Shown: one piece after another, positions 1 to 41,043 of the stretch | Layout of the letters: the number at the start of each line of letters is the position of its first letter | Position numbering within the stretch: position 1 is the stretch's first letter | From: Promethearchaeota archaeon | GTDB lineage: Archaea > Asgardarchaeota > Lokiarchaeia > Sigyniarchaeales > SOKP01 | Direction: 5' to 3' | NCBI GenBank assembly: GCA_016930515.1 | Contig: JAFGGO010000119.1 | Span: forward strand, 1 to 41,043 | Length of the DNA: 41,043 bases | Notes under the pieces: model-generated | Told to the model about the DNA's origin: nothing | Database searches by the model: none | Seen by the model: only the letters and a program-made list of their open reading frames with translations | Translations under genes and position numbers: made by a program

Positions 1-1781
1 GGATCCTGTTCAGTGGAGTTTATTCCATCCCCAAAGTGCCACGTGAAGTTGAGCGGTAAATTACCCCCGCTCCCCGTGTAATTAAATCGTATGGGTTGTG
101 ATTCATATAATAGCGTGATATTCGCACTGAAATTAGCGATAGGTGTTGTATCCTCAAGAACGGTAATGTATTCCGTTTTAGATTCAGTATCGTTATCTTC
201 ATGTATATCGTGAACGGTTAGGTTCACGGTAAAAACGCCGAACGTGTCATACACGTGTAGGGGATCCCGTTCTGTTGAGGTGGTATTATCTCCAAAGTCC
301 CATTCGAAGGAAAGTGGAAGGTTTCCTCCCGTACCGTTGTATGTAAATTGTATGGGTTTTATTCCATATACTAAAGTGGCATTCGCGCTGAAATTCGCTT
401 CGGGCGCGGTATTCGTTAGGGGATATCCGTCTTCGCTTCCTGCCGAGCCACTAATACTATATGGATCATCTACAATGCCATCTCCGTCATCGTCAGGACC
501 GACCCAATCGCTCCAGAAATTACCTTTTGCTGAATTGTTCCATTGATTTTCCGCTCCGTTATCTTCGGCGTTCAGTCCGTTTTCAATAAACGAATTATAG
601 GTAAAGGTGTTATTTTCCCCATAGCTATTTATCAATGCTCCATATTGGGTATTTTTAATAAAAGCATTCTCGGTGACGGTATTATTGCTACTACTCTCTA
701 TATATAATCCACAATTTTGATTTGTGGTGCCTGTATTACTCATGATATTTTCTGAGATGGTGTTGTTATTACACTTATCCTCCAAGCGCATCCCATAATT
801 AATATTATCATTAAGCGTGTTTCCCGATATCGAATTATTCTTACAATTATAATACAAATATATCCCCTCATTTTGATTCGTAGTATAAATATTGCTTGCG
901 GTATTTTCCGATATCCTGTTATTATCAGACGCCCAAAAGAAATATATACCACTTCGTTGATTGTCGTTTGCCTTATTTCTCAAAACGGTGTTCTCCTCAC
1001 TACCATCTAGATATATTCCATAGAAGAGATTATAACTTGCGTTATTTCCCGAGACGGTGGAATAATCACATCCTGATAAATCTATCCCGCTATATTGATT
1101 ATTATTTGCGTTATTGCCTAAAATGTCGTTTTTATGACAACGATCTCTTAGATATATTCCATTTTCTTGATTATGGCTTGCGTTGTTTCCCGAAACGGTG
1201 TTCTCATCGCAGTAATAATATATATGTATTCCTGTTTTTTGATTATGGCTTGCGTTATTTCCCGAAACGATGTTGTTATCAGAGCTCGAATATATTGCTA
1301 TGCCCATGCCTTGATTATACGAGCAATTGTTATCGACGATCTTCCCATTTGAAACAGTAGTAAGTTTTATTCCAGCGTCATAATACGGATAACTACCAAG
1401 ACTTGAATTATAAAAGGTGCAATTTCTTATGATGAAATAAGCGTTTGAATTCTTAATTTCGATGCACGAAGAACCATTAGCACCATTAATCGTCACATTC
1501 TCGATGATATATGGGTTAGAAAGAGTACCTGAACCATTACACCAATCCTGACCGGCAGCCCATGCCCAATCTTGAATATCTGAGTCGTCAATAACGATTG
1601 GATATGGTAACGTCCAATATTTAGAGGTTCTAGGTTTTATTATTCTTTCTTGGTCAAGAACTTTCAAGTCATTTCCTTGAGGTTCAATGCTTGATAAAAT
1701 CGCGAGGATCATTAAAATGAAAAAGAAGAAGGTTGTCTTTCTTCTATTTTCTCTCAATCTTAAAAATTTTAATCGTATCAT
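1..1781 (-). CDS. NosD/PbH1 right-handed beta-helix + PKD-domain surface protein (partial, runs off the left edge)
   Basis: Hand translation from ATG 1781: MIRLKFLRLRENRRKTTFFFFILMILAILSS...WAWAAGQDWCNGSGTLSNPYIIENVTINGANGSSCIEIKNS. The same frame at the window edge reads NFTWHFGDGINSTEQD (PKD). Paralogous to 1847..5242. Probably absent from the ORF track because it has no stop inside the window. Confidence 0.85.
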   Translation of the reverse strand, partial: MIRLKFLRLRENRRKTTFFFFILMILAILSSIEPQGNDLKVLDQERIIKPRTSKYWTLPYPIVIDDSDIQDWAWAAGQDWCNGSGTLSNPYIIENVTINGANGSSCIEIKNSNAYFIIRNCTFYNSSLGSYPYYDAGIKLTTVSNGKIVDNNCSYNQGMGIAIYSSSDNNIVSGNNASHNQKTGIHIYYYCDENTVSGNNASHNQENGIYLRDRCHKNDILGNNANNNQYSGIDLSGCDYSTVSGNNASYNLFYGIYLDGSEENTVLRNKANDNQRSGIYFFWASDNNRISENTASNIYTTNQNEGIYLYYNCKNNSISGNTLNDNINYGMRLEDKCNNNTISENIMSNTGTTNQNCGLYIESSSNNTVTENAFIKNTQYGALINSYGENNTFTYNSFIENGLNAEDNGAENQWNNSAKGNFWSDWVGPDDDGDGIVDDPYSISGSAGSEDGYPLTNTAPEANFSANATLVYGIKPIQFTYNGTGGNLPLSFEWDFGDNTTSTERDPLHVYDTFGVFTVNLTVHDIHEDNDTESKTEYITVLEDTTPIANFSANITLLYESQPIRFNYTGSGGNLPLNFTWHFGDGINSTEQD

Positions 1782-1846
1782 CTTTGCTACTCATCTTTTT
1801 TTTATCATTATTTTCGTGAGGAAATTTCTTATAATGTTTTTAACGT

Positions 1847-4800
1847 TCATGTAAAATAGTTCTGACAGGACCAGCATTTCTCTCCTTGCTCGCGTAATGC
1901 ATTCACGCAATCCTTGCAATAAAAAGCTTGACAATGAGGACAAATATACACGTTTTCTCCCTTGACTGGTCCTTTATGTACGATACAAATGTATTTTTGT
2001 TTTTCCACATCCATTCCTGATTCATCAAGCGTTTCTAATGCAACTTTTTCTTTCGTTGACGGTCCAGCCCCCTCCTTAATCAAACCATCTTCATAAAACA
2101 CAAGTTCATGTTTTACTTCTGGTGTTGTTTTTGAACTCACTTTTAAGGGCATTTTAGTTTGTAGTATTTTGTCTGAAGGAATTATCTTCCCAATGGGTAA
2201 TGTTGTAGCTCCGTTTTTTCTTCGTTTTTTAATGAGGATAACGCTTGAAACCACTGTGAAAATGCTCAAGGAGGTAACAATGAGAATAATTTCAATGGGA
2301 AAAAATGGGATGAGGTCAGAATTTTCAAAAACCTCTATTCTCATCGTCATGATCTCAACATCTCCGTTCGCATCAGTAATTGTCAAAGTTACGTTGTAAA
2401 TTCCAGGTGATTCATATGCATGTACAGGGTTCTGCTCGGTTGAGCTGGTTCCGTCTCCAAACTCCCAATAGAAACTGAGAGGAGCGTTCCCTTCATTACC
2501 CGTAAAAAAGAATTGAATTGGGCGTCCATCAACGAAACGACTCCCATCGATGCTGAAATTCACGGTGGGTTTGAAATCCTCAAGAACGGTAATCAAACCT
2601 GTTTTTTTTCCACTATCTCCATTAAAATCAGTTATAGTTAAGGCCACGACATAAAGATCAGGCTGGTCATATACATGTACGGGAACCTGATCAGTGGAGT
2701 TTGTTCCGTCTCCAAATTCCCAGAAGAACGCGAGAGGGGCGTTCCCTCCACTGCCTCTATACATGAATCTTACGGGTTGCCCTTGTATTATTACTGTCTC
2801 GTTGGCACTGAAATCCACGTTGGGCTTGGTATCAAGAGAAACGTTAATATATCCTGCTTTTGTTTCAGTATCGTTATCTCCGTTCACGTCAATAACGATA
2901 AGATTTACTGAGTAAACACCAGGTTGGTTGTATGTGTGTACGGGATCCTGCTCGGTTGAGTTTATTCCGTCTCCAAAGTGCCATTCGAAAGTAAATGGAG
3001 AGTTACCTAACATGCCGTTGAATGTAAATTTTATAGGTTGCCCTTGAATTATTTCTGTCTCGTTGGCACTGAAATCCACGTTGGGTGTGGTATCAAGAGA
3101 AACGGTAATATATCCTGCTTTTGTTTCAGTATCGTTATCTCCGTTCACATCAATGACGGAAAGATTTACAAGGTAAATGCCTGGTTGATCATACACATGT
3201 ATGGGATCCTGCTCACGTGAAACAGTTCCATCTCCAAAATTCCATTCAAATGTGAGGGGTAAGTTCCCTCCACCACCCGTGTAGTTAAATTGAATTGACT
3301 GTCCTAATATTATATTAGTATTGTTCGCACTGAAATCCACGATAGGCGTGGTATTTATCAGTGGATACCGATCCTCGCTAGTTGCTGTTCCTTGAATGAA
3401 ATAAGAACCCGTACCAGAATAATCGTCCCAGAAATTACCGATACCTCCATTATCCCATTGATTGTACGCTCCATCATCCTTGGCGTGAATTCCATTATCC
3501 ACGAATGAGTTCAGCCAAATCGTGTTATTCTTTACACCTGAACTATCCAAAACCATTCCATAAAGATCGTTGTTAATTAACAAATTTTTCGTGATGATAT
3601 TTTCACTAGAATCTGCATTTAAGGTTATCCCTGTTTCTAAATTATTGCTGGCGTTATTTTCCGAGATGGTGCCATTGTTACACCACATTAAATATAAACC
3701 ATGATATTGATTAAGACTTGCTGTATTTCCCGAGATGGTGATATTATCAATAAACCAAACGTCAATTCCATCTTGGTTCTCATTACACGTATTATTTGAA
3801 ATGTTGATGTTATCGCCCCAAATTGCGCAGACACCTTGTAGGTAATTCCTATTAAGGATATTTCCCGAAATGGTGCTATTGTTACACTCATACAAGTATT
3901 GACCTACTCCATATTGCTTGTTATCGCTTGCAGTGTTTCTCGAAACGGCGGTATTGTTACAAACATCAAGATATATCCCTGTTCCTAAATTATAGCTTGC
4001 GTTATTTCCTAAGACGGCGGTATCGTTGCAATTATATAATTCAATTCCATTACCTGAATTATTACTAGCGTTATTTCCCAAGATATCATTATGAGAACTT
4101 GAGTATAAACTAATACCCGTTGAAGTTCGAGACGCATTAACTCCTGAGATCGTACAATAGGAGCAATTTACCAAGAAAACCTGGCCAGCATCCATGAAAT
4201 CGTCTTTCTCTAGCCCCTCCTCGTTGACATAATAATATATGGGCTTTTGGTTTACCTCGTTTGATGTATCAATTTCGAACGATTGTAACCGAGAAAGAAG
4301 GGTAGGAACAATTGTTAACCCACATTTCATCATGGTATTTTCGGATAGTATTATATCGCTACAATCCTGTAAATAGATACCGCTAACATTATTATTTTTC
4401 AATGTGTTTTCCGAGACGGTGTTATTATTGCAATTATTGTACAGGTATATCCCATATGAATTTTCGTTTGCCGCATTTTCCGAGACGGTGTTATTATTGC
4501 AATTTTTATACAGGTATATCCCATATCTATTTTCGTTTGCCGCATTTCCGGAGATATTATTATTGCTACAACCATAAAGATATATTCCATCAAGATAATT
4601 ATTAATCATGGTATTTTCCGAGACGGTGTTATTATCACAATTACTTCTCAGTTGTATCCCGAACCAGAGATTATTAGTTACGTTATTTCCCGAGACGGTA
4701 TTATTGTGACAATCATTATATAGATATATTCCCATGCCGTTATTGTCAGAGCAATTGTTGTCAAGTATCTTTCCATTTGTGGTATTTACTAACTTGATCC

Positions 4801-5242
4801 CGGCATTGTAATAAGGATTAGAAGTTCCTAAAGTTGAATTGAAAACAGTACAATTCCGTATGATGAAATATACGGTTGAATTCCTAATTTCGATGCACGA
4901 AGAACTATTACCGCCGTTTATCGTCACGTTCTCGATGATATACGGATCCGAATAAATACCTGAACCATTACACCAATTTTCACCTACAGCATCGGCCCAA
5001 GTATAGCTACCAAAATCATCGATGACGATTGGACCTGGAAGAACCCAAAAATATGAATTTTTGATATTCTTGTTGGGAGGATTGGAAATTTGGCCTCCTT
5101 CATCAATTTTGATGGGGGAAAGAAGAATGGGTGTTACCAAGAAAAAAAGGAAGATAAATCCTTTAAGGAGCGTTTTTTTTCTCTTGATCCCCCCGCCATT
5201 TTGCTTTAATATCGTACTTTTTAAAGGATAGATTGTTTTCAT
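1847..5242 (-). CDS. Membrane-anchored surface protein: N-terminal hydrophobic segment, NosD/CASH beta-helix, 4 PKD domains, TM helix, cytoplasmic Cys/His Zn finger
   Basis: GIYLxxCNNNTVSEN repeats; four WxFGDG PKD motifs; TM segment followed by KKRRK; C-terminal CIVH...CPHC...YCKDC...CWSC. Confidence 0.88.
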   Translation of the reverse strand: MKTIYPLKSTILKQNGGGIKRKKTLLKGFIFLFFLVTPILLSPIKIDEGGQISNPPNKNIKNSYFWVLPGPIVIDDFGSYTWADAVGENWCNGSGIYSDPYIIENVTINGGNSSSCIEIRNSTVYFIIRNCTVFNSTLGTSNPYYNAGIKLVNTTNGKILDNNCSDNNGMGIYLYNDCHNNTVSGNNVTNNLWFGIQLRSNCDNNTVSENTMINNYLDGIYLYGCSNNNISGNAANENRYGIYLYKNCNNNTVSENAANENSYGIYLYNNCNNNTVSENTLKNNNVSGIYLQDCSDIILSENTMMKCGLTIVPTLLSRLQSFEIDTSNEVNQKPIYYYVNEEGLEKDDFMDAGQVFLVNCSYCTISGVNASRTSTGISLYSSSHNDILGNNASNNSGNGIELYNCNDTAVLGNNASYNLGTGIYLDVCNNTAVSRNTASDNKQYGVGQYLYECNNSTISGNILNRNYLQGVCAIWGDNINISNNTCNENQDGIDVWFIDNITISGNTASLNQYHGLYLMWCNNGTISENNASNNLETGITLNADSSENIITKNLLINNDLYGMVLDSSGVKNNTIWLNSFVDNGIHAKDDGAYNQWDNGGIGNFWDDYSGTGSYFIQGTATSEDRYPLINTTPIVDFSANNTNIILGQSIQFNYTGGGGNLPLTFEWNFGDGTVSREQDPIHVYDQPGIYLVNLSVIDVNGDNDTETKAGYITVSLDTTPNVDFSANETEIIQGQPIKFTFNGMLGNSPFTFEWHFGDGINSTEQDPVHTYNQPGVYSVNLIVIDVNGDNDTETKAGYINVSLDTKPNVDFSANETVIIQGQPVRFMYRGSGGNAPLAFFWEFGDGTNSTDQVPVHVYDQPDLYVVALTITDFNGDSGKKTGLITVLEDFKPTVNFSIDGSRFVDGRPIQFFFTGNEGNAPLSFYWEFGDGTSSTEQNPVHAYESPGIYNVTLTITDANGDVEIMTMRIEVFENSDLIPFFPIEIILIVTSLSIFTVVSSVILIKKRRKNGATTLPIGKIIPSDKILQTKMPLKVSSKTTPEVKHELVFYEDGLIKEGAGPSTKEKVALETLDESGMDVEKQKYICIVHKGPVKGENVYICPHCQAFYCKDCVNALREQGEKCWSCQNYFT
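2690..3250. repeat. Intragenic near-identical PKD-coding duplication (about 261-nt period)
   Basis: GTTGGCACTGAAATCCACGTTGGG and ATATCCTGCTTTTGTTTCAGTATCGTTATCTCCGTTCAC each occur twice (about 2800-2890 and 3060-3150). Confidence 0.8.
4400..4720. repeat. Intragenic PbH1-coding tandem repeats (about 66-69 nt period)
   Basis: Recurring CCGAGACGGTGTTATTAT and CAGGTATATCCCATAT units matching the protein repeat. Confidence 0.75.
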
Positions 5243-5407
5243 TTTTCTATTTTCTTCTTATATTCTCATATTCATCACTAGTGCAAAGATATATAAATGT
5301 ATGTGGGTAATATTTGAATTAGAGGGTTGTCCAAACTCGTAATCTGTTATAAATTGACACTCTTATGATTTTAAACTCCATTTTTTATATATTTCTATCG
5401 TTCTTGA

Positions 5408-5644
5408 TATAAGAAAAGAGAACATGGAACCCTATCTTCAATTAAAATAAGAAGTGATGAAGTCTTTATATTCGCTCAACACATTGATTCTAATGGTGAA
5501 AAGTACTGGTATGGCTATGTTGAGAAACCTGACATCTCAAATCTCGCTCTTGCGATAACAAGTACGATCGTGATAATATCAACCGTTTTAATAGGCATTA
5601 TAATCTTAATTAAAAAACGGAGGAACGAAAACTTTCAAGACTAA
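5408..5644 (+). pseudogene. Orphan 3' fragment of a membrane-anchored protein
   Basis: Open frame lacking a usable start: ...EHGTLSSIKIRSDEVFIFAQHIDSNGEKYWYGYVEKPDISNLALAITSTIVIISTVLIGIIILIKKRRNENFQD*, preceded by an in-frame TGA at 5405. Confidence 0.55.
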
Positions 5645-5877
5645 AGCAAAATACAATTCATTTTTTTTAAATTTTAAAAGTCAAAAAAAACATGAAAATT
5701 ACGACGAATTCAGTCAATTTTATACAGATAAATTAGCTTCTTATTTTTCTTGAGATAACTAGATTAAAATTTATTTGGAAAAGTAAATAATATTAGAAAT
5801 CTTGATTTATATTGATATACTCTTTTTATCGCAAATCCTGGGGAATGCGTGTAATACAAAAAAAAAACCGTGGTTAT

Positions 5878-6957
5878 ATGGAAGAAGACATCTATAAAAG
5901 GTTACAGAAACGAATTGACGAGTTCGCCCTCGGTTTTAATTCGACTAAATCGGGTGTGGAGCTCAAAATACTTCAGATGCTTTTTACGCCAGAAGAGGCA
6001 GAATTATATCTTCATATGAGCAGGGAACTCGAACCGATTGAAATTATTACGAATAAAGCTAGAATAGATGCTTCTGAAGTAACAAGATTGTTAGAACAAA
6101 TGACAAAAAAGGGAGTTGTTTTCCCCATAATGGCAGAAGATCGCAAGTTCTATGCCGCTGCTCCTTTCATGCACGGATTCATCGAAAACGCAGCGGTACT
6201 CGATGGACCAAGAGAATTAATGACCCTAATGGATGAATATGTGGAGGGCGATTTTAAAGCGCGTGGAAAGACCCTTAGAACGGTCCCAGTTCATGAAAGT
6301 GTTGATTTTAACAATAATATTCTCCCATTCGACGATGTGTTAGAAGTTATAAAATCGAAAGAGCGTATTGGGGTGATTCCTTGTGCTTGTGCCAAAAAAA
6401 TGCAGATTATTGGAACTAATTGCGATAAATCGATTGATGTTTGCATTGGTTTCGACTTCTACGCAGAATATGCCATTGAAGGACTTAACGTGGGGCGATG
6501 GATCACCCAAGAAGAAGCAGAAGAAATTCTCCGGCAATCTGAAAGAGAGGGGTTGGTACATCAAATCGCTGGAAGTAGTAAAAGCACCGAAGCAATCTGT
6601 AATTGCTGTCCATCGTGTTGTAATATTTTAAAAACCATTAGGAGATTACCTATTCCTTCCAAGGTAACCGGATCGAATTATCGCGCGTTTTACTCTCTCG
6701 AGGATTGCGTTCTTTGCGAAAAATGCATTGAAAGATGCCCAATGGAAGCATTTGTAATGCAAGGCGATGAGCTATCTTATAATTCCGATCGTTGCATAGG
6801 ATGTGGTCTCTGCGTTACTACCTGCCCCGCTAGTGCGTTATCGCTCGAACTAAGAGATGAAAATAAGCTAAGGTTTCCTCCACAACCCGAATCTTATCAA
6901 TTCATGAAATCGTCGGTTGAATTCAGCGAGGACGTAAAGAAATGGATTAAAAAATGA
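5878..6957 (+). CDS. 4Fe-4S dicluster (ferredoxin-type) protein with N-terminal HTH-like region
   Basis: CVLCEKCIERCP and CIGCGLCVTTCP; also CACAK and ICNCCPSCC. Likely start is ATG 5878 (MEEDIY). Confidence 0.85.
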   Translation: MEEDIYKRLQKRIDEFALGFNSTKSGVELKILQMLFTPEEAELYLHMSRELEPIEIITNKARIDASEVTRLLEQMTKKGVVFPIMAEDRKFYAAAPFMHGFIENAAVLDGPRELMTLMDEYVEGDFKARGKTLRTVPVHESVDFNNNILPFDDVLEVIKSKERIGVIPCACAKKMQIIGTNCDKSIDVCIGFDFYAEYAIEGLNVGRWITQEEAEEILRQSEREGLVHQIAGSSKSTEAICNCCPSCCNILKTIRRLPIPSKVTGSNYRAFYSLEDCVLCEKCIERCPMEAFVMQGDELSYNSDRCIGCGLCVTTCPASALSLELRDENKLRFPPQPESYQFMKSSVEFSEDVKKWIKK

Positions 6958-7092
6958 ATCGGAACTATTTTAAATTCAGCCTGAATGAAAAATCTTAAAG
7001 GAAAAATGACAAGTTAATTAGATTTGTTTCACGCTTTTAATTTAGTTCTTTAAGATAATTATTTCAATGATTTGATGGACAGTTTTCTGGTA

Positions 7093-7653
7093 TTAAAGGT
7101 GCTTAATTACTTTACAAGGATTACCTGCGGCAAATACTCCCGATGGGATGGATTTTATTACGATCGATCCAGGACCAATTACCGAATCGTTTCCGATCGA
7201 AATTCCGGGACAGATGACGGCATTACCTCCAATCCAAACATTTTTTCCAATTGAAACGGGCAAGCTCAATTCTAGCCCCTGCCTGCGTAATTCTGGTTCC
7301 AATGGATGCGTTGCGCAATATACCTGCACGTTAGGTCCCATTAAAGTGTCATCACCAATCCTCACGATGTTACAATCCAGTATGACGCAATTTAAATTCA
7401 TGTAAACGCCTTTTCCGGCGAAAATATTGCTTCCGTAATCGCAAGTGAAAGGCGGTTCAATCGTTAAAGGATCGCTGGATTCGCCAAATAACTCTTTTAA
7501 AATGGCATTGCGCGCCACATGGTCGCTAAATTTTATGGTATTATATTCCTGACACAAATCACGAGCGCTCTCTCTTTCTTTTACGAGTTCAGGGTCGTTT
7601 GCATTATAAAGCTTGCCTGTAAGCATTTTATTCTTTTCAGTTTCGGGACTCAT
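7093..7653 (-). CDS. maa: Sugar (maltose) O-acetyltransferase, hexapeptide-repeat family
   Basis: KMLTGKLYNANDPEL, IEPPFTCDYGSNI, CATHPL, VWIGGNAVICPG, AGNPCKVIK. Confidence 0.9.
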   Translation of the reverse strand: MSPETEKNKMLTGKLYNANDPELVKERESARDLCQEYNTIKFSDHVARNAILKELFGESSDPLTIEPPFTCDYGSNIFAGKGVYMNLNCVILDCNIVRIGDDTLMGPNVQVYCATHPLEPELRRQGLELSLPVSIGKNVWIGGNAVICPGISIGNDSVIGPGSIVIKSIPSGVFAAGNPCKVIKHL

Positions 7654-8190
7654 GATGATATAAATCTTGTATTCATTTTTAATATTTATACAACTCTAGA
7701 GAATTTTTTAAAAAGGATTTGAGAAGAACCAGTTTTACGTGAAATTGGTCCTTATGAAATCATATAGAAAGATCAGGGATCTTGAAATGGGAAGATTTAT
7801 ATTGTCCATTCTTACATCTTTTTTATCTCAAACGAATTCCTGATATCTTTAATTATCAAGTTTACGTCCCAGGATAAGATATGATTTACTTGTTAGATTG
7901 TTCTCATCATTGATAATCCTATTGTCATCAACCTTAATTTTTAAACGAATAAATCATCTGAATAAATTGAGCACGTCTCAATAATGATCCTATTTTTTTC
8001 TTTACAATTTTTTTTAAAGACAAATTATTATTTTCTTATTAAAAGGTAATTTACTTTACTTAATTGTAATTTGAAAAAAACTCCAATTTCGTTCCAAACG
8101 GGTTTTTAATATGGGAATAATTTTTAAATCGCAAATAACGGGAATTTTGAATGCTTTAATAATAATAAATAACTGAAAAAAAGAATCTAA

Positions 8191-8946
8191 ATGGAGTCCT
8201 CGATTGTAATTAGCGGAACTTTTTCTCTCATATTCATAATTGTGTCGTTTATCATTGGATTAAAAATTATTCTTGGTTATAAAAAAAGAAAGGAACGAAC
8301 TTACCTGTACATCGGTTTTGTTTGGATATTGATTTCGGGATCCTGGTATGCCAGTGCCATTTCATTTTTAATCGCACTTTTTACAAACGGTTCGGGACTT
8401 CAATTCCATCCCGAAATATACTTCTTAATTGGAAATTCTCTCGTGCCCGTTGGTCAAATCCTTTGGTTAATAGTAACTACCGATTTTTTTGCGAAAGAAA
8501 AACAGATACTTATTGTTGGTACCTATTGTGTGTTTGCCGTTATTGAAGAAAGCTTCTTGATCTATGGCATTTTAGTAGATCCTGGTGCTATTGGAACGCT
8601 CGTGTCTCCTGTAGATGTGGAGTACGAAGCTTTAACAATTTTATGGGCTTCTATAAATTTAATCATTTTCATAATACCAGGATTTTTGTTAGGAGAGACC
8701 TTATTGAGTTCTGATAACAAGGAACATCATTTAAAGGGAAAGTACTTGATATTAGCGTTTATATTATTTGGTTTAGGGTCAATACTTGACGCGTTATCGT
8801 TTATTCCCGTGTGGTTCCTCCCCATCACGAGAATCATATTAATTTCAAGCTCGATTTGCTATTATGTCGGTTTTATCCTTCCAAAATGGATGAGGCGTTT
8901 CTTGAAGGAGGTTGAGACGCCTTCCTCACGGGCTTCTTCTTTCTGA
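8191..8946 (+). CDS. Hypothetical integral membrane protein, about 7 TM helices
   Basis: Seven hydrophobic stretches, no soluble domain. Confidence 0.75.
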   Translation: MESSIVISGTFSLIFIIVSFIIGLKIILGYKKRKERTYLYIGFVWILISGSWYASAISFLIALFTNGSGLQFHPEIYFLIGNSLVPVGQILWLIVTTDFFAKEKQILIVGTYCVFAVIEESFLIYGILVDPGAIGTLVSPVDVEYEALTILWASINLIIFIIPGFLLGETLLSSDNKEHHLKGKYLILAFILFGLGSILDALSFIPVWFLPITRIILISSSICYYVGFILPKWMRRFLKEVETPSSRASSF

Positions 8947-9013
8947 TGCAAACTTACTTTAAACTGAACTAGTAAAACCTTTTTTTTAAAGCGTCTTATT
9001 AATTAAAATAACA

Positions 9014-10006
9014 ATGAAATATCGAAAATTAGGAAAAACGGGCTTTGATGTCTCTGAAGTTTCTCTTGGAACCTGGCAATTAGGGGGCGTTTGGGGAGAG
9101 ATATTCGATGAAAACATCGCAAAGACAACTCTTCAGTCCGCAATCTCAAATGATATTAATCTTTTTGACACTGCAGATGTGTATAGAGATGGTCTTAGCG
9201 AGCACGCTTGTGGAAGCTTTCGAAACGAACAAAAGAATGAACACGAGATATATATTGCCACTAAATGCGGAAGAAAGCTGAACCCACACGAAACCAATGG
9301 TTATAATAGGAAGAACCTAGAACGATTCGTAAACGAGAGCCTGAAAAACTTAAACGCGGATCACATTGACCTTCTTCAACTTCATTGTCCTCCCACCGAC
9401 GTGTATTACAAACCAGAGGTTTTTTCTTATTTAGACGATTTTGTTAACGAGGGAAAGGTAAAAAATTATGGCGTTAGCGTTGAAAGGGTAGAAGAAGGAT
9501 TAAAAGCGCTTGAATACGAAAATTTATCCACCATCCAAATTATCTTTAACGCGTTCCGCCAACGACCTAAAGAAATATTGTTTGAGGAAGCGAAAAAGAA
9601 AAATGTGGGCATTATCGCGCGAGTTCCCTTGGCGAGCGGTCTGCTTTCGGGAAAATTCACGGAAGAAACTCAATTTGGAAAAGAAGATCACAGATTCTTT
9701 AATCGAAACGGCGAAGTATTCGACAAGGGAGAGACTTTTTCTGGAGTAGATTATCGATTAGGGTTAGAAGTCGCGGAAAAAATAAAACTTGTTTTCGACA
9801 ATCCCCAAAATTTAGCACCTTACGCTTTACGATGGATATTGATGTTTGATGCCGTGTCGTGCGTGATTCCTGGAGCAAGCAAGCCAGATCACATTCTTTC
9901 AAATGCTTCCTCATCGTTTCTCCCTCCCTTGTCCAAATCGCAAATGCAAGAAATCGAGGAAATTTACGATTCAAAAATAAAGCCCGTAGTTCACAATCGG
10001 TGGTGA
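9014..10006 (+). CDS. Aldo/keto reductase
   Basis: MKYRKLGKTGFDVSEVSLGTW, FDTADVY, IATKCG, DLLQLH, RVPLASGLLSGK, VIPGAS. Confidence 0.93.
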   Translation: MKYRKLGKTGFDVSEVSLGTWQLGGVWGEIFDENIAKTTLQSAISNDINLFDTADVYRDGLSEHACGSFRNEQKNEHEIYIATKCGRKLNPHETNGYNRKNLERFVNESLKNLNADHIDLLQLHCPPTDVYYKPEVFSYLDDFVNEGKVKNYGVSVERVEEGLKALEYENLSTIQIIFNAFRQRPKEILFEEAKKKNVGIIARVPLASGLLSGKFTEETQFGKEDHRFFNRNGEVFDKGETFSGVDYRLGLEVAEKIKLVFDNPQNLAPYALRWILMFDAVSCVIPGASKPDHILSNASSSFLPPLSKSQMQEIEEIYDSKIKPVVHNRW

Positions 10007-10055
10007 TTCTTACGAGTTTCCCTCGATTAAAAGAAAGGAATTCAATAAATCTATC

Positions 10056-10586
10056 ATGCAAATCTTTCTGAGTAAGACTAAGTTTCGTATTTACAATCTC
10101 TTCGAAGTATATCGCCAATTAACCATATAAGAAATTGCAGATAAACTTTCTCGTAACAAATCAAGCATTCACCCACACATTCACGACCTGATCGATATAG
10201 GATTGCTAAAACAACCCACGATAGTAGATGATAAAAGAAATTTTATATTCGAATTGGCAGACGACTACGAAGAGAAACTCAATTTAATTGATAAAAATGG
10301 CGGTCTCGATTCTGGATTAACACCTGCTCTTGTTTCTCAGATATGCCAAGTAGGCATTAAATGGATGCAGGTACAAAAATCGCTCCTTGACGAACACATT
10401 AATTTTAGTCGACTCGTTTACGAGTTGAATAAAAACAAAAAAATTTTTGAGCTCATCAAGGATTTATACAATTATATATTTGCCTTCGATTTTGATTCCG
10501 AGGGGCGCGTTAAGATTGACGAAAAAGGACTTCCCATAAATTCTTCGAAAAGTTCTATTACGATATGTTATTTCGAAAGGATTTAG
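10056..10586 (+). pseudogene. Winged-HTH transcription regulator interrupted by in-frame TAA (10128-10130)
   Basis: MQIFLSKTKFRIYNLFEVYRQLTI*EIADKLSRNKSSIHPHIHDLIDIGLLK continues in frame into ORF 10203..10586. Confidence 0.7.
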
Positions 10587-10715
10587 AAGTATAAGCCTAA
10601 ATTAAAATGTATTTAACTATTTCTTCGTTCTATTCATTGATATTTTTACCATAAATTTCTAAGATTTGATGATTAAGGTTGCATTAATAAAGCCTGTCGT
10701 ATTTTCACCACTTGC

Positions 10716-11564
10716 ATGTTAAAACTCGTTCTCAACCAAGCATCTTGCAAAGAACCGTCACTTGAGGCGTTGATCAAACATTTAAAAGGATTTCGAAGCC
10801 TTGAACTCGACACTTTTGAGATAAACAGTACGAATAAAAATGGTGTTAGCCTCAAGACCATAAATGAGCTAATGCATTCCTTTGACCTCGAAGTAGAAAG
10901 CGTCTATGGGTTGGAAGACTTTTCTTTAAGTTCTGAAAGGTTTTTCAAAACCAAGATTCTTCCCATCTTCAATCAAATGATGTCCCAAGCTTATAAGCTT
11001 GATGCGGAACTCTTGATCGTTTCTCCTTCATTGCTCGACCAAGAGGCGACCCAAGCTGGGGTCCCACAATGGAGGATTCTAAATAGAACGAAAAACCGAT
11101 TAAAAGTACTTCTAAAGAAGGCATTCGAAAATGGTTTAACGGTAGGTCTTGAGTTTTCAAGTGATCAAAAAAGTTCATTTTCGAACCTGAAAGATTTAAA
11201 AGAACTTTTTGAAACTTTAGAAGATAAAGACAACTTAGGTGTCGTGATGAATGTTTTTGATTTAGCGCAAATTGGATTGGATTACGCCCAGCTCAAAGAA
11301 TTGTCCGAGAAGTTGTACTTATTTCGTTTGAGCGATTCTAAACTAGAAACATTGACTAATGGAAATTTGTTTGATAGAACTAACATTCTCGTTCCTGGAG
11401 AAGGGACTTTCGACTACAAGGAGTTTTTTCGAAATACTCGAAAATTAGGCTATCGCCGTCCTTTTTCGGTAGTCTCGAGCGAATTGGATTGCTCACGAGA
11501 ACTATATCAGAAAGTTTTTGATTATTTATATCCCCTCTTTCGAGCTAGCGAGGATCCTACTTAA
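10716..11564 (+). CDS. Sugar phosphate isomerase/epimerase (AP endonuclease 2) TIM barrel, metal ligands degenerate
   Basis: VGLEF, NLGVVMNVFD, FRLSD, VPGEGTFDY family motifs with several His/Asp/Glu ligands missing. Confidence 0.7.
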   Translation: MLKLVLNQASCKEPSLEALIKHLKGFRSLELDTFEINSTNKNGVSLKTINELMHSFDLEVESVYGLEDFSLSSERFFKTKILPIFNQMMSQAYKLDAELLIVSPSLLDQEATQAGVPQWRILNRTKNRLKVLLKKAFENGLTVGLEFSSDQKSSFSNLKDLKELFETLEDKDNLGVVMNVFDLAQIGLDYAQLKELSEKLYLFRLSDSKLETLTNGNLFDRTNILVPGEGTFDYKEFFRNTRKLGYRRPFSVVSSELDCSRELYQKVFDYLYPLFRASEDPT

Positions 11565-11574
11565 ATCATAGATT

Positions 11575-12348
11575 TTATATTTTAGCGAAATATTTCATGT
11601 TAACCAAGTCTTCTTCTATGGAATGCTTGTTGTTTCTCGGCGTTTCAAAAGTCAAGGACACATCAGAACCAAGTTCGAATAAGATGTTTTTGATTGCTCT
11701 TAAATCGTATTCTCCCTTTCCTAATGGTAGGTGTTCGTCGAGTTCGCTTGTAAAATTGCCGTCCGATATGTGAAAATGGATCGGCCTCCTTATTTTAATG
11801 AAATTTCGAATGAGTTCCAGATAATCTTGGGAAAATGAAACTGATGTTTTTACGGCGTGATTTAAATCCAAGCAAAACTGTAGTTTGGGCATGTATTGGA
11901 AAAATGAAAGTATTGAATCAGGATCGTGAGCCAAGCAAGTTCCTCCAGCAAGTGATTTATAAGGCATGTTTTCTAAAGCGAGTGGTTGAATATTGAGCTT
12001 TTTGAGGTTAAAAATCGAAAGTTGGAGGTCTCCTGATTCTGGGTAAACGATATAACTCGTGGGATTCAAACTGTTGAATACTTCCAAATTTGCATCTACT
12101 CGCTTGATAAATTCTTGATTGTGTTTTGCTTGTTTCTCGTTTCCAAAATCGATCCTTTTCGTGAAATGCGGCAAGTGAAAGTTATAAGGTAGGGAAAGAT
12201 TTTCGAAATTAGAAAGATCTTCGGCTTTAAAGTCTGGAGGGAGGAGTATTTCTATAAAGTCAATAGTACCATCGTTCTGGTAAATCTCATGAAGTAGATC
12301 GAGTCGATTTAGGCTTAATTTAATGCCCAACTTGATATTTTCAATCAT
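11575..12348 (-). CDS. Xylose isomerase-like / AP endonuclease 2 TIM barrel protein
   Basis: LENMP, CLDLNHA, HFHISD, DEHLPLGKG, FETP metal-ligand motifs. Confidence 0.82.
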   Translation of the reverse strand: MIENIKLGIKLSLNRLDLLHEIYQNDGTIDFIEILLPPDFKAEDLSNFENLSLPYNFHLPHFTKRIDFGNEKQAKHNQEFIKRVDANLEVFNSLNPTSYIVYPESGDLQLSIFNLKKLNIQPLALENMPYKSLAGGTCLAHDPDSILSFFQYMPKLQFCLDLNHAVKTSVSFSQDYLELIRNFIKIRRPIHFHISDGNFTSELDEHLPLGKGEYDLRAIKNILFELGSDVSLTFETPRNNKHSIEEDLVNMKYFAKI

Positions 12349-12555
12349 TATTTATTTTCAATCATTTGTCGGTTTTTTACTTTTTTAAACTGATAATAAA
12401 CAATAAATCTGAATAAAAAATGACAAGATAACCAGGAAAAAAAAAATCTCGACCATAAAAGAGTACGATATTCGAGAGAAATAGCTAAAAATTATATAAA
12501 TGTGTCTTTCTTTAAAGATTATAAGCAAAAATATTTGTGCATCATAGAGTAAAAA

Positions 12556-13113
12556 ATGACGACCTACGATTACACGTTCAAAATCCTACTGCTAGGAGAC
12601 GCATCGGTTGGAAAGACATCGTTTACCAAGAGATATTGTTACAACATATTCAACCCCTCGGAAAAATAGGTTTAATTCGAACCTGTTCCGAAAAGGTTAA
12701 CTATTGGGGTTGATTTCCACGTCAAGACCATTGAATTGAAAGAGAAAAAGATCAAGCTCCAGATATGGGATGTTGGAGGGGAAGAACGATTCCGCTTCTT
12801 GCTTCCCACCTATTGCCTTGGAGCGAACGCTGCGTTTCTATTGTACGACACTACTAGGTCTTATACTTTAGATAATATTCCTGAATGGACATCTATCGTT
12901 CGTCAAAAAGGGGGCGATATTCCAATAATGCTTGTAGGGGCCAAGATCGACCTCGCAGCAGACCAAAGAGAGGTCTCCCGCGAATTAGGAATTCAAGTCG
13001 CCGAGAAGAATAACCACGCATCGTTCGTGGAGATTAGTGCGAAAGACAACACGAACGTGTTCAAGGCGTTTGAAGTTCTTTCGGAATTAACATTAGAAAA
13101 AATTGAACAATAA
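12556..13113 (+). CDS. Rab-like small GTPase, split: join(12556..12663,12694..13113), 175 aa after splicing
   Basis: ATG 12556 gives MTTYDYTFKILLLGDASVGKTS (G1). After removing 30 nt the frame reads FNPSERLTIGVDF (G2), WDVGGEERF (G3), GAKID (G4), EISAK (G5). The ORF track captured only 12736..13113. Confidence 0.88.
12664..12693 (+). other. Putative 30-nt bulge-helix-bulge (BHB) mRNA intron
   Basis: Central helix UCGG(12658-61)/CCGA(12688-91); AAA bulges at 12662-64 and 12692-94; intron stem AAUAGGUUU/GAACCUGUU; contains in-frame TAG and TAA. Confidence 0.82.
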
Positions 13114-13125
13114 CGAGGAAAAAAC

Positions 13126-14115
13126 ATGGGAGAAAGCGAATTCATAAAAATTTCAAATGTGTTCACCTCGTTGGACATTATCGAAAAGGGTATCGAAAAA
13201 ATCTATTATTACCTCCTCAAGCACAACAAGATCGAAAACCTCAAAGAAGTGTGCGAGCAATTTGATTTGACTTTAAAACGCGGTTATAAGATTTGTTCGG
13301 TCTTAAGCGACTTAGAACTCGTGCAGATTTACGATAGGCCCATGAAAGTCCTGATCGCCACCCCAATCGCCTCAATTTGGCAAAAGATCATGAACCACAA
13401 GATCGAAGAATTGCGAACTCAATTTCAAGAAAAGCGAAACATTTGCGAAGCCTCGCTTCAAGATTTTCTCAAGAGCTACAACCTTCTGGAAGAGGAACCT
13501 CAAGAACCAGTGGAATTTATTAATTTCGAATCCGGGCAGTTTGAACAAATTAATTACGCGTTTTACTCGAAGAGTTCTAGCAAATTGGCGGTCTGTATCA
13601 AGTATAACAATCCGTTAGTTTCATCGATTCAAGAGGCCATAAAAAGCAAAAAATCTACTGTCAAAGCGGATGTCCTTCCTAATGACCTTAGATCCACTAT
13701 CGTGCAAGGAGTCGAACGAATGAAAAAACACTTGAAAATCATTGATGTCAAGGTCATTTTCAACTCTGAATTGCTCGATTCGCTTGTTAAAAGTAAGGAA
13801 TTTGAAGTTATGTGTGATGTATTGAAGGGTGTTCAGTTGGAATTTAATAAATTCTCCGTGAAAGTCGTCGATGATGATTTCAGTAATTTTTGTCTCATGG
13901 GGGATAACGAACTCGTTCAACCCAGTTTCTCGCCTACTCACGAACTCATTGGGATATACATCTCAAGAAACAAGAACATATTCCAAATCTTTAACGATAA
14001 ATTTAACGAACTCTTCTTCAAGGCCACGCCATTAACAGAATACATTGAAAAAAATGATTTGCTTGAGGGTTTGGCCATTACTGAGCTTCAATCCTTCATT
14101 TTGTGCCTGCTCTGA
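13126..14115 (+). CDS. TrmB-like transcriptional regulator (N-terminal wHTH, coiled coil, C-terminal sensor-like domain)
   Basis: KIYYYLLK...LKEVCEQFDLTLKRGYKICSVLSDLELVQ...RPMKV resembles a TrmB wHTH. Starts 12 nt after the GTPase stop. Confidence 0.6.
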   Translation: MGESEFIKISNVFTSLDIIEKGIEKIYYYLLKHNKIENLKEVCEQFDLTLKRGYKICSVLSDLELVQIYDRPMKVLIATPIASIWQKIMNHKIEELRTQFQEKRNICEASLQDFLKSYNLLEEEPQEPVEFINFESGQFEQINYAFYSKSSSKLAVCIKYNNPLVSSIQEAIKSKKSTVKADVLPNDLRSTIVQGVERMKKHLKIIDVKVIFNSELLDSLVKSKEFEVMCDVLKGVQLEFNKFSVKVVDDDFSNFCLMGDNELVQPSFSPTHELIGIYISRNKNIFQIFNDKFNELFFKATPLTEYIEKNDLLEGLAITELQSFILCLL

Positions 14116-14211
14116 GTGATTTAACTATAAGATAAAAATGGATAATGTAGGTTATTTATCTATTAAAACTTAAACTCAACAATAAAATATAAAAAAAATA
14201 TAAAATAAAAC

Positions 14212-15759
14212 TTATTTCTTTTGCTGTGCGAGCATCGCTCTTTTGTACTTGTCAAGCATTTTCCTTGGAGTAACGGGATTCAAGGACCGTTCTATAATGT
14301 CTAAATCAGGATTGATGCCGAACAGGTATCTGGCGATATCTTTTAACTTTTCCATGTCGTATCGACCTGCCATAGCAATGGTTTCCATTTGTGGAGAACC
14401 ACCGCCGTGAAGGCCTGCAACTTGTGTCAATGCGCCAAAATCGGAACATCCCAAGTTTTCAACACCTTTGAAGCATTTTAACACATCTTCTGGGGGTATC
14501 TTAGGATTTCTTTGCATGTATTTCATAGCAAGCTTACCTACCTCTTCGTTGTAAAAAGTGTCCATGAAAGGCAAGGCGGCCATCAAACCACCGGCAAGAT
14601 CGGCTAGAGTTTTATATTCGTCGTAAATGTTTTCTCCAGCGTGTCTTCTTCCAGCGTTCGTGAGAATCTCGTCTGGTATTTGCGTACCGGAAGGTGATCT
14701 CTCCGAATGTAAGGCGCTTGACTCTCCTGCAGCGTAAACGAGTTCTGCAGTGCCTAACATGTGCGAAATCTTTTCCTTGGCGTGATTCATATGATCAATT
14801 CCGTTGTATTCAGCAACGAGAGCTGAAGCACTGGCTAATACCTCCGTAATAGCGGGTTTGCAACCACAATAAGAATGTCTGTGATAGTGAGCAAACATGA
14901 GGGCTAAAAATCCCGCATAGGGCGTTTGTCTCTTGTCCGCTTGTCCGTTTAAGAAAATTCGATCGTTTGGGACGAAAACATCGTCAAATACTATGAATGT
15001 TTCGGCGTCTCCAAGCTCTATCGTCCTTGGTAACGCCTCTGCTGGTGTTATATCGGGTTTGTGAAAATATGCCGGTCGAGCAAGTAATTTCACGCCTTCC
15101 GTATCGGCGGGTATGGCAAACGATACGGCATATTCGTAATCCTCTGGCATCATCATCCTGCACGGAACTGCTACTATTTCGTCCACATATGGCGTGTTTG
15201 TTATGCATTGTTTTGCTCCCCGAACGATTATGCCGTCTTCTCTGGTTTCCACGACTCTTAAATAAGCGTCTGGATTTTCTTGCTGTGAAGGTCTTTTTGA
15301 CCTGTCACCCTTTGCGTCTGTGCTTGCACATGACGCTGCCAAGTCTTTTTTTTGGAACATTTTCATGTAATTTAGAAAATTTTGGTGGTACGAAGTTCCG
15401 AGCGCTTGATCGCACTCGTAAGTCACGACCGATACAGCGTTAAGCGCATCAATACCCATGCATCTCTGAATGCATCCACCAGTCCTATGACATAATATTC
15501 TCGTCATTCTCTGCTTTTTTAGGAGATCGTCGGCGCTTTGATGGATGTGAGTAAATCTATTTATTTTTTCCCCGGTAATATGCGATGTTGCAGTACATAC
15601 TTCTTCAAAAGCGGGATTGTGGGCTTTTTCGAATGTTTCTCTCAAAATGCGCATTCCACCCTTCAGTCGGGGATCGTCTCTTCCAACTTTTTCGTTACCA
15701 ATCCAAATATTGGGCTTCATGGCGCACAAATCCTTGTAATATTCATCAAAAGTTCTCAT
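14212..15759 (-). CDS. abfD: 4-hydroxybutyryl-CoA dehydratase / vinylacetyl-CoA isomerase (HpaB-like family)
   Basis: GGCIQRCMGIDALN, TDAKGDRSKRP, HYHRHSYCGCK (Fe-S Cys/His ligands), LHGGGSP. Confidence 0.85.
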   Translation of the reverse strand: MRTFDEYYKDLCAMKPNIWIGNEKVGRDDPRLKGGMRILRETFEKAHNPAFEEVCTATSHITGEKINRFTHIHQSADDLLKKQRMTRILCHRTGGCIQRCMGIDALNAVSVVTYECDQALGTSYHQNFLNYMKMFQKKDLAASCASTDAKGDRSKRPSQQENPDAYLRVVETREDGIIVRGAKQCITNTPYVDEIVAVPCRMMMPEDYEYAVSFAIPADTEGVKLLARPAYFHKPDITPAEALPRTIELGDAETFIVFDDVFVPNDRIFLNGQADKRQTPYAGFLALMFAHYHRHSYCGCKPAITEVLASASALVAEYNGIDHMNHAKEKISHMLGTAELVYAAGESSALHSERSPSGTQIPDEILTNAGRRHAGENIYDEYKTLADLAGGLMAALPFMDTFYNEEVGKLAMKYMQRNPKIPPEDVLKCFKGVENLGCSDFGALTQVAGLHGGGSPQMETIAMAGRYDMEKLKDIARYLFGINPDLDIIERSLNPVTPRKMLDKYKRAMLAQQKK

Positions 15760-15808
15760 TTTTATAAACACGATCTTTAATGATTTTTTAAGTGTTAATT
15801 AGTATTAT

Positions 15809-15865
15809 TCGTGACAAGATATATATATCACGATCCACTTTACGATCGTAGGGATATATATTCCC
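15809..15865. promoter_or_regulatory. Divergent promoter region with TATA-like boxes embedded in palindromes
   Basis: GATATATATATC (15818-29) inside TCGTGA...TCACGA; TACGATCGTA (15841-50); GGGATATATATTCCC (15851-65). Confidence 0.55.
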
Positions 15866-15899
15866 ACAAATCTCTTATTTTAAAAATAACATGTGGTAG

Positions 15900-17732
15900 A
15901 TGATCATCAGCAACAATAAGAATAAACATACCGTAGAGAGCAAGATATCGGTTCGGAGATCGGGAGGGAAAAAAGGATACGATAGTGCGTGGATATACAT
16001 TCCAACCAGAGTTTATAGCGATAGCTCGTTCCCATTTAAAAAGGAAGACAAACTTGTTCTAGAAATCGAAGATGATCAAATTTTAGTGCGAAAAAAACGG
16101 ATTTTTGATGATATCATAAATAATTATGGGATTGAAAACGCCACGCTCCCTAAATTGATAGAAAACAAGGCGATAGAGAATAAAGACCTGCCAGCTATCT
16201 TATACGAAGACGAAATATATTCATATAATCAAGTAAACGATTTATCAAATCAAATCGCACACGGCATTATTAAACTCATAAAACAATATAAACTCAAAAA
16301 CAAGCACATAGCCATTATGATTCAAAATAATCCATATTTTGTTTGGAGTTTTATTGGAGTTGCGAAAGCTGGAGCAATCTCTGTTCCTATAAACTATTTT
16401 CTCAGGGGAGAATCATTGCTTTACATTTTAACACAAAGCGATTCAGAAGCGATCTTCATTGATTACAAATTCCTCCACCTCTTTGAGGAAATCGAGCATT
16501 TTCTCTCTCAGATCAAGTTCGTTGTCGTTATTAACGCTCCTAAGGATTTCAAAACCAACGAAAAATATCTTCTTTTTGAGGAAATCAATACGAGCAATAA
16601 GAAAAATCCTGAAGTGGGAGTGAAGTTCACGGATGTTTTGGAAATAATATTTACTGAAGGTACGACAGGAAAACCAAAGGCTGTATGCTACAAGCACCAA
16701 AAGATTCTTACTGGACTAATATATGCGGAAGAAAGCAAGTTATTTAAAAGGAGCATCAAAAATATCTACGGATCACCGCCTTTATTTCATTACTTTCCCC
16801 AACTCATTATTTTCCTTCAAATTATCTTTCTCAATTCCTCAATCGTCTTAACAGAGGACGTCCAACCTAAAAATTTTTGGCAAGAAGCGAGCAAATATGG
16901 CTCTAATGCAATGGTTTACCACGGAGGGACCTTTCCAAGCCTCATTAATCAACCGCCAAGCGAAATCGAAAGGAGCCACGGGATTAAATGGGCAATCGGA
17001 GGTGAAGTTCCAAAAGACTTATGGGAAATATGCGAAAATCGGTTTGGAATAACTTTATTAGAGGGTTGGTCTTCCACTGAGGCCATGGGCTATACGATGA
17101 ATAATCTTGGTACTAAAGGGGGTAAGGTAGGGTCTATTGGAAAACCAATTGAAGAGTTCCAGGTCAAGATTGTCGATATCGAGGGAAACGAGTTAGAGCC
17201 TGGACCAGACAACATTGGCGAAATCATCACACGCACCACCCTCCCTATCAAATTAAATTACTATAAACCACCCGAGAATACGGCAATGTTCCCTAGAGGT
17301 AATGGTTTCATTCACACGGGTGATATTGGATACATGGATAAGGATGGGTTTTTATATCTTGTTGGAAGGAAGGTAGATATTGTTCAACGGAAAGGAAAAA
17401 TAATTCCCATACATGTTATCGAAAATATAGCAAAGGCACATCCGCTCGTGATGGATAGCGCGGTCGTTGGGGTTCCCGTCTCGAGTGGAAGCAACCAAGA
17501 ACTAAAAATACATGTAGTTTTTAAGGAAAACGAGACGCTCTCTCACGAAGCTTTCCACAATTATTTGAAGCTACATTTAGCACATTATATGGTTCCTAGA
17601 TATTTAGAATTCAAGGATAGATTACGTATTTTAACTGGGAGAATAAAGAAATACTTGTTGAGACAAGAATGGGAGGACGAATCGGTTCGCGCTCGAACCT
17701 GGGATTCTTACACTCGGAGTTTTGTTGTATAA
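15900..17732 (+). CDS. AbrB/MazE-like domain fused to a CaiC-like AMP-binding acyl-CoA ligase domain
   Basis: N-terminal VRRSGGKKGYDSAWIYIP...FPFKKEDKLVLEIEDDQILVRK; ligase motifs FTEGTTGKPK, EGWSSTE, HTGDIG, GRKVD, HYMVPRY. Confidence 0.82.
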   Translation: MIISNNKNKHTVESKISVRRSGGKKGYDSAWIYIPTRVYSDSSFPFKKEDKLVLEIEDDQILVRKKRIFDDIINNYGIENATLPKLIENKAIENKDLPAILYEDEIYSYNQVNDLSNQIAHGIIKLIKQYKLKNKHIAIMIQNNPYFVWSFIGVAKAGAISVPINYFLRGESLLYILTQSDSEAIFIDYKFLHLFEEIEHFLSQIKFVVVINAPKDFKTNEKYLLFEEINTSNKKNPEVGVKFTDVLEIIFTEGTTGKPKAVCYKHQKILTGLIYAEESKLFKRSIKNIYGSPPLFHYFPQLIIFLQIIFLNSSIVLTEDVQPKNFWQEASKYGSNAMVYHGGTFPSLINQPPSEIERSHGIKWAIGGEVPKDLWEICENRFGITLLEGWSSTEAMGYTMNNLGTKGGKVGSIGKPIEEFQVKIVDIEGNELEPGPDNIGEIITRTTLPIKLNYYKPPENTAMFPRGNGFIHTGDIGYMDKDGFLYLVGRKVDIVQRKGKIIPIHVIENIAKAHPLVMDSAVVGVPVSSGSNQELKIHVVFKENETLSHEAFHNYLKLHLAHYMVPRYLEFKDRLRILTGRIKKYLLRQEWEDESVRARTWDSYTRSFVV

Positions 17733-17932
17733 GGAATTTCTAACCAGAATCAATATCTTAAAGTATGCATTCTATGACATTCCTTTTTTCTTTAGATAGA
17801 CAGGTACCTAGGCTAAATTATAAATATACTAGAATGGATTAAATTATTTAGGAATTAAATTTTTTTTGTCGAAAAAATCCGTGTTTTTTGAGATCCAAAC
17901 AATTTAAAATATTGAGATACCTCCGAAATCAG

Positions 17933-18338
17933 ATGAACGAGCCTATTGATTCAAGTTCTGAAAATATCATTAATCTGGAATCGTCTAAATCTTTATTGGA
18001 TGTATTATTTCACGATTCGAATTTATTAATCGCCTTGTATAATACGCCTTCAGGGGGAGAAATTTTTATTGGTACGAAACATAAAGAAAATTATATAGAT
18101 GTTTTCGTAAAAGACACGGGTGTTGGGATGATAGAAAAAGAGAAACTGAACCTTTTTCAGGCGTTTGGGAAAATCGAAAGGTACGGAAAAGGTTTAGATG
18201 TTTTTATTGATGGGGTAGGTTTGGGTCTTTATACTTCAAAACAAATCCTAAAAAAAACACGGAGGTAAAATACTCGTTGAATTTAAAGGAAGAAATAAGG
18301 GTTCTCGGTTTACGGTTAGATTATACAAAAATAAATAA
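17933..18338 (+). pseudogene. Internally deleted, frameshifted histidine kinase remnant
   Basis: Short N-terminus joined to HATPase (YNTPSGG...KDTGVG...GVGLGL). One extra base in an A8 run (18250-57), after which HGGKILVEFKGRNKGSRFTVRLYKNK* continues in another frame. Confidence 0.8.
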
Positions 18339-18461
18339 AAAAAATGCATCTAAAATGTTTTTTCGCATCAAACCATAGACATAAATAATTTTGTTCTTGT
18401 TTATTTTATAAAATGGAAAAATTTAGACCAAAAAATCGTTGAAATATCGAGGTAACGCTAA

Positions 18462-21400
18462 TTGGACGAAAAATATAACTTCGTTGAAGGAGAATATAAG
18501 GCACTATTGGACGCATTAACTCGCGGGGGTATTGGAATCGATATCATACGAAAAGATTATGTAATCCTATATCAAAACCAAACCTTAATTGACAAATTTG
18601 GTGATTCTGTGGGGAGTGCTTGCTACGAGAAATATATGGGCCTCACGCGACCGTGCGAGTTTTGTGCAATGGAAAAATCGATAAGAAATAATACTGTGGA
18701 AAAAACCGAATTAAAAGGTACAGATGGAAGAGATTACGAACTTGTATCGGTACCTCTCCCTAATCCCGATGGAAGCATTGATAAGGTCGTGGAGATCGCC
18801 ATTGACTTGACCAAACAAAAGACAATTGAGGAAGAACTGCGCTATAAAGACTACATTATTAATTCTACCGCGAGTGCTATTGCTACATACGACCTTCAAG
18901 GAATAATTAATTTCGTCAATCCCACTTTCGTAAGGATGTGGGGATATAACGATAGTAAAGAAATTTGTGGGAAAAATTTCATAGAATTCTTTAAAAACGA
19001 CCCTGTAGTAATTGAAGCTTTTCAAATTGTTTTAAAAGAAAGATATTGGTTCGGTGAACTAATAGCAAATAGAAAGGATGGAACCCTCTTTGATATACAA
19101 GCTTCAGCAAGCACTGTTTACGATAGCAATGGAACGCCCATAGCATTAATGGCCTCAATTATTGATATTACCGATCGCAAGCATAACGAAGAGCTCTTGA
19201 AATGTTCAGAAGAAAAATTCTTCCTTACATTCCAGGAAAGTATTGTTTTAATGGCCATAAGCACCATAGAGGAAGGTAAATTTATTGATGTGAATAAAGC
19301 ATTATTAAATACTCTTGGTTTTACAAGGGAAGAAGTAATTGGAAGAACTTCGAAAGAGCTAAATTTATACGCGGATTACGCCCAAAGAACGATACTAATA
19401 GATAAGTTAAAAGAATTTGACAATGTCAAGAATTTTGAACTGAATGTGAGGACGAAAGATGGAAGAATTGTCAATGGATTGTTTTCATCTTCAAGAATTA
19501 ATATTCAAGACAAGCCATACGTGCTGTCTATGATGACCGATATTACTGAGCTTAAAAAAGCGGAGCTAAAATTAAAAGAATCCGAAGAACAATTTAGAAT
19601 AATCGCAGAACAATCGCTGATGGGAATCGTCATTATTCAAGACAATAAAATACAATTTATTAACCGCGCTTGTTTGGATATTTATGGTTTAACACTTGAC
19701 CAAGTGAAGATTTTTGGTTTGAACGAATTAATGGAAAGAATACACCCAGATGACAAGGAATTTGTCTATGATCAAATGAGAAAAAAATTGAGTTCTGATC
19801 CAGAACCAGATCTTATGACTAATTATCAATTACGGGCATTAAATCAGTTTGGTCAGATTGTATGGACTGAAGTGTATTCAAAAACAATTACTTTCAATGA
19901 AAAACCGGCAATTTTTATTACATTAATTGATATCAATGAAAAGAGAAAAACCGAAGAAAATTTAAGAGATTCAGAAGAAAAATATCGAAATTTGTTTGAA
20001 AAATCTTCGAATGCCATTATATTGTTTGATATATCAGGAAACATCATTAATTGTAATCCTGCTGCTGAAAAGCTTGTTGGTTATTCATTAAATGATATTA
20101 TTGGGAAAAATTATTATAAATTTTCATTATTCACTCAAAATATTGAAAAAGGCCCTAAAGAGAGATTTCAAGCAATCAACAAAAGCAATGTGGAACCTTA
20201 TGAACTAGAAATAATGAGAAAAAATGGCACTAAAGTAAGAATTAAAGTCGCGATCTCTTATTTTAAAATTGGAGAAGAAGAATATTTTCAAGTGATAATC
20301 GAAGATATTACAGAACGAGCGGATTACGAACAAAAATTAAAAAAATCCGAAGAAAAATATCGCTTGATATCCGAAAATGCTTACGACTTGATTGCAATTC
20401 TCGATAGCATGTTCAAGCACATCTATATTAACGAAGGAGCCTATAAGAGAACCTTGGGATATTCTCAAAAGGACATGCTAGGAAAAATATCCTGGGATTT
20501 CGTTCATCCTGAAGATGTAAAGAGTTTGTTAGGTTCGAAGAACTATAGAGAAATGGATTTGTCAGAATTCAATGAGTTTCAAAAAGAACAACTACGTATA
20601 AGGCGTAAAAACGGCACATATGTTTGGTTAGAATATACAAGCAAGATATTCCTTAACGAGAGCGGTGAAAAAAATGTCATGCTCATAAGCAGGGATATTA
20701 CAGAACGTAAATCATCAGAAAAAGAAATAAAAAGGAGAAACCTTGAACTTTCCGTATTAAATAAGATTATAACCCTTGGTAACGAATTAAACAATCTTGA
20801 AGAATTTCTTTCCAAGGCTTACAACGAAGTGTTAAAAACCGTTAATTTCGACAGGGGGGGGGTATATTTGTACGATCCGGATACCAAACACAATAAACTT
20901 GTATATTATACAAATGTAAATCCTGAATTCATAAAAGCCGTGAATTATATAGACATATCATCCAAGCCTTTTAACATCGTTTTTGATAAAAATGTTCCCT
21001 ACTACATAGAGGATTTTTCTGAATATATGGAAAGTTCTAAATCGCTCGGGGTTCATTCTGCCGTGATCATTCCACTACGCTCGAAAAATGAATATGTGGG
21101 TAGCATGAACTTCGGAGCACCCACTCATCAAGTACTTACGACTCATGAATTGAATTTATTAGTAGCAATAGGAAAACAAATGGGTATTCTTATTCAAAAA
21201 TTTGAGTCAGAACGGTTGCTCAAAGAATCGGAGGAGAAATATCGGTTTTATTTTGAGAATTCCCCAATAGGTATATTTTTATTCGATAAAGAGGGAATTT
21301 TAATCGAAGCAAACACGAATTCTTTTGATTATCTTACGGGACAACCAATATCCATGCTAATTGGAAAAACAATATTGGAGATTGCAAGTTATTTCAAAAA

Positions 21401-22334
21401 CCCTCAGGAACTCGAACAGGAGATTAAAAGAAGAGAATATTTGAGAGCGAAAGGGGAAAAGGAAGTTCCAGTCGAGCTGAGGATCTTAAAACACAATGGA
21501 AAAATAAGCTGGGTGCAATGGAATAGTAAGACTATTTTTATAAAAGATAAGAGATATTTATTAGGGGCCCTAGTGGATATTACCAAACAAAAAAAAGCAC
21601 AAAGATTAATTGTAGAAGAAAACAAAAAACTCCAAGAATTAATAACCATGAGACAGGAACTCGTTACCAGAATCTCACACGAGTTAAAAACGCCGATAAC
21701 ATCAATATATGGGGCATCCCAAGCGCTTTTTGAACTTCACAAGCATGAGATGAGCGATCAAGTTTTCGAGTTTGTTGATATAATGCAAAGGGGGATTAAA
21801 AGGTTGAAAGACCTGGTAGAAAATTTATTGGATGTTTCAAGGCTTGAATCGAGGAACTTTAAAATCAATATTTCTACAGTAAATATTGCTGAAATCATTA
21901 AAGAAAGAGTAAAAGAACTAGATTACATGGCTAGAACCCGAAAACTTAGCGTAGATATATCAAATATAGAGGATATAATTCTCGAAGTGGATAAACTACT
22001 AATTGGTCAAGTAATAACAAATGTCATATCAAATGCAATTAACAATACTCCTCCAGGAGGAACGATTACCATCAGAACCAAGCAATTAAAAGAGCAAGTT
22101 GACATTGTCATCTCAGATACGGGTGTGGGGATAACAAAAGAAGAGAAATCGAGACTATTCAAAAAATTTGGGAAGATAGAGCGGTTTGGACGTGGATTTG
22201 ATGTTTATACTGAAGGATCGGGACTTGGATTATTTATCTCGAACGAATTTGTAAAGCTTCACGGAGGTAGAATGTTTGTCGAATCAAAAGGGCGGAATAA
22301 AGGTGCTATGTTTACGATCCAGCTTTTAAAATGA
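18462..22334 (+). CDS. Cytoplasmic multi-PAS (about 7) / GAF sensor histidine kinase
   Basis: Repeated DITERK/SEEKYR PAS linkers; GAF domain; ISHELKTPI H-box; NAINNT, DTGVG, GSGLGL, HGG. Confidence 0.93.
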   Translation: MDEKYNFVEGEYKALLDALTRGGIGIDIIRKDYVILYQNQTLIDKFGDSVGSACYEKYMGLTRPCEFCAMEKSIRNNTVEKTELKGTDGRDYELVSVPLPNPDGSIDKVVEIAIDLTKQKTIEEELRYKDYIINSTASAIATYDLQGIINFVNPTFVRMWGYNDSKEICGKNFIEFFKNDPVVIEAFQIVLKERYWFGELIANRKDGTLFDIQASASTVYDSNGTPIALMASIIDITDRKHNEELLKCSEEKFFLTFQESIVLMAISTIEEGKFIDVNKALLNTLGFTREEVIGRTSKELNLYADYAQRTILIDKLKEFDNVKNFELNVRTKDGRIVNGLFSSSRINIQDKPYVLSMMTDITELKKAELKLKESEEQFRIIAEQSLMGIVIIQDNKIQFINRACLDIYGLTLDQVKIFGLNELMERIHPDDKEFVYDQMRKKLSSDPEPDLMTNYQLRALNQFGQIVWTEVYSKTITFNEKPAIFITLIDINEKRKTEENLRDSEEKYRNLFEKSSNAIILFDISGNIINCNPAAEKLVGYSLNDIIGKNYYKFSLFTQNIEKGPKERFQAINKSNVEPYELEIMRKNGTKVRIKVAISYFKIGEEEYFQVIIEDITERADYEQKLKKSEEKYRLISENAYDLIAILDSMFKHIYINEGAYKRTLGYSQKDMLGKISWDFVHPEDVKSLLGSKNYREMDLSEFNEFQKEQLRIRRKNGTYVWLEYTSKIFLNESGEKNVMLISRDITERKSSEKEIKRRNLELSVLNKIITLGNELNNLEEFLSKAYNEVLKTVNFDRGGVYLYDPDTKHNKLVYYTNVNPEFIKAVNYIDISSKPFNIVFDKNVPYYIEDFSEYMESSKSLGVHSAVIIPLRSKNEYVGSMNFGAPTHQVLTTHELNLLVAIGKQMGILIQKFESERLLKESEEKYRFYFENSPIGIFLFDKEGILIEANTNSFDYLTGQPISMLIGKTILEIASYFKNPQELEQEIKRREYLRAKGEKEVPVELRILKHNGKISWVQWNSKTIFIKDKRYLLGALVDITKQKKAQRLIVEENKKLQELITMRQELVTRISHELKTPITSIYGASQALFELHKHEMSDQVFEFVDIMQRGIKRLKDLVENLLDVSRLESRNFKINISTVNIAEIIKERVKELDYMARTRKLSVDISNIEDIILEVDKLLIGQVITNVISNAINNTPPGGTITIRTKQLKEQVDIVISDTGVGITKEEKSRLFKKFGKIERFGRGFDVYTEGSGLGLFISNEFVKLHGGRMFVESKGRNKGAMFTIQLLK

Positions 22335-22374
22335 TGCAACAAGCCGTTAAAAATTAAAATTTTTTGCTTGATGT

Positions 22375-24174
22375 TTATTTATATACCTTGTTCACATATT
22401 CGAGAGATTGATGACGGAAATATGTGTTGTATAATTCTGAATATTTACCATTCTTTTCCATGAGCTGATCATGGTTTCCTTCCTCCACGATCTTACCGTG
22501 ATCCAACACTACTATCTTGTCAACATGGCGCACGGTCCACAATCGATGGGCGATAATAATCGAAGTTCTGTTTTTAATAGTTTTTTCCAGAGCGTCCTGT
22601 ATTTTAGTTTCCGTAAAGGGATCGATCGAAGCCGTGGCTTCGTCTAAAATTAATATTGATGGATCTTCCAATAAAACTCGAGCAAAGACGGCAAGTTGGC
22701 GCTGCCCCATGGAAAGCAAGCTCCCCCTCTCTCGAATATAGGTGTTTAGGCCGTTAGAAAGGTCCTCTACCCAATCGGCACCTCCCGCCTGCTCTAATGC
22801 GTCTATTACGCTTTCTCTCGAAGCCTCTTTACAACAATATGTAATATTATTCTCCAGCGTGTCCGCCCATAAAAATGGAGTCTGGGGGATGATTCCAATT
22901 TGCTTTCGATATTCAGGAATATCGTATTTCCTGATGCTGATACCGTCAATTAATATATCTCCTCCTTGGAATTCGTAAAATCTTGCGATTAAACTCGCTA
23001 AGCTTGACTTTCCTGCACCAGTATGTCCTACAATAGCGATCGATTCTCCAGGGTCGATCTTGAGCGAAAAATCTTTAAAAACGGATTTATCTGCTTCGTA
23101 TTCAAATGTAAGGTTTTTAAACTCAATTGAACCCTTCAATCTATTCGGTATTATGTTGTCTATTTGAATTATTTTTGATTGCGTGTCAATTAATGCAAAT
23201 ATTCGCTCACCTGCGGATAAACCTGTTTGAAATTGTGGCCAAAACGACGCAATTGAGAATAATGGAAAACTTAAAAACCAGGTACTTTGGATGAATAAAA
23301 GCAATTGACCAGAATTTAACCCGCTACTCAATACCAATGAGCCTCCAAAATACACGAATAACATCAAAATAATCCCCTGAACGACGCCTAAGGAAGGAAA
23401 AATAGCGTTAAGCACGAAAGCTCTTCGTAAATTCACTCCATACGATTGCTTATTCACTTTATTAAAATTATTGTAAAGCTTTTCTTCTTGGCGAAAAGTC
23501 TTGGCGATTTGAATGCCCGAAAAACTTTCCTTAACATAAGAGTTCACCGAAGCAAGAGCTCTCTGACCTAATAAAGTTTTTTTTCTCGCAACTCTTCTAA
23601 ACACCAACGCGATCAAAAAAAAGATGGGAATGGCGATGAGGAATAATAAGGTTAGAAACACGCTAATGAAAAACATGTAGCTTATTAAAAACACCACGCT
23701 AAATAAGTTGGCGATGGCTTGGATTGTAAGATCCACGGCAGTTCCAAACTCGTCAGAATCTCGATTAACTCTTGATACGATCTTTCCAATTGGATTTTTA
23801 TCAAAAAAAGACAAGTCGTGATTAAGCACGGCGGCGTTGGCATCGATTCGGATGTCCATTATTACATTTCCGATGACCTTAGCAGAATTGATCTGTTGGA
23901 AGTAGTTTATCACATATGCCGAAAGATTGATGCATAACATGAGAACAACGATAAATGTCAAATAGATTAAATTGGGGGTAATCTCAAGGTTCTGAATTGC
24001 GATTGATGTGAGGATTGGTAAAAAAGAGCTTGAAATAGACGATATTACTAATAAAATGATTATTAATATCATTTTTTTACGATATTTCTTGAAATAAGTA
24101 CTGATTCGATTAAATAGAACTTTATCCTTGTATTGACGGTCGTATTCTTCAGCGTCAAGTCCAGAAAAGACCAT
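22375..24174 (-). CDS. ABC exporter subunit (TMD+NBD)
   Basis: GHTGAGKS, LSMGQRQ, ILDEAT, IAHRL. Confidence 0.93.
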   Translation of the reverse strand: MVFSGLDAEEYDRQYKDKVLFNRISTYFKKYRKKMILIIILLVISSISSSFLPILTSIAIQNLEITPNLIYLTFIVVLMLCINLSAYVINYFQQINSAKVIGNVIMDIRIDANAAVLNHDLSFFDKNPIGKIVSRVNRDSDEFGTAVDLTIQAIANLFSVVFLISYMFFISVFLTLLFLIAIPIFFLIALVFRRVARKKTLLGQRALASVNSYVKESFSGIQIAKTFRQEEKLYNNFNKVNKQSYGVNLRRAFVLNAIFPSLGVVQGIILMLFVYFGGSLVLSSGLNSGQLLLFIQSTWFLSFPLFSIASFWPQFQTGLSAGERIFALIDTQSKIIQIDNIIPNRLKGSIEFKNLTFEYEADKSVFKDFSLKIDPGESIAIVGHTGAGKSSLASLIARFYEFQGGDILIDGISIRKYDIPEYRKQIGIIPQTPFLWADTLENNITYCCKEASRESVIDALEQAGGADWVEDLSNGLNTYIRERGSLLSMGQRQLAVFARVLLEDPSILILDEATASIDPFTETKIQDALEKTIKNRTSIIIAHRLWTVRHVDKIVVLDHGKIVEEGNHDQLMEKNGKYSELYNTYFRHQSLEYVNKVYK

Positions 24175-26019
24175 TTAACTGTTCACCTCCTTGAGTAGTG
24201 ATTGTTCGTCAATGTCAAACCGTTTTACAAAGATTTTACGATATTCTTCTGATGATTTTATTAATTCTTCGTGCGTTCCTAGTGCTTCTATTTGGCCCCT
24301 TTTGAGCACGATGATCAGGTCTGCCCATCGAATTTGAGATAATCTATGTGTGATTAAGAAAGTCGTTCTATTAACAAGGATGTTTCTTATTGCTCTTTGA
24401 ATTTTGTCCTCGGTTTCTGAATCGATAGCAGAAGTTGAGTCGTCAAGGACGAGAATTCTTGGGTTTGTGAGAAACGCTCGAGCAATGGCAATTCTCTGCC
24501 GTTCGCCGCCACTTAATTGAACACCTCTTTCCCCTATTTCCGTATCGTATCCCTTGGGGAGTCTTGATATGAAATCGTCTGCCTGAGCATTTTTTGCGGC
24601 TGTTATTATGTCTTCACGCGAACTCTCACGCCCAAATGAGATATTTTCGATGATCTTATTGGAAAACAAGAAAATGTCTTGTTCGATGTAATTCACTTGT
24701 TTTCTAAGAGATTTTAAGGAAAAATCCTTGACATCAACGCCGTCAACCAATATTCTTCCCTTGTTAACATCGTACAATCGAGAGATTAGTTTAGTCAATG
24801 TGGTCTTACCCGAACCAGTCGTACCAGCGATAGCTACCGTTTGACCTGGTTTAACTTGGAAAGTCATATTTTTTAAAATAAAGTTGTCGTATCCAGGATA
24901 TTTAAACCAGACATTTTCAAATTTAACATTACCTTCTATCTGTTTTTCCGTCCCTTCAATGTTTTCGTCTATTTCAGTGTCGTTATTCATGATTTCTAAT
25001 AACCTTTTTGCTCCAGCTCCAGCTAACTTGACGAGTGCAAATACAAAATATGATATATTAGTAGGAAAGGAAAGTTGTGAGAGCAAGCCAATGTAAGAGA
25101 TTATTTGACCGACAGACATGGAATCATTCAAATATAAATTGATTGCAATTCCTAATCCGATCGTGTTCATAATGCCCAAAAATAAGATTGGTAAATATTT
25201 TGCCTGCAATTTTCCCTCGAGAACGAAAGCATCCCTGTAATTTTTAATTTTTGATAAATATTTTTGCTTTTCAATTGATTCTTTTACGGTGCTTTTCACT
25301 AAGGCAATACCTGATAAGGATTCGTTAAGGATGGAGTTCATGTTACCGAACTCGTATCTAAGCGCTCCCGTGACCGGACTTATTTTTTTCGTGTAATCCT
25401 TTAGGGCAATAATAAATAGAATTGTAAAGCAAATAGGTGGAACGAGTAAAGGTAAGGGATAAAACAAATAAATGTAAATAATTGGTACTATTAATGATGT
25501 AAAAGACTCGAGAATAAGCGATACGGCGGGACTTATCAATAAATTCAAGGTTCTCACGTCATCCGTTGTCCTCGCCATTAAATCGCCGATTTTTTGTTGA
25601 TCATGAAAGGATTGACTCTTACCCAATAAGTTCACATAAAACTCTTGCCTAGAATCTCGCTCAAGCCTTTGAGCTAAAACTTCCCTCATCATGAAGTTGA
25701 AAAGCCGCATTACAGGAGCGCTTAATCCAAGTATTAAGATCACTATAGAATAGAATAAGAGCGAATCCCAGTTGCCCTGAACGAATTGATTGATGGCCTC
25801 TCCTACAAATATTAAAGTAGAAGATGATAACATTGAAGAGATAACCGTGGTAAATAAGACGATGGTAATGAATATTTTATTAGATCCCTTAAATACATGT
25901 TTCAATATCCATCTGGTAACACCTTTTTTTCGAGCTTTAGAGAATGGATCGCTACTTAAGGAAAATTCTACCAGTTGATTATTTATATGATTCACGGTTT
26001 TTTTAGTATCACTTGTCAT
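24175..26019 (-). CDS. ABC exporter subunit (TMD+NBD) with degenerate Walker B
   Basis: GTTGSGKT, LSGGERQ, VLDDSTS, ITHRL; abuts its partner gene. Confidence 0.93.
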   Translation of the reverse strand: MTSDTKKTVNHINNQLVEFSLSSDPFSKARKKGVTRWILKHVFKGSNKIFITIVLFTTVISSMLSSSTLIFVGEAINQFVQGNWDSLLFYSIVILILGLSAPVMRLFNFMMREVLAQRLERDSRQEFYVNLLGKSQSFHDQQKIGDLMARTTDDVRTLNLLISPAVSLILESFTSLIVPIIYIYLFYPLPLLVPPICFTILFIIALKDYTKKISPVTGALRYEFGNMNSILNESLSGIALVKSTVKESIEKQKYLSKIKNYRDAFVLEGKLQAKYLPILFLGIMNTIGLGIAINLYLNDSMSVGQIISYIGLLSQLSFPTNISYFVFALVKLAGAGAKRLLEIMNNDTEIDENIEGTEKQIEGNVKFENVWFKYPGYDNFILKNMTFQVKPGQTVAIAGTTGSGKTTLTKLISRLYDVNKGRILVDGVDVKDFSLKSLRKQVNYIEQDIFLFSNKIIENISFGRESSREDIITAAKNAQADDFISRLPKGYDTEIGERGVQLSGGERQRIAIARAFLTNPRILVLDDSTSAIDSETEDKIQRAIRNILVNRTTFLITHRLSQIRWADLIIVLKRGQIEALGTHEELIKSSEEYRKIFVKRFDIDEQSLLKEVNS

Positions 26020-26378
26020 GTTATCATTAGTTATTCATATTATACTATCTGCAAAAAGAATAAAAATATTATAGCTCAAGTTGTTATCTATTATACTTTC
26101 TTTTTGTATGAAATGATTATAAAATATTAATGGGAATTTCTAAACGAATCATCAAAAAAGTTTAAGTCTAACCTATTTGATTTTAACATGAGGTTCCCGA
26201 GGCTATATTGGCTATATTGTTTTAGCGCGAATAATATGGTTAAATTGCAGTATTAAGAACAAGTTATGATAGAATCATAAAACTTTTAAAAAATAAACAA
26301 TATACATTAATATATACGGAACATATAGAATATAACTCTATCGATTGAATTTATTAATAAATATTTAGAAGATAAGAA

Positions 26379-27707
26379 ATGACTCGGCAAGATATGGCAT
26401 TATTTCCTGGATGCATGATAAGCTACCGGCTTCCTTTCATCGAAGTTTCGGTAAGAAAAATATTAGACGAATTTGGAGTTAATTATGCAGAAAACAATAA
26501 GTTTTCGTGCTGTCCAGAACCAAACGGTATAAAAAATCTTGATGAAATGGCTTATTGCGTGACCGCTGCGAGAAATTTGGCTCTTGCCGAAGAAAGCAAC
26601 AGGCACATCTTGACCCCTTGTAATGGATGTTTTGAAACATTAAAAGGAATCAGGAGTGAAATTAAAGTTGATGGGCATTTTAGAAAAACAATCAATTCAT
26701 ATCTTGAAAAAATAGATCTACAAGTTACGGGCAAATCGGATGTTATGCATTTCGTTGAGTTCATCCACAAGTTTGGCAAGGACAACATCAAAGAAAAGAT
26801 TCAATATCCACTTAACTCTTTGAGAGTTGCGGTTCATTACGGGTGTCATTTTTTAAGACCCAGCAATAAAATCCAGATGGACGATCCTATGGAGCCTCAC
26901 ATCTTTGATAAGTTGATTGAAGACTTGGGCGCCACCAGCGTGGATTATGTTTATAAGATGGATTGTTGCGGCGGCAGTCTTGCCAGAGCAGATAATCCTG
27001 ATTCTGCCTTAGAAATGATACAGAACAAGCTAGAGAGTATGAAGGGCGCAAACATAGATGTAATCGTTGTTGGTTGCCCGCAATGCTTCATACAATTCGA
27101 TCACCTACAGCAGGATTTAAAAAAGATTGATTACATTTACGATATTCCCGTATTGTATTATTCAGAATTGTTATGCATTGCTTTAGGTATTGAAATACGA
27201 GATATCATCAAGAGATATCACAGGACGCCCGTGGATTCGATATTTCAAAAAATCGATGAGGTTCATATCAAGCAAGAAAAAATAAAAGAATATTTTGACC
27301 TAAAATTCCTCAACGATTGCTATTCCTGTGGCGCATGCAATAACGATTGTCCTGTTGCAAAAATAACAAATTTCAATCCGAAAGAAATCTTGGGAAAGTT
27401 ACTCGAGGGAAAGCTAGAAGAAGTGCTCGAAGATCCATCAATATGGATGTGTCTTGATTGTTATGTTTGTTACGAGCTATGTCCGATGAAAACGGGTTTG
27501 GTTGATGTTTTTACTACTCTCAGAAATCTAGCAAGCGAAAAAGGAAAGGTTTCTCATGGTTTTGCCACTGAATATGAATCATTTGAAAAAACGGGTACGG
27601 TTGCCCTGTATTCAAAGGCAGCTCGAACAAGAGTTGGCTTGGAATCTGCTAAACCCGAACTGAAGGATTTAAAAAAATTATTAAAAATAATTAAGGAAGA
27701 AAAATAA
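26379..27707 (+). CDS. Heterodisulfide reductase HdrB-HdrC-like fusion (two CCG domains + 4Fe-4S dicluster)
   Basis: PGC...SCCP...TPCNGC; HYGCH...DCCGG...GCPQC; CYSCGACNNDCP and CLDCYVCYELCP. Confidence 0.88.
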   Translation: MTRQDMALFPGCMISYRLPFIEVSVRKILDEFGVNYAENNKFSCCPEPNGIKNLDEMAYCVTAARNLALAEESNRHILTPCNGCFETLKGIRSEIKVDGHFRKTINSYLEKIDLQVTGKSDVMHFVEFIHKFGKDNIKEKIQYPLNSLRVAVHYGCHFLRPSNKIQMDDPMEPHIFDKLIEDLGATSVDYVYKMDCCGGSLARADNPDSALEMIQNKLESMKGANIDVIVVGCPQCFIQFDHLQQDLKKIDYIYDIPVLYYSELLCIALGIEIRDIIKRYHRTPVDSIFQKIDEVHIKQEKIKEYFDLKFLNDCYSCGACNNDCPVAKITNFNPKEILGKLLEGKLEEVLEDPSIWMCLDCYVCYELCPMKTGLVDVFTTLRNLASEKGKVSHGFATEYESFEKTGTVALYSKAARTRVGLESAKPELKDLKKLLKIIKEEK

Positions 27708-27735
27708 CATTAAGAGGAAAAGAGGATAAAAAAGA

Positions 27736-28929
27736 ATGCGATGGAAAAATTACACGTCCTTACCGGAAGAATTTCGAAATCATAGAGTGTTTGACGGGTG
27801 TGGAATTTCTGGATTTATCAATATAGACGGTAAAAAAGAAGATGGTAGGAAAATTACCAACATGTTAACCATCTTAAACGATCGTGAAAATGGATTGGGT
27901 GCCGGATACGCCGCATACGGAATATATCCACAATATAAGGACCATTATGCTCTTCACTTTTTATTCGACAACGAGGCGAGCAAGCTTAAAGTCATCAACT
28001 ACTTATCAGATGTGGGATTTATCATACAATCAGAATCGATTCCAACGAAAATACCCCCGAATGTGGACAACCCCCCAATTACTTGGAGGGTATTTTTCGA
28101 TCCTAAAGAAAAGAAAAACATTTCTGACGATGAACAGGTCGTTCAATTGGTCATGAATATCAACCAAAATTTTGAAGGTGCTTTTGTCATGTCGTCAGGA
28201 AAGGATATGGGCGTGTTCAAGGGAAACGGATGGTCCCGCGAGATTGCCGAATTCTATATGATTAAAGATTATAAAGCATATATGTGGTTAGCGCATTCCA
28301 GATTTCCGACTAATACTCCAGGATGGTGGGGGGGTGCTCATCCGTTCAATCTACTTAACACGTCCGTAGTTCATAACGGTGAAATTACCTCTTACGGCAC
28401 GAACATGAGATATTTAGAATCGTTCGGATACAAGTGTACGCTCCACACCGATACGGAAGTCATTGCCTACCTGGTTGATTTATTATGTAGAAAACACAAT
28501 ATTCCCATCGAGATCGCCAGCTTGGCCTTAGCTCCACCCTTATTTAACGAAATTGATCGCCTTAATAAAAACCAAGCACTTGCTCTCAAACATATTAGGG
28601 CTACCTATCGATCCGCAATGTTGAATGGTCCCTTTTCCATAGTTGTTGGTTTTGCAGATCCTATACCCACGATGATTGGACTTACGGATCGCAAGAAATT
28701 GAGACCCTTGGTTGCTGGCGTTTCTAAAGATGAAAATACTGTTTATATGAGCAGCGAAGAAGCTTCTTTCAAGAGGATGATGATTAACCCGAACATCGAT
28801 TTCTCTCTGAAAGAAATCTGGCACCCAAAAAGTGGCACGGCGATAATTGCAAGCCTAGATCAAGGTTTAATGAGAAATGGTCTTGAAAAACCATTGGAAA
28901 AAATAAAACTCACAGTAACAGGAGCCTGA
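27736..28929 (+). CDS. gltB1: Glutamate synthase domain 1 (class II glutamine amidotransferase subunit)
   Basis: DGCGISG, DRENGLGAGYA, AHSRFPTNTPGWWGGAHPF, HNGEITSY, TDTEV. Confidence 0.9.
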   Translation: MRWKNYTSLPEEFRNHRVFDGCGISGFINIDGKKEDGRKITNMLTILNDRENGLGAGYAAYGIYPQYKDHYALHFLFDNEASKLKVINYLSDVGFIIQSESIPTKIPPNVDNPPITWRVFFDPKEKKNISDDEQVVQLVMNINQNFEGAFVMSSGKDMGVFKGNGWSREIAEFYMIKDYKAYMWLAHSRFPTNTPGWWGGAHPFNLLNTSVVHNGEITSYGTNMRYLESFGYKCTLHTDTEVIAYLVDLLCRKHNIPIEIASLALAPPLFNEIDRLNKNQALALKHIRATYRSAMLNGPFSIVVGFADPIPTMIGLTDRKKLRPLVAGVSKDENTVYMSSEEASFKRMMINPNIDFSLKEIWHPKSGTAIIASLDQGLMRNGLEKPLEKIKLTVTGA

Positions 28930-28936
28930 AAGAAAA

Positions 28937-30457
28937 ATGTCAATAAGTCACTCAACACCATCCTATTTTAAAGTTCAAGTAGATCGAGAATATTGCAAGA
29001 AGTGTAAGCGATGCACCAATCATTGTTCCTACGGCGCCTTGTCGTTTAACGGAGAAAGGATCATCGCAGATAATTCAAAATGCGTTTCTTGTCAAAGATG
29101 CGTGGTCATGTGTCCTGCGGATGCGATTCATGTTGTTAAAAACGAGTCGTTTTTACCACCACACGGCAACTATGATCGAAGGATCAGGAACATCATTTGG
29201 GCCCAATCCGGAAACGGAGGCGTCCTTCTTAGCGCAACGGGTAATGATAGGCCCATACGGTCGATCTTTGACGACTTACTGCTCGATGCTTGCCAAGTGA
29301 CCAATCCCTCCATCGATCCCTTGAGAGAGTCGATAGAAACCAAGATCTTTTTCGGGAGAAAACCCTCGAGAATAGACTTTCAGAGGAGCAAGATTGATCC
29401 AAGCGAAATTTCCCTCAAAACGGAGTTCATGCCCAATTTCGAAATTGACATGCCGATAATGGTCGGGCATATGAGCTTGGGATCAATAAGCTATAACGCC
29501 GTGATGGCAATATACCAGGCCTGCAAAGAACTAAACATTCTTGCTGGTTCAGGAGAAGGTGGACTACACAAAGATTTTTACGAATACGGTTCGAACATAA
29601 TTACAGAGGTTGCTTCGGGAAGGTTTGGAGTCGATATTAATTATCTTCATAACGCTGCGGGGATTGAGATTAAAATAGGTCAAGGCGCCAAACCAGGACA
29701 TGGGGGACATCTTCCGGGAGAGAAAGTAAACTCCTTGATTTCTCAAACAAGGATGATTCCCAATGGGAGCGACGCATTGTCTCCATATCCACATCACGAT
29801 ATATATTCAATTGAAGACTTGGCACAGCTCATTGCCGCCCTGAAAGAAGCAACGAGATACAAAGTTCCTATCGGGGTGAAAATCGCTGCGGTCCACAACT
29901 CTGCACCCATAGCGGTTGGTATCGTGAGGGGTGGAGCCGATTTCATTACTCTCGACGGATTTCGGGGTGGTACGGGCGCAGCCCCAAGAATCATAAGGGA
30001 CCACGCAGGAATACCGATTGAATTGGCAATAGCCTCGGTTGACGAACGATTGCGCCAGGAAAATCTTAGAGACGAGGTAACTCTCGTAGCAGGAGGATCC
30101 ATACGATACTCAGCAGACTTGATTAAAGCAATTGCTTTAGGAGCCGATGTTGCGATGTGTAGCATGCCTGTTTTGATTGCTATGGGGTGTCGGGTGTGTC
30201 AACAGTGCTTTAGAGGGCTATGTTCGTGGGGTATCGCCACGCAACAGGAGTACTTGGTAAAAAGATTAGACATTGATGTGGCGCGAAACCGAATCATCAA
30301 TTTATTCCATTCCTGGAACGAAGAGCTCAAGGAAGTCTTAGGGGCAATGGGGATAGATTCGGTGGAATCCTTGCGGTCAAATCGCGATAGATTGAGATAC
30401 ATCGGTCCAAATCCTAAAATCGCAGATATTTTAGGTGTAAAACACGCAGGTGAGTGA
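28937..30457 (+). CDS. gltB2: Glutamate synthase FMN-binding subunit with N-terminal 2x[4Fe-4S]
   Basis: MSLGSIS, SGEGG, VASGRFGV, EIKIGQGAKPGHGGHLPGEKV, SPYPHHDIYSIEDL, CRVCQQCFRGLC. Confidence 0.93.
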   Translation: MSISHSTPSYFKVQVDREYCKKCKRCTNHCSYGALSFNGERIIADNSKCVSCQRCVVMCPADAIHVVKNESFLPPHGNYDRRIRNIIWAQSGNGGVLLSATGNDRPIRSIFDDLLLDACQVTNPSIDPLRESIETKIFFGRKPSRIDFQRSKIDPSEISLKTEFMPNFEIDMPIMVGHMSLGSISYNAVMAIYQACKELNILAGSGEGGLHKDFYEYGSNIITEVASGRFGVDINYLHNAAGIEIKIGQGAKPGHGGHLPGEKVNSLISQTRMIPNGSDALSPYPHHDIYSIEDLAQLIAALKEATRYKVPIGVKIAAVHNSAPIAVGIVRGGADFITLDGFRGGTGAAPRIIRDHAGIPIELAIASVDERLRQENLRDEVTLVAGGSIRYSADLIKAIALGADVAMCSMPVLIAMGCRVCQQCFRGLCSWGIATQQEYLVKRLDIDVARNRIINLFHSWNEELKEVLGAMGIDSVESLRSNRDRLRYIGPNPKIADILGVKHAGE

Positions 30458-30488
30458 TTCATAAATAATATTTAAATAGGTGAGAAAC

Positions 30489-31283
30489 ATGGTTGAAGAA
30501 AATATAATAGAAATTAGTGCTGCTCCAAACAATAGGCCCCTTAATTATAGGAGATTAAACGAAGAAGTACACGAGGCGATAAAGTCAAATCCAAAAAAAA
30601 TCGTTATTAACGACGCTTGCGGTCAGAGATTCATAGCAGCTTCGCTTCAGGGGGATCTCGAACTAGTGATAAACGGGCTTCCAGGTAACGACTTGGGAAT
30701 CTTTATGGACGGTCCCAAGATCGTGGTACATGGAAATTGCGAGGATCAAGCAGGAAATACGATGAATGATGGTGAAATCATCGTTCATGGCGAAGGAGGG
30801 GATGTTATCGGATTATCTGCAAGAGGAGGAAAGATTTATGTGAAGAAAGATGTGGGCTATAGAGTCGGAATTCACATCAAAGAATACGAGCATAAGTTTC
30901 CCGTTATTGTCATAGGTGGAACAGCCAAGGACTTCCTCGGCGAATACATGGCTGGAGGCTTGATCGTTGCTCTTGGACTAAAATTTGAAAACGGAAATGT
31001 GGTCGAAAACGATCACCCAATATGCGGAAGCGAATTAGGCACGGGAATACATCGAGGTAAAATCGTCTTAAGAACCGATGAGGCTCTCGAAGATAGGTTG
31101 GGTATAGGTGCAAAAATATTCGATATCACGGAACAAGAAAGAGCTGAAATAACCCCTTTCATCGACGAATTTTGCGAAATATTCAACATTCCAAAAGAAA
31201 TCGTTTATAATAAACCTTTCAAAGTAATAAAACCCATATCGAAACGTCCATTTGGGGGAAATTACTGCGGTCAAATAGTATGA
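30489..31283 (+). CDS. gltB3: Glutamate synthase domain 3 (GXGXG beta-helix)
   Basis: GQRFIA, GLPGNDLGIFMDG, GNTMNDG, FLGEYMAGG; SD-like AGGTGA before ATG 30489. Confidence 0.9.
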   Translation: MVEENIIEISAAPNNRPLNYRRLNEEVHEAIKSNPKKIVINDACGQRFIAASLQGDLELVINGLPGNDLGIFMDGPKIVVHGNCEDQAGNTMNDGEIIVHGEGGDVIGLSARGGKIYVKKDVGYRVGIHIKEYEHKFPVIVIGGTAKDFLGEYMAGGLIVALGLKFENGNVVENDHPICGSELGTGIHRGKIVLRTDEALEDRLGIGAKIFDITEQERAEITPFIDEFCEIFNIPKEIVYNKPFKVIKPISKRPFGGNYCGQIV

Positions 31284-31323
31284 ATCTTAAAATTCTTTCT
31301 TTTTATGTCTTTGATTAAATTAA

Positions 31324-32049
31324 ATGTTTCAAATGAAAATTAATGAAATAATCCTCATCTTAAAAAATATTTCTCACGAAGGACCGGGATTAATTGCAGA
31401 GGTTTTCAAGAAAGAAAAAATAGCTTACCATGTTATCAATCTTTCCGAAAACATCGACTTACCCAAGATCGACTCATATCGCCTCGTTATCGTTATGGGA
31501 GGACCAGATAGCGCTAACGACAATACAGTATAGATTATAAAAGAAACAGAATTCTTGAAAGAAGCGTTCAGGTCTGGAATTCCCCTTTTTGGTGTTTGCC
31601 TTAGCATGCAACTTATTGCTAAAATTGCCAGTGGGAGGATTCGTAAAAGTCCAGTGAGAGAAATTGGTTTTAAAAAAGGAAGAGCGTGGTATGAAATAAT
31701 CTTAACTCCTGATGGAAGAGAAGACCCTTTATTCAAAGGCTTACCAGACAAGTTTCCCGTTTTTCAACTTCCCGGAGAAACGGCAGAATTAAGTTCAAAT
31801 ATAAAACTTTTAGGAAAGGGCGAAATTTGTTTAGTTCAAGCAATTAAAATAGAACCAAACAATTACGGGACCCAATATCATTTTGCACTAACAAACGAAT
31901 TACTTGAAGAATGGATTGAAAAGGCTCCAGAATTGAACTTGATGCGTTCTGATGATTTGAGAGAACAATATCTCGTGGTGAAATCAAAAATGCGTGAGAT
32001 TGGGACTCGATTCTTTAAAAATTTATTAGTTCAGTTGGAAATTCTTTAA
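31324..32049 (+). pseudogene. Type 1 glutamine amidotransferase interrupted by in-frame TAG (31531-31533)
   Basis: HEGPG...MGGPDSANDNTV*IIKETEFLKEA...GVCLSMQL...QYHFA, all in one frame. Confidence 0.78.
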
Positions 32050-32123
32050 TACAAAATTTAATATATTAATTGTTAGTACTAGTAGTGCAATTAGTATTGC
32101 ATTTTAATTGGTACTTTCTTCTC

Positions 32124-32963
32124 ATGATACGGAAATTTCTTTTGATCGGGGAAGGTGGCATACTCTCTTACTATCTGAGCCAAGACGGAAACGAGATAGA
32201 CGGAGATCTATTGTCTGGCTTTTGCAGGGCTTTATATGATGTTTCTTTAGAGCTGACATTCCCCTTAAAAACGGTTGGATTCGAAAAAAACAAGATGATC
32301 GTCGAAAGCATTGAACACTCCGATAATAACACCCTTCTCGTCGCTATGATTTACGAAGAGCACCACATTGACGAGGCGATTAAAAACAAGATCCATTACA
32401 TTTACGACAGATTTTTTAAATTCCGTGATTTTAAGGATACTTCAAAAATTATCAAGGATAGAGATTTGGACCGGCGCATCCTTGATATCATAAACGATGT
32501 CCCATTAAAAGTCCTTGTTGATAAAAATATTGAGACGATCAAGGAAATTTTGGACCCAATCCTCTTGAAAAGAGAAAACAGCATCAATGCATACTCGATC
32601 ACGAGCTCTAATAACACCTTGCTGTATTCTAACGGTACCTATCAGCTCTCCAAGTACAGGCAAGAGTTAAGTGTGGAACAAATCATCACGGAATACCTCC
32701 TTTTCCTCAAGCAAGAAAAAATTCCTCACGGAGATAAGTTTATAGGTCTTGATCTTTCCGAAGGCCTCGATCTCGAAGATTATATCAACACGGGACAGAA
32801 AACACATGGTGTTGTAATCAATACAAGTATTAATTTGAAAGACGAACCCGATAATGAGCTTTTATTGTACTTTTTCGGTAAAAACACGCTCATGCGTTCG
32901 TGCGTGCTTGATATCGAGCATACATTGAGATATAAACTCGAAGAAATAGAAATTTCTCACTAA
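32124..32963 (+). CDS. Hypothetical protein with N-terminal longin-like domain
   Basis: FLLIGEGGILSY...IDGDLLSGFCRALYDVSLEL pattern resembles Asgard longin-like proteins. Likely start ATG 32124. Confidence 0.6.
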   Translation: MIRKFLLIGEGGILSYYLSQDGNEIDGDLLSGFCRALYDVSLELTFPLKTVGFEKNKMIVESIEHSDNNTLLVAMIYEEHHIDEAIKNKIHYIYDRFFKFRDFKDTSKIIKDRDLDRRILDIINDVPLKVLVDKNIETIKEILDPILLKRENSINAYSITSSNNTLLYSNGTYQLSKYRQELSVEQIITEYLLFLKQEKIPHGDKFIGLDLSEGLDLEDYINTGQKTHGVVINTSINLKDEPDNELLLYFFGKNTLMRSCVLDIEHTLRYKLEEIEISH

Positions 32964-33710
32964 AAAATATTTTTCCATGTTATAAACATTCATGATTGAT
33001 TTTTTTTCAAAATTTTATTACGAACATTTAAAATGTTCTCAATAATGGATTTAACATTTCACATTTCTACTAAAGGCATGTTTTTATTGCTCGGAATTTT
33101 TGTTCTTGTTTAACGACGATAACACAATATCAGAAACATCAAAATTAGTTATTTTTATCTCTAACAATTAAATTTTTTTCATATAACTAGTAGTCGTTCT
33201 AATACTCTTTATTTAAATCATCACCACCTTAAATAAAGATTTATAAAACGATGCTTTCGTATTGTTTCACGATCATTTTAAGGAACATTTAAATACTACT
33301 TCAAACCAATCGTAAAATAAAAAAAATTAATTAATCCGATTAAGATGGAATACAAGAAAATTATACCCTTGATTATTGCAATAGTTGGGTTGCTTTTTTT
33401 CATATTATTATAAATCGTTACTATTTAAGAACATTTGATAGTGATTATTTAAATAAGGGCAGTACAATAAGCCCTTTAAGCAATATTTTAAGTTAATTTT
33501 AATTTTTGAGAATTAATTTTACATCAAAACCTTATTATCTCCAATAAATTTCCGCATTACCACTCTATATAAAAATTTGTATTAAATAAAAAATTCACTC
33601 CCTAAGCGTTCATTTAAATGTGGATTAAATTTTTATTTCAATGATTTATAATTCTGAAATAAGCGATAATTTATTTTGAATATTAGAAAATAAGCGTTAT
33701 TTTTTAACTT

Positions 33711-34235
33711 TTAGATAAGACCCGCCTTTTGCATCATTATCTTCGTGATGGCACTAAAGATTTCTTCAACATTTTCTCCCGTCTTTGAGGAACATTCTAT
33801 ATAGCCCAATAAACCGTTAGAACGAGCTATATCTAGAGCATCTTCTGCGTCGACTTCACGATTTTCGTAAAGGTCTATTTTCGTCCCAACCATCAAGATG
33901 GGTGCCCATAAATCGTGATCCTTGTTTTGGAAAAACGACAACCAATCCTTGATCTTTTTTAAGCTATTAGTGTCGGTGATGTCAAACATATAGATTCCCC
34001 CCTTAGCGTCTTGAACAAAGCTCGGAAACAGTACTTTGTAATGCTCCTCGCCCGCAAAGTCCCATATCTGCAATCCCACGCTTTTTCCCTCTTGCTCGAA
34101 GTACTTCACGGCCAAGTCAGCTCCTATGGTTGTTTTTGTGTTCTCTTCAAACACGCCCGTGAGGTATTTGCGTGTAAAAGTCGTTTTTCCGACTCCTGAA
34201 TCTCCAAAAATGCATAATTTAAACTTATTAGTCAA
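33711..34235 (-). CDS. Rab-like small GTPase
   Basis: GDSGVGKT, TTIGADL, WDFAGEE, GTKID, ECSSK. Confidence 0.92.
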   Translation of the reverse strand: MTNKFKLCIFGDSGVGKTTFTRKYLTGVFEENTKTTIGADLAVKYFEQEGKSVGLQIWDFAGEEHYKVLFPSFVQDAKGGIYMFDITDTNSLKKIKDWLSFFQNKDHDLWAPILMVGTKIDLYENREVDAEDALDIARSNGLLGYIECSSKTGENVEEIFSAITKIMMQKAGLI

Positions 34236-34425
34236 GTTCTTCCATCACCTGAAAAATGAAAAAAAATATTTTCTTACAATAATATTGACAATAATTAACT
34301 TATATAAATTGTTGCTAGTTTTGGAATTCCTTGTATTTTATTCGTGTTAAAGTCCGATTATTTATATATTTGTTTTTGGAAAATCGTTCTTTATCTAATT
34401 TGTTACTAAATTAAAAAGCTCTTTA

Positions 34426-34824
34426 TTGAAGGTGATATTTATCGCAGCAAACGAAGATCCCACTCCGTGCTTTATTGTTGTGGGGATTATAATGATAGTT
34501 TTTGATGTGATTATCATCAATAGCGAATTTATTATATATATAGGAGGCGTGTTCGTATTCTTGGGTATCGTCTCAGCAATGGCAACAAACAATAAGAGAC
34601 AACCACTAAAGACCCAAAATGCAAGTTCTCAACAACAAATTCAAGCTCAAGATCAATCCTTTATTCAACCTCTTTCTAGATCTGTCCAACAAGTAATTTA
34701 CCCTAAAACGGAAGAGAAAATAAATCCTATTGTTCATCAAAATAAGTTATACGATTTTTGCCCGTATTGTGGGAACAGAACATTATTGGATACATGTCCA
34801 GAATGCGGTCAAGAAATTGACTAA
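34426..34824 (+). CDS. 2-TM membrane protein with C-terminal zinc ribbon
   Basis: Two hydrophobic helices, Gln-rich linker, CPYCG...CPECG. Confidence 0.7.
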   Translation: MKVIFIAANEDPTPCFIVVGIIMIVFDVIIINSEFIIYIGGVFVFLGIVSAMATNNKRQPLKTQNASSQQQIQAQDQSFIQPLSRSVQQVIYPKTEEKINPIVHQNKLYDFCPYCGNRTLLDTCPECGQEID

Positions 34825-34869
34825 AGATATTATATTTTTTCAATTATTAAAAAAAAAGATTTATGTAAG

Positions 34870-35901
34870 TTACACTTTAGTAATCCATCCAAACTCGTCT
34901 TTTAAGTCCAAGCGTTGAATTCTAGTAAGGTACTCGTAGAGCTTGGTAGTATATTTCCCTGGAATTTTATTATTAAATATCTTGGTCATTCCGTCATAGT
35001 GCACGGAATTGAAAGGGGTGATGACCGCAGCAGTACCCGTACAAAAAGCTTCCGTGCAGGAATCTTCAAATAATTCCTTGTAAGAAATGTCCCGTTGTTC
35101 GACCTTTAATCCAAGCTTTTTCTGCGCAAGCGTGAGAACTGATTTGAGCGTGATGCCTTCCAAGATGGTTCCATCAAATTTGGGAGTGATTAATGTCTGG
35201 TTCACGATTGCACAAAAATTAGCGGCTCCCACCTCGCTCACATATTCCATTTTCACCGAATCTAAGAATAATATTTGGGAAAACCCCCTTTCCTTTGCCT
35301 CTTTTGCAGGCATCATAGTGCCGGCGTAGTTTCCGGCCATTTTTGAAAATCCCGTTCCACCTGCACTCGCTCGCGTGTATTTCTTAGATATTTCAATGTC
35401 TATTCCTTTGAAACCTCCGGGAAAATACGCTCCAACCGGCGAAGTGAAAATTACAAGCTTGAATTCCGTGGCGGGAGCGATTCCAAGCATGGCGCCGCTT
35501 CCCATCATGAGCGGACGAATGTACAAGGAACCACCACTATCGTAAGGTGGCACAAAAAACTCGTTTGCTTTCACGACTTTTTTCACATTCTCGACGAACC
35601 TATCAACATTGTAAGGTGGCATTAACAAGCGCTTGGCGCTTTGATTTAATCTCTTTCCGTTTTCTTCTGGTCGAAACAAAACAATATCCCCCTTTTTCGT
35701 TTTCAAGGCCTTCAATCCTTCGAAGATCCCTTGTCCATAGTTTAAGACGCAGGCAGCTGGCGATAAACTGATATCGCCAAGAGGGACTAACTTTCCTTCG
35801 TCCCACTTTCCCTCTTTATAATCCGAAACGAACATATCCTTGGTTTGATAAAAACCAAAGGTAAGATTATAAAAATCCAAAGGCGTGTCTTTCGTTTCCA
35901 T
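34870..35901 (-). CDS. ilvE: Branched-chain amino acid aminotransferase
   Basis: LNYGQGIFEGLKA, SLYIRP, KMAGNYA, EVGAAN, ILEGIT, GTAAVITP. Confidence 0.95.
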   Translation of the reverse strand: METKDTPLDFYNLTFGFYQTKDMFVSDYKEGKWDEGKLVPLGDISLSPAACVLNYGQGIFEGLKALKTKKGDIVLFRPEENGKRLNQSAKRLLMPPYNVDRFVENVKKVVKANEFFVPPYDSGGSLYIRPLMMGSGAMLGIAPATEFKLVIFTSPVGAYFPGGFKGIDIEISKKYTRASAGGTGFSKMAGNYAGTMMPAKEAKERGFSQILFLDSVKMEYVSEVGAANFCAIVNQTLITPKFDGTILEGITLKSVLTLAQKKLGLKVEQRDISYKELFEDSCTEAFCTGTAAVITPFNSVHYDGMTKIFNNKIPGKYTTKLYEYLTRIQRLDLKDEFGWITKV

Positions 35902-36188
35902 TTTATTTACTCTATTTTTTATTTTTTTGTTTTGTGGTTATTAATGACCTGAAAACAAGGACGCCACCCTTTCGCGATCTCTTCTTAATAAAACGCTTGA
36001 TCGAACAAGACGATATTCCCAACGGTAAAGATGGTTATTAAAGAAAAGTCGGTAAAAGGAATAGCGATCTTGCTCTATAATACTACTGCTTTTGCCATTG
36101 CGATTGCGGGAGCATTCGCTACGATGGCTTCGGCCAATGGTTTATTGGCGAGTTCAAGCAATCGAGTAGTATTACTTTTTGAGATCAT
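35902..36188 (-). promoter_or_regulatory. Structured 5' leader of ilvE (candidate attenuator)
   Basis: Nested inverted repeats 36078-36174, a second imperfect hairpin 36003-36075 enclosing U-rich tracts, and a uORF. Confidence 0.5.
36075..36188 (-). CDS. Putative 37-aa leader peptide (uORF)
   Basis: MISKSNTTRLLELANKPLAEAIVANAPAIAMAKAVVL*; TATA-like CTTAAATT about 25 nt upstream of its ATG. Confidence 0.5.
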   Translation of the reverse strand: MISKSNTTRLLELANKPLAEAIVANAPAIAMAKAVVL

Positions 36189-36459
36189 TATATTATAAAT
36201 TGAATGCTATAATTTAAGCTTGTTGGGATTCATTGGTTTTAAGTTAATTTTTATCTTGATTCGTGAATTATTTATGATATGGGAAGAAACCACGATAAAG
36301 AACAATTCGGGTAAATTTATAGAATGATCAAATATAAAATTACCCGAGATCGAATTTTTTGGAAATATTTCTATGGATAAATTACTTAAAAAATGATTTT
36401 GAATCGCAAAATAATTGATCGATATCTTATATTGAAAAGTTCTGAGATATTTTTCAACT

Positions 36460-39400
36460 TCACCAATAGACCTCTTTTAGCGTGTCGTGATATTCGTTAA
36501 GAGACTTGATGGAAATTTCTTTCTTACGAACTTTCTCGATGGCGTCTATGACAGCTTTTGCTAATTGAAGGTTAATGATGACGGGAAGGTTGTAATCCAC
36601 GGCCATTCTCCTTATCATGTATTCGTCTTCCATGATTTGTATGAATTTTTGCTCCACCGTTGTCGGTAATGGAATGTTAATAACCATGTCAATGGCTCCG
36701 TTCTGCAGGCACCCCATGATGTTTGGCTCGTTGCCGTATTCGTGAACTTTGTAGAGACGCACTGCCCACACTTCGTTTTCTTTTAAGACCTTGGCAGTAT
36801 CTTCCGTGGCGAAAATAGTGAATCCCATTTCTTTTAATTTTTTTGCTAAAGGAACGACTTGTTTCTTGAGTTCGTCGCCACCGACTGAAATGAGAACATT
36901 TCCACCGTTTACTGGAATTTTTAGCTCCGTTGCTTCGATAGACTTTATCAGGGCGTCTGAAAAGTCTTCACCAATGCAAGCAACTTCTCCCGTGCTCGCC
37001 ATTTCTACACCCAAGATAGGATCTGCTTTGTCGAGACGCATGAACGAAAACATGGGTGACTTAATAGAAACATATTTCCCGTACGGTAGGTCCATAAGTC
37101 GCTCGGGGATCTTTTCCCCCATGATGACTTCTGCTGCCAATCTCATCAAGTTAACACCACGCGTTTTAGACACATAAGGCATGCTCCTGCTCGAACGCAG
37201 GTTGCACTCGATGACAAACACTTCCTCGTTTTTTACTAGGTATTGCACGTTAAAGGGTCCCTTGATCTTGAGTGCAAGTGCGATTTTTTTCGTGTTTTCT
37301 TCTATTTCGTTGATAACTTTTGCCGAGACAGTCTGGGGTGGAATGGACATGGTAGCATCCCCGCTATGTACTCCAGCGTTCTCGATGTGTTCGACGATTG
37401 CTCCGATAAAAACGCGCTCTCCATCACATACACCATCACACTCGATCTCACGAGCTTCCGTGAAAAACTTAGTTATTACAACGGGATAATCGCTTGATAC
37501 TGCGGCCGCTAAATCTAATGTGTCTTGAAGCGTATGTTTGTCGTAAGAAACTCTCATTGCAGCACCACTAAGAACATAAGACGGGCGTACCAATACGGGA
37601 TATCCAACATCCTTTGCAAATTTGAGTGCTTCTTTATTATTTACTAAAGCCGCCCATTGGGGTTGTTTGATGTTTAATTGGTCTAAAAGACTACTGAATT
37701 TCGATCGATCCTCCGCCATGTCGATTCTCGTGCCATGCGTTCCTAATATATTCAACCCTATCTGACCAAAAAAATCTGTATATTTTGAAAATTTGGCTGC
37801 AAGATTGTTAGCAATTTGTCCTCCGGCCGATACAACCACACCATAAGCCTTTTCCAACTCACAGATATCAATCACGCGTTCTCCACTTAATTCCTCAAAA
37901 TATAGCTTGTCTGATATGTCATAATCCGTGGATACTGTTTCGGGATTGTAGTTAATAATGATGGCTTGATCGACACCTAATTTTTTTAAACCAAAGAGAC
38001 AATTCACTGAGCCCCAATCAAACTCGACAGAAGCGCCAATACGATACGTTCCGGAACCAAGCACGATAACCTTTTTAAGATGTGCTTGTTCTTCCTTTTC
38101 AAAGTCGACATCGTGCTCGCTCGCAGCGTATGATAGATATAAATAATTCGTTTTTGCAGGCCATTCCGCCGCTAATGTATCGATTCTCTTTACAAATGGT
38201 GTAATACCGTAATTTTTTCTGAGTTTTCTTACGATAATCGAATTTATTTTCATGATTTGTGCGATTTGACCGTCTGAAAATCCATACCTTTTCGCTCTTA
38301 TAAACCAATATTTCTTATCTTCGTCTTTACTTTCTAACAAGTCAAGTTTTTCTAATTGATGCTCGATATTAACGATATTTTGTAGTTTATAGAGAAACCA
38401 CTTGTCCACGCGTGACAATTCGTAAATCTCGTCTATTGAAATGCCTTTCTTGATGGCCTCAGCTAACCTGAAAGCTCTTAAGTCCGTTGGGTTTCTCAAG
38501 CTATATTTTAATTCGTTCAAGTCTTCGATAGGCGGGAGATCGTTTGCAACCAATCCTTTCATGCCGACATCCAACATTCGAATGGCTTTCTGTAACACTT
38601 CCTCGAATGTTCGCCCAATCGCCATAACTTCACCAACCGATTTCATTTGCGAGCCGATTCTTCTATCGACTTTTTGGAACTTCGTGAGATCCCACCGAGG
38701 AATCTTCAAGACCAAGTAATCCAATGCAGGTTCAAAACAAGCGGTAGTGATGCCCGTTATCTTGTTGTTTAATTCGGGAAGGGTGTAACCAGTTGCTAAT
38801 TTGGCTGCGATATAAGCGAGGGGATAACCCGTGGCTTTAGACGCGAGCGCAGAGGACCTCGATAACCTCGCGTTTACTTCGATGACCCGAAACTCCTTTG
38901 AAGTTGGGTGAAGGGCATATTGTATGTTGCATTCTCCGATGATTCCTAAGTTTCTGATAACCCTAATGGATGCCGACCTAAGCATCTGGTACTCCTCGTT
39001 AGTAAGCGTTTGAGAAGGAGCAACCACGATACTTTCGCCCGTATGAATGCCAACGGGATCAAAATTTTCCATGTTACAATTAATGAAGCAATTATCGACC
39101 GAATCTCGAACGACTTCGTATTCTATCTCCTTCCATCCCCACACGCTTTCTTCAATGAGTATCTGGTTTATTCTTGACTGGGCTAATCCTTTCTTAGCCA
39201 TTTTTTCGAACTCGTTCATGTTATGTATTATACCTGAACCCCTTCCTCCGAGCGTATACGCGACCCTGAGCATCAAGGGAAAACCAAAGTTCTTTGCGAC
39301 TTTTACTGCTTCAGAATAAGTGGTAACTGCTTGACTCCTGCATACCCTCGCATCCGATTCGTACATTGCTTTGACAAACAAGTCTCGATCTTCCGTTTTT

Positions 39401-39771
39401 TCGATAGCTTCGATTGGAGTTCCAAGTACCCGCACGCCATATTTCTCTAGAATTCCTTCTTCTTTCAATTCCACTCCAACATTTAAGGCAGTTTGGCCTC
39501 CAAACGCCAACAATATGCCGTCCGGTCTCTCTTTCTTGATTATTTCCTCAACATAGCGCACGTTAATGGGAAGCAAGTATACCCTGTCCGATAATTCGGG
39601 ATCGGTCTGAATTGTTGCAATGTTAGGATTAATTAATATGGTTTTTATACCCTCTTCTTTAAGTGCTTTTAACACCTGACTCCCGGAATAATCAAATTCA
39701 CCAGCCTGTCCGATTCTTATTCCTCCAGAACCCAATACCAACGCTTTCTTAATGGTCTTGTCGAGTGGCAT
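36460..39771 (-). CDS. carB: Carbamoyl-phosphate synthase large subunit
   Basis: IGQAGEFDYSG, MKSVGEVMAIGR, VRPSYVLSG, AGVHSGDA, C-terminal MGS domain. Confidence 0.97.
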   Translation of the reverse strand: MPLDKTIKKALVLGSGGIRIGQAGEFDYSGSQVLKALKEEGIKTILINPNIATIQTDPELSDRVYLLPINVRYVEEIIKKERPDGILLAFGGQTALNVGVELKEEGILEKYGVRVLGTPIEAIEKTEDRDLFVKAMYESDARVCRSQAVTTYSEAVKVAKNFGFPLMLRVAYTLGGRGSGIIHNMNEFEKMAKKGLAQSRINQILIEESVWGWKEIEYEVVRDSVDNCFINCNMENFDPVGIHTGESIVVAPSQTLTNEEYQMLRSASIRVIRNLGIIGECNIQYALHPTSKEFRVIEVNARLSRSSALASKATGYPLAYIAAKLATGYTLPELNNKITGITTACFEPALDYLVLKIPRWDLTKFQKVDRRIGSQMKSVGEVMAIGRTFEEVLQKAIRMLDVGMKGLVANDLPPIEDLNELKYSLRNPTDLRAFRLAEAIKKGISIDEIYELSRVDKWFLYKLQNIVNIEHQLEKLDLLESKDEDKKYWFIRAKRYGFSDGQIAQIMKINSIIVRKLRKNYGITPFVKRIDTLAAEWPAKTNYLYLSYAASEHDVDFEKEEQAHLKKVIVLGSGTYRIGASVEFDWGSVNCLFGLKKLGVDQAIIINYNPETVSTDYDISDKLYFEELSGERVIDICELEKAYGVVVSAGGQIANNLAAKFSKYTDFFGQIGLNILGTHGTRIDMAEDRSKFSSLLDQLNIKQPQWAALVNNKEALKFAKDVGYPVLVRPSYVLSGAAMRVSYDKHTLQDTLDLAAAVSSDYPVVITKFFTEAREIECDGVCDGERVFIGAIVEHIENAGVHSGDATMSIPPQTVSAKVINEIEENTKKIALALKIKGPFNVQYLVKNEEVFVIECNLRSSRSMPYVSKTRGVNLMRLAAEVIMGEKIPERLMDLPYGKYVSIKSPMFSFMRLDKADPILGVEMASTGEVACIGEDFSDALIKSIEATELKIPVNGGNVLISVGGDELKKQVVPLAKKLKEMGFTIFATEDTAKVLKENEVWAVRLYKVHEYGNEPNIMGCLQNGAIDMVINIPLPTTVEQKFIQIMEDEYMIRRMAVDYNLPVIINLQLAKAVIDAIEKVRKKEISIKSLNEYHDTLKEVYW

Positions 39772-39773
39772 GA

Positions 39774-40910
39774 TTAGATTTTCATTAGCTCCATGAATTT
39801 ATCAAATAAATATAAAGAATCAAAAGGGCCGGGACACGCTTCAGGGTGAAATTGCACTGCTAAGACGGGTTTAGTCTCGTGCACGAGCCCTTCATTTGAT
39901 TTATCATCAATATTTCTTAAAAATTCCCTAAAGCCTTGCTTTTCAAAGTTCTTTACGCAGAATCCATGATTCTGAGAAGTGATATAACACTTTTGGGTAT
40001 CAAGATCAATAACAGTCTTGTTTCCTCCCCTGTGTCCGTATTTTAACTTGTACGATACTCCTCCAGCCGCTAATCCAATTATTTGATTGCCCAAGCAAAT
40101 CCCAAAAGTGGGCACATCGTTTTCAATTAGTTTCCTGCACACTTGAACGGCGCTCTGATACACTGAAGGATCACCAGGCCCGTTAGATATAAAGACCCCG
40201 TTTGGCTTAAAATCCATAATCTGATCGAAATTAATATCGTAGGGAACGATAACGACTTCTATTCTTCGCTTGAGAAAGTTTCGCACAATATTAAGTTTCA
40301 CTCCTAAATCCAATATCACTACCTTACCTCTTGGATGGTTGGGGGAATATATTTTAATTTCTTTAGTCGATACTTCTCCTGCGAGATTTCTCAAGTTAGG
40401 ATCTTTTGCTTCAGAGACAATCTGTTTTAAACTTTCAATATTGGGAGTTTGTCCTGAGTCGTATACAGCAAGCAATCCAATTTGGACGCCTTCTTCTCGC
40501 AATATTTTCGTGATGGCTCGCGTGTCAATCCATTCGATACCAGGTATTCCTTGTTCGAAGAGAAATTCGTTTAAAGTTTTTTTGGATTCGTAATGGCTCG
40601 GTAGATCGCAACACTCGTTTACTACAAAACCTTCGACTTTAACAGAATCAGATTCAAAATGCTTGATAACGCCCATTTCGTCTTTTTCCCAATCTGGAAC
40701 ACCATAATTGCCGATGAGCGGATGCGTCATGACGACGATTTGACCCTTATAGGACGGATCAGTTAGAGTTTCGTTGTATCCTGCCCCTGTCATCGTGTTA
40801 AACACTAATTCCCCGGTCACGATTTTAGAAGCGCCAAAACCAATGCCTTGGAAGAACCGTCCGTCTTTTAGCATCAATATAGCTGGGCGCTCATTCTTGT
40901 AAATAACCAT
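39774..40910 (-). CDS. carA: Carbamoyl-phosphate synthase small subunit
   Basis: GELVFNT, LTDPSY, SNGPGDP, GICLGNQ, SQNHGF, QFHPEA. Confidence 0.97.
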   Translation of the reverse strand: MVIYKNERPAILMLKDGRFFQGIGFGASKIVTGELVFNTMTGAGYNETLTDPSYKGQIVVMTHPLIGNYGVPDWEKDEMGVIKHFESDSVKVEGFVVNECCDLPSHYESKKTLNEFLFEQGIPGIEWIDTRAITKILREEGVQIGLLAVYDSGQTPNIESLKQIVSEAKDPNLRNLAGEVSTKEIKIYSPNHPRGKVVILDLGVKLNIVRNFLKRRIEVVIVPYDINFDQIMDFKPNGVFISNGPGDPSVYQSAVQVCRKLIENDVPTFGICLGNQIIGLAAGGVSYKLKYGHRGGNKTVIDLDTQKCYITSQNHGFCVKNFEKQGFREFLRNIDDKSNEGLVHETKPVLAVQFHPEACPGPFDSLYLFDKFMELMKI

Positions 40911-41043
40911 GATTTTAGGTTTTTTATACTATTCTCTTACTTGCTTAAAAGTAGCATTACTATTAATTTTTATTAAGACAATTATTAACCGAATGAGATG
41001 TTAAATAAGCTTGATACATTATAGAGATTTATTATAAAAGTAA

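What the first reader, a model, noticed from the sequence alone, without database searches (positions are those of the whole stretch)
12556..13113. Candidate bulge-helix-bulge mRNA intron inside a Rab-like GTPase gene
Seen: the frame from ATG 12556 reads ...YNIFNPSE-K*V*FEPVPK-RLTIGVDF..., a 30-nt insert with TAG and TAA in switch I of an otherwise intact GTPase. Alignment with the paralog at 33711..34235 (FEENTKTTIG vs FNPSERLTIG) shows exactly 10 surplus codons. The insert and flanks fold into a canonical BHB: 4-bp helix UCGG(12658-61)/CCGA(12688-91), AAA bulges at 12662-64 and 12692-94, a 9-bp intron stem (12665-73/12679-87, two G-U) with loop AAUUC, and an exon stem CC/GG that UCAACC(12650-55)/GGUUGA(12708-13) could reinforce. 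Known: the archaeal splicing endonuclease EndA cuts after the second nucleotide of each bulge and RtcB ligates. Here that removes 12664-12693 and gives in-frame GAA|AGG. BHB introns are common in archaeal tRNA/rRNA but rare in mRNA (crenarchaeal cbf5 is the classic case). Inference: a eukaryotic-signature GTPase whose expression depends on tRNA-type splicing, conceptually similar to HAC1/XBP1 unconventional splicing. Unspliced RNA would give only a 37-aa peptide.
Basis: partly seen in the sequence, partly recalled or inferred. Interest (0 to 1): 0.95.

Follow-up and report, generated by a model that had tools for sequence, protein, structure and literature searches.

The report
tRNA-type mini-intron in Asgard Rab-like gene
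A Rab-like GTPase gene of an Asgard (Lokiarchaeia-type) archaeon is split by a 30-base hairpin shaped like a tRNA intron, and comparison with relatives says it is very probably cut out of the mRNA and moves between lineages, although no spliced RNA could be checked here and the papers I could search confirm such splicing inside an archaeal coding sequence only for the gene cbf5.

Summary
Observation confirmed. A 30-nt insert (12664-12693) with in-frame TAG and TAA forms a canonical bulge-helix-bulge (BHB) motif. Cutting at the standard positions restores PSE|RLTIG, found uninterrupted in 165 homologous loci. The host is a Promethearchaeota genome with alpha- and beta-type EndA genes; RtcB is missing from the assembly but present in 29 of 30 relatives. 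The sister species has a 31-nt, frameshifting version that keeps the BHB, and both exons evolve under strong purifying selection (dN/dS about 0.04). A distant lineage has a different 30-nt insert at the same junction with a compensatory pair change, inside a short recombination tract; its near-identical relatives lack it. A second intron site 21 nt upstream occurs in two lineages. Best reading (0.9): an EndA-spliced mRNA intron. It is patchy and probably spreads by recombination, so the HAC1/XBP1-like regulatory reading is unsupported. A slipped BHB register could cause mis-splicing. No transcript was tested. This scan reported the same kind of intron before on other DNA, including four other genes of this genome.

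The parts
12556..12663 (+). Exon 1 of the Rab-like GTPase (codons 1-36; P-loop G1 and start of switch I)
   Evidence: Pfam Ras positions 1-26; identical in amino acids to G002, G003, G005, G034; dN=0 and pS=0.38 against G003
12664..12693 (+). 30-nt BHB intron with in-frame TAG and TAA; 9-bp stem and AAUUC loop
   Evidence: absent from 165 homologous loci; shuffle null 0 of 200,000
12658..12664 (+). 5' strand of the BHB: central helix UCGG and AAA bulge; predicted cut after 12663
   Evidence: Pairing checked; central helix kept with a compensatory change in L212
12688..12696 (+). 3' strand of the BHB: central helix CCGA, AAA bulge (predicted cut after 12693) and GG of the exon stem
12650..12713 (+). 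Outer exon-exon stem (12650-57 with 12706-13 in the free fold) that encloses the intron; partly dictated by the Asn-Pro and Gly-Val codons
   Evidence: Fold; 4-6 of 6 pairs already possible in 148 of 151 intronless orthologs
12694..13113 (+). Exon 2 of the GTPase (codons 37-175; switch I Thr, G3 DVGGE, G4 AKID, G5 SAK; no C-terminal Cys). Gene callers annotate only a 125-aa piece from TTG 12736
   Evidence: Pfam Ras positions 31-158, E 7.6e-34
13126..14115 (+). Conserved downstream gene, 12 nt after the stop, probably co-transcribed (called TrmB-like in earlier scan notes; no Pfam family over cut-off here)
   Evidence: Directly downstream in 126 of 138 ortholog loci

Best explanation
The insert is a tRNA-type (BHB) intron in a protein-coding mRNA. 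Shown: the pre-mRNA can fold into a canonical BHB, the standard cut positions restore the conserved protein, and the split gene is the genome's only copy of this ortholog and is under purifying selection on both sides. Inferred from established archaeal biochemistry: the (alpha-beta)2-type splicing endonuclease EndA cuts after 12663 and 12693, RtcB joins the exons, and a 175-aa Rab-like GTPase is made. Inferred from distribution: the intron is a late, tolerated passenger, gained in or imported into the ancestor of G000 and G003. Introns at this site and at a second site 21 nt upstream are gained, lost or exchanged between lineages together with short stretches of flanking exon.
For: (1) The spliced junction matches 165 uninterrupted homologous loci. 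(2) G003 (DZ2M.159, JBHLMB010000034.1) has a 31-nt insert at the same site; it shifts the frame, keeps the BHB and has a changed stem. (3) G000 against G003: dS 1.79, dN 0.079; exon 1 and codons 37-50 have no amino-acid change. (4) L212, 75% identical in protein, has a different 30-nt insert at the same junction, with G-C to A-U and G-C to G-U in the central helix and a similar pentaloop; shuffle null 2 of 20,000. It has no A-run at the 5' bulge, so only the frame-restoring register is available there. (5) A second site after codon 29 is interrupted in L050 (34 nt, canonical BHB, null 2 of 200,000) and L212 (33 nt, weak BHB); predicted cuts again restore the frame. (6) Two EndA paralogs, one with the Tyr/His/Lys motif region and one lacking the His. 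(7) One copy of the ortholog in G000; next paralog 53% identical. (8) Many tRNAs of the genome carry introns. (9) L212 differs from its intronless relatives at 14 synonymous positions in 78 nt around the introns and at 8-10 in the next 840 nt.
Against: No spliced transcript or junction peptide was seen; no full-length protein identical to exon 2 is in the protein collection. RtcB and archease were not found in this 94%-complete assembly, though RtcB is in G003 and 29 of 30 relatives. A slipped 28-nt register is energetically as good in G000. The site-B insert of L212 is weak (null 300 of 20,000), and L212 is a short contig end. Only three site-A sequences were read, so covariation counts are small (11 of 500 shuffles reach the pairing level, 50 of 500 the covariation score).
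Confidence: 0.9

Rival explanations
1. Translational bypass (ribosome hopping, as in phage T4 gene 60): the ribosome takes off at AAA 12664-66 before the TAG, crosses the hairpin and lands on AAA 12691-93, giving a protein with one extra Lys and no RNA splicing.
For: Matching AAA codons, a stop codon and a hairpin are present in G000 and G003. RtcB was not found in this assembly.
Against: L212's insert at the same junction starts with TTT and has no matching in-frame landing codon, yet keeps the BHB with a compensatory change. L050's insert also lacks matching codons. No uninterrupted homolog has an extra residue at this junction.
Confidence: 0.03
2. The gene is a pseudogene, or two separately made pieces (a 37-aa peptide and a 125-aa product from TTG 12736), and the hairpin is an insertion scar.
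For: Two in-frame stops; gene callers annotate only the 125-aa piece; the genome has dozens of other small GTPases.
Against: The insert is shared by two species whose synonymous sites are near saturation, yet dN/dS is about 0.04, exon 1 is invariant, and codons 37-50, which lie before the TTG start, are also invariant. The 125-aa piece lacks the P-loop. The chance of the BHB geometry is under 1e-5.
Confidence: 0.03
3. The intron is spliced but is kept as a regulatory switch that couples GTPase (and downstream gene) expression to EndA activity, as the first reader suggested by analogy with HAC1/XBP1.
For: Kept since the G000/G003 split. The slipped register offers a productive and an unproductive cut. 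The same two sites recur in separate lineages.
Against: Absent from 100 of 102 family genomes with the ortholog, including same-genus G002 and G005, and from relatives 99% identical to a carrier. Similar inserts sit in unrelated housekeeping genes. This is an add-on to the best explanation, not an alternative to splicing.
Confidence: 0.1
4. Assembly or sequencing artefact.
For: The genome is a MAG in 190 contigs with 5% contamination.
Against: A second assembly has the same spacing. A diverged version exists in another species, and another at the same site in a distant lineage, seen in three assemblies by its product.
Confidence: 0.01

Closest known systems
cbf5 pre-mRNA intron of Desulfurococcales and Sulfolobales (Yokobori 2009, PMC2738675; Watanabe 2002 and Yoshinari 2006 as cited there)
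   Same: Short (16-44 nt there, 30-34 here), ORF-less intron inside a coding sequence at a functionally critical motif; BHB boundaries; cuts between the second and third bulge nucleotides; two-subunit EndA in the host; gains and losses across lineages.
   Different: Different phylum and gene. cbf5 has one old site inherited through two orders and a mostly relaxed BHB. Here the BHB is strict, the intron is rare and patchy, there are two sites 21 nt apart (both filled in one allele), and there is a recombination tract. cbf5 splicing is shown by cDNA; this one is not.
HVO_1309 BHB intron of Haloferax volcanii (PMC7714728; PMC10485636)
   Same: An mRNA substrate of the tRNA splicing endonuclease.
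   Different: It lies in the 5' UTR and does not break a reading frame.
Non-canonical tRNA introns of Asgard archaea and Thermoproteales (bioRxiv 10.64898/2026.10.13.758758)
   Same: BHB boundaries, repeated late gains, arrival route unknown. This genome's tRNA-Sec has a 30-nt T-loop intron that three relatives lack.
   Different: That paper covers tRNA genes only (no occurrence of 'mRNA') and found no general arrival route. Here the target is an mRNA and a flanking-exon exchange tract is visible.
HAC1/XBP1 unconventional splicing (own knowledge)
   Same: Non-spliceosomal removal of a short intron to open a reading frame, with a tRNA ligase joining the exons.
   Different: Cut by Ire1 at two stem-loops, stress-regulated and conserved. 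Here the motif is a BHB for EndA and nothing shows regulation.
Eukaryotic Rab GTPases (Rab3, Rab8, Rab11)
   Same: Best solved relatives of an intronless ortholog are Rabs (E about 1e-40); IGVDF and KLQIWD motifs.
   Different: G3 Gln replaced by Glu, G4 Asn by Ala, no C-terminal Cys for prenylation: Rab-like, not a true Rab.

Membership tests
Archaeal BHB (EndA-spliced) intron | 4-bp central helix flanked by two 3-nt bulges on opposite strands | tested here: met
   All pairs verified in G000, G003 and L050; central helix and bulges in L212
Archaeal BHB (EndA-spliced) intron | Flanking exon and intron helices (strict hBHBh') | tested here: met
   G000: 2-bp exon stem plus outer stem, 9-bp intron stem. 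L212 site A is relaxed, with two mismatches at the start of the intron stem
Archaeal BHB (EndA-spliced) intron | Cuts after the second nucleotide of each bulge restore the uninterrupted sequence | tested here: met
   Matches 165 uninterrupted loci; also true at the second site. A slipped register in G000 and G003 would not
Archaeal BHB (EndA-spliced) intron | Structure kept while sequence changes | tested here: met
   Central helix 100% paired in three alleles with one two-sided and one one-sided change; small sample
Archaeal BHB (EndA-spliced) intron | Host encodes EndA | tested here: met
   Two paralogs with both Pfam domains
Archaeal BHB (EndA-spliced) intron | Host encodes the RtcB ligase | tested here: inconclusive
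   Not found in the 94%-complete G000 assembly; present in G003, which has the same intron, and in 29 of 30 relatives
Archaeal BHB (EndA-spliced) intron | Spliced RNA, excised intron, or cleavage by EndA observed | not testable with these tools
   No read-level data; the protein search found no spliced product
Group I or group II self-splicing intron | Ribozyme core of hundreds of nucleotides | tested here: not met
   The insert is 30 nt and a single hairpin
MITE, REP or IS footprint | Further copies in the genome | tested here: not met
   No second copy in G000 (best other match 15 nt); inner 23-mer not in viral contigs
Programmed translational bypass element | Matching take-off and landing codons in every allele | tested here: not met
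   Present in G000 and G003, absent in L212 and L050
Eukaryotic Rab family | Ras-fold G1-G5 with Rab-type motifs | tested here: met
   Pfam Ras; top PDB hits are Rabs
Eukaryotic Rab family | DxxGQ, NKxD and C-terminal prenylation cysteines | tested here: not met
   DVGGE, AKID, no C-terminal Cys

The most novel reading that the evidence does not exclude
Lokiarchaeia carry a population of ORF-less, about 30-nt BHB mini-introns in protein-coding genes that are routinely removed by the tRNA splicing machinery and that spread between lineages by recombination at fixed sites, taking flanking exon sequence along. This GTPase has two such sites, one allele has both filled, and several other genes of the same genome are interrupted likewise. 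That would be a non-spliceosomal, multi-gene mRNA splicing system in the archaeal group closest to eukaryotes.
Probability: 0.6. Interest if true: 0.9.

Novelty: new variant of a known kind. Interest (0 to 1): 0.78.

Why it matters
In the papers I could search, EndA splicing inside an archaeal coding sequence is confirmed for cbf5 only, plus one 5' UTR intron in Haloferax (PMC2738675, PMC7714728, PMC10485636). A recent Asgard intron census covers tRNAs only, and a 2026 Asgard review has no occurrence of 'intron' in its text. [quoted passage not shown] It means Asgard 'pseudogenes' and truncated gene calls hide intact genes. It also offers a handle on the open question of how BHB introns arrive: a carrier and non-carriers that are 99% identical differ by a short exchanged tract. 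The claim is directly testable with one in vitro cleavage assay or a read search.

Tried and rejected
Genome-wide scans for further BHB mRNA introns without homology: dominated by background, with no excess over shifted-cut controls (strict 20 against 13-19; relaxed 418 against 386-452). They rank this intron at or near the top but missed the pfk and rnhB inserts found by motif, so they give no count. The first scan timed out, and two filters initially dropped the positive control. A strong relaxed hit at G000:C134 looked like an intron in SepSecS but is a T-loop intron of the upstream tRNA-Sec. A shared AWUUC loop motif is seen in several inserts but is not enriched in the scan (3 against 3). 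Short open frames in G076, G116, G142, G089 and G150 were contig ends; G042 and G154 are not intron cases; P0075 and P0088 are intronless with non-ATG starts. No spliced product was found in the protein collection. No copy of the intron in the genome, its tRNA output or viral contigs (the tRNA comparison was by blastn of the whole genome). The sigma-70 promoter scan was uninformative. The joined protein could not be handed to look-up tools because it has no reference.

Full report
Observation. A 30-nt insert at 12664-12693 puts TAG and TAA into the frame that starts at ATG 12556. Removing it gives a 175-aa small GTPase. Every pair of the proposed BHB is present: a 2-bp exon stem, the central helix UCGG/CCGA, two AAA bulges, and a 9-bp intron stem closed by AAUUC. 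The region folds better than all 200 shuffles (z -3.8). Of 200,000 shuffles of the insert, 209 gave a strict BHB at a boundary equivalent to the true one and none was as stable. A Logan assembly shows the same gene spacing.

One complication. The bulges lie in A-runs, so the helices can slip. The frame-restoring register scores -17.9 kcal/mol. A second canonical register that would remove 28 nt and shift the frame scores -18.6, and a 5-bp central helix scores -18.9. Thermodynamics alone therefore does not pick the cut in this allele; the comparative data do.

Host and gene. Relatives are Promethearchaeota (Lokiarchaeia-type Asgard archaea). The protein is Rab-like: both exons match Pfam Ras at consecutive positions, and the best solved relatives of an intronless ortholog are Rab3, Rab8 and Rab11. 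It has Glu for the G3 Gln, Ala for the G4 Asn and no prenylation cysteines. It is single-copy in G000, was found in 102 of 135 family genomes, and is followed by the same downstream gene in 126 of 138 loci.

Orthologs. In 165 fetched loci the junction is uninterrupted, nearly always FNPSERLTIG (some loci are repeat fetches of one genome). The same-genus genome G003 (DZ2M.159) has a 31-nt insert at the same site. It shifts the frame, so stop-codon readthrough cannot explain it, and it keeps a strict BHB with a reshuffled stem. G000 and G003 form a supported clade among intronless alleles, so their divergence most simply happened with the insert in place. That divergence is dS 1.79 and dN 0.079. 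Exon 1 has no amino-acid change, nor do codons 37-50, which lie upstream of the only alternative start. Both halves are therefore being translated as one protein.

Independent alleles. Truncated database proteins led to L212 (ENA ERZ23498480), 75% identical in protein. It has a different 30-nt insert at the same junction. The central helix is UCAG/UUGA, a G-C to A-U and a G-C to G-U change, and the loop is AUUUC. Its 5' bulge is not in an A-run, so only the frame-restoring register exists, and it has no matching codons for ribosome hopping. The same intron-derived N-terminus is on record in a Logan run and in GCA_044240365.1. A second site, after codon 29, is interrupted in L050 (34 nt, canonical BHB, null 2 of 200,000) and in L212 (33 nt, weak BHB). 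The predicted cuts restore the frame at both.

Mobility. L212 differs from three intronless relatives at only 8-10 of the 840 nt beyond the junction region, but at 14 positions, all synonymous, in the 78 nt around the introns. A short tract was therefore exchanged by recombination. The direction is not known: introns may have come into L212's line, or an intronless tract into the others. The contig ends at codon 25, so the 5' end of the tract is unseen, and a chimeric contig end is not excluded. L050 also has a close intronless sister.

Machinery. G000 encodes two EndA paralogs, one with the catalytic Tyr, His and Lys motif region and one lacking the His. This fits the (alpha-beta)2 type described in PMC6379350. 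Many of its tRNAs carry introns. RtcB and archease were not found in the assembly, but RtcB is in G003 and in 29 of 30 relatives. An assembly gap is the likely cause; this is inference.

Not alone in this genome. Following earlier scan notes, I found 30-32-nt frame-breaking inserts with BHB-like shape in pfk (C126) and rnhB (C58) by motif repair, and in iorB (C186) and a VIT1 gene (C94) in a relaxed scan with Pfam support for the downstream halves. I did not compare those four with their orthologs. My homology-free scans showed no excess over controls and are too insensitive to count sites.

Mechanism. Shown: geometry, frame restoration, covariation, selection on both exons, EndA genes. Inferred: EndA cuts after 12663 and 12693, RtcB ligates, and the full GTPase is made (0.9). 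Rivals are ribosome hopping (0.03), pseudogene or split pieces (0.03) and artefact (0.01). A regulatory role is possible (0.1), but the patchy distribution argues for a tolerated passenger. The codons around the site already allow an exon-exon hairpin in intronless alleles, which may be why this site accepts introns; this is inference.

Comparison with what is known. The closest system is the cbf5 intron (PMC2738675), and HVO_1309 is a 5' UTR case. A 2026 preprint documents repeated intron gains in Asgard tRNAs only. Searches for Asgard mRNA introns found no paper, but the library lacks most subscription journals. The 2009 paper notes that introns in other archaeal protein genes had been predicted. 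The finding works like, and meets the testable features of, an EndA-spliced intron. It differs from cbf5 in phylum, in having several genes and sites, and in signs of lateral exchange. This scan has reported the same kind of intron in many other Lokiarchaeia genes, including other Rab-like GTPases; those notes are leads, not support.

Verdict. A real feature and very probably a spliced mRNA intron. New variant of a known kind. Interest 0.78; RNA evidence is the missing step.

Noticed in passing
L212:17-49 and L212:71-100: One allele of this GTPase carries two BHB-type inserts (33 and 30 nt) separated by a 21-nt micro-exon, inside a tract that differs from 99%-identical intronless relatives at 14 synonymous positions.
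   Followed up: yes
L050 (SDBT01033513.1), after codon 29: 34-nt canonical BHB insert at a second site in the same gene; its close sister L056 is intronless.
   Followed up: yes
G000:C134:32676-32705 (-), L195: tRNA-Sec directly upstream of SepSecS carries a 30-nt BHB-type T-loop intron that G002, G005 and G018 lack; ARAGORN did not report this tRNA.
   Followed up: partly
G000:C126 near 40970 (-), C58 near 3957 (+), C186:38987 (+), C94:44031 (-): 30-32-nt frame-breaking inserts with relaxed BHB shape in pfk, rnhB, iorB and a VIT1 gene.
   Followed up: partly
G000, whole assembly: rtcB and archease not found although EndA and many intron-containing tRNAs are present; probably an assembly gap. 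ARAGORN reports only about 17 tRNAs, several miscalled, which suggests multi-intron tRNAs.
   Followed up: partly
window 12674-12678; L212 both inserts; pfk and VIT1 inserts: Similar loop (AAUUC, AUUUC, AUUUUC) in several unrelated mini-introns; not enriched in my scan, so anecdotal.
   Followed up: partly
G087:C12:44250-44375 (L192): A paralog breaks off with TAG after codon 27 near a contig end; possibly another insert, but it cannot be resolved.
   Followed up: partly
L207, L209, L003 and others: Many intronless orthologs seem to start at non-ATG codons (ATA, ATT), so gene callers truncate them to 139-167 aa.
   Followed up: no
window 13126-14115: Conserved downstream gene 12 nt after the GTPase stop; in some relatives the pair is head-to-head with TBP (L213-L215). 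Splicing failure could affect its translation.
   Followed up: partly
window 17888-18268: Short histidine-kinase C-terminal fragment resembling the end of the PAS kinase at 18462-22334; looks like a partial duplication.
   Followed up: no
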